Shown here: positions 1-64,000 of the stretch, one piece after another
Position numbering within the stretch: position 1 is the stretch's first letter
How the letters are laid out: each line of letters opens with the position of its first letter
Virus record (IMG/VR): IMGVR_UViG_3300031884_000002
Location: 289,773 to 353,772 of that record
DNA length: 64,000 nucleotides
Strand: one strand, 5' to 3'
Notes under the pieces: generated by a model
Seen by the model: the letters and a program-made list of their open reading frames with translations, nothing else
Told to the model about the DNA's origin: nothing
The model's database searches: none
Translations under genes and position numbers: made by a program

Positions 1-1428
1 ATATGATATAATTTTAATTGGTTTATAATTAGTAATAAAGTGTTTTAGTAGTTTATCGCATATGCCGGTTATTATATAAGAAGTTTTAACACATAATCTA
101 TATAATTCATATGTTCCATCTTTTTTAACCTGTCCTAAACATTTTCTAAGTTGTCCGAATGTTGCCACTGCTACTAATTCATTGTTATGATATGCACCAA
201 GTCGAATAGAAGACGTTTTTTCTTTTCCTTGAATGTGATTATTATTCAGAAAATCTATATAAGAATTATCGGTTATTTCTTTAATAATACATTTTCTTGC
301 ATTTATTTTAATTGAGGCATTACGTTTTAGGATATGTTTTAACTTTGATTTAATTAGTTCCTTTTTATTTATCCATTCATCCTCAAATAAATGAATAAGT
401 CTAATTCCTATTTTTTCACATTCTTCCGTTTTTGATACGTGATATGTTTTATTTTTACATCCTCCTATTTCACTGTGCCAGTATAATCCATCACATTCTA
501 TTGCAATTTTCAATATGGGTATGTATATATCTAACTCTCTATTATTTAATAATATTCGTTTGTTTTCTTCTACTGATATGGTAGACGGTAATATTGAACG
601 AATAAAATCGGTAACTTCTTTTTCAAATGTAGATATACCAGAATTGCAGGTAGTGCATCTAGGCAAATCTCCATCTTCTAAACAATCATCGAATACAACT
701 TTACATATATTACATTTAAACTTATATTTCTTAAATAATCCTCCGCTCAGATATTCATCTCTTGAAAATAACGGTTCGGCTAATGACTGTAACCTATTAC
801 TTGTAAACAAACTATCATAAAATATTCCCCGTCTTGTATTTATTCTTTTATTAGCCACCGACTTTACTTGTTGTATATTTTTTACTCCGTATTTCTTAAA
901 TACCGCATTTTCTATTTTAGATTTATCACTTAATATCCACTCTACTCCATAATTTTTTAAACACGTTTCTTTTTTCTTATTTGATATTTCTAATGATTTT
1001 GACACATTATCAACACCATATTTTTCCATGATTGTGGCTTTGCATTTTTCTTTCACTGTCGGATTCTGAAATCCATATTCAGTTCCGTATTTTTTAATAT
1101 TTGAGTATTTAATGTTATTTTTTGTAGATTGATTTGTCTGGGCGCATTTATATGAACAATTTTTGGAATACCCTAATCCGTAAGAATGAAATTTTACTAA
1201 ATTATTACAGTTTATATTAGAACATTTTATAGGTTCCAATTTATTATTTAGAATATGCCATACTCTTTGACCTATAGTTATATCATCTGGTAAAAACGAA
1301 GTTGCCGCAATTATTTCATTATATTCAAATAATTTAGAGTTTACCGTAAACCAACGTAATGACATTCTACTTGAAATGGTTATATTTTTACAAAATAAAT
1401 TTTCCAATATCCAGTTTTTTAAGTTCAT
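1..1428 (-). CDS. Putative homing endonuclease (Hef-like/PD-(D/E)XK), 3'-truncated by the window edge and absent from the ORF track
   Basis: ATG at 1428 opens a frame that runs off the left edge. It contains KYGV(D/E)N repeats, a CxxC Zn finger and RELDIYIPILKIAIECDGLYWHS, and ends ...NYKPIKIISY. Confidence 0.8.
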   Translation of the reverse strand, partial: MNLKNWILENLFCKNITISSRMSLRWFTVNSKLFEYNEIIAATSFLPDDITIGQRVWHILNNKLEPIKCSNINCNNLVKFHSYGLGYSKNCSYKCAQTNQSTKNNIKYSNIKKYGTEYGFQNPTVKEKCKATIMEKYGVDNVSKSLEISNKKKETCLKNYGVEWILSDKSKIENAVFKKYGVKNIQQVKSVANKRINTRRGIFYDSLFTSNRLQSLAEPLFSRDEYLSGGLFKKYKFKCNICKVVFDDCLEDGDLPRCTTCNSGISTFEKEVTDFIRSILPSTISVEENKRILLNNRELDIYIPILKIAIECDGLYWHSEIGGCKNKTYHVSKTEECEKIGIRLIHLFEDEWINKKELIKSKLKHILKRNASIKINARKCIIKEITDNSYIDFLNNNHIQGKEKTSSIRLGAYHNNELVAVATFGQLRKCLGQVKKDGTYELYRLCVKTSYIITGICDKLLKHFITNYKPIKIISY

Positions 1429-1500
1429 ATGCTTAGTCTTTGTAATATAATTATAACAAAAAGACAAAATATATCAACTTATTTTAATTTCATTCTGGTA

Positions 1501-2127
1501 TTAGTTCAATTCGGAGAGAATGTTATAAATCAACTCGTCGGTTCGTTCCCATCGGTTGGTCATTGGATTTTTAACAATTCCTTCGGCAAGTGAAATTTGT
1601 TCTACGGGTGCCATAAACGCACCTTGAACTGAAGGATTACTTACAAAGTCCCAGCATATAATACTGTAATCATTATTAACTTCAACCGAAGATTCTGATA
1701 ATTTTCTTACGGAACCAGTTCCACGGCTTGATATTCCAACTCTGATATTACACTTGAATAACTCTCTCAAAATATTTCCACTTGGAGTTGTTAATACATC
1801 AATGTCAGCAATTAAATCATTACCATTCCATTTAAGACCAACTATATTATGAGATACATTTTTAAGATTTACAACTTCAGTTTCAGCATGGTCTAATTCT
1901 CCAACTGCTCGTTTTTCATTTATAAATGTATTAACATATTCCGATACACTTTTATCCAAAACATCATCGGGATATACTCTTCCATTTTGATTGCGGACAC
2001 CCTTTCTTTGTACTAAGCCACGAACTCTAAACGGTTTGGCTTCATTCATTAGGGACTCTTTTAATAAAGTATCATCTACCTCAAATGTTATACATTCTAT
2101 TAACAATTTTTTATTTATATCATTCAT
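1501..2127 (-). CDS. gp21: Prohead (capsid maturation) protease, T4 gp21-like
   Basis: Motifs NQNGRVYP, GELDH, NLKNVSH, GISSRGTGS and WDFVSNPS; located in the head gene cluster. Confidence 0.93.
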   Translation of the reverse strand: MNDINKKLLIECITFEVDDTLLKESLMNEAKPFRVRGLVQRKGVRNQNGRVYPDDVLDKSVSEYVNTFINEKRAVGELDHAETEVVNLKNVSHNIVGLKWNGNDLIADIDVLTTPSGNILRELFKCNIRVGISSRGTGSVRKLSESSVEVNNDYSIICWDFVSNPSVQGAFMAPVEQISLAEGIVKNPMTNRWERTDELIYNILSELN

Positions 2128-2843
2128 AATGGTATTGAATAAGTAGGATATGATTTATATAATTTATTATATTTCTTACTATATCTAATTATTTCTTTTA
2201 TTTTTTCGTTTTTTAACAATTTTTTCGTTCTTCCTAAATCAAGAAATTTATTTTTCTTTTTTTCGTGCTGTGGTTCATCATACTCAAATGCTATTGAGTT
2301 TTTATAATCGTATCCATCAAGACAAAATCCATCTATCCATACTTCTCCACCGTTTAACGCATGTTGAAAATTATATCCGTTTTTTGTTCCGTAATTTTCA
2401 ATAAATACACACGCATCTTTATTAAAATTTGACACTCCTCCTTGTGTTTTAATTCGAAGTATAGCCGATTGTTTCATTTTATTGCGACATTCCGATGAAT
2501 AAATTCTATTTTTAGAAATACATGAATAACATAAACAATTTATTCGTTTTAATGCTTTATTTGGAGTTGATGCTTTAACATCTTTTTTACAATTAGAACA
2601 TTTTCTATACCATATATTATTCAAGTCGTGCCATACTAATCCACTTGATATAGCATCCAAAACAGGTTGAGAATATTTTCCTTTTTTTGGACTCTCTTTA
2701 CCATATAAATGATGTCGGCTACCTTTTTTAGAACATGATAAGCACATAGAGCCTAATGATAATGCTCGTTTAAGATTGTGCTTAGACGAATATAATAATT
2801 CTTTATTACATATCGAACAAGTTGTCTTATAATCATTAGTCAT
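2124..2843 (-). CDS. Putative homing endonuclease (Zn-finger/NUMOD-like N-terminus, PD-(D/E)XK C-terminus)
   Basis: Several CxxC pairs, HHLYGK motif, and C-terminal LDGYDYKNSIAFEYDEPQH. Confidence 0.7.
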   Translation of the reverse strand: MTNDYKTTCSICNKELLYSSKHNLKRALSLGSMCLSCSKKGSRHHLYGKESPKKGKYSQPVLDAISSGLVWHDLNNIWYRKCSNCKKDVKASTPNKALKRINCLCYSCISKNRIYSSECRNKMKQSAILRIKTQGGVSNFNKDACVFIENYGTKNGYNFQHALNGGEVWIDGFCLDGYDYKNSIAFEYDEPQHEKKKNKFLDLGRTKKLLKNEKIKEIIRYSKKYNKLYKSYPTYSIPL

Positions 2844-2858
2844 AATATATAAATATAT

Positions 2859-3713
2859 TTATTTTTCTCTATAAACCTTCTTTATTCGTAAATCCCAATA
2901 TTGGTCTTTTTTATTCTCTTCCAATTTAACAACTTTTAACAACGGGGCTTTATTATAAAATAGATTTTGTAAACCTTTATTATCTAATTGATATTTTAAC
3001 ATATTGGACGGTATTTTTAATTCAAATACCGATACTATTACTCCATGTTCTTTTCGGTCAGTCCAACCTATTTTTTTAACTAAATCTTTTAACGGAGTTT
3101 CTTTTTTCTTTAACAGTAAAGGAAGCCATGATTTAATATCTTCAGTTATATCGAAAATTGAATATGCCTCATAATGTTTATTAACATTAACATCTTTTTC
3201 TTCTTCTTTAATATGAGATATAGGTTCCGGATTTAAAACAGGGACTTTAGATTGATTGCTATTAGGGCTATTATTGACAGGATTAGGATTATTGTTATTA
3301 TCATGTGGAACCTCCGGTTGTTTAATTTGGGCTGGATTGACTCCCTTTTGAGGAGATGGTTGACCGGTTGCCTGTCCTATAATTTTAATTTTCTCACTCG
3401 TGGATAAAAAATATTTTTTTGGTTTAGATGACATATCAGTAGCAATTATCACATAATGCCCATAATAATTTTCAATTGTAACGTTATTTATATCAAACTC
3501 ATATTTGGTAGAAAACTGTTTATATCCTCTTGAAGATTTAGCAATAACTCTTTTACCCTTTAGATATTGGTTAATTTTAGTTTGATATTTTTTAATCAAT
3601 TCTTTAGATTCTGTTTTTAATGAAGTTAAGAATTCAGAATACTCAATTCCAATATCAAAAAATTGAAGATTATCATCTGTTGTATTTTCTAACAATGTCG
3701 CTAATATTATCAT
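2859..3713 (-). CDS. Hypothetical protein (head-cluster gene)
   Basis: 284-aa ORF in the operon with a Pro/Asn-rich central linker. Confidence 0.75.
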   Translation of the reverse strand: MIILATLLENTTDDNLQFFDIGIEYSEFLTSLKTESKELIKKYQTKINQYLKGKRVIAKSSRGYKQFSTKYEFDINNVTIENYYGHYVIIATDMSSKPKKYFLSTSEKIKIIGQATGQPSPQKGVNPAQIKQPEVPHDNNNNPNPVNNSPNSNQSKVPVLNPEPISHIKEEEKDVNVNKHYEAYSIFDITEDIKSWLPLLLKKKETPLKDLVKKIGWTDRKEHGVIVSVFELKIPSNMLKYQLDNKGLQNLFYNKAPLLKVVKLEENKKDQYWDLRIKKVYREK

Positions 3714-3979
3714 TTTAATTCGGATTGTAATATTTTTTCTGTTATATCAAACTCAGTATATTTTATTCGTAATAATTTTATATTCTTATTTTTAGCATAT
3801 TCGGTTTTAATATTATCTTTATATTTGATATATTCTAGGTCTTTATACGTTATTTTATGCCCGTTAAAATTTCCTCCATATGATACTTCAGCCGGAGTTT
3901 TATTATTTAATGAAAAATCCCATTCTTTACTTATTTCTGGATAAGTTATATCTAATTTATTTTGTAATTCCTTTAACAT
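3710..3979 (-). pseudogene. Probable internally deleted nuclease gene remnant
   Basis: N-terminus YPEISKEWDFSLNNKTPAEVSYG (Zn-ribbon-type repeat) is joined directly to a C-terminus typical of PD-(D/E)XK nucleases (DNIKTEYAKNKNIKLLRIKY). The catalytic middle appears missing. Confidence 0.5.
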
Positions 3980-3985
3980 TTTTCA

Positions 3986-4312
3986 TTATTCTATCATTTT
4001 ATCAGGACGACGAGCCAAATCTTTTTTTCCAATTGGAGTTAATTCATATCCAAGTGCATTGCTTCCAGCTAACGCTTTTTTACTACCTCCATCATTTTTT
4101 GAAAATGCGGCAGGAATAGTATAACCTTCACCACCTGTAACCGACGATTCCTCGATTTTTTCCTCTTCTTCATCTTCCATTATTCTTCGTTGAAGTGGAA
4201 GTTTTCCGGTTGCTGGAGCAACTGCTCCCGTTGCCGATTCTTCCGTAGTCAATTCTTCCAACAATGTCTTAGTTATAATTTTAACTAATGATTTTAAATC
4301 GGATTGTTTCAT
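3986..4312 (-). CDS. Hypothetical head-cluster protein
   Basis: 108-aa ORF overlapping the upstream gene end (ATGA). Confidence 0.75.
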   Translation of the reverse strand: MKQSDLKSLVKIITKTLLEELTTEESATGAVAPATGKLPLQRRIMEDEEEEKIEESSVTGGEGYTIPAAFSKNDGGSKKALAGSNALGYELTPIGKKDLARRPDKMIE

Positions 4313-5205
4313 ATTACTCTCGAAGTAAGATTTTTATTGATTTCTTTCAATAATTCATAACTAAGCATAACTACGGTAACGTGATTATCTTTAACAACTT
4401 TATCTGGGTTAATTTTATCTAATTGATTTATAACTTCATTTATTTTAATCTTTATAACATCTGAATCTTTAATTTTTGTAGAAGATTCTTTAAGCTTGGA
4501 TTTAATTTTGGAGATATGTTCTTTTACTAATACATCAAACTTATTAGTATTGGCAACATTACATATATATTCTCTTAATATTTCATGTTGTTCGTCATCT
4601 AATATACTTGCAAACTTTTCGTTTAATTTTTCAACTAATAATTTATAAGTAAGTAATCGTATATCTTCTGATTGTTCGTTATAAGTTTCCATCGAAACTT
4701 CATTTTCTTTTAACATTGATTGCTTATTAACCAAATGTTCTACAATTGAGTTTTTTGCTTTATAGATTTCATCAACATCAAATTTTAAATCGGAAGTAGC
4801 ATTCTCAAATAGTTTATAAATAGATGCTGATATTTTATAATTTTTAACATGAGATTTTAACATCTGTTCCAATGGATATGCCGCTTTAATCTCCTTAATT
4901 AGTTCATATTTTTCAAATAACAATGATTTATCATCTAATTTTTTACGAGCATCTAAAATAGTAGAATAATAACGTTCAGCATATGCTTCGGTTTTAATAT
5001 TTTCACTTAATAATTTATTATATAATTGCCATTCTTTCCCAATTTCAGTATCTATTTTGAAAAACTTATGAAGTATTTCTGATGCTTTTGATGACTTTTT
5101 ACCGCTAATAATATCAGCGGTAACTTGCTTAGTCAATAATTCGAACAAAATGCCCGTATTTCTAAACTTTGAATGGCGCATTTTTTTCTGGGTTGTATTA
5201 TTCAT
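4309..5205 (-). CDS. Conserved huge-phage protein downstream of portal (possible prohead core/scaffold component)
   Basis: N-terminal HSKFRNTGILFELL motif and a helical, charged sequence; function inferred from position only. Confidence 0.65.
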   Translation of the reverse strand: MNNTTQKKMRHSKFRNTGILFELLTKQVTADIISGKKSSKASEILHKFFKIDTEIGKEWQLYNKLLSENIKTEAYAERYYSTILDARKKLDDKSLLFEKYELIKEIKAAYPLEQMLKSHVKNYKISASIYKLFENATSDLKFDVDEIYKAKNSIVEHLVNKQSMLKENEVSMETYNEQSEDIRLLTYKLLVEKLNEKFASILDDEQHEILREYICNVANTNKFDVLVKEHISKIKSKLKESSTKIKDSDVIKIKINEVINQLDKINPDKVVKDNHVTVVMLSYELLKEINKNLTSRVI

Positions 5206-5259
5206 ATTATATTAAATGATAATTATAAATATATTCTTTTACCTGTAAAATATAATATA

Positions 5260-8200
5260 TTATAGTATTTCCTTTATATTTACCTCATCTAACATAGATG
5301 GTAATGTTGATTCTTTAATCAATTCTTTTTTTACATCAATAGGCTTGTCAAAAAACTCAGATAAAGACAATATTAACTTGGAGTTTCTGTTTTTCATTTG
5401 TTTATTATCTTGTACCGGTTTTTTTATTTCTTCAAGTGCATATGGAGAATCTCCTTCAAAGTTTTGATATAATTCGCTTTTCTTTTTAAACTCGCTATTC
5501 TTTCTTGGTTTTCTATTGAGTTCTAAATGTCCCAATGGGTCTTCTCCAAATGGATGATCGCTCGCCTTATGCTCTCCACTTTGGTCTCGATTAGCATCTT
5601 CTTTAACTATATCTTCCGGTTTTCCGATTTTAGGCTTCTCTTCGGTTTCGGGATTTGGTTCTTCTTCATTTCCCTCTCCTCCTTCTTTATTCCCTTCTCC
5701 CTCCTCACCCTCTCCTTCTAAATCTCCAAGATCGGAAAGTCCACCTCCACCACCATGTCCTCCACCACCACCGAGACCACCCAATCCACCACCTTCTCCT
5801 TTTTCTCCACCTCCACCACCCGTTCCTATTTTCTTCATAGGCATAGCTGGATCATCTCCATCATTTTCAATAGCCGCCAATCTATATTTGCGTTTTGCGA
5901 ACTCTATTACTGATTTCATTTCCGTTTCAATATCATCATTAGACATTTGGAATATATATTTATAGATATATTCAGGAGAAAATAAACCACTTTCCATCAT
6001 ATCTGTAGACAATGCTGTTTTTTCAGATAAAATGCTTATTTTCTCTTTTTCTAATATAGTACTAGAATTAGTTAGTTCAATTTTGAAATTGATTAAACTT
6101 TCATCTCTATATCCCTGAGCATATAAATGTATAACTCCTATCTTTTCCAATTCCACGCACAGTATTTTCTGAATACGTTGAATAGTTCGGGCAAATCGTA
6201 TATCTTCATTGCTTAATGTTGCCTTACTACCACCTTCTTCTCCAAAGTTTAAGAATGTTTTTGGTATTTTTAAAGCGGCAAACATCTTATTTTTAAGATA
6301 TTCAACATCATCAATACCTGTCCAATCCATACCTGGTAGAGTATCTATTCTAGTTCCCGAATCACTTCCACGAGTAGGGATATAAAAGTCATCCAACATA
6401 TTTTGAAGATTGAACTTGAGATTATATTCTCCTCGTTCATTCATATATGGAACTTTTTTAATTTTATCCTGTAATTTCTGCATGTAATTATCAACTTCGG
6501 CTGGTGGAATGTTGCCTATATCAACATAAAATATTCTTCTTTCGGGAGCACGAACTACACGATGAATCATCATTGCGTCTTCCAATAGGGATAATTGTTT
6601 CCATATTCTTCTTGCACCTTCCAAATAAGAACGACCATATGGGAAGAAGTTAGAATCGCCCGTTAATCTAAAATGGCAAATCTGCCAGTTTTCCAATACT
6701 TCGGCTTGGGATGTATCAGTCGGACGGATTTGAAACTTGACATACTTCTTATTATAAGGGTCGGCATTTTCAATTCGCTCTACATTTTCCGCATTTATAG
6801 GCTCCACCATATAAACACCATACTCTGGACTAACATATACTTTTAAAAAATGATCTCCTAATTTTAAAGTATTTCTAAGCCATCCCCATAAATTAAAGTC
6901 TAGGTTTAAAATATCATCGTATAAGTTTTCAAGTATTTCTTTAACATTATTATTTTCACAGTGTACGGTAAGCATTTTACCAAGTGCATTAGTCGTAAGA
7001 CAATTATGGGTAAATAATTTAGATCCATCCTTAGTTTCTATCGCATATAAATGTGAACTAGTTCCTACATTTACTAAATCATATGCTTTATATTCGCCAC
7101 ATGGTTCTACTGATATTACTCTATGATTATTTGATTTTGTATAATCAGCGTATGAGTTATATCCTATAATTTTATATTTTAATCTATCTATACGAGTAAT
7201 ATTATATTTATTACATATTTGTTTATTTAATACACTACAATCTTCTCTGAGAATGTTATATTTCTGTTTTAATTCTTTTCTAGATAATCCGTTTATTATA
7301 TCTTTTTCATATTCCTCCATATTTATGTGTTCGAAACGATTTACGGCTTCAATCCATCTTCCGTTTTTATTTTTGGTTAACTTATAACCATTTCCAAACA
7401 TTCCATTCTTATTTCCATTTCTTCCAAACTCTTTATTTCTATCTTCTTTAGACATTCCTTCCAGTCGCTTTAACATAGTAAAATGACAATTTTCGGAATG
7501 ATATTTTCTAGTTTCATCATTCCAATATCTTCTATGTCCTTCTCTGGTTTTTTCTTTATATTCGTGTGTTTTTGTTTTATCTGCCCATATTTCTTTATTA
7601 AATTGAGAGTGTATTTTTTTATGCTCTATATAACCAACCCATTTAAGATATTCTGGACTATTATTTAATTTATTAAACGACGAATGATGAATTACTTTAT
7701 CGGTTTCACATACTGTTTCTCGCTGAGTTATTAACGAAGGTTCATTTTTTGCAACTAATCTATGAGTAAATTGCCATTTTCCATTTATATATAACATCTC
7801 ATATCCATTCATAAATTTGAAATTGGATAATTTAGTATTAAATATTTTTAACGATGTCCCTAATTCAAGTTTATCGGTTGATATAATAGACATATCTGAT
7901 TTTACCCACATATGATTAGACGTACATTTTATCTCGGTTCCATCGTCCAATAATACTTTATACATTGGTTTAATACCATTATATGCCACTCGTTCACATT
8001 TTTCGGGTTTGAAGTTCCCATCGGAATCTATAGAATATACCCAGAAATCTGTTTTATTTTGATTATATAAATCTTCAATTTTTACTTTATCTCCATTCAA
8101 TAATGGTATAATAGTGTTCCCCTCTATGCATTCGTCTGCTACAATATCTAAAGTTGCATTTAGAATTGGGTCCATATCCATTGTATTGTGTGAAAATACA

Positions 8201-9522
8201 GTATCTGATGCAAAATTTTGATATTTTTCAACTGTTACATCATATACATCTATTTCTCCGACATATTCTATGGATTTTACTTTATGATTTAATTTAGTAA
8301 AAATCTCTTGTTTAAACGATTTCCAGTTATGATTGTTAGATTTTAATCGATTGGTTATAAGTGATATATCACAATGTAAATATTTAGATACTTCTTTAAG
8401 ATTTAATTTTCCATAATTTCTATAATACTCAAAAGATTGCTCTTTTATTATATCAAATGTTAATTCGTCTCTATAATTTGGATTTTTTCCTAAATTATAA
8501 TTTCTGGTTTTACAATATGTTTTTAATGATTTAGAACGTACTTCATTAGATTCTTTCGTATGTATTTTTCCATAAAATGGATTATTAGTTCCAGATCTTT
8601 CACCATTCCAATGATGAAACTTTCTATTTTTATATCCTTCGGAAGAATGTATTTTTTCTAATGTTTTTTGTTTATTTTCAAACGACCACATTTTATCAGT
8701 TACTAATTTAATATGATATTGTTTATGTGCTGTTTTATCCATTATAACTAAATTATCCGGCATATTATATGATGGATTGAACTGTTGATGATGAACCACT
8801 TCATTATCTTTGAGAGGTCTATTAAATTGTTCTGCTATTACATTGTGTTCTGGTTGCCATCCTTTTGAAAAATTATAAACATGCCTATATCCTTTGTTAT
8901 AAAAATCTTTTTGATAAAACGGCATTATAGAGTCCCCTACTTTTATATCTTCTAATTTTTTATAATCTCCATTTCTCATTAAGAACGGATGTCCTCCGCT
9001 TGCTATTATATATTTACCCTTTTCAAATGTTAATTTCCATGCTTTTAATTTTCCTCCATCTTTTTTTCTTGGATGATATGCATTTCCCAATTTTATAGAG
9101 TTTGATTCGTGGTCATAAGAATAAACATAAAATCTTTCTTGTGGTTTATTTTTATATTTTTCAGCCAACTCTGCTATTGTAGGATACGTTCCATCTGGCA
9201 GTGGAATGATAGTTTCTCCTGCCACACATTGATAATCCCTAAACATTTCAATACGAGCCGCTTGATAAGATAATGAAAAGTCTCTAGAATATGCATTATA
9301 CGCAGTTGAACGAATACGATTAAATCTATCTCGGAGAGAGTTTCTATCTCCTGCCATCATCGAATGGTCGGTGTCTTTAACAATTAATTGTTTTCCACCG
9401 ACATTTCTAACTATTGTTTCTGATGAGAATAAAGTTTTTAACCGAGCATATAAAGATTGTTTCTTTATATCTACGATATCATCGTTAATTGAATTTGGTC
9501 TATTTATTTGGTTAAGTGCCAT
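5260..9522 (-). CDS. gp20: Portal (vertex) protein, T4 gp20-like, with two inteins (about 696 aa after splicing)
   Basis: Motifs QLSLLEDAMMIHRVVRAPERRIFYVDIGNIP, DDFYIPTRG, IDTLPG, DDVEYLKNKMFAALKIPK and EDIRFARTIQRIQ. Confidence 0.96.
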   Translation of the reverse strand: MALNQINRPNSINDDIVDIKKQSLYARLKTLFSSETIVRNVGGKQLIVKDTDHSMMAGDRNSLRDRFNRIRSTAYNAYSRDFSLSYQAARIEMFRDYQCVAGETIIPLPDGTYPTIAELAEKYKNKPQERFYVYSYDHESNSIKLGNAYHPRKKDGGKLKAWKLTFEKGKYIIASGGHPFLMRNGDYKKLEDIKVGDSIMPFYQKDFYNKGYRHVYNFSKGWQPEHNVIAEQFNRPLKDNEVVHHQQFNPSYNMPDNLVIMDKTAHKQYHIKLVTDKMWSFENKQKTLEKIHSSEGYKNRKFHHWNGERSGTNNPFYGKIHTKESNEVRSKSLKTYCKTRNYNLGKNPNYRDELTFDIIKEQSFEYYRNYGKLNLKEVSKYLHCDISLITNRLKSNNHNWKSFKQEIFTKLNHKVKSIEYVGEIDVYDVTVEKYQNFASDTVFSHNTMDMDPILNATLDIVADECIEGNTIIPLLNGDKVKIEDLYNQNKTDFWVYSIDSDGNFKPEKCERVAYNGIKPMYKVLLDDGTEIKCTSNHMWVKSDMSIISTDKLELGTSLKIFNTKLSNFKFMNGYEMLYINGKWQFTHRLVAKNEPSLITQRETVCETDKVIHHSSFNKLNNSPEYLKWVGYIEHKKIHSQFNKEIWADKTKTHEYKEKTREGHRRYWNDETRKYHSENCHFTMLKRLEGMSKEDRNKEFGRNGNKNGMFGNGYKLTKNKNGRWIEAVNRFEHINMEEYEKDIINGLSRKELKQKYNILREDCSVLNKQICNKYNITRIDRLKYKIIGYNSYADYTKSNNHRVISVEPCGEYKAYDLVNVGTSSHLYAIETKDGSKLFTHNCLTTNALGKMLTVHCENNNVKEILENLYDDILNLDFNLWGWLRNTLKLGDHFLKVYVSPEYGVYMVEPINAENVERIENADPYNKKYVKFQIRPTDTSQAEVLENWQICHFRLTGDSNFFPYGRSYLEGARRIWKQLSLLEDAMMIHRVVRAPERRIFYVDIGNIPPAEVDNYMQKLQDKIKKVPYMNERGEYNLKFNLQNMLDDFYIPTRGSDSGTRIDTLPGMDWTGIDDVEYLKNKMFAALKIPKTFLNFGEEGGSKATLSNEDIRFARTIQRIQKILCVELEKIGVIHLYAQGYRDESLINFKIELTNSSTILEKEKISILSEKTALSTDMMESGLFSPEYIYKYIFQMSNDDIETEMKSVIEFAKRKYRLAAIENDGDDPAMPMKKIGTGGGGGEKGEGGGLGGLGGGGGHGGGGGLSDLGDLEGEGEEGEGNKEGGEGNEEEPNPETEEKPKIGKPEDIVKEDANRDQSGEHKASDHPFGEDPLGHLELNRKPRKNSEFKKKSELYQNFEGDSPYALEEIKKPVQDNKQMKNRNSKLILSLSEFFDKPIDVKKELIKESTLPSMLDEVNIKEIL
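7003..8130 (-). mobile_element. Portal intein 2 (376 aa) with HNH homing endonuclease
   Basis: Starts CIEGNTIIPL, has block B CTSNHMW, an HNH segment (FTHRLVA...VIHHSSFNKLNNSPEYL) and ends FTHN before Cys(+1). Confidence 0.92.
8185..9228 (-). mobile_element. Portal intein 1 (348 aa) with HNH homing endonuclease
   Basis: Starts CVAGETIIPL, has block B ASGGHPF, an HNH segment (EHNVIAE...VVHHQQFNPSYNMPDNL) and ends FSHN before Thr(+1). Confidence 0.92.
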
Positions 9523-9543
9523 CGTATTATCTTTCTATTATTA

Positions 9544-9551
9544 TATAAATA
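9544..9551 (-). promoter_or_regulatory. TATTTATA upstream motif (portal)
   Basis: Same octamer recurs within about 4-25 nt of many start codons on the coding strand. Confidence 0.6.
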
Positions 9552-9571
9552 TATCTATACATTGTCTAAAA

Positions 9572-11185
9572 TTAACCAATTAGCCATTTTAATGACTCAA
9601 CTTCATTGTTTATACCGCCCGTTTTCATACTCCATGGATCATTTGGCATGTTTCTTTGATTATTATGATATACTGGAACGTTGTCAATTTTTGCTTGTCT
9701 AAAATGGTCAAGAGATGACCTAGTTAAATCTATTCCTTTTTGTCTAAGTAATAATGCAGTATCTCTTATCCACAGTCCAATACATAAACTCATGACTAAA
9801 TCATCGTTATAACCTTGCATTGCTTGTGCCTTGAAGTTTTTCCAAATGAAAGTTTCCAATTCTGATAAGGTTCTGGCGGAATATATTTTAATTTCTTTTT
9901 CCGACATATATCTGCGAAGGTAATCTATCATCACAGGTCGAGTTTTCATAGATGTTGAAAATCCTGCCGTTGATTTTTTTTCTTCTGCATTATATCTATT
10001 AGAATGCTGATGTTCTGGGTCAACATATTTTAAATCATCCGTCATATAAAATAAGTTTGAATATTTTCTATTTATAACTTGTTGAATAACTGCCCATCCC
10101 GTATTTTCACGTTCAATTACTAATAATGCAGTGTTGTATTCCGCCGCAAGATTTACTAACATATTTCCATATTCTGTAGTTCCTATTTGACCTTTATATT
10201 CGGCACATTGTTCTAACGATACCGCATCTAAAACATGACATGCTTGATAATCTCCACCATCTCCACGAGCTGTATCGGCTGATAAAATATAAGATTTATC
10301 ATAATTGGGTTCTTTCCAATACCACAAACATCGGTCACTTAGTCGTTTATCATATGGGTCAGTTCTAATATGTTTTTTATAATATTCTATCAATTCTAGA
10401 GCTATAACGTTATCTCCGGATGCTAACCAATCACAATCACATTCCTGACCTGCTAATGATGCTCCCAATTCCTTTGTTTGAGCGTCTCTCCATGCTTGAT
10501 TTCTCTCTGGGTGTAAATCCCACGGAAGCCTAATAGGATTAAAATTATTTCTTTTTTCACTCGCATCGCACCACATTCTATGGAAAAAGTTTCCATATCC
10601 ATTGGGAGTTGATAAAATAATAGAATTACCACCCGTTGACAATGTACTCCAAGATGAAGCCCAAATATCATCTATGTTTTCAATAAATGCGGCTTCATCA
10701 ATAATAAGAAGATATACTGCCATAGAACGACCAGCATCACCACTGGATGATACTGCTCTTATATGTGATCCATTTTTAAATTTTAATGATAATCGATTAT
10801 CTTCAATGCATGGTATTTTTAACCAAACCGGCAAATTATCATTTGCAAATCTAACTTTTGAAATTAACTCTTTCGAAACTTCTTGTTTAATCGAAATAAT
10901 AAGAATATTCTTATCTTTATTGAATATCATTACCCATAATGAATATGCCGCCACTAATGTAGAGATACCCATTTGACGAGATTTTAAAACTATATTAAAC
11001 TTATTATCGGCAAATTGTTTAAGCGTATCTTCCTGAAATGGAAATAATTCAAATTTTAAGGTTCCTTTTATTTGATGTTGTATCTTTACATAATTTTTCA
11101 TGAAATATACAGGAGACGCTGCACATTTGGCATATTCTTCCGCTACTATTTCTTGTAATGTTTTCTTTTTTGCTGGCTCACTCAT
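9572..11185 (-). CDS. gp17: Terminase large subunit, T4 gp17-like
   Basis: Walker A KSRQMGIST, Walker B LIIDEAAFI, LSTPNG, nuclease SADTARGDGGDY and GYNDDLVMSL. Confidence 0.96.
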   Translation of the reverse strand: MSEPAKKKTLQEIVAEEYAKCAASPVYFMKNYVKIQHQIKGTLKFELFPFQEDTLKQFADNKFNIVLKSRQMGISTLVAAYSLWVMIFNKDKNILIISIKQEVSKELISKVRFANDNLPVWLKIPCIEDNRLSLKFKNGSHIRAVSSSGDAGRSMAVYLLIIDEAAFIENIDDIWASSWSTLSTGGNSIILSTPNGYGNFFHRMWCDASEKRNNFNPIRLPWDLHPERNQAWRDAQTKELGASLAGQECDCDWLASGDNVIALELIEYYKKHIRTDPYDKRLSDRCLWYWKEPNYDKSYILSADTARGDGGDYQACHVLDAVSLEQCAEYKGQIGTTEYGNMLVNLAAEYNTALLVIERENTGWAVIQQVINRKYSNLFYMTDDLKYVDPEHQHSNRYNAEEKKSTAGFSTSMKTRPVMIDYLRRYMSEKEIKIYSARTLSELETFIWKNFKAQAMQGYNDDLVMSLCIGLWIRDTALLLRQKGIDLTRSSLDHFRQAKIDNVPVYHNNQRNMPNDPWSMKTGGINNEVESLKWLIG

Positions 11186-11844
11186 ATCGTATCTAATTTA
11201 TATTGTTTACATAACTTAGCATACTCTTTTTTATTTTCTGCTTTTATTTTTGTGGCTTCCTTAATAAGTTTCAATACTTTTTTTAAATCCGATTTAGAAT
11301 CGGCTAATATTTTATCTTTATTAGTATTTACCCATACCGCATCGTAACCAACTCCATCTTCACAGGGAAGTTTTACATCTCCATTGTCATTAGTAAAATA
11401 TTCAACTATCTCTTTTAATTTTTCTTTGCTATCTTTCAAATCTCCAAGTGCATAAGATGATAATTTATATTTTTCATATACATCCCATGCCCCTACAATT
11501 CTCAATTTGGTTTCATAATCTATCAAACAATTTTCACATAATCCGGTTCGATTGAAAAAATATTCATCTCGTTTAGTTCCCCATTTAATGTTTAATTTAC
11601 ATTTACAGATTTTATTTCCAATGGCTTCTCTAATTATGTCTCCTTGGGTCTTGGTTAATTTAACTATTTTGCCATTTTCTTTTCTATATTTAATGTCGTT
11701 ATGGTCTATCCATTCTTCCCCTTCTTTTCTAAACTTATCTTTTTCTGCTATGTGATTAGATACTTTAATCTCTGTCTTTTCTCCTTTTTGCCATTTTTTA
11801 ATGACTTCGATGTTACCCATTGATTTATGTAATTTTATAGCCAT
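11182..11844 (-). CDS. Conserved hypothetical protein upstream of terminase
   Basis: 220-aa ORF with CKCK...CENC motifs, coupled to terminase by an ATGA overlap. Confidence 0.75.
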   Translation of the reverse strand: MAIKLHKSMGNIEVIKKWQKGEKTEIKVSNHIAEKDKFRKEGEEWIDHNDIKYRKENGKIVKLTKTQGDIIREAIGNKICKCKLNIKWGTKRDEYFFNRTGLCENCLIDYETKLRIVGAWDVYEKYKLSSYALGDLKDSKEKLKEIVEYFTNDNGDVKLPCEDGVGYDAVWVNTNKDKILADSKSDLKKVLKLIKEATKIKAENKKEYAKLCKQYKLDTI

Positions 11845-11847
11845 AAC

Positions 11848-12018
11848 TTATTTTTTGATTTTTAATTTTTCCCACTGTTTAAGGTTATTTGATTTCCAAA
11901 GAAGATATTCTTTTTTAAGATGGAAATAACATGATTCTGGAACCATAATTGAAAAATACCGCCAGCCATCGCTTTCTTTTAATTTTCTATATTTTGATTG
12001 GTATTCTTTATTTGCCAT
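11848..12018 (-). CDS. Small hypothetical protein (56 aa, below the ORF-track cutoff)
   Basis: MANKEYQSKYRKLKESDGWRYFSIMVPES...; TATTTATA motif 4 nt upstream of the ATG. Confidence 0.6.
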   Translation of the reverse strand: MANKEYQSKYRKLKESDGWRYFSIMVPESCYFHLKKEYLLWKSNNLKQWEKLKIKK

Positions 12019-12090
12019 CTCTTATAAATAGCGTTAAAAACACTAAATAACACTAAAATAAACTAATTATGTTAATATAAGATAATAATA

Positions 12091-12098
12091 TATTTATA
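12091..12098 (+). promoter_or_regulatory. TATTTATA upstream motif (plus-strand PRTase gene)
   Basis: The motif flips orientation with the gene; 4 nt before the ATG. Confidence 0.6.
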
Positions 12099-12102
12099 TA
12101 AT

Positions 12103-12978
12103 ATGATTAGTTTAAAACAATTATTAGAAGGAATATCGTATCTATCAAATACTAATAAACTGAATTTTAGTTTTGATAGTGATTTTCCAGCACCCGACGA
12201 TAATTTAATATACTTGAAACCAAATAGAAGAAATTCTAGGTTATATAATATAAAAGGATTTAAAATTTTTTATGGATATTATTTCAATCGAAATTTTACT
12301 CCTAATAAACCTTCGTATTTTAAACCAAATAATACACAATCTATAAATGATGCAAGAACAACAATAAAACACGTTGATATTAAAAAAATATATATGTTTA
12401 ATGGGATGGATTCTGCTGGAAATTATACATGGACTAGGGATGAATCTCCAATTATAAAAATGATAGATTTAGCAATTGAACGATTTTCTGAATTGGTAGA
12501 TTTAAACTCATTTACATCCATCATATCGGCTCCTTCTAGTTCTCGGTTGAATGATTTAATATTAGATAGATTTCAAATGAGTGTTGGAACCCATATAATT
12601 ACAAAAAATGCACTTCAAAAAAATGAAATAAATCAAATTGCATATTTTATGGATGAATATAATAAATTAAGCGATGACGGTAAGCGAAAATTTCACTCTG
12701 TAAAAAACGGAATTGTTAAAAAAACAGGAACATTTGAAATGAAACACGTCCCTCCTACTATGCGAAGTTTATTCCATAATTTTATATCATTGAAACAAAA
12801 TAATCAAAAAGAATCTATTAAAATAGCAAATAAAATATCAAATGGAAAAGTTTTAATAATAGACGATACTATAGGAACTGGTGGAACATTTTTAGAAATA
12901 GTTAGAGAAATAAAACCATTAAAACCAAAAGAAATATATTTATTTGGACTTTTGCAAGATTATTATTATAGTGTATAA
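12103..12978 (+). CDS. Phosphoribosyltransferase-fold protein
   Basis: PRPP-binding motif VLIIDDTIGTGGTF near the C-terminus. Confidence 0.75.
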   Translation: MISLKQLLEGISYLSNTNKLNFSFDSDFPAPDDNLIYLKPNRRNSRLYNIKGFKIFYGYYFNRNFTPNKPSYFKPNNTQSINDARTTIKHVDIKKIYMFNGMDSAGNYTWTRDESPIIKMIDLAIERFSELVDLNSFTSIISAPSSSRLNDLILDRFQMSVGTHIITKNALQKNEINQIAYFMDEYNKLSDDGKRKFHSVKNGIVKKTGTFEMKHVPPTMRSLFHNFISLKQNNQKESIKIANKISNGKVLIIDDTIGTGGTFLEIVREIKPLKPKEIYLFGLLQDYYYSV

Positions 12979-12980
12979 AA

Positions 12981-15900
12981 TTATATATGTTTAACTTGAG
13001 AGAATCCTCCGATTCGTTTTACCTCTATATTATTTTCTATAATATCTTTGATTTCCGATTGATGGCTAATGATAAAAATACCAGAAAACTTTGATTTTAA
13101 CATAGAAAATAAAGTATCCATAGATAATAAGTTTTCACTATCAAGGACTCCAAATCCCTCATCACACAGAAGAACGTCAGTTCTAACTAAATTGGAAGCC
13201 ATTATAAGACCAACTCTTATAGCAAACTCCATTTCAAACCTTTCTGCTCCAGAACACGTTTCAATTACATTCTTTCTATCATCGTAACAGATATATGGAA
13301 TTATATCTGTTCCGGTATCCTCTAATTTCAATGTAAAATCAGTAATTTGAGTGAGTATATCATTTACTTCCTTTTCAATGGTAGGAATGGCGTTGCATAT
13401 AATACGATAGGGAATTCCATCTCGTCCGATTGCTTCTATATATTTTTCATAATCATCGAATTGTGCTTCTTTTTCTTTAATATTCTTAATTGTAGTTTTT
13501 AGATTTGATATGGTATTTTTAAATACTTCTGCTTTACCGTATATCTCGGTCATTTTACTATTTTGTTTATTTATAGAAGATTCAATATTATTTGCTTCGG
13601 TTTTATAAGTTGATAATGTCTTATTGATTGTATTATTATTTTCAACCGAGGTTAGATTTCTATTATATATATCTATTTTCAAACTGGTCGAAGTTAAGTT
13701 TTCTTTGTTTTTTGTCAATACATTGTTTTTATTTAGAATTGAAATTGATAATGACTGAGATATATCTTTTAAAACTCCTTGTTTACTTAATAATTTGGTA
13801 TATAATTCATATTTTGAAACCACCCATTTAATATTTTCAAACTCCGATTCTAATTTTTCAAGATTTTCTACTAATTCTTTTGCTATTATTTTATCTTGTT
13901 TTAATTGTTCTTTACAACTGGTAGCATCTTTTACAAACGCATTATCATTACAGAACTTACAATTTGGGTCGTATTTGTGATTTTTAAGTTTATCTACTTT
14001 GTCTAATTTTCCTTTAATTTCTATTTTTTTATCGTTCATTTTCTTTTTTGCCGCAGAAATTTTATCAACGATTGATTTATATTTTTTATGATTCTCTATT
14101 AAATCTAATTTTTCAATTTTAGACACGCTTTTTTCTACCATCCTAATATAACGCTCATATCTTGATGATTTATGTTTTAGAAATGAAATATCCGATGTTA
14201 ATTGATTAATAGCTGATTCCAATTTTGATTTTTCGATTGTTAGTGAACTTATATCAGTCGGAATATTAAAATCCAATTTAACCAATTTTGATGCCTCTTC
14301 CTGTATTTTATTATTGATATTATCTAATTCTAATTTTGATGATTTTGTTTCGTCTATTAGTTTATTGTATAATTCATTGGCATAAGCTAATGCATTTTCA
14401 TTTTGAAGTAGGTCAGTTTGATAATCCTTTCCTTTGTGTAATTTTAATTCAATGTTTAATTCTTTCCTATTTTCAGTTGCCACACCGCATAATTTATCAA
14501 ATACATCAATTCCTATAAACTTTACTAACATATCTTTCCGGTCACTATTCCCCATATCTATGAATGCTAAATTATTTTTTCCAAATTGAAAATAAGCAGA
14601 TGTTAAAATAAAATCATCAAATGTTCCAATATGATTTCGTATAATTTCATTTGTATCACTTCTTTCCGTTCCATTTAATTCTATTTTTTCATCATTTTCC
14701 AATTTCCAGAAATAAACATCCACTTTAACTGCTCCTGTCCTTCCGGTGGTTCCAATTCGCTCTATAAAATATCGGATTCCATCAATTTCAATTTCTAATT
14801 TGCATTTAAATGATGTTTTTTGATTATTTATAATATGATTTCCCTTGGATACTCTTGAAGTTTTATCAAATAGTGTAAATAATAAAATCTCGAAAATAGA
14901 ACTTTTACCGATTTTATTTTTGCCTAATATTCCATATATTCCATTTATATTTTCAAAATTGATACTATTATCCTCTCCATAAGAAAACATGTTTTCCCAT
15001 TCTAATTTTATGAGTTTGTATCTGGATGTTTTAGTATGGTCCAAGATTCCGATTTCATTATTAATTTTGCGATTTATATATAAGACACTATCGAGTTTAG
15101 TGACCGATATATCAGGTATTATTTCTTTTAAGTAATCTTCAATTAACTTATTTTGATATTCGACATTGAATATATTTTTAATATTTATATCAGACACTTG
15201 TTTATTTGTAGTATCTATATCGGAAGTTTCTCTGATGTATGAAGTTTCGACTATATTGGATTTTTCTTTTAATTTTGATATTATAGATTTTACTTCGGAT
15301 GGAATAGTTTCCTTACATATAGTTCTAAGTCTAACGTTTTTTGGAAGTTTACTAATATCAGTTACTAAATTTCCATGATTTATTTCAATAGTAAAAAATC
15401 CATAGTCGTTTGGAATTGTATTATGAATATACGTATTAGTTTCTAAATCCCATAATGAATATCCTTTATTACTTGTTTCTCCGTGATTTTGTTGAATTAA
15501 ACTACCAGCATATCTTACTGTTGGTTTATCATTATTAGAATCATATATTTGTAAATCTTGAGATTTATGAATATCTCCCATTAGAATTAAATGATGATTA
15601 TCAAACAATGGAAGCATTATATTTGGATTATTTAATATGTGTCCCGTATCGGAAATAGATTGGTCGATGGCACCATGAAATAATCCTATGATTCTTTTAT
15701 ATTTGTTTTTATAAACTGACGGAATATTTTTTCCTAACATGTATTTATCAGGAGAGTCAAACACCGACATATGATTAAATAATATGTCGGCATATCCATA
15801 TATACCAGAATCTTTTAAATAATATATATTATCATTATTTAACATGCTTATGATAGGAGTCAACGCATCCAATCTGTTTTTGTTTTGAACTAAACCGTCG

Positions 15901-16178
15901 TGATTTCCTGGAATAATAAGGGTTGGAAATATATCAGAACATCCTATAAATAACTCTTTAACTAATTCCAATCCTTCCGGTTCCATTGAAGTTTTTTGAT
16001 GAAATATATCTCCACATATTACAATTATACTATTATCTACAGGGAGTCCTTTAATCATCTCGAAAAAATTACTAAATACGTGTCTATATTCTTCTATACG
16101 TGAGTTATTTCTACAATGGATATCCGCCATATGGACGATGTATTTAATATCGTGTTGATTTGTTTTTAATATATTCAT
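12981..16178 (-). CDS. Fused SbcD/Mre11 nuclease and SbcC/Rad50 ATPase (gp47-gp46-like)
   Basis: N-terminal ADIH, GDIFH, GNHD and GDIH phosphoesterase motifs; Walker A GKNKIGKSS; CKFC hook; signature CSGAE; Walker B LLCDEGFGVLD; ISH. Confidence 0.92.
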   Translation of the reverse strand: MNILKTNQHDIKYIVHMADIHCRNNSRIEEYRHVFSNFFEMIKGLPVDNSIIVICGDIFHQKTSMEPEGLELVKELFIGCSDIFPTLIIPGNHDGLVQNKNRLDALTPIISMLNNDNIYYLKDSGIYGYADILFNHMSVFDSPDKYMLGKNIPSVYKNKYKRIIGLFHGAIDQSISDTGHILNNPNIMLPLFDNHHLILMGDIHKSQDLQIYDSNNDKPTVRYAGSLIQQNHGETSNKGYSLWDLETNTYIHNTIPNDYGFFTIEINHGNLVTDISKLPKNVRLRTICKETIPSEVKSIISKLKEKSNIVETSYIRETSDIDTTNKQVSDINIKNIFNVEYQNKLIEDYLKEIIPDISVTKLDSVLYINRKINNEIGILDHTKTSRYKLIKLEWENMFSYGEDNSINFENINGIYGILGKNKIGKSSIFEILLFTLFDKTSRVSKGNHIINNQKTSFKCKLEIEIDGIRYFIERIGTTGRTGAVKVDVYFWKLENDEKIELNGTERSDTNEIIRNHIGTFDDFILTSAYFQFGKNNLAFIDMGNSDRKDMLVKFIGIDVFDKLCGVATENRKELNIELKLHKGKDYQTDLLQNENALAYANELYNKLIDETKSSKLELDNINNKIQEEASKLVKLDFNIPTDISSLTIEKSKLESAINQLTSDISFLKHKSSRYERYIRMVEKSVSKIEKLDLIENHKKYKSIVDKISAAKKKMNDKKIEIKGKLDKVDKLKNHKYDPNCKFCNDNAFVKDATSCKEQLKQDKIIAKELVENLEKLESEFENIKWVVSKYELYTKLLSKQGVLKDISQSLSISILNKNNVLTKNKENLTSTSLKIDIYNRNLTSVENNNTINKTLSTYKTEANNIESSINKQNSKMTEIYGKAEVFKNTISNLKTTIKNIKEKEAQFDDYEKYIEAIGRDGIPYRIICNAIPTIEKEVNDILTQITDFTLKLEDTGTDIIPYICYDDRKNVIETCSGAERFEMEFAIRVGLIMASNLVRTDVLLCDEGFGVLDSENLLSMDTLFSMLKSKFSGIFIISHQSEIKDIIENNIEVKRIGGFSQVKHI

Positions 16179-16492
16179 AAATTAAGCAGTATAATTCCTA
16201 TAATAGACTAAATAATTCCTATAAATTGTAAGTTGGTTATATGTTCCTTGAAAATTACCAATCCTAAAAATATAGTGGATAATGATGCTAAAATATTCCA
16301 CATACTTCCAGTAGTAGATAGATTTTTTCCATAGTAAATTGCTGGCAACCAACCTATAGTTCCTATTAAATATGATATACATACTATAATTGCTAATTTT
16401 ATATTAGGAGATATAGAAAATAATTTAGAATAATATTCTCCTATTATAAAAAAAATGGATGATATTATCAAATATAATATTGGTTGTCTCAT
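16175..16492 (-). CDS. SMR/DMT-family small membrane protein with an in-frame TAG at 16208-16210
   Basis: Four hydrophobic segments and an IGEYYSK helix-1 Glu. The frame continues SIIGIILLNL past the TAG to a TGA overlapping the next ATG. Confidence 0.65.
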
Positions 16493-17439
16493 AATTTACT
16501 TAATTTATACAAAAGTCCTTGTTCCCAGTTATATGATACAGAGTTTCTAATCAATTCACTTACTTTTTGAAATCCTATTTGAGATGGGTCTTTCCCATTC
16601 AATCTTACCCAATGAACGTTTATTCCATATCTTATTAATTTTTCACAATTTTTAACGGCATCATCCATAGCATCATTATCCAAAATTATATTAACTCTTT
16701 TAACTCCTTTGAATATAAGTTTTTCTTGTAATTTTTTTGATGGATATTTACCAAATAATGGTATTGCGTTTTTCCGGACGGCAAATGCATCAAATACTCC
16801 TTCTACCAGATTAACATCTTCATTGAAGTTTATCATATTTTCAAATCCAATAATATTCATATCTCGATTTGGTTTTCGATATCTATAAACATCATTGTCA
16901 TAATATTGACGACCTATAAAAAAATTTAACTCATTATTAGAATCGTATGATGGAATTATAATATGATTCTGATATTCACCATCTTCACAATAACCTAAAT
17001 TATAACGTATAATATCATCTATTAATACGTTTCTTTTTTTGAGATATTTAATAGCATTTTTATATTCTTGTGTGTTGGTTGGACGTGACAATGAAATAAA
17101 TCCAGATGGAAGAGACAATTTTTCTTCTATTTTTTCAATGATTCCGGATTTTCTATAAGTTCTTATTTCTCCCGATAACTTGAATAATTTTTCTCTTAGA
17201 TAAGATGGAGAATTTAATTTTCTAAGCAACGACCCTAATGATTTACTTGGAACATTACATCTCCAACAATTACTATACCCAATATGCTCTCCTTCAATAC
17301 AAACTTCGAACTTTTTAGACCCATCATTACGTTTACAAAACGGACAATTAAACAATAATTGAGTATCGGCTCTTCTGAGCCTTCCGGTCTGTTTAAACGC
17401 CTCGTTTAATATTGAAATTATGTCGGACTTGATTAGCAT
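16489..17439 (-). CDS. DNA primase (Zn finger + TOPRIM)
   Basis: CPFC...CWRC Zn finger, FFIGR, and TOPRIM motifs LVEGVFDA and ILDNDA. Confidence 0.9.
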   Translation of the reverse strand: MLIKSDIISILNEAFKQTGRLRRADTQLLFNCPFCKRNDGSKKFEVCIEGEHIGYSNCWRCNVPSKSLGSLLRKLNSPSYLREKLFKLSGEIRTYRKSGIIEKIEEKLSLPSGFISLSRPTNTQEYKNAIKYLKKRNVLIDDIIRYNLGYCEDGEYQNHIIIPSYDSNNELNFFIGRQYYDNDVYRYRKPNRDMNIIGFENMINFNEDVNLVEGVFDAFAVRKNAIPLFGKYPSKKLQEKLIFKGVKRVNIILDNDAMDDAVKNCEKLIRYGINVHWVRLNGKDPSQIGFQKVSELIRNSVSYNWEQGLLYKLSKL

Positions 17440-17441
17440 CC

Positions 17442-17630
17442 TTACTTGGAAGCTTTTTTAATCATTTCAACTGCCCATTTAGTTGGTGATTTTTCCATTT
17501 TTTTAAATGGAGAATTGGGCAAATCTTTAATTCTGAATTTGGGATGCATATACATAGAACTCACGGTAAGCCCATTTTCCAACGTAATCTCAATTTTAAT
17601 ATTTTTCACTTTAGTATTCATACTTTTCAT
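17442..17630 (-). CDS. Hypothetical protein
   Basis: 62-aa ORF with a sigma70-like promoter upstream. Confidence 0.55.
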   Translation of the reverse strand: MKSMNTKVKNIKIEITLENGLTVSSMYMHPKFRIKDLPNSPFKKMEKSPTKWAVEMIKKASK

Positions 17631-17665
17631 AGAATACCAGAAATCAAGTCACTTCTCAACTTTTT

Positions 17666-18064
17666 TTATTTGGCTCTATTAACTAATCTACATCCCACAT
17701 ATTTATTATAGTATTCTTTATCAAAAATAGCATTACTATCTATAATATGTTTTACCTCGGCATAATTCAATGTTAATTTTGAATCGCACCATTGTATAAT
17801 TTCAAACTTAAAATTATCTTTTCCTAATTTAGATATATCTTCCTGTAACGAAACACACGAACCACAATAGGTTTTCCAATCACTTTCCGTTGTTCCTCTT
17901 CTTTTATTTTTATTTCCTTTTAATGCCTTTTTACAGGTTTTAAATATAATAAGTTTTCTACCTATATATTTTTTGTTATTGGATTTATTAGTTATTAAAT
18001 ATATAAATCCAATACTACCATCTGGAATATTTCCTTCAAATTGCCAATGTCCATTATCATTCAT
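17666..18064 (-). CDS. GIY-YIG endonuclease (T4 EndoII/Seg-like)
   Basis: GFIYLITNKSNNKKYIGRK motif, conserved Glu, and YYN near the C-terminus. Confidence 0.85.
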   Translation of the reverse strand: MNDNGHWQFEGNIPDGSIGFIYLITNKSNNKKYIGRKLIIFKTCKKALKGNKNKRRGTTESDWKTYCGSCVSLQEDISKLGKDNFKFEIIQWCDSKLTLNYAEVKHIIDSNAIFDKEYYNKYVGCRLVNRAK

Positions 18065-18086
18065 AGTATATAAATAGCAAACCCTC

Positions 18087-18362
18087 TCAATTAGATGAGA
18101 GGGCTGCTAAATATAACTCTTTAGGATTGTTTATTTGATTTTTTTTAAACGAACAGCCTCCAGTATATGGGAATGTTATATATTCAGATGTAAATACATC
18201 TTTCATATTTAAGTTTTTTAATCCACGATAATAGTCGGGCCAAGTATTATCAATCAAATATTCACTATTTTCATATTTAACTGCTTGTTCTTCTAACCAA
18301 GTATTCAATGTTTCAATATCCATATATTTAGAATGTTGATAATGCTGATAATGAACTTCCAC
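18087..18362 (-). CDS. Hypothetical protein (true start may be MDIETL)
   Basis: ORF track; operon context. Confidence 0.5.
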   Translation of the reverse strand: MEVHYQHYQHSKYMDIETLNTWLEEQAVKYENSEYLIDNTWPDYYRGLKNLNMKDVFTSEYITFPYTGGCSFKKNQINNPKELYLAALSSN

Positions 18363-19014
18363 TTATGGAACCAACTGCCCACGAAGAATTGGATACATCA
18401 AGTTGATGAGATGGATTTTTAATTCCCACTCCAATATTTACATTGGAATAACTTGAAATTCCCCCCCAACTTGAGGTTCCCCAAGTTGAACCTGTTATTG
18501 CAAAAGATGCATTTGAATGTGAAGAATATGATGAACTTAAGGCATATGAATTTGCATATCCCGTATTAGAATTAAGAAATGATTCTCTCCATTCCCATTT
18601 ATTACGAACATATTGGTCGAACTCTTTAGTATCCAATTCAATTTCTTTATCAACGGATAATTCCAATCTACGAATGGTTCCGATATAATCATCACCGTGA
18701 TCTTCGGGATACTTATTAGACATATACAAATATCCCCTCTTCTCTCTTTTTTCAACTAATTCCAATTCTTTTTTAACTTGTCCTTTGACTGCTGCTTTAT
18801 TTTCCCTCAACTGTTTTCTCATCTTCTTAATTGTTGCTTTATGATTTTTTTCTAATTCTGATAATTTATCCTTTTCATATTTCTTAAGAAAATTAGAAGC
18901 ATCATTCCAATAGCCTTCGATAGCATCATTGAGTATTTTATCGTGCTTTTGTTTGTTCTCCTTCACTATTTGAAGGACTTCTGGTGTTTTTACTTTGATT
19001 TGATACAGTGACAT
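18328..19014 (-). CDS. Hypothetical protein with a coiled-coil N-terminus and Ser-rich tail
   Basis: 228-aa ORF. Confidence 0.75.
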   Translation of the reverse strand: MSLYQIKVKTPEVLQIVKENKQKHDKILNDAIEGYWNDASNFLKKYEKDKLSELEKNHKATIKKMRKQLRENKAAVKGQVKKELELVEKREKRGYLYMSNKYPEDHGDDYIGTIRRLELSVDKEIELDTKEFDQYVRNKWEWRESFLNSNTGYANSYALSSSYSSHSNASFAITGSTWGTSSWGGISSYSNVNIGVGIKNPSHQLDVSNSSWAVGSISGSSLSALSTF

Positions 19015-19128
19015 AACTTTTTGACTTTCTTTTTATTGTTTTTACGGCAAATGTTGTCATTGCCGACATTATATACATATATGAAAAATATTAAAAAATA
19101 ACAAAATAAATGAATTATTTTTATAATG

Positions 19129-19153
19129 AAAAAACTCTCCATTCGGAGAGTTT
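19129..19153 (-). terminator. Intrinsic terminator
   Basis: AAACTCTCC-GAAT-GGAGAGTTT followed by a T run on the minus strand. Confidence 0.75.
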
Positions 19154-19173
19154 AATCGAAAATTATTTAATTA

Positions 19174-19440
19174 TTATTTATACCTAGTTGTATTTATGTT
19201 ATTAGCATAGCGGGAGATTTCTTTATAATTTCCTCCATCAGTTACTCCTTCAAAATTACTCTGTCCTAATGTTTCTTTAACTTGAAACTGTGGATTTGTA
19301 TCATATAATTTTGATTGTAATGATGCCGGTGCAGTAGCAGTTCCAGCCGTTTTTGCATTAAATGCACCTCCTTCACTTTGCTGGGCATATCGAGTAGCTA
19401 GGTTAATAGTGAGGCTTGTTCTTTGTGTTTCGTTGGGCAT
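19174..19440 (-). CDS. Hypothetical (probable virion) protein
   Basis: 88-aa ORF at the end of the structural module with a TATTTATA motif upstream. Confidence 0.7.
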   Translation of the reverse strand: MPNETQRTSLTINLATRYAQQSEGGAFNAKTAGTATAPASLQSKLYDTNPQFQVKETLGQSNFEGVTDGGNYKEISRYANNINTTRYK

Positions 19441-19475
19441 AATGTTATATTTTTACTGTTATATATAAATATAAA

Positions 19476-22196
19476 TTAAAAGTCTATTCTCATTAAAATA
19501 TTCAAAGGAACATTATTTCCATTTTTAATTGGAACTCCCAATTTACCTATTGCCACGAGTTGAAGATTATTATCATATAATCCAACCGCTGAAATATAAG
19601 GAGCCAAATAACTTCCAGTAGGATTTTGCTCCACCTGTTGATTATAGTTAAAAAAGTTAGGATTAATCATAGGCAAATTATTTTTACCAGATAATCCATC
19701 TAAATAAGTTAATACATCGGCTAAATTTTGACGACTGGAGTTTGGGGTAGTGTATTTATTGTAATTATTTCCAAATAAACGATTACTAAAATACTTCCAC
19801 AAAATATTCATATCTTTAATATCAATTACATTATCTCCGTTAATATCGAGATCGGTTTGAATTGATGTATTTTGGAAATCCCATATAGGAATATATTGAA
19901 TTACTTGTTGATTTATATATGAGGTATTCCACGTTGAAAGCGAAGTATAATAATTATATAAACTTATTTCATCATCATTTATAAGAACGGATGAACTCCA
20001 ATCAGTAGAATATGATAATCCTAATGCTTGGTTGTTTTTATATTTCATATATCTCATTAAAGTGTCCAAATCTTCAAAATCAAATGTTCCATTTTGATTT
20101 AAATCAAAAATTGAAATTGGAACTTGAATAGCCGTAGGATTTGTACTTACATTAAACTCGCTGGGGTTTATATTACATATTACTTGTTTTTCATAAATTG
20201 TATTTTGACCAGCAAAGTTTAAATTGTAGGAATAATTGGTTTGTCCGAATAATTCATCAAATATTGAACCAGAAGTCATCAATACTATATTTCCATTTCT
20301 ATAAAATGAATTTCCAATATGAAATGTTTCTTTAAGATTTGGAAAATTATAAATAAATGCTTTTCCGCAAATATCATCCAATACATAATATTGGCTCTGA
20401 GTAACTTGTATATTGATTATTCGATTAGCATCTGACATTATTATAGGTGCGCCTAATACCATTGAAAAACTTCCAATTGAAACATTATTTCCGACTGAAC
20501 GATACGGACTTAAATATTCTTTTTTACGTTGATAAACGTTCAATATGTCCCATGTATTATTGGTTTCTTGAATTAACAAACATTGACCACTCAATGAGTT
20601 TAATATTGACGAATCACATTCATGTAATTGAAATATTGTATTTCCGATATAACTAGATGACAAACTTAATTGATTATTTTTAGGGCATCCTGCTATTACA
20701 TTCGTATCCCATATATCAACTGAATATCCCAAATTGTTATTAGTTATAGTATTTTCATTTCCGTATGTTTTATATGCTAATTCAAAAAATGAAGATGATG
20801 CGTTACATTTGTTATAAATTGAAACCGATCCTTGATAATATAATGAAGACCCCGAAAACTCATATACGGTTCTATCTAAATATTCTCCTATTACTACAAC
20901 ATCTCCAAATGTAGAAACCGAATATCCAAATCCACTTCCGCTTGTCGTGCCAGCATTCCTACTTTCACTATAAGGTAAATAGTTATTAAAAGTTAATGGA
21001 TATTGTGTATAGTCTGGAGTAAATGTATATTCCAATTTCCATATCGATCCAGTTAATTCATAATAATATACCTGAGTGGAAGTTATGTTACCACAACCTA
21101 TAACTAATCTCCCAGATGGAGTATTACTGTCTTTATTTAATTTAATACTATTTCCAAACAAACTTCCTGATTTTGTTCCATATATAGATTGATATAAGGT
21201 CCACGTATTACTTACAAATTGATATAAATACACAGTTCCACTTCCGTTATTTTCAAGTGGAGATCCAACCGCTGCCCAAGTTCCATTTATAGCAACCGAA
21301 GTACCAAATGATCCGGTGCTTATGGTTGGATTTGGGTTTGGAAATACTGCAACTATGTTATCATACGATGAGGTCGAGTTAACAACTTCTAAATCTAGTA
21401 TATATACTTTAGATCCAACTGTACTTACTGATGTAACTCCTGAAAAATTAGTCATTTGATTATAAGAAGGACATCCTATAATTAAATTAGCATTATATAA
21501 ATCTATAGATTTTCCAAACGTATTATTATAATCATATGAACTTTGTTCGAGTCCCAGTGCTACAGTTCCGTTGGTAGAACTTAAAGTTAAATATTCGCTT
21601 CCTAGTGATCCATTTACCGATATTGTATATAACAAACTAGAAGTTGAATCATATATTAAAGGAGAAGTTAAAATATATGGATTGCTATTAGTTCCTATAT
21701 AAGTAACGGACAATGATTCGTGTCCCAATGTTCCAACTACATTTAAATTATAATATGCTTGCAATGCCGAATTATATAATTGAACTATTGATGCTGTAGA
21801 TGATCCTGTTACATTTAAATTTATAGATTCGGCTCCTACTGTTCCTATAATAGATATTGCATAATTTAATCCTGTAGAACTGTTATATAATGAAAATGGA
21901 GTTGCAGTATTTAGTCCATTATTAAGTTCAGTATGAATTGGAACTCTATACGTAACATCCGATCCAGTTTCTGCTGCCAATACTACTTGAATAACATCCA
22001 TCGGACGATATAACGTATTGATTAAATCATGTTGGTCTGTGCCTTTATTATATAGATAGTAATCTACTGAACTAGTGTGATATACAGTCGGATTTGCAAA
22101 ACTATATAGCATAAAATCGGGATTGGATATAGCTACATAATTATCATATGTTGTAGTCGATATTCCGTAGTTTGAATTGTTTATTGTAGTATACAT
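19476..22196 (-). CDS. Virion structural protein with FG-GAP/beta-propeller repeats and two EF-hand/dockerin-like loops
   Basis: Repeats FGKSIDL, FGTSVAING..AAVGSP, FGYSVSTFGD, LGYSVDI; loops DLNQNGTFDFED and DINGDNVIDIKD; C-terminal YISAVGLYDNNLQLVAIGKL. Confidence 0.75.
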   Translation of the reverse strand: MYTTINNSNYGISTTTYDNYVAISNPDFMLYSFANPTVYHTSSVDYYLYNKGTDQHDLINTLYRPMDVIQVVLAAETGSDVTYRVPIHTELNNGLNTATPFSLYNSSTGLNYAISIIGTVGAESINLNVTGSSTASIVQLYNSALQAYYNLNVVGTLGHESLSVTYIGTNSNPYILTSPLIYDSTSSLLYTISVNGSLGSEYLTLSSTNGTVALGLEQSSYDYNNTFGKSIDLYNANLIIGCPSYNQMTNFSGVTSVSTVGSKVYILDLEVVNSTSSYDNIVAVFPNPNPTISTGSFGTSVAINGTWAAVGSPLENNGSGTVYLYQFVSNTWTLYQSIYGTKSGSLFGNSIKLNKDSNTPSGRLVIGCGNITSTQVYYYELTGSIWKLEYTFTPDYTQYPLTFNNYLPYSESRNAGTTSGSGFGYSVSTFGDVVVIGEYLDRTVYEFSGSSLYYQGSVSIYNKCNASSSFFELAYKTYGNENTITNNNLGYSVDIWDTNVIAGCPKNNQLSLSSSYIGNTIFQLHECDSSILNSLSGQCLLIQETNNTWDILNVYQRKKEYLSPYRSVGNNVSIGSFSMVLGAPIIMSDANRIINIQVTQSQYYVLDDICGKAFIYNFPNLKETFHIGNSFYRNGNIVLMTSGSIFDELFGQTNYSYNLNFAGQNTIYEKQVICNINPSEFNVSTNPTAIQVPISIFDLNQNGTFDFEDLDTLMRYMKYKNNQALGLSYSTDWSSSVLINDDEISLYNYYTSLSTWNTSYINQQVIQYIPIWDFQNTSIQTDLDINGDNVIDIKDMNILWKYFSNRLFGNNYNKYTTPNSSRQNLADVLTYLDGLSGKNNLPMINPNFFNYNQQVEQNPTGSYLAPYISAVGLYDNNLQLVAIGKLGVPIKNGNNVPLNILMRIDF

Positions 22197-23288
22197 TTAT
22201 ATTGAAAGTCCAAAATTAGCAAATACGTTTATACTTTGGGTCACGGATACATTGGTTCTTGGATTTTGTATAGATCCATCCGTCCAATTTTCGAAATAAT
22301 AACTTGCACTTGGAATTGCAGTTACGGATGTTCCATTTCCACCATACGCTACAAGTTGGGAAAGACTTCCAGATACAGTTCCTCCGAAATTAGCATTATA
22401 ATTTAAATTAAAATACGAAGTTCCAAAACTTGCAGTTACACTAATATTATTAACAACTCCTGTATCTATTCTTGGATTTTGTGTTGATGTATCGCTCCAT
22501 TTAACAAAACTATAACCTGTATTCGGAATTGCAGTTATCGGAGTTCCAGATAACCCAAGAATTACAGACTGAGTTAATATTCCAGTTAAAGCTCCATATG
22601 AACTTGCAGTATAAGCCAACGAACATGAAATTATACTTCCTGTTAATATTGTATTTCCAAATGATCTAACTTCTTGTATTCTATAAAATATATTCGTTCC
22701 AACTGTAATGTTATCATATCCATCATCAGTTATAATAACATTATCATCTATATTTAGATCGGTTAATGATATACTAAAAGGAACAAGTTGGTCTCCAAAC
22801 ACAGTTGGAGATATATTAAAAATCAAAAAATTATTGGCTAAATATCTATATGTTTTAGATAACCCGAAATCTATATTGTCCAGTCCTAATATTTTTAATG
22901 GATTTTTATATTTATTATAAAATAAGTTTGATATTTCATTATAAACTAATCGTTTATAAGTTCCATCTGAGTTTTGATCGTCACTGGTATTAAATGGAGT
23001 ATTAACATATTCTCCTTCTCGAATGGTAATTCTAGAATCGGGAGTTGCTTCTAATGCTATCGAACAACTATAATTTTCTAATATTGGACCAGTTCCACTA
23101 TAATTGAAATAATCGAGATATTCCAATGCCATAGTATTAAGAGACGGATTATTGTCATATTGTGCTCCAAGTGGAACCGATGCGGTATCTAAAAGAATTA
23201 AATCAGTATCTGTATTATTCAAACTCCATTGTACGTTGGATACAATCGGAGTAACCATAATATTTTGAGGATTTAAAATCTTAATCAT
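22197..23288 (-). CDS. Virion structural protein with two C-terminal InlB B-repeat-like domains
   Basis: Repeated TAIP.GY.F..WSD.STQNPR...V..NISVTASF units. Confidence 0.7.
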   Translation of the reverse strand: MIKILNPQNIMVTPIVSNVQWSLNNTDTDLILLDTASVPLGAQYDNNPSLNTMALEYLDYFNYSGTGPILENYSCSIALEATPDSRITIREGEYVNTPFNTSDDQNSDGTYKRLVYNEISNLFYNKYKNPLKILGLDNIDFGLSKTYRYLANNFLIFNISPTVFGDQLVPFSISLTDLNIDDNVIITDDGYDNITVGTNIFYRIQEVRSFGNTILTGSIISCSLAYTASSYGALTGILTQSVILGLSGTPITAIPNTGYSFVKWSDTSTQNPRIDTGVVNNISVTASFGTSYFNLNYNANFGGTVSGSLSQLVAYGGNGTSVTAIPSASYYFENWTDGSIQNPRTNVSVTQSINVFANFGLSI

Positions 23289-23355
23289 TGTAAATATAAA
23301 TATCTCATATCAAATGAAATATTATAGACGAAACAACTTATATGAAAACTATAGA

Positions 23356-24459
23356 TTATGTATTGATTTGAACTTTTATCAAAAGTTCAGAATTAAATGA
23401 TTTTACGGCTGGTTTACTCAATTTCGCAACTGCCACCAATTCATTCGAACTATTATATAATCCAATTGTTGTGATATACGTCTGTGGATTTGATATGAAA
23501 TCAGAGTTATAAATGAGTCCTTGGGCATGAACTCCATCAGTTCCGTCATATACAAATGTAGGATTATTGCTATAATTAAATAGCTGGTTCATAACTCTTA
23601 CATAATATTGAGAAGATGGAACATATTCACTTTGTTGAGCGGTAAATGCGCTATTTGCCAAGTTTAATGATAAAAATAAAACTTCATGATTTACTGTATA
23701 ATCTACAGGAGATACATTTGGAGAATACGTCCATATAGAGTTTCCATTTAAATTTGTAAGTCCCACTATACTTGAAATTACACTTGCATTTAATACAATT
23801 ATTCCAGATGCAGGATAAAATACTCCAATTCCTTGATAGTTAGGAGTTGTTGGCAAACTGTTCAATGACCCAGATATTATTTGATATGCAGTCTGAACGG
23901 TCGAATTATAAGGAGAATCATCAATAAAGGTAAACATTCCATTAGATCCACTTAGGCTAAATTGTATTCCTCCTGCATTAACATTGTCTTTCATTTTATA
24001 TGATGAAAATGCGATTACGAATATATCATTAGCAGAAATGGTACTACTTCCAGTATTCATTGTGAATGTTGCGCTTGCATTTAAGCTGGATAATAAAAGA
24101 TTTTTATATTCAGTATAAATTGCCTTTGCTGGAAATACATTTGAAGAACTTATATCGGAACCATATGATCCACTTCCATATTCGCCTGAAATATTTCCAT
24201 AACTTATTGAAAAATAAGGGTCATTGTTATTATATTCATTAGAAGTTGGAAATACATTTAAATAATACGCAGTTCTTCTAATATCATACACCGAAGTTCC
24301 ATATGATGGATTTCCAACAGAACCAGTTAATGAATAATAATCATTAACCATAATGCTTTGACTTATAGAAGTTCCATTATTAGGCCAGATACCACTGGTT
24401 ACTCTTAATGTTCTTCCTGATACTATATCGGTATTTGGATTAAATGGGGTGAATATCAT
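23356..24459 (-). CDS. Tail/baseplate structural protein
   Basis: C-terminal YITTIGLYNSSNELVAVAKLSKP motif, shared with the 19476-22196 protein. Confidence 0.7.
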   Translation of the reverse strand: MIFTPFNPNTDIVSGRTLRVTSGIWPNNGTSISQSIMVNDYYSLTGSVGNPSYGTSVYDIRRTAYYLNVFPTSNEYNNNDPYFSISYGNISGEYGSGSYGSDISSSNVFPAKAIYTEYKNLLLSSLNASATFTMNTGSSTISANDIFVIAFSSYKMKDNVNAGGIQFSLSGSNGMFTFIDDSPYNSTVQTAYQIISGSLNSLPTTPNYQGIGVFYPASGIIVLNASVISSIVGLTNLNGNSIWTYSPNVSPVDYTVNHEVLFLSLNLANSAFTAQQSEYVPSSQYYVRVMNQLFNYSNNPTFVYDGTDGVHAQGLIYNSDFISNPQTYITTIGLYNSSNELVAVAKLSKPAVKSFNSELLIKVQINT

Positions 24460-24461
24460 AA

Positions 24462-25094
24462 TTAAGATTTAGGAACAGTTACAGTTACTTCAATTGCATT
24501 AGAAGCTCCGGAATCATTTCCAATTATTGTTAAGTTAGTAGTAGTAGTTACTGATAAACTGCTATTTGGTATAAATTGAAATACGTTTCCAACTACTGTT
24601 TGAGAACTTATAGTATTTATATTTCCAACTGATGAAGGAATAATATTAGATGGTGTATTGGTCGAGTTTGCTTGTTGAACTATTAAAGTTCCAACATTTT
24701 TATTTCCCAATACTAAAGTATATCCATCTTGTAAATCATATGCTGGAGTAGTTGAAGGTGTAATTGTAACGGTTCCTCCATAAGTACTAGCAACTACAAT
24801 ATTTGGCTGAGATACAGATATAACAGGAATTGAGGTAACTCCCTGAGTTAAACTAACTAATTTATGTTTTAACATCTGGCTTTCATCCGTAAGAGGTTCC
24901 ATAACTGGAGTATTTCTAAGTGCCAAATCATTAAATGTTGTATTTCCTCCATTTTGATAGAGGGTATAATCAATTTCATCATCGGATAATGCAAATGATG
25001 TTATATTTATATTTCCGTTTTGAGCCAGCAATTCTCTTCCTCGTTTGGTTAAAATTGCCTGAACTGTAATGGTAGTATTATCTAAAAATGCCAT
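24462..25094 (-). CDS. Tail/baseplate structural protein
   Basis: MAFLDN...AILTKRGRELLA...ITSFALSDDEIDY motif typical of huge-phage baseplate genes. Confidence 0.7.
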   Translation of the reverse strand: MAFLDNTTITVQAILTKRGRELLAQNGNINITSFALSDDEIDYTLYQNGGNTTFNDLALRNTPVMEPLTDESQMLKHKLVSLTQGVTSIPVISVSQPNIVVASTYGGTVTITPSTTPAYDLQDGYTLVLGNKNVGTLIVQQANSTNTPSNIIPSSVGNINTISSQTVVGNVFQFIPNSSLSVTTTTNLTIIGNDSGASNAIEVTVTVPKS

Positions 25095-25144
25095 ATTATT
25101 TATTTTTGTTATTCTTTATATACATATTGGAAAAAATACATTTT

Positions 25145-28100
25145 TTACGATTTAATTGCGGCGAATTTTAAAGTTGCAGGAAATGGGTCTATTACAGTTC
25201 CCAATCCAATTGTGCTATATCCATACGATGTAGGATATCCACGAGTACTTCCATCTGGATTAAATCCAAGTTGAGTTCCCGCTGCCACCACTCCTTTTCC
25301 AATTATAGATTTTAACGAATATAATTCGGGTAATGTTGCTGGTCTATATCCTTGAGATGCTAATTGATATACTACCTGTTCTTCTGTTATATTTCCTGTG
25401 AATACACTGTTTAAATTGAATATTGACATTGTAATTCCAAACGAACCAGTTCTATTAAATATAGACGAATATCCATTGGCATTTGATTCGGTTATAAATT
25501 GATTATAATTACATGATCCAGTTACAATTTGCGATGCACTTATGAATGACGAGCTTCCTGATATTGTGGTACTTGATACACTTCCAGTTATCCATATATT
25601 GGTAACTGTAACGGGGCATCCTGTATTTATTACAGTAGGAGGAACTAATGAATATAATTTTGAAGTAGTATAGGTTGAGTTAGTTACTGAGTTAAATGAA
25701 CGATATGCCGAGAAAATATGTTGTCCGTGAGATTTATGATTTCTAGGAGTCCCCGAAACTATTTCAAAATATGTTTGACTATCCACTTGAATCGAAGAAT
25801 TATAAACATTCGGTACTATTGTAGGTACTAATTTTACATTATTTACGATTGAATTAGGAAAATTTTTAAATGTGTTCTGATAATGTTGCCAGCCTATAAA
25901 TGAAGTTCCGCTGAATATTTTATCAGTAACATAACTTGGGTCGGAATTTACTATAGATGAGGTATATACTAGTTTATTATAAGTTGAAGGAGATACCTTG
26001 ATATATTTAGATAAATATATTGATGAACTTGTTATATTTTCTTTTATATCTCCTAAATATGGAATTGTATATTTAGTCCACTGTTTGAGGGGATAATATG
26101 ATGCCGATGGAAAATATCCATTTAATATTTTTCCATTAGGAAGTATACCCAATCCTAACTGTATATCATCAGGAGAATATGAAATATAATTGTTTTCAAC
26201 ATACGTGGATGTTAATGCATCTGCATTCAGTTCCACTTCAAAATCATACGGAGTTAATCCTGCCATTCCATATGTAACATTTCCGGCTGGAACATAACAA
26301 TATGAACTTGACAAATCCACTAATAATTGTAAAGATTCGCTGGTATTTAATGATGATTGTATTTCTTGATATTGATATTTTGGTCGTTCTATTATAGTAG
26401 GAGATATCAATATTCCTTCAAATGTATTAGTTCTCGCTGGTATTAATTGTTTTATTGATTCGAATACTGACGGTGGAAAATATAAACGATAAATTGTCAT
26501 TAACTCATTAAACAGAGTTACTTGTGTTTTACTCTGAATCCCCGCTATGTAACTCCTCTGAAGTGTTAATAATTCTGGATATTGAGATTCAAATCTATTA
26601 GATGGATCGGAAATTGAACTCATTAAATCATAAGTTCCAAGCTGTCTAACTATATCTTTATTTTTAAAATCTTGAGGGTCAACAAATATACCCAATTGAT
26701 TAGATGACGGAAATCTAGGAGTGGTCGTAAATGAAGATGGTGAATTATTATCCAATCGACATAATAATTCTTGATCTATTTTTGTTATTTTATTATTATT
26801 GAATAGATTTGGACCATAATTAGATAATCCTACTTCATTCTCGTATTCTATGGCATTGAATTGATATGGATATATAGGAACCGGAGTATAATTACAAGAT
26901 GCAGAATTGTATATCGATGATGTATATGCACCGACCCATGCATTTGAACTAGTTAATGCGTTTGAATACCAATTATTTGCATTCATCCAATAAATACTTT
27001 GACTAACATTAAATGGATAATCTACATGCATTCTAAATAATAGATTAGTATAATTAGAACCGGAATCATTGGCATATGAGTTTATATTATTAGCATAATC
27101 TATGAACTTATCATTGGAAATTGCATTTGTAAATATTTCTAATTTATCAAATGAACCATTAAGTGGTTCACTATTCCAAGGTAAGAACCATCCTCCGATT
27201 ACAATTCTAGTAGATACATTTCCATCGAATATGGTATTGATAGATGGGTTATAAGCAATATATGAAGACGTTGAACTGACATATGTATATCCGTCATCAT
27301 TTCTCTGTACGATTAAATCATATTGACGAGGAACTATATCCAAATTAGTAGTAGATTCAAAATTGGAATCTATATCATTTCTTCTAATTAACACGCTATA
27401 TACATTTCCGTCAAATAATGGTATCTCATCTGATACAAGTGTAAAGTATTCATGTCCTTTATATCCTACTCTGAAATAAATATTAGCACCGGTAGAAGAT
27501 TCTGTTTTTATAAATCCAGTCGCCCATTCTCCCGACCCAGATAAACTAGAAGAAGTTGGATATTTTCCACTTCCGCTTGAATTGATAGTTCCGAATAAAA
27601 TATTATTATCTCCAGTATTATAATACTCTGGATTATTAAATAATAATTTATACATGAACGAATTAACATTTCCAGTTCCATTATATATTCCATTTAATGA
27701 AAACATGTCATTTGGGTAACTTTGATTCCACGAATACATGTAAGCTTGTTCTGTAAATGTATAACTTCCACTAAAAGTTGAAGCATATCCTCCATATTCA
27801 CGAATATTTAACAATGATGCAGGAATACCATAACATGTTAATAATGCATTAACCGAAGCTTCTGTTCCTTTAGTTTTATAAATTAATGGAAGATTTTCCA
27901 ATACTCTGGATTGAATCAATTTGGTTTGGTCCGATAAACTGGATAGACTCGATGAACTTGGTAAATAATACGAAGCTATAGAAGTGTCTGTTAAAATATC
28001 ATTAACATTCCACCCTAATTCATTTAACACCGTGTTTAACATATCAAGTGTAAGGAGATTTATGTCTCCTCCTAATTTAGAAGATGGAATATTTGATATA

Positions 28101-29911
28101 TACAACCGTATATTATCAAAAAAATGACCTATCATAGAGATGAATATTATGTAATCATCATTATTAGAATCGTGTAGAATATAAGCTGGAGTATTTTTTA
28201 CAAAACTATCATTGTTAGTTTTGTCATATTGGGTGGCTAAATAATCATTTTGTTTAACTATATCGGTATATACAAATGTTCCATTTTGTATGGCATAATT
28301 TCCGGAATTATATAAATAAGATTCATATCCATCAAATGAGTTTATTATACAGGTTGAACTGTCTGTTAATGTAGTTAATTCTTCTGTATAGTATGGATAC
28401 GTGGTATTATTATTTAATATAAAGTTTTGATTTTTTAAATTTAATTCGGCTATACTATTTTGAATATTATTTAATTGTATTGCTTTATTTTTAAATATTT
28501 TTAATCTTATTTCAGCCGATGAATACACTACAAAATTATAAAAGTTAGAATAATCAATATTTAATTCATTTATTTTTTTATTAAGGTTTATGTTTTGTTG
28601 AGTAGTAGCATCAATCAAGAAATCATTTCCAGAATATTTTTTATTTTCTATTGGTTTAACTTTTGTTTTATCTTCTGCAAAAAAATCAGGTTTACCTATA
28701 GTAACTAAAACTGGACTTGAAGTTTCGTTTATAGAGGTTTGTAATATAATAGGAACAAATGAAATATTTGAAATCCAACATGTATTTAATACTGAAAAAA
28801 TATTGGATAATGGAGATTTTAATTTTATAATTAAAGATTGACTTCCATCCGTTTCGTAAAATAATCCCTGATTTAAAATAGGAATTAACGTATTATTTCC
28901 AAAGTTTAATGAATTATTTAATGAAGAATAATAAATATTATTATATGATGTTTTAATCAATTCGGATATTGATATATAATAATATTTATATATTAAATCA
29001 ATTATAAATTGTTGCGAAGACGCATAAGTAGAGTTATAATTAAAACTAGAGCATCTGTCTGATACAATTGAAATTACTATATTAAAAAATATTAAATCCA
29101 ACTGGTCAAATGAACTTACAGATGAAATGTTATTTATTAAATAATTGAAAAATGTAGTTTTTATTCCTTGGTTAATTGTAACTTTTGACTTATCGTATTT
29201 GTATACATCTTCATATAAATTGGTTATAAAATCTATGAGAGCAGAATCACTTCCTAATGAGGGAATTGATTCTAATATGTTAATATCATTTGAATATGAA
29301 GATTTTAACCTCTCAAACAATTGAATAGCCGGAAACTTTGATAATTTGTTTATATATTCTTGATAAACTTCATTTATAGAAACTTGAAATTGTCCGAATT
29401 TCTGAATCGATTGTATAAGGTCCGAAGTTTGTCCTGATAATTTTAATTCAGTTCTACTAGGAGAAATCTGTTTAATCACCAATTGATTATTATACGAGCC
29501 AACTACATTTCTAACCATGTTATAGACTAAATAGTTACTTCCGGTTTCATAATATCCTATAGTGGTTAAATCGGAACTTGGATTTACTAATAATTTTGAA
29601 TTGTCATATATCCTAAACTTATTAGTAGTTTGATATGAATTAGCCGATACTGGAATATTTAAGTAGTTTAAATATATCAACGATGATGTATTATTTACTT
29701 CAGACCCTGTTATTATTCCCCATCCAAGTTGAGTCTGATTTAAGTCCCATATGCTTAATTCTACTACATCTGAGTTTGATAACCCATACCATATGTTATT
29801 ACTTCCTGTTTTCCAGCTCAATAAAGATAAATCGGAAGTTGATAAATATGAACCATTTGCCATTCCTACTTGAGAAATTGACATGGTTGAATTATACGAG
29901 TTAAATATCAT
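25145..29911 (-). CDS. Large baseplate/tail structural protein (1588 aa)
   Basis: IYKTKGT..S...LLTCYGIP..LLNIREYGG motif and KQLIPART; structural module context. Confidence 0.75.
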   Translation of the reverse strand: MIFNSYNSTMSISQVGMANGSYLSTSDLSLLSWKTGSNNIWYGLSNSDVVELSIWDLNQTQLGWGIITGSEVNNTSSLIYLNYLNIPVSANSYQTTNKFRIYDNSKLLVNPSSDLTTIGYYETGSNYLVYNMVRNVVGSYNNQLVIKQISPSRTELKLSGQTSDLIQSIQKFGQFQVSINEVYQEYINKLSKFPAIQLFERLKSSYSNDINILESIPSLGSDSALIDFITNLYEDVYKYDKSKVTINQGIKTTFFNYLINNISSVSSFDQLDLIFFNIVISIVSDRCSSFNYNSTYASSQQFIIDLIYKYYYISISELIKTSYNNIYYSSLNNSLNFGNNTLIPILNQGLFYETDGSQSLIIKLKSPLSNIFSVLNTCWISNISFVPIILQTSINETSSPVLVTIGKPDFFAEDKTKVKPIENKKYSGNDFLIDATTQQNINLNKKINELNIDYSNFYNFVVYSSAEIRLKIFKNKAIQLNNIQNSIAELNLKNQNFILNNNTTYPYYTEELTTLTDSSTCIINSFDGYESYLYNSGNYAIQNGTFVYTDIVKQNDYLATQYDKTNNDSFVKNTPAYILHDSNNDDYIIFISMIGHFFDNIRLYISNIPSSKLGGDINLLTLDMLNTVLNELGWNVNDILTDTSIASYYLPSSSSLSSLSDQTKLIQSRVLENLPLIYKTKGTEASVNALLTCYGIPASLLNIREYGGYASTFSGSYTFTEQAYMYSWNQSYPNDMFSLNGIYNGTGNVNSFMYKLLFNNPEYYNTGDNNILFGTINSSGSGKYPTSSSLSGSGEWATGFIKTESSTGANIYFRVGYKGHEYFTLVSDEIPLFDGNVYSVLIRRNDIDSNFESTTNLDIVPRQYDLIVQRNDDGYTYVSSTSSYIAYNPSINTIFDGNVSTRIVIGGWFLPWNSEPLNGSFDKLEIFTNAISNDKFIDYANNINSYANDSGSNYTNLLFRMHVDYPFNVSQSIYWMNANNWYSNALTSSNAWVGAYTSSIYNSASCNYTPVPIYPYQFNAIEYENEVGLSNYGPNLFNNNKITKIDQELLCRLDNNSPSSFTTTPRFPSSNQLGIFVDPQDFKNKDIVRQLGTYDLMSSISDPSNRFESQYPELLTLQRSYIAGIQSKTQVTLFNELMTIYRLYFPPSVFESIKQLIPARTNTFEGILISPTIIERPKYQYQEIQSSLNTSESLQLLVDLSSSYCYVPAGNVTYGMAGLTPYDFEVELNADALTSTYVENNYISYSPDDIQLGLGILPNGKILNGYFPSASYYPLKQWTKYTIPYLGDIKENITSSSIYLSKYIKVSPSTYNKLVYTSSIVNSDPSYVTDKIFSGTSFIGWQHYQNTFKNFPNSIVNNVKLVPTIVPNVYNSSIQVDSQTYFEIVSGTPRNHKSHGQHIFSAYRSFNSVTNSTYTTSKLYSLVPPTVINTGCPVTVTNIWITGSVSSTTISGSSSFISASQIVTGSCNYNQFITESNANGYSSIFNRTGSFGITMSIFNLNSVFTGNITEEQVVYQLASQGYRPATLPELYSLKSIIGKGVVAAGTQLGFNPDGSTRGYPTSYGYSTIGLGTVIDPFPATLKFAAIKS

Positions 29912-30393
29912 GACGTGAATGTTGGTTGTGTCATTTTAGTGGTTGATAGGCTTGATGACAATGGCGAATATGGAAATATATTTGAGAAATCAGAAGAAAC
30001 ATATCCTTGTCCCAGTGCTATTCGTAAGTTTATAATGACTTGACGATTAGCCTGTAAATCGGCAGATGTACTTCCCGTTGTTTGTGATGTCATTATATCA
30101 TTTAATTGCGTTTCTAATGATGATGTAATTGCGTTTAATTGTGATATTTGAGTGTTTAAATCTTGTATGCTGAGTGATGAAGTTAGAGGAATTGATATAA
30201 ACTCTGTGAATTGTATGGGATAATATGTTTCTATACTTGACGTATTATATACGGATGTTTGTAATGGAATTGGGATATAATTTTGATTAAAATTAGAAGA
30301 ACTTCCATTCAAATAAATATTGCCACCATCGTCAATTTGAGGAACTAGTATACCATTATTTAAAAAGTCGTTGATTTGTATTGAAAAATCCAT
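29908..30393 (-). CDS. Hypothetical structural protein
   Basis: 161-aa ORF with a short coiled coil, coupled to the adjacent gene. Confidence 0.7.
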   Translation of the reverse strand: MDFSIQINDFLNNGILVPQIDDGGNIYLNGSSSNFNQNYIPIPLQTSVYNTSSIETYYPIQFTEFISIPLTSSLSIQDLNTQISQLNAITSSLETQLNDIMTSQTTGSTSADLQANRQVIINLRIALGQGYVSSDFSNIFPYSPLSSSLSTTKMTQPTFTS

Positions 30394-30427
30394 ACATATA
30401 CATATATTTGATATGGATTTTTCTGTT

Positions 30428-32557
30428 TTATTTTACTATTTTAAACTTCTTACCGGTATTGACTGTAATTACTTCTCCATTATCTATTACTTGTATTAGT
30501 ATTTGATATTCTCTATCTGGAAATAAACAAGACGTATCTAATGTAAAATAATTTCCTAATTCTACATCACAATCTAATTGTGTATAATCATCAAATCCAA
30601 TCAGTATCTCTTGAGTTATATTGTCTTGGATTGCGTAATATGAACTACTGGGTAAATAATTAATCCCCGAATAGTTTGAATATTGAAACCCTCTATTGAA
30701 TGTTTTAGTTGGATATTTTTTTGTAGGATTTATATACACATTTATAACATCTCCTTGTTTATATGTATAGTTTAAATCGGTTACATTTATAGTAAATGGT
30801 TTAGTTATGTCGATTTCAAATAAATCACATGTTATATAATTTACACTTCCAGTATAATAAAAACTAGATGTATAAATACTACCTGTAAATTGTAAATTAA
30901 CTTGATTTCCGTTAAATATTCCATCGGTAAAATAACCAGTAAAAGATGCACTACTAGTCGAATAAAAAGCCATGGTTCCTATTAAATCTCCATTAAAATA
31001 AGAATTAAATACATTTGCAGTGTAATATGAACTATTGGCAGTTGGATACGATGAAAATTGTAAATTGGATAATATAGTAGATGGATAGATTCCGGTTAAA
31101 ATACAATTTTCAACTTCATTATTTAAATAATATCCTGTAAAATAACTACCGGTCCATATACCATCAACAAATGAGCCAGTTATTAACTGAGCGTTAAATT
31201 GAGTTCCACAAGACCCCGTAAATCCATATGAACCACTGGAAATCGTTCCTGTAATAGACCCAATTACCGGAATATTTATAATATTTCCATTAAATCCTTC
31301 GGCAAATATAATTCCACTTGCAGAATATAATGCATTACTTGAAGATGGGTCAGTATAAAATGTTAATGTTAATCCCGCACTTCCGGAAAACGACCCACTA
31401 ATATTAACATTTGAAATAAATGATGATGAAGAGTTTGTGAATCCGGATATAGATGCAGTTATTAAATCAATATTTACACTTCCCGTTTCAACACTTCCCG
31501 TAATATAACTGGAATTATTCCATGCAAAATCCAAAGTTGGAACATATATTGTATTTGTATCTTCGCTAAAATAATCTATAACATATCCCTGACTATTCTG
31601 TAATACTTCTGCCGAAGAAATCAATATAATCCCAGAATTGACAATACTTCCTGTTAACCATTGTTTAACAATTGAAGTAACATCCATATTTAAATCAGAT
31701 GTTTGATAATTGAAACTTTGAGAACATAAGCTCGAAGTATACCAATTTCCTCCTCCACCAGCCGAAGCAGTGTTATTCAATGAAATATAACTATAAGTCG
31801 ATGCAGTGAAGGTATCCCATGTATTAACACTATCTCTATATATCCATGAAACTCCATCGGTAAATGAACCACCATCGGAAAAATATCCATTTCCCATGGT
31901 CCAGCTTTGACTTACTGGTAATGCATAAATTGTATATTGAATTGGAACTTCTTTTGCTTGACATGTTTTTAATTTTAAAAAACATTGAAAACTGTCAATA
32001 TTATTACTATTTACTTGGTTTGTAATGTTAGTAATATCAAATTGAAGAAGCGACCTATAGGAAACTAATGTATTGGTTATGGTTTGACTTTGAACCGGTA
32101 TTTGACTATAACCAGTAAGCCAACCACCAAAACAACCCGTCATATTATCAATACTTCCCGATAAACTTGAACTTATATCAAATGTTTCTAGTGACCCACT
32201 TATATATCCATGAACTGACCCAGACACAATACTTCCACTAAAATTACTACTAGTAATATTATTTATACTTCCGCTAAAATGACTCGTAATAAATGAAGAA
32301 CTTGTGCTTGTTATACTTCCTGAAAAGAAATCTGCCATTCCTATGAAAGAACCGGATAACGTTCCATAGAAGTTTTGTATTGGAACTCCATAATAATATT
32401 GACTATTATAACTTTGACTAGTAGTTTGATTAGTTACTATAACTTGAGTTGGAGTTGCACCTATTTTTAATATTTCTGTGACTCCAAAATTACTGGCTTG
32501 TAATCCTGATTGATTAGTTATAAAAGAATCTTGGCTTGGAAATGTATAAAGATGCAT
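30428..32557 (-). CDS. Virion protein with a DNRLRE-like domain
   Basis: RSLLQFDIT and DVTSIVKQWLTGSIVNSGIILI motifs. Confidence 0.6.
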   Translation of the reverse strand: MHLYTFPSQDSFITNQSGLQASNFGVTEILKIGATPTQVIVTNQTTSQSYNSQYYYGVPIQNFYGTLSGSFIGMADFFSGSITSTSSSFITSHFSGSINNITSSNFSGSIVSGSVHGYISGSLETFDISSSLSGSIDNMTGCFGGWLTGYSQIPVQSQTITNTLVSYRSLLQFDITNITNQVNSNNIDSFQCFLKLKTCQAKEVPIQYTIYALPVSQSWTMGNGYFSDGGSFTDGVSWIYRDSVNTWDTFTASTYSYISLNNTASAGGGGNWYTSSLCSQSFNYQTSDLNMDVTSIVKQWLTGSIVNSGIILISSAEVLQNSQGYVIDYFSEDTNTIYVPTLDFAWNNSSYITGSVETGSVNIDLITASISGFTNSSSSFISNVNISGSFSGSAGLTLTFYTDPSSSNALYSASGIIFAEGFNGNIINIPVIGSITGTISSGSYGFTGSCGTQFNAQLITGSFVDGIWTGSYFTGYYLNNEVENCILTGIYPSTILSNLQFSSYPTANSSYYTANVFNSYFNGDLIGTMAFYSTSSASFTGYFTDGIFNGNQVNLQFTGSIYTSSFYYTGSVNYITCDLFEIDITKPFTINVTDLNYTYKQGDVINVYINPTKKYPTKTFNRGFQYSNYSGINYLPSSSYYAIQDNITQEILIGFDDYTQLDCDVELGNYFTLDTSCLFPDREYQILIQVIDNGEVITVNTGKKFKIVK

Positions 32558-32560
32558 ATA

Positions 32561-34516
32561 TTATAAAATTGATACAGTTATATCTGTATTTGGATATTTA
32601 ACTTCGAAAATAGACGGGTCGGTTGATGGATATATTATGTTATTCATAGTAGCCGATTGTATATCATACGCAACGGCTGAATATAATCCATCCGTAATTG
32701 TTTTATTGGTTATTGTGATATTTGGAATTGATTGTACTCCTTGAACATTTGCAATTTGTAATTGTAATTGTCCTATGTTTATAGGCTGAGAAAAACTCCA
32801 ATTATCTATATTGAAGAAACTTTGGGCTGCATTTAAGCAGTTAGTTAAAACTTCTTGTTTATTATATCCTCCATATAAAGAAATAGAAATATCTACTCCT
32901 ATATTTATTATATATCCATCTATAATATTTAACTCATCCGTCATTATCTTAAATTGTTTAAGATAAGTCATAAGATTGAATAATGTTGCTGGATTTAATG
33001 TGGTAAGATTTTTATTACTATCATATGACAATACATATGCATTTATAGCAAACGGATTTGTGTTTGTAGTTACAAATTGTCTATTTAATGGAGTCTGTAA
33101 AAACATGTTACTTCCTGATATAATTCCTTGTTGAATATTTATAGGAGTATTTATATTGCTATTTGAGGTAACATATGCTTTTGCAATATATCCAAATTGG
33201 GCTGGTAAAGAATATATTCTTGTTAAATAATCACCTGAAGTAACCGCTCTATTCTGTGAAGAAAAACTTGCTACTGCATTCATTCGGATTTCATCATTAG
33301 TATCCGAATCTGCTCCACCAGTACATGGAACCGAATTATACACTTTTAATGAGTTTTTAACGGTATTTAAAAGATCTACTTGTGGAGGAGTTAAATTTTC
33401 ATATTGCGTTTGATAATTTATTCCTGCTATATTAGTAATATCTCCTACTTGGCAATTTGAATTTATACCTCCTCCGACTAGATATTGTATAGTTAATGTT
33501 GTGTTATATGGTGCGGCACCATAGTTTTGGTTATTTAAAAATGTATATGTATTTATTGGAATATTTATATTATTTAGATTTGATAATCCATTTCCAATTA
33601 GATTTGAGTCTAAATTAACCAATTCGTCACTAACTTGAGAAGTTCCATTTCCAAATGATAAAGTAGTTATACTATTTTCATTTACACTGACGGTAAACTT
33701 TCTTGAGGTAGATATATAATTTAATATTTGAGGAGTAGTATCTCTATAATCTGAAAATTGTGTGGCTACATTATTATTCAATTCAATTGGAATTAATTCC
33801 TGTGCCATATAATCTACTTCATACCATTCATTGTTGTTATCATCAATTACGCTTAAAATCTGCAATACGTTTGATTCTCCTAGTTGAATAGTATAATTTG
33901 GAATAGGTGAACTTACCACTATTTTTTTTGTATATATTTGTCCGCTGCTTATATTTCCTGTTTTTTGTAAAAGAAAAAACTGCGGAGTTCCATCTTGATT
34001 TCTAGAATAAACGGTGTCTATACGAGGAGAGTTATTGGTATTTAACGAAAAATCAATATCTTGTGTTAATATATAATATAACCCCCCATTACTTGAAAAT
34101 TGAGAGTTTTCTTGTATATAAAGCATATACATTGGGTCTGGTGTATAATTTCCATTACTATCAGATAAAGCAGGACATAATTGATAAATATCCAATGTTC
34201 CTAATGCTGCTTTGGTGGCTTGGACTTTGTATCCGAGATAAGAAGCCAATTGGATTATATTTTTTCGTTCCTGAGCACTTGCTAAAATATTTTCTTTAAA
34301 TATATAATCAGTATAAAATGAAAGAACATCTCCTACATATGCTGCTTGTTCTATAAACATAGTACCAGGAGCAGCAGGAGTAAAATCTTTATAAGTGTTA
34401 GGAAAATAGTTTTTAGAATATGCTATTAAAGCATTTTTAAGAGAATTGAAATCTCTATTTAGATATCGTATATCTCTAGTTAATGTGGGATTAAATGATT
34501 TATTTACATTACTCAT
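32561..34516 (-). CDS. gp6: Baseplate wedge subunit, T4 gp6-like
   Basis: YLNRDFNSLK..LI.Y, FIEQAAYVGDVLSFY, QNRAVT..DY and YLKQFKIMTD motifs. Confidence 0.88.
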   Translation of the reverse strand: MSNVNKSFNPTLTRDIRYLNRDFNSLKNALIAYSKNYFPNTYKDFTPAAPGTMFIEQAAYVGDVLSFYTDYIFKENILASAQERKNIIQLASYLGYKVQATKAALGTLDIYQLCPALSDSNGNYTPDPMYMLYIQENSQFSSNGGLYYILTQDIDFSLNTNNSPRIDTVYSRNQDGTPQFFLLQKTGNISSGQIYTKKIVVSSPIPNYTIQLGESNVLQILSVIDDNNNEWYEVDYMAQELIPIELNNNVATQFSDYRDTTPQILNYISTSRKFTVSVNENSITTLSFGNGTSQVSDELVNLDSNLIGNGLSNLNNINIPINTYTFLNNQNYGAAPYNTTLTIQYLVGGGINSNCQVGDITNIAGINYQTQYENLTPPQVDLLNTVKNSLKVYNSVPCTGGADSDTNDEIRMNAVASFSSQNRAVTSGDYLTRIYSLPAQFGYIAKAYVTSNSNINTPINIQQGIISGSNMFLQTPLNRQFVTTNTNPFAINAYVLSYDSNKNLTTLNPATLFNLMTYLKQFKIMTDELNIIDGYIINIGVDISISLYGGYNKQEVLTNCLNAAQSFFNIDNWSFSQPINIGQLQLQIANVQGVQSIPNITITNKTITDGLYSAVAYDIQSATMNNIIYPSTDPSIFEVKYPNTDITVSIL

Positions 34517-34522
34517 ATAATG

Positions 34523-34530
34523 TATAAATA
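34523..34530 (-). promoter_or_regulatory. TATTTATA upstream motif (gp6-like)
   Basis: 6 nt before the ATG at 34516. Confidence 0.6.
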
Positions 34531-34546
34531 TCTAACACCTTGGATA

Positions 34547-34930
34547 TTAGTAGGAATAATTGGGATTGAAAACTATGGTTAGACTATCACTTTGATTTGT
34601 AGAAGTGACTGTAAAATTGATTTGAATCTGATATATGTTTTGATCGGTTGCATCCGACGTTTGAATATTGACTGAAGTTATTGTAATTCCACCTATCCAG
34701 TTAGATACATCTTCATTTATGATATTTTGTATTTTAACTGGCAACATATCATCATTGGGTTCAAACACCATCGACCATAACCTACATCCAAATGGAGTAA
34801 ATCGCCGTTCATTTGGAATAGTATTCAACATATTTAAAAGATCGAACTTATAAGTTGAAAATGTATCTATTGTTTGATTAAAATAACCATTTGGTCCATC
34901 TTGAAGTGGTAATGATAACCCAATAGGCAT
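34547..34930 (-). CDS. gp25: Baseplate wedge subunit, gp25-like
   Basis: LLNMLNTIPNERRFTPFGCRLWSMVFEP; adjacent to the gp6-like gene. Confidence 0.85.
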   Translation of the reverse strand: MPIGLSLPLQDGPNGYFNQTIDTFSTYKFDLLNMLNTIPNERRFTPFGCRLWSMVFEPNDDMLPVKIQNIINEDVSNWIGGITITSVNIQTSDATDQNIYQIQINFTVTSTNQSDSLTIVFNPNYSY

Positions 34931-34931
34931 A

Positions 34932-35471
34932 TTATTTTTTCATTGATTTTTTTAAAATGGCACTAAAATCCCATTTCATTAAATTATCAACTGCCTCATT
35001 TTGACCCTTCAAATCAAGAACCGATTCTGCTCCAGTAGGAATAAATTGAGGAGCCTCGGAAATCTGACGTTGAGGCTGAGATATAATTGATTCATTTAAA
35101 TCATCTATTCTAGATTCCATTCCAATTTGACCATCCAATCCAACGGCTGGAACTGCTCTACCAGATTCTCGAAGAGATAAATCATTAACAGTACTATTTA
35201 ATATACTATTAATCATTGGGTTACTACTGTATTTTTTAGTTTGTTTTTGGCGTGGAGGTTGTACTGGAGGCGAAACATCTTTTTCTTCCGCTAATAATTC
35301 TCTCAATGATGATTTTTGTTTTATGGTTTCAGTTAATTGAGATTTTGGAGCATTAGTAGAAGATTGTGGATCGGTAAGTAACTCTTCTAACAATATTGGC
35401 AATTGTTTCTTAACTTCATTAGAAACCATTCTCTCTATTAAACCTTTTAAAATTGCGGTTTTATTGTTCAT
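34932..35471 (-). CDS. Hypothetical protein (start re-assigned to MNNKTAILK)
   Basis: In-frame ATG at 35471 with TATTTATA immediately upstream; this removes the overlap with the upstream gene. Confidence 0.7.
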   Translation of the reverse strand: MNNKTAILKGLIERMVSNEVKKQLPILLEELLTDPQSSTNAPKSQLTETIKQKSSLRELLAEEKDVSPPVQPPRQKQTKKYSSNPMINSILNSTVNDLSLRESGRAVPAVGLDGQIGMESRIDDLNESIISQPQRQISEAPQFIPTGAESVLDLKGQNEAVDNLMKWDFSAILKKSMKK

Positions 35472-35496
35472 AATTATAAATATAATGTATTTTTTC

Positions 35497-37071
35497 TTAT
35501 ACTCTATAATTTTGACCATTCCAACCACCTGGAACTCCTACTCCACTTCCAACATCTATTTTAGTAGGAGTCGATCCTTCCGTTATAGATGCTCCATTTT
35601 GTCCGGAAGCAAATCCTCCCCCAGTAATAAATACCCTTTTACTCATTAATGTTTTTAAAGTTGCTCTCAGTGCTATTAACTGTTGAAGTTGAGGCTGAAT
35701 AACTGTCTGGCTTTGATCTGGATTTGCATTTCCGGCAGATGGATTTTCATGACCGTGTTTATATTGGTGTATATGTTCCAACATCCAATTACATAGTTCA
35801 TATAACCAATTTACGGTAGTTTGTCCGAGTAATGCTGGCTCATTTGTTTGATCGTATTCTCCTAAATATATAGCAGGAGAGTTTATAACTGTTTTTACAT
35901 TAGTAGTAAATACAATTTGGTCATGAGCATCCACTGTATATTCATTATCAGTAACAATTCCGAATCTTTTTTTAGAATATTGAAATAATTCTCCATATCT
36001 GGATGAAAAAATCAATCTGTCACTGTTAATTATAACTTGGTCTTTATTAAGTGATGGATATACAAATGAGGTAGTTCCATTAAACTTGGATACTTCTTCT
36101 CCGTTTCCAAACATTTTTTTATAACATGTAGTTACCCATTTGCTTATGGTTAATCCGCTGGTAATATGTATAGAAGAACCATCGTGATTTATATTTTCGG
36201 GAATATATCCACCGACGTTTTTCTCTATTGATGTACCTATAATTGTTGCTGGATTTGGGCTATGATTTAACGATAATGCTTCCCCATCTTTTAATATTTT
36301 ACGCTGACGATTTCGTATTAATAACATTGGGTTTCCTCCGTTATTAGAATAATCTGCCAATGTTAAATCTCCAACATCATTATTTCTATTTTCATCATAT
36401 GCCGAAAAATGAATAGATTGTCCGAATCTACTTTCTATGTTTAAATCTCCTTCAAACCTTTGTAAGTTTCTAATCTTATTATTTGCTACAAAATATTTAC
36501 CGGCATATCCAGAATATCCGGCTTCGGATTTCCAGTTTGTATCTGATTTTTCTTTTCCAGTTAATGGTGCATCAGTAAATAATATTGTATTTTTAGGACT
36601 ATCCAAATCAACACTGAAATCTAAATTGTTATTAGCCCAATTATGATAATTTACCTTTCTAGAATAATAGGTTTTATGATTAAATGTAGATAACACCACA
36701 GTCTCGTTTATTAACGGATATTCCGATAAATTGGATTCTAATGGATATGCCCATATCAAACTATCTTTTGGAGTTTTTTTACCAGATACTAACGGTCTAA
36801 CCAATACTCTTCCTATTATAGAATAATTTACATCCGTAGGAAGTGCTGGAGTATTGTAAATAGAGGCTGGCCATCTATCGACATCAATTTTGGTAAATAC
36901 GGGAGATCCATCTATAATAAATGGATGTTTATCATCCAATATAACGTCTAATACTATACCCAATTCCAATTCATAAAACTCCAATTGAACTGCATTTCCC
37001 GCAGATTTATGAGTTAATCCGAATTTATCATTTGATCTGATATTTTTATTATTGGTATTCCAATGTGACAT
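35497..37071 (-). CDS. Baseplate hub/central spike-like protein (gp5/VgrG-like)
   Basis: ESRFGQSIHFS, QVIINSDRLIFSS, VINSPAIYLG..EPALLG and His-rich HIHQYKHGH apex-like motif. Confidence 0.7.
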   Translation of the reverse strand: MSHWNTNNKNIRSNDKFGLTHKSAGNAVQLEFYELELGIVLDVILDDKHPFIIDGSPVFTKIDVDRWPASIYNTPALPTDVNYSIIGRVLVRPLVSGKKTPKDSLIWAYPLESNLSEYPLINETVVLSTFNHKTYYSRKVNYHNWANNNLDFSVDLDSPKNTILFTDAPLTGKEKSDTNWKSEAGYSGYAGKYFVANNKIRNLQRFEGDLNIESRFGQSIHFSAYDENRNNDVGDLTLADYSNNGGNPMLLIRNRQRKILKDGEALSLNHSPNPATIIGTSIEKNVGGYIPENINHDGSSIHITSGLTISKWVTTCYKKMFGNGEEVSKFNGTTSFVYPSLNKDQVIINSDRLIFSSRYGELFQYSKKRFGIVTDNEYTVDAHDQIVFTTNVKTVINSPAIYLGEYDQTNEPALLGQTTVNWLYELCNWMLEHIHQYKHGHENPSAGNANPDQSQTVIQPQLQQLIALRATLKTLMSKRVFITGGGFASGQNGASITEGSTPTKIDVGSGVGVPGGWNGQNYRV

Positions 37072-37072
37072 A

Positions 37073-37429
37073 TTATTTTAAAGGATCGGATACTTCTTTT
37101 TTAATAGAATCAAGTGAGACAGAGGTAAGTTTTAATATAGTTTCTTTTTCCTCTTCTGATAGTAACTCCGTAGTTCCTCCTTTGACAGTTATTACTTTTT
37201 GGGCTACCCCTGCTAATTTTACTAATTGTTCGTTATTGTGAACTCCAACTTCCAATAATTCTTTTATTCTTGGAAGAAATACTATCGCATCGTTTTTATC
37301 ATCTAAAAACTTATTAAGACCTGATAATATATCATTTATCTGAGTTTGTTTTTCATCAGTTCTGATTTTTATTTCTTTAAACAGTTCGCTTAATTTGTAA
37401 TCATCAAATATATTTGCATCGTTTTCCAT
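37073..37429 (-). CDS. Conserved hypothetical protein
   Basis: 118-aa helical ORF in the operon. Confidence 0.7.
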   Translation of the reverse strand: MENDANIFDDYKLSELFKEIKIRTDEKQTQINDILSGLNKFLDDKNDAIVFLPRIKELLEVGVHNNEQLVKLAGVAQKVITVKGGTTELLSEEEKETILKLTSVSLDSIKKEVSDPLK

Positions 37430-37432
37430 ATA

Positions 37433-38278
37433 TTACTCATCAATTACGCCACAATTTTTATATTGGTTACTAATGTTTGCGTAATGACCTCTCATTTTAG
37501 TTAATATCTTCGTAATCTGTTGAGTTTTACAATCTGATATATCTCTTATATATAAATATAACATTTTCTTATTAAATACATCAATTCTATCAGAGCTTCT
37601 TAATATTTCTATAATCGCATTTGCTATATTAAGGTCTTTTTCTTTGTTAAATATTTTTCCTACATTATTTTCAAAATATTTAACCATTAGACCCATAAAC
37701 TCATTCATTTCTTTTTGAACGTGGTGTTTATCAGTATGTTGAAGTTGAACTGTATGTTCTGCATGGTCTTCTCCCGTTTCTACGTTTCTATTCCATATTT
37801 TATGATTATTATTATTTAATAAAATAAGAAAATGTTTAGCTACAATGCTAAAATAAGCATATGCTTTGGTTTTTTTGAGAGGATTTACTTTACTTCTTCG
37901 ATTTGGATCGTATTTATGAATATTTGCCACTAAATGACTAAGGCATTCTTTTTGAGCATCCAATGCACCAGTTTCGAAATACGAAAACTTAAATGTATAA
38001 AATATGTTTTCTACTAATTTTGAAAATGGATAATGGATTCGTTCATTATAAATCTTATCTTTTTCCAGTTTATCTTCGGTATTATTATATAATATAATAG
38101 CCTGTTCAGTATCATCCGTAAAATACATCAACGGAGAAGTTGGACTTGTTAATTTTCGTGGCTTTCTTTGTTTTTTGACTTTATTGTATTTAATCTGTTT
38201 TACTTTGAACTTCTTAACTCTTGATTTTACTATTGCTTTGTTTTTTCTGGTTTTTTTTAGATATTTTAGTTTTTTCAT
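37433..38278 (-). CDS. Phage RNA polymerase sigma-factor-like protein (candidate late sigma)
   Basis: YFTDDTEQAI, region-2-like QKECLSHLVANIHKYDP and KAYAYFSIVAKHFLI; Lys-rich N-terminal extension. Confidence 0.65.
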   Translation of the reverse strand: MKKLKYLKKTRKNKAIVKSRVKKFKVKQIKYNKVKKQRKPRKLTSPTSPLMYFTDDTEQAIILYNNTEDKLEKDKIYNERIHYPFSKLVENIFYTFKFSYFETGALDAQKECLSHLVANIHKYDPNRRSKVNPLKKTKAYAYFSIVAKHFLILLNNNNHKIWNRNVETGEDHAEHTVQLQHTDKHHVQKEMNEFMGLMVKYFENNVGKIFNKEKDLNIANAIIEILRSSDRIDVFNKKMLYLYIRDISDCKTQQITKILTKMRGHYANISNQYKNCGVIDE

Positions 38279-38574
38279 TATTCTATCTTTTTGTTAAGGT
38301 CTTCTACAATTTCGGTTAATTGCTTGAATATTTGACCTACTAAATCATCCGATTCGAATATTCCCTGTTCTACTTCTCGTGAAGAAAACACTCCTTGTTT
38401 ATCAATATCACGCATGAATTCCAATGTTTCTTGTACACTATTTCTAGTGGTTAATATCCATTGTTCGTATGTCTTTTGTTTATTTAGTAATATTTTTATA
38501 AGTATAAATTGTGTAATTGCGGCTGCAAATATTAGCACAAATGCCACGGTTAAAATTATTGTAAATATTAACAT
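38278..38574 (-). CDS. Hypothetical protein with N-terminal transmembrane helix
   Basis: Hydrophobic first ~28 aa followed by a soluble helical region. Confidence 0.7.
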   Translation of the reverse strand: MLIFTIILTVAFVLIFAAAITQFILIKILLNKQKTYEQWILTTRNSVQETLEFMRDIDKQGVFSSREVEQGIFESDDLVGQIFKQLTEIVEDLNKKIE

Positions 38575-38787
38575 ATATCGTCTAAATATTCTTTCAGTTG
38601 TTCTATAGTGTCAATAATGATTTCTTCATCTTTTTCAAGTAAAAAATCATTTAGTTTCTGTATTATTTCTTTTATATCTTGTTGTTCCATAATAGTTTTT
38701 GTAAGTTTTACCTTCCATATATATTATGAAATATAAATAAAATAACATTATATGTAGTTTATACTAAAATATATAATAGTCAAGTTA

Positions 38788-40089
38788 TTATATGGAATAA
38801 TATACTTTTAATTTTAATGATGCTGATATTGAAGAATCCCATGACCCAGTATTATACACGCTAATTATTTGTGGATAATTAGACCAAGTACCAGAACAAA
38901 ATCTAAGTGATGTGGAATTAGCAAGTGTAGTTAGTTGTGGATGTTGTTCTGGTGGATTTTGAGATGCACAACCAACGTCAATTTCGTCTCCTATTTGAAG
39001 CCCCTGTGCTGTAGGAGATGTTACTACAAATACCCATCTTACATATGAAGGAGTAACACCTAATGAATGTGGTATTACCACTGGTGCTCCGGGAGTCCAA
39101 TATGAAAATGAACTGGAATACACTGTCCTAACAGTACTTAAGTTGCTGAAATAACTTGCAGTTGCCGCACAACTTGCGCTTATAGCATAACTAGAAGTTC
39201 CAATAAATCCAACGGCAGGACTTCCTGTTGTAGCAGTGTATGATATGGCAACACTTGAAGACCCATAAGTGCCTTCAAATCCGGTATTATAATCATGTCC
39301 TACGAACCTATCTCCCATGAAAAATTTTCCATACGTCCATCCATTTATAACATCTACGAAAAATGCACTCGATGTTTGTAATGATATAATAGGTGGAGCT
39401 GGAGTGCTAGTACCCCATGTAGAAATTACAAATCCTTTACTTGTTGATTTTAAATATTCTATATTTGGTCCTGCCAATGTATAGTTTCCTCCGGGACCAG
39501 TATTAGTAGTCGAGGCAGTAATACCATCATCACCAATTGAAACGTTTAATTGTCCACAATGTCCCGTAGCATCAGTATAGAATATAGTAGCCCAATCAGT
39601 TCCGTATCCATATAATGTATGTGTAAATGCATCATCATCATATGGACCAGCATTAAAATAAATAGAACTTTGATTTTGTTGAGTTGTAAAATAATTAAAT
39701 GGTTTATATGGAATTCCCAATGTGTTCGAATGTAAGGAAAGACTGCAAGTTATAATAGATGCAGTAATAACGTGACCAACTTGTAAATTAGTGCTATTTG
39801 TTTTTCCATTTACATCTAATGTATAAGCGGGAGAAGTTGTATTAACTCCAACATTTCCTACATTAGAATTATTTATATTAAGAGGAGAATTAGACGCAAG
39901 TTGCCAATATGCCGATGGAGAATAAGACGAAGATAATGCAGACCCACTAGCACTCATCCATCTATTTAATGATGTTATATCAGTTCTTAATGTGGTTAAT
40001 GATGCACTATGAACAATAGGAAAAAAATCACTACTACTAATATTTGTTAATGGATTTAATTCGCTTATTTTTATTTCGGTTATTGTCAT
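38788..40089 (-). CDS. Tail fibre-like protein
   Basis: N-terminal KISEL anchor-like motif, VGNVGVNTTSPAYTLDVNG beta-repeat and SSYA repeats. Confidence 0.7.
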   Translation of the reverse strand: MTITEIKISELNPLTNISSSDFFPIVHSASLTTLRTDITSLNRWMSASGSALSSSYSPSAYWQLASNSPLNINNSNVGNVGVNTTSPAYTLDVNGKTNSTNLQVGHVITASIITCSLSLHSNTLGIPYKPFNYFTTQQNQSSIYFNAGPYDDDAFTHTLYGYGTDWATIFYTDATGHCGQLNVSIGDDGITASTTNTGPGGNYTLAGPNIEYLKSTSKGFVISTWGTSTPAPPIISLQTSSAFFVDVINGWTYGKFFMGDRFVGHDYNTGFEGTYGSSSVAISYTATTGSPAVGFIGTSSYAISASCAATASYFSNLSTVRTVYSSSFSYWTPGAPVVIPHSLGVTPSYVRWVFVVTSPTAQGLQIGDEIDVGCASQNPPEQHPQLTTLANSTSLRFCSGTWSNYPQIISVYNTGSWDSSISASLKLKVYYSI

Positions 40090-40094
40090 ATAGA

Positions 40095-40937
40095 TTATTG
40101 ATGTATGGTAATATCGGCATTTAACAAGCGTGGAAACGACCCAGTAAATGGTATATATAGAGCAGTCGTTAATTTTTGCATATTATAAGATGCACTTGTA
40201 GATAAATTGACAGATACATAATAATTAACACTTGGTAATGGAGTGGTAAATGACATTGTTATGCATGACTGTGTTACTGCGCTGCTGACTGTATTTACAT
40301 TATATTGATAAAATATACTGGATGTATTACCTGACATAGCGGCTACTATTTGAGGAGCAGTATATCCATTATATCCATTAACATAGGTAGTATACGTTGA
40401 ATTGACAGCATTTACTGCATTTGTTGATGAACCAGCATTCATTGCATATGATGCAATTACTGAATTATCAGAATTAAGGGCATGACTTGCTGATACAGCA
40501 TACGAAGCAGTTCCGTTCGGAGTTACTCCATCATAATACAAATTAGCCGCAGTGTTTGCAAATGTGGTCGATGCAATGGAAGTAAACGCATATGATGAAG
40601 TTAAAGCATATGATGAACTTAAAGCGTTAGATGATTTAACTGCATATGACGAACTAACCGAACTGGAGGCATATGACGAACTGTTGGAACTAGTAGCATA
40701 TGGAACTTGATTTACACTTGGAGCATTTAATGAATATACTGAAGTATTTGCCCAGCTTGCTGTTCCATTTATCGAAGCAGTTACACTTCCATTATTTAAT
40801 ACATAGGTTGCGACATCTCCTGCCGTTATCTTTTTAGATTCCGGCAGAGACATATCAACTATGCAAAATAAATCATTCGATGCAACTTGATTCCAAGTCA
40901 ATGCGTTTAAACTACTTACTCTTGAATTAATACCCAT
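40095..40937 (-). CDS. Tail fibre-like protein with SSYA repeats
   Basis: N-terminus similar to the neighbouring fibre gene; periodic SSYA/ASYA/TASYA units. Confidence 0.65.
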   Translation of the reverse strand: MGINSRVSSLNALTWNQVASNDLFCIVDMSLPESKKITAGDVATYVLNNGSVTASINGTASWANTSVYSLNAPSVNQVPYATSSNSSSYASSSVSSSYAVKSSNALSSSYALTSSYAFTSIASTTFANTAANLYYDGVTPNGTASYAVSASHALNSDNSVIASYAMNAGSSTNAVNAVNSTYTTYVNGYNGYTAPQIVAAMSGNTSSIFYQYNVNTVSSAVTQSCITMSFTTPLPSVNYYVSVNLSTSASYNMQKLTTALYIPFTGSFPRLLNADITIHQ

Positions 40938-40966
40938 ACTGTATAACTATATGAGAATTATGTTTT

Positions 40967-42844
40967 TTACTTGGGATTTTTCAATTTATCTGCTTCGATG
41001 GTTTCTAATATATGCTTAACCAATCCACTTCTAACACAATCTTCAATAGTAAATCTAAATACATATATTCCTTTTTTTCTATGATTCTCACCATCGAATA
41101 GGTTCATCATTTTTTCAAACCCAGATTTTCCATTTATATCACTCTGTCCTACATCTCCAAGAATGAAAACTTTACTAAACTCTCCAGTTCTAGTTATAAA
41201 CGTCAATATCTCCTTATAGGTACAATTTTGAAATTCATCTCCTATAATTGCCTTTGCATTGAAGTTTAATCCTCTTAAAAAACTTATAGGTATGCCGGAT
41301 ATTCTTTTATCCTTATTTAACATTTCTATTTCGTGTTTTGGTAATAATTCTTCCAGTTTATCAATAAGAGGTTGTAAATACACATGTACCTTATCGTCTA
41401 CTGTACCTGGCAATGCTCCCATCGATTTATCGGAACATTCAACTATACTTCTAGCATATATTATATCGCTTACTTTTTTATCACTTAATAATTGCAATGC
41501 CGCCATAATTGATAAATATGTATTATGAGTTACAATAAAATTATTTGTTAAATATAAATGTGATGTGTTATCCACTAAAATACATTGACATTCTTTTTTA
41601 CCTACTAATTCTATGTTTGTGATATATCTGATAGGTTTATATTTTGTCTTGGGGACTAATAAATCTGCTTTTCTTTTTAAGAAAAATGGATTGATATGTG
41701 GTGGCATACATACACTAATATTATAATAGTCTAATCCTTGTATTTCTTCGGTTAAATATGTATAATGATTTTTATATTTGTTTATTCTACAAACTCCTCC
41801 CAAAGATTCTATTAAAAATCTTATGTTATTTGCTAACTGTTGTGATGTAGTAGTATAACTAGTTTCTGTTCCGCTTCTTTTCCCTACTGTCCCATCAGTA
41901 TCCATCAATCCTCTTAATAAGTCTATTCTATTTTCTATCGAATCAAATAAATAATCATTGGGTATGAATTTAGAATCCGACTTTATCATATCTAAATTAA
42001 ATCTTTTTATTTCATTTTTAATATAGTTTCCATTATTTAATGATTCTGATTTATTTTTATGAATTATAGAATATTCATATATTGCAGATGGTATTTTATT
42101 TATTATTATATTAGAAGGAAGTTCATTTTCAATTTTTTTAATAATTTCATCATCAGCCGATGTAAATCTAACATATCCCGGAACTCTAAAACATCCATCT
42201 CCAAGTAATGCTCCCAATATATATGGAGATATAATATGAGATTTTGAACTAAACTTAACTGGGGCTGTTATGGGAATTGAATGATTTAATCTAGTTCCAT
42301 TTCTAAGTTTTAACGAATTGATTATTTCTGCTGTAGTTTTAACTGTTCCGTTTTTTGGATTAGTCCAATATCGTTTTCCTTTTATTTTAATTCGTTGATT
42401 CCTGTCTTTTTCAGTTTGAGTTAACCATAAATGTTCCAGTGTTGATTCGGTTGATGTATCATCTGAAAATGTAATTTTATATATATCCTTAATACCTTGT
42501 GGGTGTATGGATATTACTTTATGAGATATTCCATCTTCTCCGAATATCATATCTCCAATCTTAACATTTCCCATTTGTATAATACCGGATTCTCCTATGA
42601 GTTCAGCATCTAATGGTTGTGCTTTTGATGTTCCAGCAGGACCAGAGACAAATATCATTTTTACTTCTTTATTGGATGCTAATTCTAAAAACTCCTTCTG
42701 TCTAGGAGTTAAATCGCTTCTTTTAAAAATGTTTAATGCAGATTTTAATTTATTTCTCTGAAATATTACAGGAGTTTTATCTTTACTATAATCGGTTGAT
42801 TCTGGGGTTGGTTCATGATTTAGTTTCTTGTTTTTTTTACTCAT
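40967..42844 (-). CDS. phoH: PhoH-family ATPase with an intein (about 258 aa after splicing)
   Basis: Walker A SGPAGTSK|TYLS is split by the intein; also LPGTVDDK, PISFLRGLNF, IIGDEFQN and LGDVGQSD. Confidence 0.94.
   Translation of the reverse strand: MSKKNKKLNHEPTPESTDYSKDKTPVIFQRNKLKSALNIFKRSDLTPRQKEFLELASNKEVKMIFVSGPAGTSKAQPLDAELIGESGIIQMGNVKIGDMIFGEDGISHKVISIHPQGIKDIYKITFSDDTSTESTLEHLWLTQTEKDRNQRIKIKGKRYWTNPKNGTVKTTAEIINSLKLRNGTRLNHSIPITAPVKFSSKSHIISPYILGALLGDGCFRVPGYVRFTSADDEIIKKIENELPSNIIINKIPSAIYEYSIIHKNKSESLNNGNYIKNEIKRFNLDMIKSDSKFIPNDYLFDSIENRIDLLRGLMDTDGTVGKRSGTETSYTTTSQQLANNIRFLIESLGGVCRINKYKNHYTYLTEEIQGLDYYNISVCMPPHINPFFLKRKADLLVPKTKYKPIRYITNIELVGKKECQCILVDNTSHLYLTNNFIVTHNTYLSIMAALQLLSDKKVSDIIYARSIVECSDKSMGALPGTVDDKVHVYLQPLIDKLEELLPKHEIEMLNKDKRISGIPISFLRGLNFNAKAIIGDEFQNCTYKEILTFITRTGEFSKVFILGDVGQSDINGKSGFEKMMNLFDGENHRKKGIYVFRFTIEDCVRSGLVKHILETIEADKLKNPK
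41522..42622 (-). mobile_element. Ala-initiated (class-3-type) intein with LAGLIDADG endonuclease, 367 aa
   Basis: Starts AQPLDA, block B HLW, block F CQCI, ends VTHN|T; LAGLIDADG motifs LGALLGDG and LRGLMDTDG. Confidence 0.9.
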
Positions 42845-43157
42845 ATTTTTTTAACTTGTCCTTGATTTTTTCTATTCTAGGGCATAACTCATACAACTGA
42901 CATTTGTTATATAAATCGTGAATATGGGTTAAGTTAAGTTCATAGTCTTTTTCGGCTATGGTAATAACATAATCACTATTTTTGAATTGAAATACTTCTA
43001 CGATTGGAGACTTATTATCAACTGCAAATTCTATGGAAGATACTATATGTTCGGTAATGTCTATTTTAAACTTTTGGATGAATTGCTCCATTTCTTCATT
43101 TGAAGACGGCAGAATATATGTGTCATTCTCTGGTATTGGTACTTTTCGCTTTGCCAT
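42837..43157 (-). CDS. Hypothetical protein
   Basis: 106-aa ORF coupled to phoH; C-terminal YELCPRIEKI resembles a UVR-like helix. Confidence 0.7.
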   Translation of the reverse strand: MAKRKVPIPENDTYILPSSNEEMEQFIQKFKIDITEHIVSSIEFAVDNKSPIVEVFQFKNSDYVITIAEKDYELNLTHIHDLYNKCQLYELCPRIEKIKDKLKKYE

Positions 43158-43169
43158 TACACAAATGAA

Positions 43170-44498
43170 CTACCCACCCGCTAAAGCAGGTGGGTTTCCC
43201 ACACCTAACTTTAGTTTCTTGGTTTCGCAGGTCATTGACTTGATTACTCTTTCTGTTTTATCAGATACCATCCTCAACGCCTTGCTGCGTTTTTGTTTAG
43301 GGTCCGATTTGGTTCCCAAACCAGACAAACCTTGTTTCAATATATTCAAGGACGCATTATAGTCCCTGTCGTGATGGACATTACAAATAGGACACTCCCA
43401 TTCTCTATCACTTTCCTTTAATGATTGGTTTATGTATCCACAATCATTACAGGTTTTAGAGGACGGAAACCATCTATCTATCTGGACAAACTTCCTATTA
43501 TTCCATTCACTTTTGTATTTGAGTTGTCTTACAATCTCATACCAAGATACTTCTTGTATTGACCTTGCTTTCCTATGGTCTTTCATCATATTGGAGATAC
43601 TCAAGTCTTCCATCACAATAATGTCGTGGTTTTTGACAATATCGTTGGTGAGTTTGTGGGTATAGTCCAATTTTACATTGGTTATCTTTTCGTATGTTTT
43701 TGCTAACTCAACTCTTGCTCTTTCTCTATTCTTTCCTTTCTTTGTTTTTTTGGAATGTTGTCTCTGCTGATATTCCAGTTTCTTTCGGTATTTCTTTGCT
43801 ATTCTTGGATTGGGAATCTTCTTTCCATCTGAGAAAGTAATCAAATCAATCAGTCCCAAATCAATGCCTACACTCTTGTTTGTTTTCTTAACCTTCGGCG
43901 TAAAATCTTCTTCAACAATGAAAGAGACAAAGTATTTGTTCGTCTTGGTCTTGGAAATGATAAGAAAAGCAATCTCATAGTTCTCTCCAAATGGTCTATG
44001 ATGATTTACCTTAATAGGAGTTTTGAGTTTTGGTATTGTAAGCAATCCATTCTCAAATGAGAAGTGTTGGGGAACACAAAATGATTGCTTGTCATATTTG
44101 GACTTAAACGATGGAAACTTGGCAATCTTCTTAAAAAATCGTTGGTATGCTACATCAAGTTGTCGCAAAGATTGCTGGAGAGATTGACTATTGACTTCAT
44201 TCAACCATTCAGTATCTTTCTGTTCCTTGAGTTCCGTTAGAAGTTTAGCAGTATCATTGTATCCAATACCTTTACCATTTTTGAGGTAGTATTCTTTGCG
44301 AGCATTAAGAAATCGGTTAAAGACAAAGCGGGAACATCCAAAGGATTTAGCAAAGAATATTTTCTGTTCTTCGGTTGGAAGAACTTGGAACTTGTATCCT
44401 CTGGTTATTCTTTTTATTGTCATCAGATATAAGTATATTGGACTTTTACAAGAAGTTATTTTATTTGTAAATATTTCAATGTTGTCTATGGGTCGCAT
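43170..44498 (-). CDS. tnpB: TnpB RNA-guided endonuclease (start may be MTIKRIT)
   Basis: HTH GYKFQVLPTEEQ...FGCSRFVFN, RuvC VGIDLG / IVMEDL / DRDYNAS, and Zn finger CNDCG..CPIC. Confidence 0.95.
   Translation of the reverse strand: MRPIDNIEIFTNKITSCKSPIYLYLMTIKRITRGYKFQVLPTEEQKIFFAKSFGCSRFVFNRFLNARKEYYLKNGKGIGYNDTAKLLTELKEQKDTEWLNEVNSQSLQQSLRQLDVAYQRFFKKIAKFPSFKSKYDKQSFCVPQHFSFENGLLTIPKLKTPIKVNHHRPFGENYEIAFLIISKTKTNKYFVSFIVEEDFTPKVKKTNKSVGIDLGLIDLITFSDGKKIPNPRIAKKYRKKLEYQQRQHSKKTKKGKNRERARVELAKTYEKITNVKLDYTHKLTNDIVKNHDIIVMEDLSISNMMKDHRKARSIQEVSWYEIVRQLKYKSEWNNRKFVQIDRWFPSSKTCNDCGYINQSLKESDREWECPICNVHHDRDYNASLNILKQGLSGLGTKSDPKQKRSKALRMVSDKTERVIKSMTCETKKLKLGVGNPPALAGG
43173..43194. repeat. 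IS right-end hairpin
   Basis: CCCACCCGC-TAAA-GCAGGTGGG on the plus strand. Confidence 0.85.
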
Positions 44499-44502
44499 TC
44501 AT

Positions 44503-44524
44503 CCCACGCCCTAAAGGACGTGGG
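44503..44524. repeat. IS left-end hairpin
   Basis: CCCACGCCC-TAAA-GGACGTGGG on the plus strand. Confidence 0.85.
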
Positions 44525-44541
44525 TTTTCTGCTCCCAGAAA

Positions 44542-44549
44542 TATAAATA
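44542..44549 (-). promoter_or_regulatory. TATTTATA motif abutting the IS left end
   Basis: Probable original promoter of the 42837-43157 gene, now separated from it by the IS. Confidence 0.55.
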
Positions 44550-44571
44550 TAAACCATTTGTGTATAAAAAC

Positions 44572-44597
44572 AAAAAAGCCGGAAAATTTTCCGGCTT
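44572..44597 (-). terminator. Intrinsic terminator
   Basis: AAGCCGGAA-AATT-TTCCGGCTT followed by a T run on the minus strand. Confidence 0.8.
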
Positions 44598-44619
44598 GTA
44601 ACAATTGAGATAATATTTA

Positions 44620-44832
44620 TTACCAAACTTTATGTTTTAATGGATTATATTTTACAATTTCCACTTTTTCACGATTGGAGGCTCTAGTCCAGAATGATTT
44701 TTCTGCTAATGCATCTACATCATCAAAAAATAGATATTCTTTATCTGATACTCGATATCCATCCCTAAGTACTACATATTTAGTTTCTTCTGCATTTGCA
44801 GAAATTAGTTCGTTATTTATTTGACTTTTCAT
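44620..44832 (-). CDS. Hypothetical protein
   Basis: 70-aa ORF in a compact operon. Confidence 0.65.
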   Translation of the reverse strand: MKSQINNELISANAEETKYVVLRDGYRVSDKEYLFFDDVDALAEKSFWTRASNREKVEIVKYNPLKHKVW

Positions 44833-45136
44833 TTTTTAATTCTGAAGTTATAAAGTTTACAAGTTCTAATGCTTTTTCATCCGTAATAATAACACTATCT
44901 GCCCATAACGTTCCGGTAGTAAATAATTTCCAACTCCATCGTACCCGTTCCATAAAACTTAATTTTCCATATATTCCATAATACCAAATTGCAAAATTAA
45001 ATCCTTTATCATACACATCTTCATTATACCGTTCGGCTTGAAGCATATGAGAAGTACAATCACATTTAAGATAAATGGATTTGTAATATTTATCTATTAC
45101 AGTATTATTCATTTTTTGATTTGTATTTTTCCACAA
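44813..45136 (-). CDS. Hypothetical protein (true start probably MNNTVID)
   Basis: LKCDCTSHML motif; operon context. Confidence 0.65.
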   Translation of the reverse strand: MWKNTNQKMNNTVIDKYYKSIYLKCDCTSHMLQAERYNEDVYDKGFNFAIWYYGIYGKLSFMERVRWSWKLFTTGTLWADSVIITDEKALELVNFITSELKNEKSNK

Positions 45137-45443
45137 ACTCGATAGGATTGTCTCTATAGATTTTAAGCATTCGAATCAATCCATTGATATCTTTAAATGA
45201 AACCAGCCCATTAACAAAACTTTCGATATCATTATCACTCGGAAGCCAGTTGAACTCGTTTATAACATCAATTACCTTTTTTCCAGATTCCTCAATTTTA
45301 ACACTTCCTTCCAAAATACCAAGTTCTTGAAAATCTGATAAATATTGAGTTATAACAAGTGCCGATAACATCATTGGGTCGAACTCAGTATTTTCTGATT
45401 TGAGTCGTTCAATTATACCATTTTGTTTATCTTCATTAGTCAT
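45105..45443 (-). CDS. Hypothetical protein
   Basis: 112-aa ORF. Confidence 0.65.
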   Translation of the reverse strand: MTNEDKQNGIIERLKSENTEFDPMMLSALVITQYLSDFQELGILEGSVKIEESGKKVIDVINEFNWLPSDNDIESFVNGLVSFKDINGLIRMLKIYRDNPIEFVEKYKSKNE

Positions 45444-45445
45444 AA

Positions 45446-45658
45446 TTAAGAATTAATAGTTTTTTCAGCAACTTCTCGAATATCAGATGGAAGATTTTCT
45501 CCGACTGCTTTAATAAGGTCAGCGGCAAACTCTTTATCAGATTCGGCTCGTTCCTTAACCATTGCCAATGCTAATTCTTTTTTCTTGTCGTGGGTTCTAA
45601 TAGCAATATCAACACGATAGGGGTTTAATTTTCTAGCCATGCTTTTTAATTTACTCAT
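45446..45658 (-). CDS. Hypothetical protein
   Basis: 70-aa ORF downstream of a sigma70-like promoter. Confidence 0.65.
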   Translation of the reverse strand: MSKLKSMARKLNPYRVDIAIRTHDKKKELALAMVKERAESDKEFAADLIKAVGENLPSDIREVAEKTINS

Positions 45659-45665
45659 ATAATAA

Positions 45666-45693
45666 AGTATATCAAATATTTTAAAAATGTCAA
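45666..45693 (-). promoter_or_regulatory. sigma70-like early promoter
   Basis: TTGACA-16 nt-TATACT upstream of the ATG at 45658. Confidence 0.7.
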
Positions 45694-45700
45694 GTAGATT

Positions 45701-45871
45701 TTATTTTGATAATACTCTATCTAATTCAATTTCAAGTGCAATAAGAGTAGAATGTTTCGTTCCAGTTACAGGATCAATCCACCTTAATGTATAATCATCC
45801 AGTTTCCAACTAGACGCTTCTAAATAATTAGATATATCCTGTAGTATTTTGTCGGCTTTATCTCTATTCAT
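45701..45871 (-). CDS. Small hypothetical protein (56 aa)
   Basis: MNRDKADKILQDISNYLEASSWKLDDYTLRWIDPVTG...; overlaps the upstream stop. Confidence 0.55.
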   Translation of the reverse strand: MNRDKADKILQDISNYLEASSWKLDDYTLRWIDPVTGTKHSTLIALEIELDRVLSK

Positions 45872-46500
45872 AAATTTTTACAAAAATTAACCAAATTTTC
45901 TCCAACAATAAATGCCTTTACGTTGGAATTAACATCTCTCATAGATACAATATTACTTGCTTGTATTACTTCTCCACATTTATTTAAATATTCATTAATA
46001 TTTCTATTGTTAATAGATCCATCTTTTAAATTTCTAGAATTACAAACAATTATATTTTCTTTAAGAAATGTATTCCATTTTGTTTTATGTAAATTATTCA
46101 TTTGGTTATATCCTTCTATATCACCGACATCTAAAAATGCTTTATAACTCAATTGTCTATCCAATGGCAATTCAAGACTTGATAATTCAAATATACAACG
46201 GCTGGCAAGATAATCTGATTTTGGAATTCTATCAACTGATAATACATAAGTTGCACCATGATATAAGGCTGATTGAACTGCTTCATCAGACCCATGAATT
46301 CCTTTGGCGAGAATTGGTTTATCTGTGAATTTACGAACATAAGATATAGCATCAAAATCTCCGCCCCATAAAGCATTAGTATGAACGGATATCCAATCTC
46401 CATATACAATGGCATATTCCATCAATTCATTAAATGAATGCGAAGATTTATACCCAAATGGTGATTGTGTTTTTATTTCGGCTATAAATGTAGGTATCAT
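45868..46500 (-). CDS. Indole-3-glycerol-phosphate synthase (TrpC)-like TIM barrel, N-terminally shortened
   Basis: IAEIKTQSP, ISVHTN, PILAK, FE, NSRNL and AFIVGENLV align by eye with IGPS motifs. Start moved to 46500 because the longer ORF overlaps tRNA-Ser. Confidence 0.75.
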   Translation of the reverse strand: MIPTFIAEIKTQSPFGYKSSHSFNELMEYAIVYGDWISVHTNALWGGDFDAISYVRKFTDKPILAKGIHGSDEAVQSALYHGATYVLSVDRIPKSDYLASRCIFELSSLELPLDRQLSYKAFLDVGDIEGYNQMNNLHKTKWNTFLKENIIVCNSRNLKDGSINNRNINEYLNKCGEVIQASNIVSMRDVNSNVKAFIVGENLVNFCKNL

Positions 46501-46560
46501 ATTGATTAGAAGTATAATAGAATTTTTAGAAGAAGTCAAGAAGAAGTTTTGAAGACTGAC

Positions 46561-46650
46561 TGGCGGAATAGGAGAGAATTGAACTCTCGCTGGTTTAACC
46601 CAGCCTTGTTTAGCAGACAAGTCCAACAAACCAACATTTGGCTCTATTCC
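46561..46650 (-). tRNA. tRNA-Ser(GCU)
   Basis: Anticodon arm CTTGT-CTGCTAA-ACAAG, long variable arm, G73, CCA. Confidence 0.9.
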
Positions 46651-46710
46651 ATTGACAATAGTGAGTTTTAATTATTTGGCGGAAAGGTGTATTTTAAGAA
46701 AGTTAAATGA

Positions 46711-46718
46711 TATTTATA
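46711..46718 (+). promoter_or_regulatory. TATTTATA upstream motif (plus-strand endonuclease)
   Basis: 4 nt before the ATG at 46723. Confidence 0.6.
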
Positions 46719-46722
46719 ATAT

Positions 46723-47406
46723 ATGATTATAAAATATAAAGAAGAAGAGTTTAAATTGGCAAAATCCAGAGATTTATTAAATTTAGAATGTGAATGTTGT
46801 CATAAAATATTTGGAGCACGGAAAAAAGATATAAATTGGGCGTTAAATTGCACTTATAGAGATATGTTAAAATATTGTGGGCGGAAATGTAGTGGGAAAA
46901 CATCAAGAATTGGAGACGAACTAAACTGTACCACTTGTGGAAAATTATTTTATAGAAATAAATGTAGACAAAAACTATCCAAAAATTACTTCTGTTCTTC
47001 TATGTGTGCGTATAAACATAATAAAAATAATTTCTTGAAAAAATATGGAACTCGTAGATCAAAATTAGAAAAATGGTTAGAAGTACATTTAATTTTACTA
47101 TATCCAACATTAAATATAGTTTATAATTCACGAATGGATATAAACGCTGAATTGGATATTTATATTCCTTCATTAAAATTAGCATTTGAGTTAAATGGTA
47201 TATTCCACTATGAACCAATCTATGGAAAAGAAACTTTAAATAAAGTAAAAACTAATGATAATAGGAAATTTCAAGCCTGTATAGAAAAAGAAATTGAACT
47301 TTGTATTATAGATACAAGTAAACAAAGATGTTGTAGTGATAAGTCATCTCAAAAATATTTAGATATAATTACTAAAATTATAAATGAAAAATTGGCGGTA
47401 GGCTGA
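46723..47406 (+). CDS. Free-standing PD-(D/E)XK-type (homing) endonuclease with Zn-finger repeats
   Basis: Cys clusters and ELDIYIPSLKLAFELNGIFHY; lies antisense inside the tRNA array. Confidence 0.75.
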   Translation: MIIKYKEEEFKLAKSRDLLNLECECCHKIFGARKKDINWALNCTYRDMLKYCGRKCSGKTSRIGDELNCTTCGKLFYRNKCRQKLSKNYFCSSMCAYKHNKNNFLKKYGTRRSKLEKWLEVHLILLYPTLNIVYNSRMDINAELDIYIPSLKLAFELNGIFHYEPIYGKETLNKVKTNDNRKFQACIEKEIELCIIDTSKQRCCSDKSSQKYLDIITKIINEKLAVG

Positions 47407-47483
47407 GGTCACGCTCCCCATCCCCGTTTTAGGGGGACATACTGATTTCAAGTCAGTTCCGAATCTCATTCGGTTAACCTACC
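47393..47483 (-). tRNA. tRNA-Ser(UGA), non-canonical T-loop
   Basis: ACTGA-CTTGAAA-TCAGT, long variable arm, G73, CCA; T-loop AGCGTGA. Confidence 0.8.
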
Positions 47484-47676
47484 AATTAAATCTTAAATCT
47501 ATATTTAGAATGTCTTCTATGACAGTTGGAACATTTTTCACCATCACTTACTTTCCAAATATCACATATACACCAAGAAGATTTGTCTCCTTTGGGATTT
47601 AATTTTCTTTCCCGATTAGTCATTTTATAATCTATATCATAATATGATTGATGCATATCTATAACTATAATCCAAA

Positions 47677-47766
47677 TGGCGGAAAATACTGATGTCGATT
47701 CAGATGCACAGTTAAGGCACGTATAGTTTTCGAAACTATCCTAAGAGCCGTCTTAGTTTATTTTCC
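47677..47766 (-). tRNA. tRNA-Ser(CGA)
   Basis: ATAGT-TTCGAAA-ACTAT, long variable arm, G73, CCA; T-loop ATCGACA. Confidence 0.8.
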
Positions 47767-47768
47767 AA

Positions 47769-47845
47769 TGGAGATGCTAGTCGGGATTGAACCGACATAA
47801 TCCAATTACGGTAATTTGTTTAGGAAACAAATCCGATATAGCATC
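47769..47845 (-). tRNA. D-armless tRNA-like gene, anticodon CCU (Arg AGG)
   Basis: Perfect 7-bp acceptor GATGCTA/TAGCATC, canonical T-arm, TTTGT-TTCCTAA-ACAAA, CCA; only 7 nt where the D-arm should be. Confidence 0.65.
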
Positions 47846-47868
47846 AAAGTTTTTCACCATAAACACAT

Positions 47869-48294
47869 TCAATAATAATTTACCATTGCCCACTCAAACT
47901 CGTTATTTTTTAATTTATCCATTGCCATTTCAATTAACCACGGCACATTTGTTAATAATTCATCTCTCAACAAATCCATTTGATTTATATCAAAAATTAT
48001 TACTTCTTCTTCGGTTGTAGTTTTTAATTTTGTTAAATCACCAATAGCAGCATATACATATACTTTAAAAGTATCATCCTTTGCCATAGTACAATAATGT
48101 TTCCAATCATTTATAGTAACTCCCGTTTCTTCTATAAACTCACGCACCATAGCATCTGGTAATGATTCGGTTGGTTCTATCTTACCACCAATTCCATTTA
48201 CTTTACCAGCTTGCCATTCTGGTTTTGTTTTTCTAATCAATGCCACTTGTGTTAATTTTTCATTAAATAAAAATCCTAAACAATATTGTGTCAT
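47869..48294 (-). CDS. Nudix hydrolase
   Basis: Nudix box GGKIEPTESLPDAMVREFIEETG. Confidence 0.9.
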   Translation of the reverse strand: MTQYCLGFLFNEKLTQVALIRKTKPEWQAGKVNGIGGKIEPTESLPDAMVREFIEETGVTINDWKHYCTMAKDDTFKVYVYAAIGDLTKLKTTTEEEVIIFDINQMDLLRDELLTNVPWLIEMAMDKLKNNEFEWAMVNYY

Positions 48295-48296
48295 AA

Positions 48297-48485
48297 TTAA
48301 GAAATCGTTAAATTGTTAAACTCGCTGGCATTTTTATATTTTTTAATTATTTTTTCACATGCTTTCATATACGAACGAGCATATACTAAACAAGTTTCAT
48401 CATCATTATTCCATATTGTTACCGGATAAGAAAACTTTATTAAATAAGGTTTCTCATTTTCTGATGTTTTTCGTATTGTATTCAT
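48297..48485 (-). CDS. Hypothetical protein
   Basis: 62-aa ORF in the operon. Confidence 0.55.
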   Translation of the reverse strand: MNTIRKTSENEKPYLIKFSYPVTIWNNDDETCLVYARSYMKACEKIIKKYKNASEFNNLTIS

Positions 48486-48486
48486 A

Positions 48487-48684
48487 TTAGCACATTCTTC
48501 CAGTTATCATCTGTCTCCAAGGATAGTGCCTCCTGATTTTTTGAGTTACTATCCAATATTCCGTAATTATCTTACCATATTCTCTTTGATTGGAAATCGA
48601 TTTTTGTCTAATTGCATCTATTCTTTTTTTCCATTCGTCACGAATGCGTCTTCTTTTTTGATACTTTTCTAAATTATGTCTCAT
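48487..48684 (-). CDS. Hypothetical basic protein
   Basis: 65-aa ORF abutting a tRNA 3' end. Confidence 0.5.
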   Translation of the reverse strand: MRHNLEKYQKRRRIRDEWKKRIDAIRQKSISNQREYGKIITEYWIVTQKIRRHYPWRQMITGRMC

Positions 48685-48774
48685 GGTGCTGCCGGGAGGA
48701 TTCGAACCTCCATAGAGTAATTAAACTCACAGATTAGAAATCTGTTGCCTAAATCCAATTCGAGCCACGACAGC
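48684..48774 (-). tRNA. tRNA with anticodon UCU (Arg) and a long variable arm
   Basis: GCTGTCG/CGGCAGC acceptor, ACAGA-TTTCTAA-TCTGT, variable stem GAGT/ACTC, canonical T-arm, A73, CCA. Confidence 0.85.
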
Positions 48775-48786
48775 ATTAACACTTTA

Positions 48787-48815
48787 ATAATATCACAGTA
48801 ATAAATTAAAGTCAA
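48787..48815 (-). promoter_or_regulatory. sigma70-like promoter
   Basis: TTGACT-17 nt-TATTAT just upstream of the UCU tRNA. Confidence 0.6.
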
Positions 48816-48820
48816 GTGAA

Positions 48821-49588
48821 TTATTTAATTACTTGTAATGAATATGCTTCCGATAAATAATCATTTAAATAAACATAGGGTAATAGAAAATAACCATTTA
48901 ATGCCCATTGGTCCGACCAACTATTTCTAACGATAAGATATTGTAAATTATTTACATATCCACACACTAAAACCGCATGACCTCCCAATAATTTTTCTTT
49001 TGTGATATCTGGTAATGGAACTATTCCTGTTTTTGCTACTGTATCACTTTCAAAACTTTCATATAATGTAATTCCAATAATAACCGGATGATTATTTGCC
49101 AAACTATGTTGAATATCGTTTAAATTATTACAGGTATTAAATTGTAATAATACATTAGAAGATGCCGATGCATAACATTCATTTAATGGTTTGACCGTAA
49201 ACTTAGTAATATCATACGGCCAATCAGATTCCGCACATATTCCTTGTTGTTTTAATGATATACATCCATCACCTAAACAAGCACCGCTATCTTGGTCTAT
49301 TGTATTTTCAATAGTTCTTTCGTTATAATATAGAAATAAACGAGAAGGATTCGGATTTAGAGATGGTAAATTTTGAGATTTTAATTCGTAATTAAAAGCA
49401 GCGGCAAATGCGTTAGCAGAACACGAACCCAAATTTCCTTGGTCATATACTGGGTCTAATAGTAAAGTTTCTCTTAAATCAACTGTATCTGGCAATGGAA
49501 CTGAAGAAGGTTCTGCCACCATCAACTTAGATGGATGAAATAAATGATGTTTTGGAGTTGGTTTTAAATTGTAAATGTGTTTATTCAT
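48821..49588 (-). CDS. Papain-like cysteine peptidase (C1A)
   Basis: DQGNLGSCSANA (Gln, Cys), GGHAV (His) and VRNSW (Asn). Start at 49588 is supported by the upstream TATTTATA. Confidence 0.9.
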   Translation of the reverse strand: MNKHIYNLKPTPKHHLFHPSKLMVAEPSSVPLPDTVDLRETLLLDPVYDQGNLGSCSANAFAAAFNYELKSQNLPSLNPNPSRLFLYYNERTIENTIDQDSGACLGDGCISLKQQGICAESDWPYDITKFTVKPLNECYASASSNVLLQFNTCNNLNDIQHSLANNHPVIIGITLYESFESDTVAKTGIVPLPDITKEKLLGGHAVLVCGYVNNLQYLIVRNSWSDQWALNGYFLLPYVYLNDYLSEAYSLQVIK

Positions 49589-49751
49589 ATAGTTTCCTAT
49601 ATAAATATAACAATCAACCATTATTATTTTTTAATAATTTATGTATTTTATAAAACTTAGATGGTTTTAATTTAGCCTCTTTACGAAACTCCTTTTCGGA
49701 TTTTATTCGCTTATTCCAAGATGGTAAGTTTAAGTTTTTCATTATAAACAA

Positions 49752-49827
49752 TGGTACTGCCGAGAGGATTTGAACCTCTAACTTTTCGCTTCGAAGGCGA
49801 TTACTCTTCCAATTGAGTTACGACAGC
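49752..49827 (-). tRNA. tRNA-Arg(UCG)
   Basis: TCGC-CTTCGAA-GCGA, short variable loop, canonical T-arm, CCA. Confidence 0.9.
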
Positions 49828-50007
49828 ATTTAATTTGACCTGTTTAATTAAATCTCTGGCTTTTTGGGCATCTTTTCGAGTGATTGGTGCTTCACTTAAA
49901 TTAACAATGCCATACGGAACACCTTCTCCCCGTTTCCAAGCATCCAATACTAATTGTCTAAACTTTGGATTAACCAGTTCAATTTCTTCTTTTTTTAATA
50001 GTTTCAT
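49801..50007 (-). CDS. Hypothetical protein (3' end overlaps tRNA)
   Basis: 68-aa ORF. Confidence 0.5.
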   Translation of the reverse strand: MKLLKKEEIELVNPKFRQLVLDAWKRGEGVPYGIVNLSEAPITRKDAQKARDLIKQVKLNAVVTQLEE

Positions 50008-50321
50008 AAATTATTTATATCATCAAATATTAACTCTGGAGCACCGGCTAAAATACTTTCTTTGTCAATACACGCATCGGCACCAAATATATAAAAAAAT
50101 GTTTGCTTTAATGTCTTATGATATGCCTCGCAGTATTTAAATCCTGCCTGACTAATTTTTATTTTTCCCCTGAACTCGTGGGAACACCACTTTTCTTGTA
50201 TTTCTTTACTAACATATATATTCATAAATTGTTCTTTATTCTGGGTGGAGAGAATAAAGATGTTTACTTGGTTATGGCTTGCCGCACGTTTGTATATCCC
50301 ACCATTCACCCAACTCACCAC
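50004..50321 (-). CDS. Hypothetical protein (start uncertain)
   Basis: ORF track; coupled to the downstream ORF. Confidence 0.5.
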   Translation of the reverse strand: MVSWVNGGIYKRAASHNQVNIFILSTQNKEQFMNIYVSKEIQEKWCSHEFRGKIKISQAGFKYCEAYHKTLKQTFFYIFGADACIDKESILAGAPELIFDDINNL

Positions 50322-50565
50322 TTGGGAGTTATTTTAATATTTTTAACACCAATTTTGCCTTTTTTAATTTTGCGGCAGTCTTTTTATACTCTTCTTCCGT
50401 TGAGTTTTTCTTAAAATTATTACTATTAAGTCTTCTTTCTAAGAACTCAATGTAATTTTTTTCGTGTTTTAATCTTGTTTCCTTTTCGCTCATATAGTAT
50501 AATCAATAGAGTTTTTAATTATATGCAAGTTATAAAACTCACTGTTATTCTAAAATTATTTTATT

Positions 50566-50922
50566 TCAATGATGATGACTTCCTCCATTATTAAAATGGT
50601 CGTCATGACCAGAATGAGATTTCCAATTTCCATGTCCTCTTTCCCATCCATGGAAACGTTCTAACCGCCAAGGTTCGCAATGATACCAAAATCCACTGGG
50701 ACCAAGATACATATATTCTCCCCCAGCAACTCCTACATATTCAAATCCATCCCATATATACGTTTCGGGATATAATCCAATTCCCACTACGGGTTGCGAT
50801 ACAACCACTGGAGCAGGACCACTAATAACCATGCTAGGAGTAGTCCATGTAGCAACACATCCTGATAAGGTTAATGACATTAACAATCCAACTAATATAC
50901 TAACTGTTTTTGTATTTTTCAT
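50566..50922 (-). CDS. Putative lipoprotein with Gly/His-rich tail
   Basis: Lipobox LSGC after a hydrophobic signal peptide. Start moved to MKNTKTV to avoid the tRNA-Val overlap. Confidence 0.7.
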   Translation of the reverse strand: MKNTKTVSILVGLLMSLTLSGCVATWTTPSMVISGPAPVVVSQPVVGIGLYPETYIWDGFEYVGVAGGEYMYLGPSGFWYHCEPWRLERFHGWERGHGNWKSHSGHDDHFNNGGSHHH

Positions 50923-50925
50923 AAA

Positions 50926-50999
50926 TGGTACGGGATAAAGGAATTGAACCTTTTCTTTTTGAGTGTAAATCAAAATCGCTACCATTACAACAATCCCGC
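50926..50999 (-). tRNA. tRNA-Val(UAC)
   Basis: TTTGA-TTTACAC-TCAAA, T-arm, A73, CCA. Confidence 0.88.
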
Positions 51000-51086
51000 A
51001 TACTAACTAAAGACGGGGTTCATATTTTACTACGAACCTTACAGCAATTCCTACATATGGTAAGTATGTCAAAATACCAATACAGT

Positions 51087-51332
51087 TTAAACTTTATTAT
51101 CTTGCCAATCTTTTACTATTTTATCTAAAATCTCTTTATCTATTCTTTGTGCTAATAAGTTGGCAGATGGAGAGGGATTAAATTCCCACTTATTACATTT
51201 AGGACACTTATAATATGACGGTATAACTGGATTTCCCATATCTCCAATTATGGGGTCACTATCCTCGATGACTTCCATTTTAATTATTAAATTATCTATC
51301 TCTTCACATTTTTTACATATTTCATTATTCAT
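51087..51332 (-). CDS. Small Zn-finger hypothetical protein
   Basis: CKKC...CPKC pairs. Confidence 0.6.
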
Positions 51333-52174
51333 AAATTATTTCTCGCAGTCAAGTTTTGCAACCATATCAAGTCATTATTTCCAACAGTTGGAGCAAGCGA
51401 CGGAATATTAGGATATGAGAATCTCATATTAAGAACAATTGGGTCGGTCCATTTTTTAATTTGAACATGTCCATCACAAAACGATATTCCATTTGCTCCA
51501 TTATGATATGTAGCTGGATAATCTACCCAATATAATGTAGATACATCATCAGAATTTGATTTTGGATATTCTATAAAATATGCATCATTTATAGTATATG
51601 GACTTTCATCCATCATTAACCATATATTAGATGGTCCCATAATAGCAAGTGAGTTTTCAGTTCTCATTGCAATTCCCGTTTTGTTTTTATTAAAAACATT
51701 AATCGGATTAAGCCATCCATTCATAGACATACTTCTACATCTAGGAACCAATTGATTATGAATCGAAACCGTACTAACATCAGATGGACAATGATAAATG
51801 TTTGGTTGTTTAGAATAAGGATAAATACATCCTATTTTAATCCATGCCGCATTCGTAGGTTCTCCTACCGGAGCAATTGAATCCATTCTCCCCGGACACC
51901 ATTGTAGAGTTGCCCCTTGAGAATCCATTGCCGTATTTGGCTGAGACCCGATTTCTCCATTTGGAGCCAAAATACCATTATTATCTTGCGAATACATCGT
52001 CCATGCCATTCCAAGTTGTTTTAAATTATTAACACATGCTATACCCTGTGCCGTTTGTTTAGCTTTAGTTAATACTGGCAATAACATTGCAGCCAAAATT
52101 GAAATGATTGCAATTACAACTAGTAATTCTACTAATGTAAATCCCAAACATATTTTGCTGTTTTTTATTTTCAT
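51329..52174 (-). CDS. Prepilin-type N-terminal cleavage/methylation protein with H-X9-DG motif (DUF1559-like)
   Basis: [44 protein letters not shown] and [15 protein letters not shown]. Confidence 0.92.
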
Positions 52175-52180
52175 AAAATA

Positions 52181-52360
52181 TTATTGTCCGTTCACGGATT
52201 TCCATTCTTCTGTAGTATAATAAGATGAATATTGATATATATCGTCTTTATAATGTTTTTCAACATATTCGATTTCCCATAATTGCATTAACAATTTATT
52301 TACAAAATGTAAATGTGCTGACGGAGTTTCTCGTGTGATTTCAGTAATAACTTTTTTCAT
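52181..52360 (-). CDS. Hypothetical protein (start moved to MKKVITE)
   Basis: The longer ORF start overlaps tRNA-Cys. Confidence 0.5.
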   Translation of the reverse strand: MKKVITEITRETPSAHLHFVNKLLMQLWEIEYVEKHYKDDIYQYSSYYTTEEWKSVNGQ

Positions 52361-52366
52361 AAAAGA

Positions 52367-52447
52367 TGGAGCACAGTGTTGGAATCGAACCAACTCTTTT
52401 AATTAGCAGTTTTGCAGACTGCCGCCTTCCCATTTGGCTAACCGTGC
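52367..52447 (-). tRNA. tRNA-Cys(GCA) with 11-nt variable region
   Basis: GCAGT-CTGCAAA-ACTGC, U73, CCA. Confidence 0.85.
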
Positions 52448-52702
52448 ATTAAACTAATACATAAATAACCACAATAACAATAATATTATTGCGATTACAG
52501 ACCAGAACTTCCAAAACAATGATATTTTACAGTCCGGTACATATGGAGAATAAGTTGAATATTTATTCTCATTTTCATTATCACGCATTTCATTCATAAA
52601 ATTGTAAGGTATCCTATATTATATAACATTTACCAATGGAACTATGGTAGCACATATTAGAATTGCACTAATATCTTGTCTTAATGAGAGACTTATTCTT
52701 AA

Positions 52703-52978
52703 CTATTGAACTAATGTGCCATTATATCTACTTTCGTTAATTATCGCAACATGTGGAATTACTATTGACTTATATTGATAATCTTTAAACTTTTCTGCGG
52801 CAATAGTTTTTTCAAAATCTATAATCCACATATCTATTACATTTTCATATGAAAATGAAAATCCAACAATTCTACCTTCCCATACTTCATCTTGTGGAAA
52901 TCCAGAATGAGCCATATCTACTTTAACCATTTCACCATACTTGAACTTTGGTTTATTTTCCATCGTGTAATGTTTCAT
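52703..52978 (-). CDS. Hypothetical protein (SH3/KOW-like)
   Basis: KFKYGEMVKV...WEGRIVG; sigma70-like promoter upstream. Confidence 0.6.
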   Translation of the reverse strand: MKHYTMENKPKFKYGEMVKVDMAHSGFPQDEVWEGRIVGFSFSYENVIDMWIIDFEKTIAAEKFKDYQYKSIVIPHVAIINESRYNGTLVQ

Positions 52979-52987
52979 ATTGTTACA

Positions 52988-53015
52988 AGTATATAGATTA
53001 TGGATTAAAAGTCAA
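52988..53015 (-). promoter_or_regulatory. sigma70-like promoter
   Basis: TTGACT-16 nt-TATACT. Confidence 0.65.
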
Positions 53016-53030
53016 GTATTAAAAATTATG

Positions 53031-53102
53031 AGGGAATGGACGGTGCCGCCCCGTCGTTTCAAGTTTACAAAACTCGTGTTCTAGCTGTTGAACTACAAAC
53101 CC
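53031..53102 (-). tRNA. tRNA-Thr(UGU), atypical (possibly pseudo)
   Basis: CGAGT-TTTGTAA-ACTTG; T-arm GACGG-GGCGGCA-CCGTC; two acceptor mismatches; no encoded CCA. Confidence 0.6.
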
Positions 53103-53200
53103 AAAATTATTCTTTTCTACATATATTACATAACACAACATGAGTGTTTTAAGGTCATGACTCCCTATGACTGCCGAAATTATTTATATTTTCTCTTACT

Positions 53201-53286
53201 TGGTGCTGCCGAGAGGATTTGAACCTCTATAAACTTTCGTTTCAGATTCGTAATCTGATGCCTAATCCAATTCGAGCCACGACAGC
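53201..53286 (-). tRNA. tRNA with anticodon ACG (Arg) and a long variable arm
   Basis: GCTGTCG/CGGCAGC acceptor, TCAGA-TTACGAA-TCTGA, variable hairpin AAC-GAAA-GTT, T-arm, A73, CCA. Confidence 0.85.
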
Positions 53287-53287
53287 A

Positions 53288-53470
53288 TTATTTATTTTTT
53301 AATGATTTTTCAACTTGTTTCTTTGCTTCTTCAAAAGAAACTAATTTAGGAGAAGTATCAATGGCACGTTGAACTTTTTCTCTAATTATTCGGAAACATT
53401 CATCTTCTTCTATATATTTTTCTACATATTGAAGAGTATTTTCCGATATAATATTAAAATCTAAGTTCAT
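53288..53470 (-). CDS. Hypothetical protein
   Basis: 60-aa ORF. Confidence 0.5.
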   Translation of the reverse strand: MNLDFNIISENTLQYVEKYIEEDECFRIIREKVQRAIDTSPKLVSFEEAKKQVEKSLKNK

Positions 53471-53605
53471 TTATTTCTCAATAATTGTTCCAACTCTGCT
53501 TGACGTTGAATTAAATTATTGCGTTGTTCCGACACTAACTCTTTAGAGTTTAATCTCTTGGCACAACGTTTTAGACGATTTCTTAATTTTCCGGTCTTAT
53601 GTCCT

Positions 53606-53806
53606 TCATTCATATATTTTATTTTTTGTTTTTTGTTTTTCTATCCACAAATCACATTCTTTTTTATGTTTTAAATAATTACGTGCGGCATCTGGACAAA
53701 TTAGGTCTACTTCTCCATTCTCTAAAATAATAATGGCTGGTTGATTGCCTATATAAAATATATTTCTGTCTAAGAAGCAATCATATCCTTCAATTTTTAA
53801 TATCAT
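53606..53806 (-). CDS. Hypothetical protein
   Basis: 66-aa ORF with a sigma70-like promoter upstream. Confidence 0.55.
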   Translation of the reverse strand: MILKIEGYDCFLDRNIFYIGNQPAIIILENGEVDLICPDAARNYLKHKKECDLWIEKQKTKNKIYE

Positions 53807-53815
53807 TGTAAAATG

Positions 53816-53844
53816 ATGATACCGTACATTTAATTATTTGTCAA
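53816..53844 (-). promoter_or_regulatory. sigma70-like promoter
   Basis: TTGACA-17 nt-TATCAT. Confidence 0.65.
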
Positions 53845-53976
53845 TTTTTTATTTTGTTCTATACTTGCTTTCCATTGTGCCTTTGCTTTTTCCAAAGTAG
53901 GCAATGGTCTATTTTTTAATTTATTCATTCTATCTATTACATCTTGTCTATTTTTAATATAATCTGTTTTCATAAT

Positions 53977-54050
53977 TGGAGCAGGTAAAGGGAATCGAAC
54001 CCTCGCATAAAAACTGGCAATTTTTCAGGCTACCATTACATCATACCTGC
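53977..54050 (-). tRNA. tRNA-Gly(GCC)
   Basis: AAAAA-TTGCCAG-TTTTT, U73, CCA. Confidence 0.88.
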
Positions 54051-54068
54051 TTTAAAATCTAAATTACG

Positions 54069-54142
54069 AGCCTCTTCTTCGGATTGAACGAGAGATATCA
54101 ACTTTACCAAAGTTGTATGTTAACCATTTACATCAAAGAGGC
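54069..54142 (-). tRNA. tRNA-Thr(GGU)
   Basis: CAACT-TTGGTAA-AGTTG, perfect acceptor stem, weak T-stem, no encoded CCA. Confidence 0.75.
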
Positions 54143-54158
54143 ATACTAAATATTAAAC

Positions 54159-54233
54159 TGGCACTCCATAATTGAATCGAACAATTATATATTCTTTCAG
54201 AGAGAATTGTAATCACCGTTATACGAATGGAGT
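54159..54233 (-). tRNA. tRNA-Gln(CUG)
   Basis: ATTCT-CTCTGAA-AGAAT, T-arm, CCA. Confidence 0.85.
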
Positions 54234-54234
54234 A

Positions 54235-54837
54235 TCAAAATGGATTATTAGTTTCTATTAAAAGACCGCTATAAAATACAAATGGAGATGGATTGGTAAA
54301 ATTACACAAATCAAATACCTGAGTTTGTATATTAAATAAACTATTACCATATTGTAATAATTCACATAAATACGTATGAGTATATCCATCATTTGGAACA
54401 TTTCCATTGACAGGTGAATTGGTAATTACTAACTCCGATGAATAATAATTTCCTAATATGCCGCTATCTACGTAAGTCATTATTGATAATGTATTTATAT
54501 TGATAAAATCTCCATAATTCACTAACATTCCTAAATATATCGGAGACGTATTGGTATAGATTGCTTCGTTACTAAATGAGGATTGATTTCCGGAAATATC
54601 ATACGCAGTTGAACTGAAATAATAAACCGAATTAGAAAATCCACTTAAAATAATATTAGTTACATTTCCTACATTTAGATTATTATTATAAACTTTACTA
54701 TTAGTTCCATAATAGACAGTATATCCAATTGTGGTTGAACTTGGAGATGCTATCCAACTTAATTGGACCGGATATGAGTATCCCAACAATGCAATAAAAA
54801 TTGTAAAAATCGTATAATTCAGTATTTTTAAACTCAT
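54235..54837 (-). CDS. Secreted fibronectin type III domain protein
   Basis: Signal peptide, then VQLSWIASP..GYTVYYGT...YYFSSTAYD..GNQSSFSNE. Confidence 0.8.
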   Translation of the reverse strand: MSLKILNYTIFTIFIALLGYSYPVQLSWIASPSSTTIGYTVYYGTNSKVYNNNLNVGNVTNIILSGFSNSVYYFSSTAYDISGNQSSFSNEAIYTNTSPIYLGMLVNYGDFININTLSIMTYVDSGILGNYYSSELVITNSPVNGNVPNDGYTHTYLCELLQYGNSLFNIQTQVFDLCNFTNPSPFVFYSGLLIETNNPF

Positions 54838-54842
54838 ACTGA

Positions 54843-54871
54843 ATTATACCTTAACTTACCTGTTAAGTCAA
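54843..54871 (-). promoter_or_regulatory. sigma70-like promoter
   Basis: TTGACT-17 nt-TATAAT. Confidence 0.72.
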
Positions 54872-54877
54872 TAAAAA

Positions 54878-55189
54878 TTATTGAAGGAATGGTATGCCTG
54901 AACTAATATTTAATGCGGCAGCAGGAGCAGAAGTTACACTTAATACAAACGAACCACTAATTGGTAATGGGGCAGCGACGGTTCCTGCATTTGCAATTAC
55001 ATTTATAGTAGAACTCCCCGATGCGGCAGCGATTGCGGTAGCCGATAAGCCATTGGCGGCAACAACTAATGTTATTGCACTTAAATTAGAAGAGTTCCAC
55101 ATTGGATTTCCTGTGATTGATGCTGGATTTCCTAATTGAGTTACGGGTGCTACGGTTAAAACTACTTCTTGTTCAGTGGTGAGAATCAT
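54878..55189 (-). CDS. Small Ig-like (Big_2-like) beta-sandwich protein
   Basis: LTVAPV..GNPA.ITG.PMWNSSN...GLSATAIA...TINV pattern. Confidence 0.6.
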   Translation of the reverse strand: MILTTEQEVVLTVAPVTQLGNPASITGNPMWNSSNLSAITLVVAANGLSATAIAAASGSSTINVIANAGTVAAPLPISGSFVLSVTSAPAAALNISSGIPFLQ

Positions 55190-55411
55190 ATTGTTATATT
55201 AATATTTTTTTTGGGTTATATGTTATTTTACCAGCCGTAATTATTAATCTTATAGCTGGTTTGTTTTTTATTGGACCGGTTGTGATTATTAATCTATTTG
55301 CCATTGGAATCAGTATTGGTCGTGGTCCCACTGGCGGCATCTTGAATATTAGATTTTTTAGATTTCTAAACACACTTCATATATATAACAAACTTTATTA
55401 AAGATGATATC

Positions 55412-56215
55412 TTATAGATTTGATTTGGACCAATAACCACGTCCATTTGAAACGTTTATTCCATATGATTTACACCATTTTCTCACTGCATTATCACTAA
55501 CTCCATATTTTTTTCCTAAGTGTGTCATTGGAACTTCTAAAATTTCCTTTTCAAGAGTTTCTTTAGATGGACGTATTACTTTTCGTGTAAATTCCCTAGA
55601 TGTTGAATTATATTGGGTTGTTCTATTTTCGGATTTTTGATAACATGTATTGCACAAAATAGAAGTTTTACATCTTTCATTTCCACACGGACATAAAAAT
55701 ATTTTTTTGTGTTTTTTACCAGCATATGTGTCAGTTTGAGAATGACAGTTAGGACAAATCCACTGCAAATTATTTATATTATTATCATTTGATATTCCAT
55801 TTTTATGGTCTAATTGCAATGACAATGGTTTATTATTCCATACAGGATGGATTTTACATTCATTACAAATATATGGTAATAAGTTGTAATGTTTTAAATA
55901 TCGTTTTACGGTATCTCTTGAAAATTTTGAATCTTTTATTAATAAATTTAAATTAACTTCTTCGATTGTCATTTTACCTAAATTATAAAATTTTCGACCT
56001 TTATTTGAATCTATACCAAGTGGTATATGAGAATAATCAATTTTTTCTTCAATCAATCTTCGTTTTAAGGTATTTGTGTTGCCTCCTTTATTTTCAAGTC
56101 CACACTTATTTAGTAGTTCACTTAAAGAAGTGGATGACTGAACATGATTTTGAAATTCTTCTATTGGAATTTTCCATATTATACTTCGCTTTGCCCTTTT
56201 ATGTATTTGTCTCAT
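55412..56215 (-). CDS. HNH homing endonuclease
   Basis: CNEC, LQLDHKNGISNDNNINNLQWICPNCH and C-terminal HTH. Start at MRQIHK is supported by the upstream TATTTATA. Confidence 0.88.
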   Translation of the reverse strand: MRQIHKRAKRSIIWKIPIEEFQNHVQSSTSLSELLNKCGLENKGGNTNTLKRRLIEEKIDYSHIPLGIDSNKGRKFYNLGKMTIEEVNLNLLIKDSKFSRDTVKRYLKHYNLLPYICNECKIHPVWNNKPLSLQLDHKNGISNDNNINNLQWICPNCHSQTDTYAGKKHKKIFLCPCGNERCKTSILCNTCYQKSENRTTQYNSTSREFTRKVIRPSKETLEKEILEVPMTHLGKKYGVSDNAVRKWCKSYGINVSNGRGYWSKSNL

Positions 56216-56277
56216 ACATATAAATATATAATAGAAAGACAAATAATCGAACTTTCCTGTGTCTAAACATTAATAAT

Positions 56278-56353
56278 TGGTTCCCCATCTATTACTCGAA
56301 AATAGTCTTAAAAGTTCAAAGCTTTCCGTGCAAAACCCTTACACTAATGGGAA
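56278..56353 (-). tRNA. tRNA-Gln(UUG)
   Basis: AAAG-CTTTGAA-CTTT, T-arm CTATT-TTCGAGT-AATAG, CCA. Confidence 0.8.
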
Positions 56354-56359
56354 TTAAGT

Positions 56360-56513
56360 TGGCACTGTCTTTCCAGTAGTCACTCTTCATATTCCCCGAT
56401 TGGATTCGGTTCCTATTTTTAGACGATTCGAGTTGCCGCCTATTTAATAAATTTAAGCTGGTATCGCCTACCTAACGATACCGAAAGCACTATCTACACA
56501 TGGTAGTAGTGAC
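56360..56513 (-). ncRNA. Candidate structured ncRNA ending in GCCA
   Basis: GC-rich non-coding island with several stems: GTCACT/AGTGAC, GGTATCG/CGATACC, TAGGCG/CGTCTA, CCGA/TCGG, ACTG/CAGT. Confidence 0.5.
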
Positions 56514-56524
56514 AAAATGATGAA

Positions 56525-57253
56525 TTATTTTAATTTAAACGTATTGCCACCAACACATTCAAATGGAACATCATCAACTACATCATTAGCGGGTTGAGCA
56601 GTTGATTTAACTGACTCTGGACTTACAATATTAACCCCATCAGAATGTCCTACTAATGCCGCCGCAGCTTTTTCTGCTTCTTGACTATTAGGATGAACCG
56701 ATTCAATTGAAACATGTTGTCCTAACACTGCATCGGTTGCTTTATCATGCATATTGTTTATAGAAATAACTACATACTTGCCTTGAGCAGCAAGAGCTTT
56801 TGCTTTTTCAGTATCATCTTCCGTAGGACCGTGAGTTGTTTGAGCATGAGCAAACGCACGTTGAGCATCATTTCTATATCCATCACCATGTTCTTCGGCG
56901 GTATCCTCTGGATGAATTTCTTCCAGTCCAGTTATATCACCAACCGTCCATTTTTTAGGAGTCATTGCATTTTGAGTGGCAGATTGATGTTGTTTTTCAT
57001 CATTTCTTTCACGTTCTAACATATCATGAATGTTTTGTGATAATTCATCGGCAATTTGTCTTAATTCTTCAATGGATAATTCATCATATTTAATCATTCT
57101 GGGACGCATACCATGTAAACTTTTATAGTCATCAGATATTTGACTTATTAAGTAACTCTTTTCCTTCTCTTCAGGAGATTGAAGCGGCACATTTTCTACA
57201 ATTTTCATGCGAAAACGATTACCCACCATACATTCAAATAATTTATTACTCAT
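56525..57253 (-). CDS. Hypothetical protein with duplicated terminal FECxxGNxFxL-type motif
   Basis: N-terminal LFECMVGNRFRMK, C-terminal PFECVGGNTFKLK, internal ISDDYKSLHGMRPR. Confidence 0.8.
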   Translation of the reverse strand: MSNKLFECMVGNRFRMKIVENVPLQSPEEKEKSYLISQISDDYKSLHGMRPRMIKYDELSIEELRQIADELSQNIHDMLERERNDEKQHQSATQNAMTPKKWTVGDITGLEEIHPEDTAEEHGDGYRNDAQRAFAHAQTTHGPTEDDTEKAKALAAQGKYVVISINNMHDKATDAVLGQHVSIESVHPNSQEAEKAAAALVGHSDGVNIVSPESVKSTAQPANDVVDDVPFECVGGNTFKLK

Positions 57254-57288
57254 AATAGATATAAATATATTGAATTATATTAAAAATG

Positions 57289-57368
57289 AAGAGGTTACAG
57301 GAATTGAACCTGTCACTTCGGAAATATAATTCAACTTATACCCGACTTCTCACCAGATAGCAACCCCA
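57289..57368 (-). other. tRNA-like element with an 18-nt anticodon loop
   Basis: Canonical T-arm ACAGG-TTCAATT-CCTGT, acceptor GGGGTT/AACCTC, TCGGG/TCCGA stem. Confidence 0.45.
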
Positions 57369-57505
57369 ATTTTTAATTCAATATAACATACTCGCCAGAG
57401 CAAGGGAATCGAACCTACATCACATTGAATATGGTAGTTTAGCAATAGTTAAAAATAATTTTTCAACCGTTTAAACGACTCTTAAATTGAATATTTTGAT
57501 AATCT

Positions 57506-57580
57506 TGGTAGCAATGGAGAATTTCGAAATCTCAACTTTTCGCTTATCGAGCGAACATTCTGCCTTTGAATTACATTGCC
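57506..57580 (-). tRNA. tRNA-Ile(GAU)
   Basis: TTCGC-TCGATAA-GCGAA (C33), A73, CCA. Confidence 0.82.
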
Positions 57581-57585
57581 AAATA

Positions 57586-57658
57586 TGGTAGTCCCGAGTG
57601 GATTTGCACCACTAAGCTTCGGACATCAACCGAAGATGTTACATTACATCACAGGACC
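57586..57658 (-). tRNA. Second GAU-anticodon tRNA, atypical
   Basis: TTCGG-TTGATGT-CCGAA, T-loop TGCAAAT, D-loop lacks GG, CCA. Confidence 0.7.
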
Positions 57659-57744
57659 ATTAAATAAGTAAATTCGGGGTTAAAAACCGAAATCTTTCGT
57701 TTATCAATCAAATATTTTTCCATTAAATTATTTACTTAAAACAT

Positions 57745-57814
57745 TATGAACCACGATTTGAACGTGAACTCCTGCCGTTGCGTGGCGGTATGTTGCCCGA
57801 TTACAATAATTCAT
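57745..57814 (-). pseudogene. Pseudo-tRNA with 8-nt anticodon loop (CCACGCAA)
   Basis: T-arm TCACG-TTCAAAT-CGTGG, acceptor ATGAATT/GGTTCAT, no CCA. Confidence 0.45.
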
Positions 57815-57818
57815 AAAA

Positions 57819-57894
57819 TGGCGGGATATAGTGGAATCGAACCTCTATTCTTCGGGCGACAGCCGAGCGTAATAAACCGTTATACGAATACCCC
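57819..57894 (-). tRNA. tRNA-Asp(GUC)
   Basis: TCGG-CTGTCGC-CCGA, G73, CCA. Confidence 0.88.
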
Positions 57895-57981
57895 ATTAAA
57901 AATTGGTGTCGGCAACGTAATTTTAATATATGTATTTTTTAAATAGATATAATTAAACTCATATCACCAACATTAAAATAC

Positions 57982-58057
57982 TGGTTGCGGGTAGCCGGAT
58001 TCAACGACTCTAAAAATGCTTACGATACATTCCAGTTCAGCAGAACTGTAACCCGCA
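57982..58057 (-). tRNA. Atypical tRNA, anticodon CGU (Thr), 6-bp D-stem/4-nt D-loop
   Basis: Acceptor TGCGGGT/ACCCGCA, CAGTTC-TGCT-GAACTG, AATGT-ATCGTAA-GCATT, T-loop TTGAATC, CCA. Confidence 0.65.
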
Positions 58058-58222
58058 ATTAAAACTCTAATTAGTATAGGATTGAATCGGCAAATGTTGC
58101 AACATTCCAAACCACTAAATAATCGTCAATCTATATTGGTTTTTTCTATACTAAATCAATTCGCCCCACCTATAACACTATAGACTTTATTTATTCTTGA
58201 CAAATGCGATAATTTGTTGGGA

Positions 58223-58423
58223 CTACTGAAAAAAATCCAATTCATCTGGATCATAGGTGGCAATTTCGCCATTATTAAACATTAAATCATAACATAATCC
58301 GTGACTGTTATGTTCAGCAATAATATCACCAACCCGATCTCTAAATTTTAGACGTTGTATATGACATTCATCATTATAGTCATGTTGTGTTAATTTTTTA
58401 TTAACTCTTGCTCTCTCTTTCAT
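58223..58423 (-). CDS. Hypothetical protein (SH3-like)
   Basis: 66-aa ORF with TTGACT-16-TATGAT promoter at 58430-58457. Confidence 0.6.
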   Translation of the reverse strand: MKERARVNKKLTQHDYNDECHIQRLKFRDRVGDIIAEHNSHGLCYDLMFNNGEIATYDPDELDFFQ

Positions 58424-58569
58424 ACTGCTATCATAGCATAGATAAAAAATAAGTCAAGTAATTAAATAAAGCCGCTACTTTATTATGTTTATAACCATAA
58501 TATTTTGCCTTGTTTAACCCATCCTATGGGCACTTTATCGTTTCATGAAACCTATTTCATGACACCAAA

Positions 58570-59178
58570 TTAATCTTCTACATAATGTTTTATTCCGTGA
58601 CAATTAGGACATAAATATTCTAAATTTGAAATATGATTATTGCGTTTATTTTCATCTTTATGATGGATATGTAATTTAAGTTTTTTATCACGCCACATTG
58701 AAATTTTACAATCTATACATTCATATGGAATGTTTTCTAAATCCATTGCCTTTTTTAGTGCCGGTCTTGGTAATCTTATTTTTTTCTTAATATTTTCTCT
58801 ATTTTTTAATTTGGCAGTTTTTTGACCTCCTCGACTTCTTCCATTTAAAGTAGAATCGGATAAATCTATTCCTAACTTTTCCAATCTGGTTTTATAATGA
58901 TACCATGCTCCTCCACTCGTTCCTACATTTAAATTTAACAAAAATTGATTGATAGAATCACTCGACTTCCAAACTTCTAATATTTTTTCATTATTATATT
59001 TGTATCTATTTTCCAATAGATGTAATGGACATGTTTTTAAATTGTATTTTTTAAGCCAATACCTAGCACATGATTGACTTAAATTTATTTGTCTTCCTAT
59101 TTCTGTAGTTGACATTCCTTGATTTACTAAATTTTCTAATATTTCTTTCTTCATATACATATATGTGAAGTAGCACAA
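58570..59178 (-). CDS. HNH homing endonuclease
   Basis: N-terminal HTH, CIDC, LHIHHKDENKRNNHISNLEYLCPNCH. Confidence 0.88.
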   Translation of the reverse strand: MCYFTYMYMKKEILENLVNQGMSTTEIGRQINLSQSCARYWLKKYNLKTCPLHLLENRYKYNNEKILEVWKSSDSINQFLLNLNVGTSGGAWYHYKTRLEKLGIDLSDSTLNGRSRGGQKTAKLKNRENIKKKIRLPRPALKKAMDLENIPYECIDCKISMWRDKKLKLHIHHKDENKRNNHISNLEYLCPNCHGIKHYVED

Positions 59179-59217
59179 ACAACAATAATAGTGCTACTAT
59201 TTCTTAGTTAAAAGAGT

Positions 59218-59293
59218 TGGCCCGCTGTTTCCGAGTTGAACGGAATTTTTCGCTTCTTCAGAGCAAACCTATAACCCTACAAATTCACAGCGG
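59218..59293 (-). tRNA. tRNA-Phe(GAA), atypical D-arm and G73
   Basis: TTGCT-CTGAAGA-AGCGA, T-arm TTCCG-TTCAACT-CGGAA, perfect acceptor, CCA. Confidence 0.75.
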
Positions 59294-59388
59294 ATTAAAA
59301 AAATGTTTCAGGATTTCACATATCGATAAATAAACCGCCCATTGCGATTTAATTATCAGTTCCGGCTGCGCTGCCGTCTATCTGTATC

Positions 59389-59499
59389 ATCTTAATATAA
59401 TTTACTACATTATTCGTGCGGAATCGAACCGTGCCTTTCCCTGCAACGGGAACGTTCTTCCATTGAACTATATACAAACACCTTCGATTATATTAAGAT
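59389..59499 (-). other. Degenerate tRNA-Ala(UGC)-like core enclosed by a 13-bp perfect inverted repeat
   Basis: ATCTTAATATAAT (59389-59401) and ATTATATTAAGAT (59487-59499) enclose D-, anticodon- and T-loop-like hairpins. Confidence 0.4.
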
Positions 59500-59608
59500 T
59501 AAATTGGAGGACTTTTATTTATACTTGATATGTCCATTCAAGTTTTACCATCGGTAAATAAACCATAAAACAACAGGTCTTATGAATATGATGATAAATT
59601 ATTAAAAA

Positions 59609-59695
59609 GGCGAGTGAGGTTGGATTTGAACCAACATGTTCCGAGCCTTATCATAGGCTGAGCTACCAAATGCACTTTATCGGTCACTTTCACTC
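59609..59695 (-). other. tRNA-like element with enlarged D region and non-7-nt anticodon loop
   Basis: T-arm GTTGG-TTCAAAT-CCAAC, acceptor GAGTGA/TCACTC, AGCC-TATGATAA-GGCT. Confidence 0.5.
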
Positions 59696-59712
59696 ATTAG
59701 GCTGTAAATCTT

Positions 59713-60636
59713 CTAATTTCCATAATATTCTATAAACTTGTCTATTTTTTCTTTCATCAACTTCTTACCATCATCGGTATTTATTGTATTCCACTCTATT
59801 CTATAGACTTTCCAGCCATTGTCAAGTAAATATTTATCTTTCTCCGCATCTTTTAACATTCTATCGGGATACTTATGTTGTTTACCATCAATTTCTAATG
59901 CTATTTTTTTATTTTCAATAGCAAAATCTATATAATATTTACCACATCGTTCATCGTGTTTATAGTCAATGTTATTATTTTTTAATACAGTCATAAAAAA
60001 TAATTCAGCATACGAAGGATTGGAGCGAGGTTTCCATCCTTTATGTGTTCCATTTGCTACTAAAATTTTATTGGCATCACTTAACCTTTTTCTGTATTCT
60101 AAATTATTTATTCTATCTTTGGCAGAGCATTTATTAGAACAATATTTTGAATCAACTCTACAAGGATAATATTTATTACTACAAAATTTACAATTATATT
60201 CTAATTTATGTCTAATTGTTTTTACTTTTGTTGATTTTATTTGAGGAATGTGTCCTATTGATAAATTATACTTTTTAATAGCGTCTGATTGTTTTTTCTT
60301 ACTTGCTTCTGTATATCGAATACTCTTAAAATGTGTATTGCTACATTTAGTAGAACAAGTAGATGTTTCTCGTGGATGTCCTTGTTGAGTATTAAATATA
60401 GTTTTACATATCGGACATTCTTTTTCAATCCACGGATATTTTATAGGATGTGACTTTATACCAAAATGAGAAATATCTAAATCATATTCAGATATATATT
60501 TTTTAATTGTATTTCGTGATTTTCCATTATCATTAAAATTATATTTTCTACATATATCTCCAGTTCCATTACTTATGGAAACTGTTGTTTTGAAATGTTC
60601 TATATTTTCCTGTATTTTTTCGTCTATTATACTCAT
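59713..60636 (-). CDS. Free-standing DUF559/Vsr-like (homing) endonuclease with Zn-finger repeats
   Basis: YYIDFAIENKKIALEIDGKQH...DKYL..NGWKVYRI; CPIC and CSTKC repeats. Confidence 0.8.
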   Translation of the reverse strand: MSIIDEKIQENIEHFKTTVSISNGTGDICRKYNFNDNGKSRNTIKKYISEYDLDISHFGIKSHPIKYPWIEKECPICKTIFNTQQGHPRETSTCSTKCSNTHFKSIRYTEASKKKQSDAIKKYNLSIGHIPQIKSTKVKTIRHKLEYNCKFCSNKYYPCRVDSKYCSNKCSAKDRINNLEYRKRLSDANKILVANGTHKGWKPRSNPSYAELFFMTVLKNNNIDYKHDERCGKYYIDFAIENKKIALEIDGKQHKYPDRMLKDAEKDKYLLDNGWKVYRIEWNTINTDDGKKLMKEKIDKFIEYYGN

Positions 60637-60704
60637 ATACAGTATAAATATAAACGATTTTAGGAAAAGTCGGATAAAAATGATTTGAACTACAAGTTTC
60701 TCTG

Positions 60705-60776
60705 TCGGTGGTGAGAATTTCGAAATCTCGGCCTCTAAATCCCAAATTTAGCGTTCTTCCTCTGAACTAACCACCG
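60705..60776 (-). tRNA. tRNA-Pro(UGG)
   Basis: CTAAA-TTTGGGA-TTTAG, C1-G72, A73, no encoded CCA. Confidence 0.88.
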
Positions 60777-60890
60777 TTGAAAACTATTAAAGTGTTACAT
60801 TCTCAGTGTAAAGAGCCATTGCTATGTTGACCGAGTTCACTCGTTCTCTGATATATAAATATCTTTCACTTTAAAAAATTATACTACAAG

Positions 60891-61100
60891 AAGCCGCCAT
60901 TCTCTTTCAAAGAGTGTCAAAGCAGGGTTTATCCCCGAGTAGTCTCTTCCGAAACTTTACTTTCTTGTTAGCGTAAATAACTTATTATTAAAAGGACAAC
61001 TATTAATAATAAATAAAGGTACATTACTGCCCTTTGAACGATCCTTACTGGTGCGCTTTGTCCGATTGACATGCACATCAATCAAGCGTTAAGGATACAT
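60891..61100 (-). ncRNA. Candidate structured ncRNA (~210 nt)
   Basis: Nested stems ATCCTTA/TAAGGAT, GATTGA/TCAATC, TTATTATTAA/TTAATAATAA and TCAAAG.GCAG/CTGCTTTGA; no ORF. Confidence 0.45.
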
Positions 61101-61113
61101 TATAAATTATCTA

Positions 61114-61302
61114 TTAAACTTTACTTAAAATAGTAGTAAGTTCTTCTTTATGAGTTACCATCCATTCAGCAATTGTTTTAAGATCTTCGTCATATTGTTT
61201 TGATTTTGGTAATAATGACGTTTCATAATCTGGTTCGTTTAAAAAAACAGTGGAACTCATCAAGGTATATAATTTTTTAGTATTTTTATTTAATTTTTTC
61301 AT
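61114..61302 (-). CDS. Hypothetical protein
   Basis: 62-aa ORF. Confidence 0.5.
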   Translation of the reverse strand: MKKLNKNTKKLYTLMSSTVFLNEPDYETSLLPKSKQYDEDLKTIAEWMVTHKEELTTILSKV

Positions 61303-61354
61303 AGGTGATTATCATATCAGAATGTCACTATATTGTCAATATTTTTGGTATAAA

Positions 61355-61555
61355 TTATTTATTGTAATATGTTCTCACGCACCAAATTCCGATTTCAGAA
61401 ACCATCCAATCACATTTTATACATTTATACATATCACCTGATGAATCACGTTCATGTCCTGATGATATAAATTCAACTTCATTACCACACACTGGACATT
61501 CATGTGAATATCCACTATCCAAATATTTTTTAATCAATATATCTTCATTTGACAT
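61355..61555 (-). CDS. Small Zn-ribbon protein
   Basis: CPVCG...CIKC. Confidence 0.6.
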   Translation of the reverse strand: MSNEDILIKKYLDSGYSHECPVCGNEVEFISSGHERDSSGDMYKCIKCDWMVSEIGIWCVRTYYNK

Positions 61556-61567
61556 ATGAAAACTATA

Positions 61568-62377
61568 TCACTGAGGAATTAAATTATTTATTGTTTCTTT
61601 AATATATGGTAATAATCCCCATACTAAGTTTATATTGTTTTCTTTTATAACTTGATTCATTTTATATTCATCAAGTGTAATTTTATATTTATTTTTTGGA
61701 TCTAAGTATAGATTGTATTTTGGTAAATAAAAATCTGGGTAATATCTTCTTTTTGTTCCGGTTTCATCAGTCCACCAGAACATATGATTTTTTCTACTTC
61801 GTTCCCAAATTATATTTTTATCATCCATTAATTTAGCAACTTCAACTTCCCAAGAAGAATCCATCCAAATATCTTTATATTTTATTTTTTTATAATTAGT
61901 GGAGCCGCCACAATTAGGATTAAATGTTGAGTTTTTTCGTAATAATTCTCTAAAACATTTATCCGAACAAGTTTTTTTAGGGTTCCAAGTTTCTATATTG
62001 AATATTACGTTACACATTTTACATTTTCTATTTTCAACTGTAATGTGTTTTTTTATTGGGTTATTTTTATAATATAGTTTTAATGTTTTTGATATATTAG
62101 TATAATTTACAAACGACTGTGATTGTTTTTTGGCACAATCTAACGAACAACATTTACGTGCCTTTTTATGAGTTGTAGTTAAAAATAATTTTTTACAAAA
62201 TAAACAATTTGATACTATCTCTTTACATTTTATTCTTCCATCGGAAGTATATTTACTACTACAATTAAGATTACAATAGAAAAATATTCGTCCTTTTCTA
62301 AGTTGTCTATTGTATTCATTCGTAGGTTTATTAAATGTTATTCCACATCCACTACATTTCAATTCTATTGTTCTCAT
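61568..62377 (-). CDS. Free-standing PD-(D/E)XK (TnsA-like) homing endonuclease
   Basis: MDSSWEVEVA...RRYYPDFYLPKYNLYLDPKN; Cys-rich N-terminal repeats. Confidence 0.8.
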   Translation of the reverse strand: MRTIELKCSGCGITFNKPTNEYNRQLRKGRIFFYCNLNCSSKYTSDGRIKCKEIVSNCLFCKKLFLTTTHKKARKCCSLDCAKKQSQSFVNYTNISKTLKLYYKNNPIKKHITVENRKCKMCNVIFNIETWNPKKTCSDKCFRELLRKNSTFNPNCGGSTNYKKIKYKDIWMDSSWEVEVAKLMDDKNIIWERSRKNHMFWWTDETGTKRRYYPDFYLPKYNLYLDPKNKYKITLDEYKMNQVIKENNINLVWGLLPYIKETINNLIPQ

Positions 62378-62429
62378 ACATTATAAATATAAGTGTGGAG
62401 ACAAAAAAGCGTGGAAATGTGAACTTTCA

Positions 62430-62505
62430 GGTGGAGCATTCGGGACTTGAACCCGACTTATTTCAGTTTGCAGAACTGATGCCATACCAACTAGGCGAAT
62501 GCCCC
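62430..62505 (-). tRNA. tRNA-Ala(UGC)
   Basis: G3:U70 pair, TCAGT-TCTGCAA-ACTGA (C33), canonical T-arm. Confidence 0.88.
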
Positions 62506-62657
62506 ATTTATAAAAACTTTTATTAAATATTTCAATGTCACCTATTCTACTATACGTTATTTAAAAGTGGTTTCCCACGATGATTGTGATAAAAGATATC
62601 TTATTATCCACCATACACATTTTGTCCACCCTCGTCAGGGGATATATTTAATAAAAT

Positions 62658-62730
62658 TGGCGGGACCGAATGGATTTTAACCATTATCTCCGGTTGGATA
62701 CCGGCGTAATAACATTTATACCACAGTCCC
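62658..62730 (-). tRNA. Atypical UCC-anticodon tRNA (A33, G73)
   Basis: CCGG-TATCCAA-CCGG, acceptor GGGACTG/CGGTCCC, T-loop TTAAAAT, CCA. Confidence 0.6.
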
Positions 62731-62832
62731 TTAATTAAAAAACGTGTTAGGCTAGTGATTTACATTATCACATTTACAATTCTCAGTTTGGTTCAACCTA
62801 ACAACAAAGGGTTCTTAAAAACCCTTCTAAAT

Positions 62833-62907
62833 TGGAGCACATGGAGAATTTTGAAATCTCGACCTTTGCATTGGAAGTGCAATACTCTGCCTCTGAGTTA
62901 CATGTGC
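62833..62907 (-). tRNA. tRNA-Gly(UCC)
   Basis: TTGCA-CTTCCAA-TGCAA, U73, CCA. Confidence 0.9.
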
Positions 62908-62983
62908 AAATAAATTGGCCTAACTTTACACATTTAAGTGTCTTACTGCTTCATATATTTCTATATAAGGTCAGGTTAATCAT

Positions 62984-63058
62984 TGGTGAGTTCTATCGGT
63001 ACTGCCCCGATTTCTGAAGGGTAAGAGCCTACTGCATCGCTTTTTATGCTTAGAACCC
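62984..63058 (-). tRNA. tRNA-Lys(CUU), non-canonical T-loop
   Basis: AGG-CTCTTAC-CCT, T-arm ATCGG-GGCAGTA-CCGAT, A73, CCA. Confidence 0.8.
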
Positions 63059-63132
63059 ATTTAAAATAATAGTTTCCGTTTTGATACTTTCGGGGAAGAC
63101 GTTTATCTATCAAACAAACTTCCTATATTTAT

Positions 63133-64000
63133 TTATTTATTTAAAAATGTTAACCATTCTCGTTTAGCATCTTCATTTGATTTATTTAATAATTGTAAGT
63201 TTTGTTTATTTAACTTTGCAATTTCAGAATTGTTCAAACATAGATACATAGATTTATTAACTTCATCGGGATATGATATGTTAACGGTTGATTTTTTGTT
63301 AATAAAATTGATTTCTTCTGATACTATTATAGGTATGCCGCAATAAACAAAATCAGCGGCAACAATGCAATAGGTTTCAGTAAATGATAACTGCATACCA
63401 AAATCCATCTGTTTTACTAATTGAAGAAAATCATCATGTGGCATCCATCCATGTTCTACTAATTTATGTCTGGTATTTTGAAACAGACTTTTTAGATTTT
63501 TAAGAAGTGGTATTCCTTCTCCAGTTTCGTGTTCAGTTACATTTATATGAAAATATAAAGTTTTTCCAATTTCATTGGCAACGTTAATTGCCCAGATTGC
63601 TTGTTGAACGTGATTTTTTAATATTCTTAATGCTCCAAATGAACCTACATTTAATATATTTTTACCGGTTATTGCATCAATATCGGATTTGGCATTTATG
63701 TTAACAAAATATTCATCATTTAATTTATACATATTAGGAGTATAAATTACATATTTATATAAATCTGATAATTCATCATAAACCTGTTTATTATTACATG
63801 CAATTGAAATTTTAATTCCTTGTTTTCTTAAATCCATATATTCATTCAACCATTGAAATGATATTCCTTCAGTTGCCAAAAATGGAATCATACTATGTAA
63901 TCTAACATACCAATTTACATTCGGATGTAATTTGGATAATTCTTTAAATTTTTAAGGTACTACCCATAATGCTTCAATAAAGCAATGAGTTGGTTTATAA
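63133..64000 (-). pseudogene. GT-B glycosyltransferase-like gene, 5'-partial, with in-frame TAA at 63952-63954
   Basis: The frame reads YKPTHCFIEALWVVP*KFKELSKLHPNVNWYVRLHSMIPFLATEG...; also GSFGALRILKNH and LSFTETYCIVAAD..GIPIIVS. Confidence 0.7.

Follow-up and report, generated by a model that had tools for sequence, protein, structure and literature searches.

The stretch of DNA examined here (the window, 64,000 nt) covers bases 289773-353772 of a 353,772-bp IMG/VR virus record from a lake-water jumbo phage, with a GC content of about 30%. The last 18 kb of the window carry a dense minus-strand tRNA array that appears to continue at the start of the linear record. Within this array, on the minus strand at 47845->47769, lies a tRNA-like gene with a CCU anticodon. 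It begins 23 nt after the stop of a NUDIX gene (47869-48294) and ends 2 nt before the next tRNA-like gene. Two tRNA-Ser-like genes follow, at 47677-47766 (-) and 47393-47483 (-), with anticodons CGA and UGA; both are missed by Rfam and by ARAGORN in standard mode, although the mitochondrial mode of ARAGORN gives a partial Ser(UGA) call for the second. We read a 6-bp D-stem with a 3-4-nt loop and a long variable arm in both genes, and an 8-bp acceptor stem and a 4-bp T stem in the CGA gene, features that resemble the (8/4) tRNA-Ser reported in phages (PMC5389517). A 56-aa Cys-rich ORF (47486-47656, -) lies between the two Ser tRNA-like genes, and a 227-aa ORF (46723-47406, +) lies on the opposite strand.

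Other tRNA genes of this phage are also unusual. A tRNA-Arg(UCU) of 91 nt (window 48684-48774, -), a tRNA-Arg(ACG) of 86 nt (window 53201-53286, -), a tRNA-Cys of 81 nt (window 52367-52447, -) and a tRNA-Lys(UUU) of 88 nt (genome 1121-1208, -) all have normal D-arms but long variable arms or loops, which is unusual for these isotypes, and the three canonical Arg tRNAs share one acceptor stem (GCUGUCG). Four further Rfam tRNA matches above the gathering score, at window positions 57509-57580, 57666-57737, 53031-53102 and 62661-62730 (-), are not reported by ARAGORN at its default threshold. Elsewhere in the genome, a lone tRNA with anticodon CUA, an amber suppressor that ARAGORN labels Pyl, is found far from the array (131456-131530, +), and the intron mode of ARAGORN calls a tRNA-Leu(UAA) with a 192-nt insert after the anticodon (43627-43907, -), which may be an intron-containing tRNA. 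At a low threshold ARAGORN gave 193 mostly spurious calls, which were disregarded.

The preliminary description of the CCU gene, which reported perfect acceptor, anticodon and T arms and an encoded CCA but only a 7-nt connector in place of a D-arm and an 18-nt extra region, proved accurate. The gene has a perfect 7-bp acceptor stem formed by GAUGCUA (47839-47845) and UAGCAUC (47773-47779), an anticodon arm (47815-47831) with the 5-bp stem UUUGU/ACAAA, the loop UUCCUAA including U33, and the anticodon CCU at 47822-47824, a T arm (47780-47796) with the 5-bp stem GUCGG/CCGAC and the loop UUCAAUC, and a discriminator U followed by an encoded CCA (47769-47772). The Rfam tRNA model (RF00005) matched it with 36.3 bits against a gathering score of 29, but only by deleting the D-arm and inserting 15 nt in the variable region. 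The fold z-score was -3.69, and none of 200 shuffled sequences folded as well. ARAGORN did not call the gene in standard, intron or mitochondrial mode. An assembly error, which had been named in advance as a reason to discard the observation, can be excluded: the locus is base-for-base identical in three further assemblies from other samples (the region is identical in JGI 3300032676, Logan SRR11285887, Logan SRR26084415 and Ga0316219), and 17 lake-water or freshwater metagenome runs hold 99-100% of its sampled words. No RNA run holds the locus.

Relatives of the gene were found first through its NUDIX neighbor. A BLAST search of the 2.7-kb region against GenBank phages found no match, and exact-motif scans built only on the window sequence found nothing in IMG/VR. 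The closest relative, L002 (NUDIX 69% identical), has a perfectly canonical 76-nt tRNA-Arg(CCU) starting 2 nt after the NUDIX stop. At the same offset the window keeps a 16-nt scar of such a gene (GUGUUUAUGGUGAAAA; 47851-47866, -), comprising the acceptor 5' strand, U8-G9, the D-stem 5' strand and the start of the D-loop, with 14 of 16 bases matching the 5' end of the canonical tRNA at L002:5494. An attempt to read the upstream GUGUUUA as the true acceptor 5' strand failed because no complementary 3' strand exists downstream, and it is therefore a scar. A second relative, L012 (NUDIX 59%), has the same unusual layout as the window, with compensatory changes in the anticodon and T stems. The two Ser tRNA-like genes are conserved with compensatory changes in L002 and L012, and related small Cys-rich ORFs follow the tRNA(CCU) genes in both; these ORFs look like mobile-element cargo that could drive the local gene swapping.

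A motif scan of metagenome and IMG/VR sequences added L020/L022, which have wholly different but complementary acceptor and T stems. In the metagenome the CCU-specific pattern otherwise matched only the window's own phage (L017) and four chance sites in coding DNA, and in bacterial genomes it gave only chance matches in coding DNA; a scan with the D-stem freed but the linkers fixed gave only chance hits besides L022. A covariance model built from these three then found three more: L011, whose NUDIX protein is identical to that of L002, L053, a variant of the L022 type, and L051, a divergent sequence. Homologues scored 33.6-34.1 bits against RF00005. In L022 (1917-1999, -) and L051 (2300-2382, +), a UCU paralogue of the same layout lies directly upstream of the CCU gene, with two U-U mismatches in the acceptor stem, a G-A mismatch in the anticodon stem and a bulged G in the split D-stem described below; a large subfamily (UGG ... 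YGCA) shares the bulge. A 151-nt contig in one lake run shows the same core between GC-rich arms. A strict search for other anticodons in the same layout found none in this genome, the Lys(UUU) hit being a normal tRNA with a long V-arm.

Comparison of these sequences suggested that the D-arm has not been lost but split. The 7-nt connector begins with U8, A9 and one further U, equivalent to position 22 (47836-47838), and continues with CGG (47833-47835), equivalent to positions 23-25, and a single A, equivalent to position 26 (47832), which varies across the family. CGG, one base, and then the anticodon stem is how the 3' strand of a D-stem (positions 22-25, then 26) precedes position 27 in any tRNA. 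On the other side of the anticodon arm, a UUA linker (47812-47814; positions 44-46 equivalent), which is 3-4 nt long in 81 of 85 family members, is followed by CCG (47809-47811), equivalent to the D-stem 5' strand (positions 10-12), and then by U13, an Arg-type D-loop AAUUGGAUUA (A14, A15, G18, G19, A20 and A21 equivalents) and a U48 equivalent (47797-47808), in place of a variable loop. CGG pairs with CCG, forming a D-stem whose two strands flank the anticodon arm. A canonical tRNA-Arg(UCU) in the syntenic slot of a related phage, L054, has the D-arm CCGG-AAUUGGAUUA-UCGG, the same words in the normal order, with 14 of 15 bases of the displaced segment matching. The gene therefore looks like a normal tRNA-Arg in which block 10-21 and block 22-46 have exchanged places. 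Folding a D-arm around the anticodon hairpin as an "intron", or using AAUUGGAUUAUGU as the anticodon arm, gave no pairing. The preliminary description had recognized a D-loop segment relocated 3' of the anticodon arm, and this is correct, but AATTGGATTA occurs 12 times in the 354-kb genome against 3.5 expected, such that on its own it is weak evidence, and conservation in the homologues carries the weight.

The preliminary description also likened the gene to the D-armless tRNAs of animal mitochondria, and a rival structure of this kind, in which the 7-nt connector is unstructured and the extra region forms a small variable-arm hairpin (CCG-UAAU-UGG), was at first difficult to exclude. The single-sequence minimum-energy fold draws this hairpin, and in the 8 closest sequences it stays pairable through one-sided changes. 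The same sequences showed compensatory changes in the acceptor, anticodon and T stems, and in the split D-stem two double changes (CGG/CCG to CAG/CUG in L051, and to UGG/C(G)CA) and one wobble change. Nearest-neighbor energies slightly favored the split D-stem (-17.5, against -16.3 for the hairpin and -14.2 for neither). The two structures could be separated only with a larger family.

A looser motif scan of IMG/VR, which allowed any D-stem but fixed C35-U36-A37-A38, UAA-N-UGG, AUG and GUUCRA, listed at least 120 rows. The covariance model found the layout in essentially every locus listed, giving at least 97 matches, at least 86 of them distinct, with GC contents from 34 to 62%. In the alignment of the 86 sequences, 96.7% of cells are paired, against 61% when shuffled, and 19 of 20 pairs show double changes, including all 7 acceptor pairs and four of five T-stem pairs. 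The first split D-stem pair is CG 58, UA 16, GC 9, AU 3 and the second GC 54, CG 17, AU 11, UA 4, both paired in every sequence. The third pair (10-25 equivalent) is unpaired in about a quarter to 40% of members, depending on the alignment, and some subfamilies have only 2 clear pairs or a bulge. Because this alignment is fitted to the model, we also parsed 85 sequences independently by anchoring on the anticodon arm and the UAA motif. Pairs 11-24 and 12-23 were then paired in 99% of sequences, and overall 220 of 255 positions were paired, against 131 +/- 6.7 for shuffled partners, with none of 2000 shuffles as high. RNAalifold, given no structure, predicted the same four helices. The hairpin alternative fails on these data, since the strand before UAA varies (GAG, GUG, GGG, GGA, ACG, UCG and others) while UGG is invariant, leaving most members unable to form it, and that strand instead covaries with the 5' connector. 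The same CCG...UGG potential also exists inside the canonical D-arm of L054, where CCG pairs with CGG. A truly D-armless tRNA of the mitochondrial type is thus very unlikely.

Conservation at the positions fixed by the scan pattern, and the bias to NCU anticodons, are partly circular, but these elements are also present in all 8 sequences found without the pattern, including the UGG and UUC of the elbow. Not fixed by the pattern were U8-A9, which is invariant in 85 of 85 parsed members, the base after GG, which is A in 83 of 85, the D-stem covariation, and the first anticodon base, which is only U or C. The members found by the model alone carry ACG (4), UCG (2) and GAU (1). In total, anticodons were UCU 56, CCU 21, ACG 4 and UCG 2, against 2 others, indicating an essentially arginine-anticodon class that keeps A20. 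In E. coli and T. thermophilus, A20 is the main ArgRS identity base together with C35, and the bacterial identity set also includes U36/G36 and A/G73. The window gene has A20, C35 and U36 but lacks the purine discriminator: it carries U73, whereas the phage's other Arg tRNAs and most family members have A or G (A 34, G 32, U 14, C 2 across the family). L012 has C at position 20. CCA is encoded in 52 of 83 members. The preliminary description had left charging identity unknown; the anticodon, A20, C35, U36 and the replacement of canonical tRNA-Arg(CCU) at the same locus all point to arginine, an inference from sequence alone.

It remains possible, though less likely, that this is a structured tRNA-like RNA that is not an ordinary Arg decoder, for example a decoy or nuclease-resistant substitute aimed at host tRNA-targeting defenses, or a tRNA charged by another synthetase such as SerRS, given the long region 3' of the anticodon arm. 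One cultured-phage copy is annotated tRNA-Ser, the window copy has a U discriminator and sits beside the unusual Ser tRNAs, and the altered body would be expected to change what D-arm-reading host factors see. However, the region is a single-stranded D-loop copy and not the helical arm that SerRS reads, G73 is not conserved, and the ArgRS determinants A20, C35 and U36/G36 are kept. A 12-bp acceptor/T branch and a canonical anticodon loop fit EF-Tu and ribosome use.

Three lines of evidence suggest that the RNA stands in for a normal tRNA-Arg. L011 and L010 are 98.6% identical over 2876 nt up to the NUDIX stop, where they diverge into the new form and a canonical tRNA-Arg(CCU), respectively. 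The window carries the scar of the canonical gene next to the new one. In a different gene neighborhood (nucleotidyltransferase, then tRNAs, then a 229-aa protein), L022, L051 and L053 carry the new form where L054 carries canonical Arg(UCU) and Arg(CCU). In addition, ARAGORN at its standard threshold called no other CCU tRNA in the genome, and AGG is used at 2.35 per 1000 codons, or 7% of Arg codons in 254 long ORFs. A search for a phage ArgRS (PF00750) found none, such that a host enzyme would have to accept the altered body.

The upstream scar might instead indicate a dead recombination product, a pseudo-tRNA left when the canonical gene downstream of NUDIX was disrupted. The region is mosaic, with homing-endonuclease-like ORFs nearby, and a contig from a lake-metagenome run (X18) keeps the scar, the tRNA(CCU) and the Ser(CGA) gene (window 47657-47868) with one difference but has unrelated sequence in place of the NUDIX gene, diverging exactly at 47868, the NUDIX stop. 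This reading is contradicted by the perfect helices and the intact CCA and anticodon loop, by the occurrence of the same architecture in 86 distinct sequences with compensatory changes in every helix, and by its presence in cultured phages of alpha-, beta- and gamma-proteobacteria, and we regard it as very improbable. BLAST with one family member found the class in Agrobacterium phage Atu_ph04 (at about 112818-112896 of MF403007.1), Stenotrophomonas phage SOVA965 and Limnohabitans phage DC31, all unannotated at that site, and in Alishewanella phage Slicko01 (17417-17495), where the copy is the one annotated tRNA-Ser; the model confirmed all four. ARAGORN found nothing in 85 of 86 family members. 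The motif was not found in the 401 bacterial genomes searched, which were sampled from the class that contains Idiomarina.

Another improbable alternative is that the gene is permuted only at the DNA level, and that RNA cutting and rejoining restores a canonical tRNA, as with the circularly permuted tRNA genes of Cyanidioschyzon merolae (PMC3978253). In those genes the 3' half precedes the 5' half, joined through a processed intervening sequence, whereas here the acceptor 5' strand comes first, the 3' strand and CCA come last, and two internal blocks are swapped. Restoring the canonical order would need three cuts and three ligations inside the body. No bulge-helix-bulge motif was seen at the junctions on non-systematic inspection, and the covarying helix and short conserved linkers indicate selection on the permuted RNA itself.

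The interpretation we favor, with reasonable but not complete confidence, is that this is a functional phage tRNA of a distinct structural class, most likely an arginine tRNA reading AGG. The preliminary interpretation of a rearranged, conserved tRNA is partly supported: homologues with compensatory changes were found, but "D-armless" should be replaced by "D-arm split and transposed", and the mitochondrial analogy does not hold. What the sequences themselves establish are four covarying helices, invariant U8-A9, conserved A20, Arg anticodons, a wide distribution in phages and exchange with canonical tRNA-Arg(CCU) at the same locus. The remainder is inferred, namely that the RNA is expressed and cut out of the polycistronic array like its neighbors, folds into a near-normal L, is charged with arginine by the host ArgRS through A20, C35 and U36, and reads AGG on the ribosome. 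In this view, which rests on textbook tRNA geometry, the coaxial D/anticodon stack becomes one continuous hairpin arm of normal length with a small internal loop, in a three-way junction, and the D-loop runs as a single strand from the top of that arm to the T stem, free to make the G18G19/T-loop elbow. In the canonical L-shape base 9 touches the 12-23 pair, base 45 touches the 10-25 pair, and base 21 lies beside the 8-14 and 15-48 layers, so the three new joints (9 to 22, 46 to 10, 21 to 48) would connect bases that are already neighbors, with strand polarity kept, and U8-A14, A15-U48 and the contact of G18G19 with the T-loop would all be retained. The likely origin is a tandem duplication of the D-plus-anticodon block followed by loss of the outer copies, or an equivalent block transposition.

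Canonical class I tRNA-Arg genes, such as L002:5494-5569, L054:2892-2967 and L013:1486-1563, share with this form the 7/5 acceptor/T branch, the anticodon loop, a CCU or UCU anticodon, the Arg-type D-loop AAUUGGAU(U)A with A20, the T-loop UUCRANY, an encoded CCA and the same genomic slots. They differ in the order of segments 10-21 and 22-46, in having a D-stem that closes its own loop between positions 10 and 25, where only 7 nt lie in the window gene, in having a separate variable loop, and in forming a four-way junction. D-armless mitochondrial tRNA-Ser(AGY/UCU) of mammals and nematodes (reviewed in PMC7609411) similarly have no hairpin at positions 10-25, join the acceptor and anticodon stems by a short connector and belong to the AGR/AGY codon family, but they lack a D-stem and the G18G19/T-loop elbow and are flexible, whereas here the D-stem covaries and the elbow bases are conserved. 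Allo-tRNAs and (8/4) tRNA-Ser of bacteria and phages (Mukai et al., PMC5389517) are likewise non-canonical tRNAs found in phage tRNA clusters and missed or mislabelled by standard tools, but they keep the normal segment order and change helix lengths (8/4 or 9/3, a 6-bp D-stem, a long V-arm), whereas this gene keeps 7/5, an eighth acceptor pair being U opposite C, and changes topology. Literature searches on D-armless, permuted or unusual phage tRNAs returned no description of this layout, although their limited coverage does not prove that the class is undescribed, and a 2020 review of natural non-canonical tRNAs contains neither the word "phage" nor any word beginning "permut" (PMC7609411).

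A more speculative possibility, which we consider unlikely but not excluded, is that phages have evolved and spread a topologically rewired arginine tRNA that still fits ArgRS, EF-Tu and the ribosome but no longer presents a normal D-arm, which would let it escape host factors that recognize or cleave canonical tRNA-Arg, such as defense nucleases or modification-dependent surveillance. On this reading the swap would be a counter-defense adaptation rather than a neutral oddity. The findings raise the question of why phages, and so far not the 401 bacterial genomes sampled, use this form, which also offers tRNA engineers a natural three-way-junction scaffold and has carriers in culture. Since ARAGORN does not call the class and most cultured-phage copies are unannotated, phage tRNA complements and codon-supply analyses are probably undercounted for AGR codons. 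The cloverleaf segment order is among the most conserved features in biology, and the known natural exceptions shorten or lengthen arms, or are repaired at the RNA level; here, more than 80 natural sequences with strong covariation indicate that the tRNA core tolerates a block swap, while the bases needed for the L-shape and for ArgRS recognition are kept.

What the first reader, a model, noticed from the sequence alone, without database searches (positions are those of the whole stretch)
51329..52174. Phage-borne type IV prepilin-like DUF1559/H-X9-DG protein, pointing to a PVC (Verrucomicrobiota-like) host
Seen: an intact class III signal G|[13 protein letters not shown], then CxNNLKQ, YxCPSD and H-X9-DG motifs. 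Established: this family is hugely expanded in Planctomycetota, Verrucomicrobiota and Lentisphaerae and is processed by prepilin peptidase. Inference: the phage captured a host pilin-like gene that could enter or jam host pili/pseudopili (receptor masking), and it is the best host clue in the window.
Basis: partly seen in the sequence, partly recalled or inferred. Interest (0 to 1): 0.62.

Follow-up and report, generated by a model that had tools for sequence, protein, structure and literature searches.

The report
Jumbo phage carries orphan pilin-like gene
A 354-kb T4-like freshwater-type jumbo phage carries one intact, long-domesticated copy of a pilin-like gene family that is otherwise massively expanded in Verrucomicrobiota, probably to tamper with its host's surface filaments; it is a useful but not decisive clue to the host.

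Summary
Window 51329-52174 (-) encodes an intact 281-aa protein with a prepilin (class III) signal, the CVNNLKQ and YHCPSD motifs, and a literal H224-x9-D234-G235.

It is a full-length member (up to 63% identity) of the Verrucomicrobiota-type H-X9-DG/DUF1559 pseudopilin-like family. It keeps 64 of 68 family-conserved positions. A confident model shows a pilin-like α1 helix plus a large head.

The contig is not chimeric: the same neighbourhood occurs in independent assemblies, and the gene's codon usage is fully phage-like (GC3 0.22, against 0.59-0.81 in bacterial homologues). This is therefore an old, selected acquisition, not a recent capture.

The phage is a 353,772-bp T4-like jumbo myovirus with one such gene and no prepilin peptidase. 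A close relative lacks the gene at this locus. Bacterial orthologues always follow a large lectin/CBM gene, and the phage copy is an orphan.

The host inference is only partly supported. The gene tree and SD-less translation fit Verrucomicrobiota. However, the capsid's nearest cultured relatives infect Microcystis and Flavobacterium, and the phage is 30% GC against 52-65%.

Receptor masking is plausible by precedent (prophage FimU) but untested.

The parts
51329..52174 (-). Gene for the 281-aa prepilin-type H-X9-DG / DUF1559 pseudopilin-like protein (P0001); the end coordinate includes the stop codon.
   Evidence: ORF and translation. Pfam and NCBIfam hits. Full-length homologues at 45-63% identity. 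AF2 model with pLDDT 93.4.
52142..52174 (-). Codons 1-11: a short basic leader ending in G11. The predicted prepilin-peptidase cleavage site lies between G11 and F12.
   Evidence: Read from the sequence. N_methyl/TIGR02532 matches cover residues 10-32. Cleavage itself is inferred, not shown.
51983..52141 (-). Codons 12-64: F+1, E+5 and the long hydrophobic/amphipathic α1 helix typical of type IV pilins and pseudopilins.
   Evidence: AF2 helix 14-64. The profile matches solved pilins and GspG only over this helix.
51470..51505 (-). Codons 224-235: the literal H-x9-DG motif (H224 ... D234-G235), followed by invariant H236.
   Evidence: H224 and H236 are invariant and D234/G235 are at least 90% conserved across 140 sequences. 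The TIGR04294 partial match falls here but is below cut-off.
52181..52360 (-). Small upstream ORF (59 aa from ATG 52360) ending 6 nt before the pilin-like start. Same strand, probably co-transcribed.
   Evidence: Sequence. Called as a 59-aa gene in independent assemblies. No family hit.
51087..51332 (-). 81-aa ORF with two CxxC pairs (zinc-ribbon-like). Its start overlaps the pilin-like gene's stop by 4 nt (ATGA), which suggests translational coupling.
   Evidence: ORF list. Called in all assemblies. No Pfam hit.
50566..50922 (-). 118-aa ORF with a lipobox (LTLSG|C) and a His-rich C-terminus: a predicted lipoprotein and a second envelope-targeted cargo gene just downstream.
   Evidence: Translation. 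Called as a 118-aa gene. No Pfam hit. The lipoprotein call is by eye from the motif.
52367..52447 (-). tRNA-Cys(GCA), bounding the small gene cluster upstream.
   Evidence: ARAGORN.
50926..50999 (-). tRNA-Val(TAC), between the CxxC ORF and the lipoprotein ORF. The pilin-like gene lies inside the phage's tRNA-rich variable region.
   Evidence: ARAGORN. The stretch from about 50.5 to 55.7 kb is replaced in the related phage L017.

Best explanation
The gene is an orphan copy of the Verrucomicrobiota-type H-X9-DG (DUF1559) prepilin-like family. It has long been resident in the phage and is kept under selection in a 354-kb T4-like jumbo phage.

Proposed mechanism (inferred): in the infected cell the preprotein inserts into the inner membrane through its class III signal. 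The host's prepilin peptidase cleaves it after G11, because the phage encodes no such enzyme. Its pilin-type α1 helix then lets it enter the host's type II-secretion or type IV-pilus-like assembly machinery. There it replaces or competes with the host's own family members. This changes what the cell displays on these filaments, most likely blocking adsorption of competing phages (superinfection exclusion), as shown for prophage-encoded FimU.

Shown here: identity, intactness, family conservation, phage-adapted codon usage, accessory status, absence of a phage peptidase, and presence of the peptidase in candidate hosts.

Inferred: processing, incorporation and the exclusion phenotype.
For: - Intact ORF with all prepilin features.
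- Full-length homology of 45-63% to thousands of cellular members; it keeps 64 of 68 positions that are at least 90% conserved in the other 139 sequences.
- Confident AF2 model (pLDDT 93.4, pTM 0.88) with α1 helix 14-64 plus a β-rich head. TM 0.87 to Atlas 'PulG-family' N_methyl+DUF1559 clusters. The best whole-length PDB matches are pilins and pseudopilins, though weak (Z 3.5-4.9).
- Codon usage at the 52nd percentile of phage ORFs; GC3 0.22 against 0.59-0.81 in bacterial homologues.
- Identical protein and neighbourhood in 21 contigs from several samples.
- Only one prepilin gene and no Peptidase_A24 in the whole phage; Peptidase_A24 is present in all four Verrucomicrobiota genomes tested.
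- The gene sits in a variable tRNA/cargo region next to a predicted lipoprotein and is absent at the syntenic site of a close relative.
- A second phage-like contig carries a family member just after its tail genes.
- Precedent: phage FimU is incorporated into T4P and blocks tip-binding phages, and PilA-like genes occur in virulent phages (PMC12952977).
Against: - The function of the H-X9-DG/DUF1559 family is unknown (PMC10632474), and no member has been shown to be in a pilus.
- The globular head has no significant solved structural relative.
- Bacterial orthologues of this subfamily are always paired with a large lectin/CBM protein, which hints at a role in glycan capture or secretion rather than as a phage receptor.
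- No recognisable promoter was found.
- The host is unidentified, so compatibility with its machinery is assumed.
Confidence: 0.45

Rival explanations
1. Auxiliary 'metabolic' role. The protein supplements the host's lectin/CBM-linked pseudopilin system, keeping or boosting capture, secretion or uptake of polysaccharide during infection to fuel phage replication. It would not be acting against other phages.
For: In every bacterial locus examined, the closest homologues lie 30-674 bp downstream of a same-strand 600-990-aa protein with Laminin_G_3 or CBM_6 domains, often near glycoside hydrolases. The phage also carries many other metabolic cargo genes, including NAMPT, CoA genes and a sugar-modification cluster.
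Against: The phage has no homologue of the large partner, so it supplies only half of the cassette. The family's role in glycan use is itself only an inference from gene neighbourhood.
Confidence: 0.2
2. Host rival. The present host is not a PVC bacterium but a low-GC member of another Shine-Dalgarno-poor lineage (Bacteroidota or Cyanobacteria). The gene would be an old cross-phylum acquisition that works with any prepilin peptidase, so it is a clue to past rather than present gene exchange.
For: The major capsid protein's nearest cultured relatives are Microcystis phage Mel-JY01 (52%), Flavobacterium phage immuto (51.5%) and Rhodothermus phage RM378 (36.6%). The phage is 30.5% GC, while all loci with family members are 52-65% GC. 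The gene is fully ameliorated and on a long branch. SD-less initiation also fits Bacteroidota.
Against: DUF1559 matched none of 14 control genomes, including Bacteroides and Synechococcus, and B. thetaiotaomicron lacks Peptidase_A24. Every typed relative of the gene is Verrucomicrobiota apart from one 4.4-kb Acidobacteriota-labelled MAG contig. The Verrucomicrobiota genomes tested are equally SD-poor. Capsid identity of about 52% already spans two phyla, so it does not fix the host phylum.
Confidence: 0.4
3. Neutral passenger: a decaying or functionless hitch-hiker in a variable region.
For: It lies in a hypervariable tRNA/cargo region, and the gene is missing at this site in a related phage.
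Against: The frame is intact. It keeps 64 of 68 conserved positions, and the four changes are conservative. It is fully codon-adapted, which implies long retention. The protein is identical in 21 contigs.
Confidence: 0.05
4. Virion or adsorption role: the protein is part of, or decorates, the phage particle.
For: In L016 a family member lies directly after tail and baseplate genes.
Against: A class III signal directs insertion into the inner membrane and peptidase processing, which is not a route into a cytoplasmically assembled T4-like virion. The gene is far from the structural modules, in the tRNA region. There is no PHROG structural hit, only 'pilin, moron'.
Confidence: 0.04

Closest known systems
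Bacterial 'prepilin-type processing-associated H-X9-DG' / DUF1559 (PF07596, TIGR04294) proteins of Verrucomicrobiota and Planctomycetota
   Same: Same length, same class III signal, and the same conserved Cys, Trp and H-x9-DG positions. Identity is 45-63% over the full length. The predicted fold is the same (TM 0.87).
   Different: It is encoded by a phage and is a single copy rather than one of 60-70 paralogues. It is AT-adapted and lacks the upstream lectin/CBM partner seen with its bacterial orthologues. It scores below the TIGR04294 cut-off.
Prophage-encoded FimU (P-FimU) and phage PilA-like proteins of Pseudomonas and Xylella phages (PMC12952977)
   Same: These are phage-encoded type IV pilin-like proteins with no phage-encoded assembly machinery. 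P-FimU is incorporated into the host pilus and blocks rival phages. PilA-like genes also occur in virulent phages.
   Different: The pilin family is different (no relation beyond the N-terminal helix). The head is much larger, the host machinery is unknown, and no phenotype has been tested. The gene sits in a T4-like jumbo phage rather than a temperate Pseudomonas phage.
T2SS major pseudopilin GspG/PulG
   Same: The N-terminal 55 residues align (TIGR01710 at E 2.5e-8; PDB 5wda). Automatic names of the Atlas clusters say 'PulG family'.
   Different: It scores 34 bits against an equivalog cut-off of 88.85. The head is about twice the size, and structural similarity is only weak (EpsG Z 3.8). It is not a GspG orthologue.

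Membership tests
Type IV pilin-like (prepilin, class III signal) proteins: PF07963 / TIGR02532 | N-terminal cleavage/methylation motif scoring over the curated cut-offs | tested here: met
   PF07963 scores 29.7 bits against 21.2. TIGR02532 scores 28.2 against 16.3. A six-frame search of the genome gives 33.2 bits.
Type IV pilin-like (prepilin, class III signal) proteins: PF07963 / TIGR02532 | Short basic leader, Gly at -1, Phe at +1, Glu at +5, then about 20 hydrophobic residues | tested here: met
   Read from the translation: [11 protein letters not shown] | [21 protein letters not shown].
Type IV pilin-like (prepilin, class III signal) proteins: PF07963 / TIGR02532 | Long α1 helix packed on a β-sheet head | tested here: met
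   The AF2 model (pLDDT 93.4) has helix 14-64 followed by β strands. The top whole-length PDB matches are pilins and pseudopilins, but at weak Z of 3.5-4.9.
Type IV pilin-like (prepilin, class III signal) proteins: PF07963 / TIGR02532 | Cleavage and N-methylation by a prepilin peptidase, and assembly into a filament | not testable with these tools
   The phage has no Peptidase_A24. Four Verrucomicrobiota genomes have it. Processing is inferred.
DUF1559 / SBP_bac_10 (PF07596) | Score over Pfam's gathering cut-off | tested here: met
   The protein scan gives 28.1 bits against 23.3. The six-frame scan gives only 20.5 bits.
DUF1559 / SBP_bac_10 (PF07596) | Match along the whole 268-position domain | tested here: not met
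   Only model positions 2-50 align. Most close homologues likewise carry the family only faintly or not at all.
Prepilin-type processing-associated H-X9-DG domain (TIGR04294) | Score over the curated cut-off of the 22-position model | tested here: not met
   It scores 10 bits (E 0.56) against 19. Many genuine Verrucomicrobiota paralogues of the same subfamily also score 14-18 bits in the same call.
Prepilin-type processing-associated H-X9-DG domain (TIGR04294) | Literal His, nine residues, Asp-Gly near the C-terminus, aligned with the family's conserved columns | tested here: met
   H224 and H236 are invariant and D234/G235 are at least 90% conserved in 140 sequences. Homologues at 50-63% identity are named H-X9-DG proteins by JGI.
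T2SS major pseudopilin GspG (TIGR01710) | Equivalog score | tested here: not met
   It scores 34 bits against 88.85, over the N-terminal 56 residues only.
Phage-encoded pilin used for superinfection exclusion (P-FimU type) | Pilin-like gene in a phage genome without its own assembly machinery | tested here: met
   The whole 353,772-bp phage holds one prepilin gene and no peptidase.
Phage-encoded pilin used for superinfection exclusion (P-FimU type) | Incorporation into the host filament and protection against phages | not testable with these tools
   This needs a cultured host. The precedent is PMC12952977.

The most novel reading that the evidence does not exclude
This would be the first jumbo (T4-like) phage of Verrucomicrobiota recognised from sequence. 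It would use a domesticated orphan H-X9-DG pseudopilin to hijack the host's lectin-linked pseudopilus system. That would give the first functional handle on a protein family that forms the largest paralogue group in many PVC genomes and whose role is unknown.
Probability: 0.2. Interest if true: 0.7.

Novelty: new member of a known kind. Interest (0 to 1): 0.42.

Why it matters
The H-X9-DG/DUF1559 family is the largest paralogue family in many Planctomycetota and Verrucomicrobiota, with 68 copies in Planctopirus (two of them essential; PMC10632474), and it has no known function.

A phage that keeps exactly one copy under selection offers a natural minimal experiment. What the phage gains from it should reveal what the family does, whether that is surface filament, secretion or glycan capture.

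This would also extend the recently shown principle of phage-encoded pilins as anti-phage surface replacements to a new pilin-like family and to environmental jumbo phages.

As a host clue it is useful but must not be used alone. This case shows how a fully ameliorated cargo gene can point to a donor lineage that other signals (capsid ancestry, GC content) do not confirm.

Tried and rejected
- **First AF2 model (32 sequences).** It was poor (pLDDT 52.7). A 140-sequence alignment including Verrucomicrobiota paralogues fixed it.
- **Structure searches.** Foldseek against PDB and BFVD gave nothing significant.
- **Phage databases.** INPHARED gave no match to the protein. IMG/VR with the single protein gave none. 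With the alignment's two motif patterns it gave only L016.
- **Phylum scan.** 401 sampled genomes of the phylum of G002 had no match at E<=1e-65. Only 6 candidates per genome were scored, so this is a weak negative.
- **Host clues that failed:**
  - TnpB relatives are on other jumbo-phage contigs.
  - The PHROG 'terminase' at 40967-42844 is a helicase/PhoH-like ATPase with relatives across many host phyla.
  - There is no rpS21.
  - EF-Ts is a phage-lineage gene, only 31-34% identical to Verrucomicrobiota EF-Ts.
  - Cluster look-ups gave no organism names.
  - Codons read by the phage's tRNAs are not enriched among codons rare in Verrucomicrobiota (p=0.56).
  - The closest homologues come from different samples than the phage.
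- **Neighbour-gene queries.** The neighbouring 200-aa ORF and the helicase found no useful extra relatives.
- **Promoter scan.** No more sites than in shuffled sequence.
- **TAG recoding.** Rejected; code 11 fits.
- I did not use the large representative search because the family was already clear. I did not run a complex prediction because no specific binding partner can be named.

Full report
**1. The observation**

Window 51329-52174 on the minus strand is an uninterrupted ORF of 281 codons. The translation shows, in order:
- an 11-residue basic leader ending in Gly;
- Phe-Thr-Leu-Val-Glu and a hydrophobic run;
- CVNNLKQ at residues 47-53;
- YHCPSD at residues 127-132;
- H224, nine residues, D234-G235, then H236.

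Family scans gave these results:
- Pfam N_methyl scores 29.7 bits (cut-off 21.2).
- Pfam DUF1559/SBP_bac_10 scores 28.1 bits (cut-off 23.3), but only over the first 50 of 268 model positions.
- NCBIfam TIGR02532 scores 28.2 bits (cut-off 16.3).
- GspG, ComGC and PilA equivalogs match only the N-terminal helix and fall far below their cut-offs.
- The tiny TIGR04294 H-X9-DG model scores 10 bits against 19. Many authentic paralogues of this subfamily in Verrucomicrobiota genomes also fall below it in the same search.

**2. What the contig is**

The window is the last 64 kb of a 353,772-bp IMG/VR virus record that CheckV rates as complete. The genome is 30.5% GC.

Bulk family scans of 169 ORFs of 180 aa or more, all from outside the window, show a T4-like jumbo myovirus. 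They found:
- a Gp23 major capsid protein, T4 baseplate, family B DNA polymerase, RecA/UvsX, ThyA, an NAD-dependent ligase and RNA ligases;
- many homing endonucleases and inteins;
- a short EF-Ts, a CCA-adding enzyme and NAMPT;
- a large sugar-modification cluster.

The genome has 25 tRNAs. Seventeen lie in the window, all on the minus strand and interleaved with small ORFs. The array continues at the start of the record. In another assembly the same gene lies at about 102 kb of a 353,817-bp contig. The genome is therefore circularly permuted, and the record's end is arbitrary.

**3. Not a chimera, and not a recent capture**

The identical protein is found on 21 contigs, 16 of them 0.2-1 Mb long. 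The same flanking genes appear in assemblies from a JGI sample and two SRA runs.

| Measure | Pilin-like gene | Phage ORFs | Bacterial homologue genes |
|---|---|---|---|
| GC | 0.34 | mean 0.305 | 0.51-0.61 |
| GC3 | 0.22 | mean 0.20, sd 0.06 | 0.59-0.81 |
| Synonymous-codon likelihood under phage usage | 52nd percentile of phage ORFs | reference | far lower |

The gene has been in an AT-rich phage lineage long enough to be completely ameliorated.

It has nevertheless stayed functional. Of the 68 alignment columns that are at least 90% conserved among the other 139 sequences, it keeps 64. The four differences are conservative (V/I, S/A, T/K, T/S). It ranks 34th of 140 on this measure.

**4. 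Family and origin**

The word search found more than 7,600 homologues. The best are full-length at 55-63% identity.

Evidence that the relatives are bacterial and mainly Verrucomicrobiota:
- The best hits with long contigs sit in ordinary bacterial chromosome contexts, with glycoside hydrolases, two-component systems and a Met-tRNA synthetase.
- Named hits are Verrucomicrobiota MAGs, plus one Acidobacteriota-labelled 4.4-kb MAG contig.
- All four hits in species-representative genomes are Verrucomicrobiota.
- Each of those four genomes contains 62-73 matches to the phage protein.
- All the nearest ESM Atlas clusters, by features and by structure, are N_methyl+DUF1559 families whose commonest known phylum is Verrucomicrobiota.
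- DUF1559 matched none of 14 control genomes, including Bacteroides, Synechococcus and E. coli.

In a maximum-likelihood tree of 140 sequences, the phage protein lies inside a clade of 62 sequences with SH-aLRT 98. That clade includes a named Verrucomicrobiota protein. The phage protein sits on an unresolved basal polytomy, and every deeper branch is a paralogue from Verrucomicrobiota genomes. Its terminal branch is 0.60 against a median of 0.15.

A Verrucomicrobiota-type donor is therefore well supported, with much divergence since the transfer.

**5. Structure**

With 32 sequences the model was poor. With 140 sequences, including 20 distant paralogues fetched from three Verrucomicrobiota genomes, AlphaFold2 gave pLDDT 93.4 and pTM 0.88. 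The model has a 50-residue α1 helix (residues 14-64) and a β-rich globular head of about 215 residues.

Comparisons with solved structures:
- By sequence, only the helix matches solved pilins and pseudopilins.
- Foldseek finds nothing significant in PDB or BFVD.
- The exhaustive aligner puts pilins first over the whole length: T. thermophilus PilA4 at Z 4.9 over 122 residues, then an ETEC type IVb pilin, ComP, PilV, EpsG and C. difficile PilA1. At these Z values this shows only a compatible architecture.

**6. Status in the phage**

The whole genome has one prepilin-type gene and no prepilin peptidase. All four Verrucomicrobiota genomes tested have the peptidase.

The gene is tightly packed on one strand in this order: tRNA-Cys, a 59-aa ORF ending 6 nt before it, the gene itself, an 81-aa CxxC ORF overlapping its stop by 4 nt, tRNA-Val, and a predicted lipoprotein. 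No promoter-like excess was seen.

A related phage fragment, L017, is 79-85% identical in nucleotide sequence. It is syntenic from window 34.9 to 50.5 kb and then jumps to about 55.7 kb. The 5.2 kb holding the gene is replaced there by about 1.7 kb. The gene is therefore accessory cargo.

Among 2.9 million IMG/VR contigs, a scan with two conserved family motifs found only one other carrier. That contig is a 56% GC siphovirus-like sequence in which the family member follows the tail and baseplate genes. No INPHARED phage has a match.

**7. A new contextual fact**

In every bacterial locus examined (L002-L005, L009, L013/L014 and the P0006 contigs), the homologue is preceded on the same strand by a 600-990-aa ORF, with a gap of 30-674 bp. 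These partners carry ConA-like lectin (Laminin_G_3) or CBM_6 domains and are homologous within two groups.

The phage has no detectable homologue of them. The phage copy is thus an orphan half of a bacterial two-gene cassette.

**8. The host**

Evidence for a Verrucomicrobiota or other PVC host:
- The origin and distribution of the gene, as set out above.
- A translation signal that I tested directly. The Shine-Dalgarno core occurs upstream of 4-5% of phage genes, below the 7-9% background.
- The same crude measure shows no enrichment in two Verrucomicrobiota genomes (13.6 vs 12.6% and 12.8 vs 12.0%) or in the contigs carrying the close homologues.
- The E. coli positive control gives 46% against 3.8%.

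Evidence against, or neutral:
- SD-poor initiation is also typical of Bacteroidota and Cyanobacteria (my own knowledge).
- The capsid protein's nearest cultured relatives infect exactly those groups: Microcystis 52%, Flavobacterium 51.5%, Rhodothermus 36.6%.
- The phage is 30% GC, against 52-65% for all loci carrying the family.
- TnpB, the helicase, EF-Ts, rpS21, the tRNA repertoire and sample co-occurrence gave no host information.

I put the probability of a PVC host at roughly 0.45. The gene is the best host clue in the window, but it is a clue to the donor lineage and does not establish the present host.

**9. Mechanism**

The safest reading is as follows:
1. The preprotein is inserted into the inner membrane and cleaved after G11 by the host's peptidase.
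2. Through its α1 helix it enters the host's T2SS- or T4P-type assembly platform.

What that achieves is inferred. The closest experimentally supported model is prophage FimU, which replaces the host minor pilin in the pilus and blocks phages that bind the tip. The same paper notes PilA-like genes in virulent phages and the logic of early superinfection exclusion (PMC12952977). The adjacent predicted lipoprotein fits a small module of envelope-directed cargo.

The main functional rival is that the protein feeds into the host's lectin/CBM-linked system for glycan capture or secretion. A neutral passenger is unlikely, given the conservation and codon adaptation.

**10. Verdict**

The observation and the family assignment are correct. 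The 'capture' is ancient. The host inference is plausible but unproven and partly contradicted. The mechanism is reasonable by analogy only.

This is a new, phage-borne member of a known protein family and of the known class of phage-encoded pilin-like cargo genes. Its interest is moderate. It would rise if the host proves to be a Verrucomicrobiota, or if the gene gives a functional handle on the family.

No alternative genetic code was used. The large representative search was not needed.

Noticed in passing
G000:C1:131456-131530 (outside the window): A tRNA with anticodon CTA (amber-suppressor type; ARAGORN labels it Pyl). TAG is a rare stop in this genome (14 of 271 long ORFs), but reading TAG through lengthens few frames, so there is no sign of genome-wide recoding.
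   Followed up: partly
whole phage genome; loci L046-L065 of G002/G004: The phage has essentially no Shine-Dalgarno usage (4-5% against 7-9% background), with A/T-rich, G-poor leaders and T at -1 in 74% of genes. The two Verrucomicrobiota genomes carrying the family also show no SD enrichment, whereas the E. coli control shows 46% against 3.8%.
   Followed up: yes
window 43170-44498 (-): A TnpB/IS605-type gene (PF12323, PF01385, PF07282). It is absent at the syntenic site of the related phage L017. Relatives at 83-92% identity lie on other 130-370-kb contigs that look like related jumbo phages. Five ORFs elsewhere in the genome carry the Cas12f1-like TNB domain.
   Followed up: partly
window 48821-49621 (-): A papain-family cysteine protease (Peptidase_C1, E 2e-17) in the tRNA region. 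An 88% identical copy is in related phage L017, and 39-46% relatives occur in giant-virus MAG contigs (GVMAG) of 24-25% GC.
   Followed up: no
window 50566-50922 (-): A 118-aa ORF with a lipobox (LTLSGC) and a His-rich C-terminal tail. It is a predicted phage lipoprotein with no family hit, lying two genes downstream of the pilin-like gene.
   Followed up: no
window 59409-59477 (-): ARAGORN reports a tRNA-like gene with an irregular anticodon loop ('tg', amino acid undetermined).
   Followed up: no
window 40967-42844 (-): PHROGs gives mixed 'terminase large subunit' and PhoH-like hits. INPHARED relatives are mostly annotated as helicase or DarB-like, so this is probably not the terminase.
   Followed up: partly
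G000:C1:101531-101938 (L072:6432-7097:-) and L087: A short (222-aa) EF-Ts. Relatives at 50-76% identity lie on other jumbo-phage contigs (for example a 312-kb NCBI contig with Thg1, DHFR, ThyA and a ligase). It is only 31-34% identical to Verrucomicrobiota EF-Ts, so it appears to be a phage-lineage translation factor.
   Followed up: partly
G000:C1:284836-285099 (-): A second, short Gp23-like match with two in-frame TGA codons, about 9 kb from the intact major capsid gene. It could be a decayed paralogue or a gp24-like remnant.
   Followed up: no
L002-L005, L009, L013, L089-L091 (bacterial loci): This subfamily of H-X9-DG genes forms a conserved two-gene cassette with an upstream 600-990-aa Laminin_G_3 or CBM_6 protein. 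I found no description of this in the papers searched.
   Followed up: partly
L016:7974-8747 (+) (IMGVR_UViG_3300031749_000474): The only other IMG/VR contig found with a family member (29-32% identity). It is 56% GC, and the gene lies directly after baseplate-hub and CBM-bearing tail genes and before a glycosyltransferase, an SMC-like ATPase and a UvrD helicase.
   Followed up: partly
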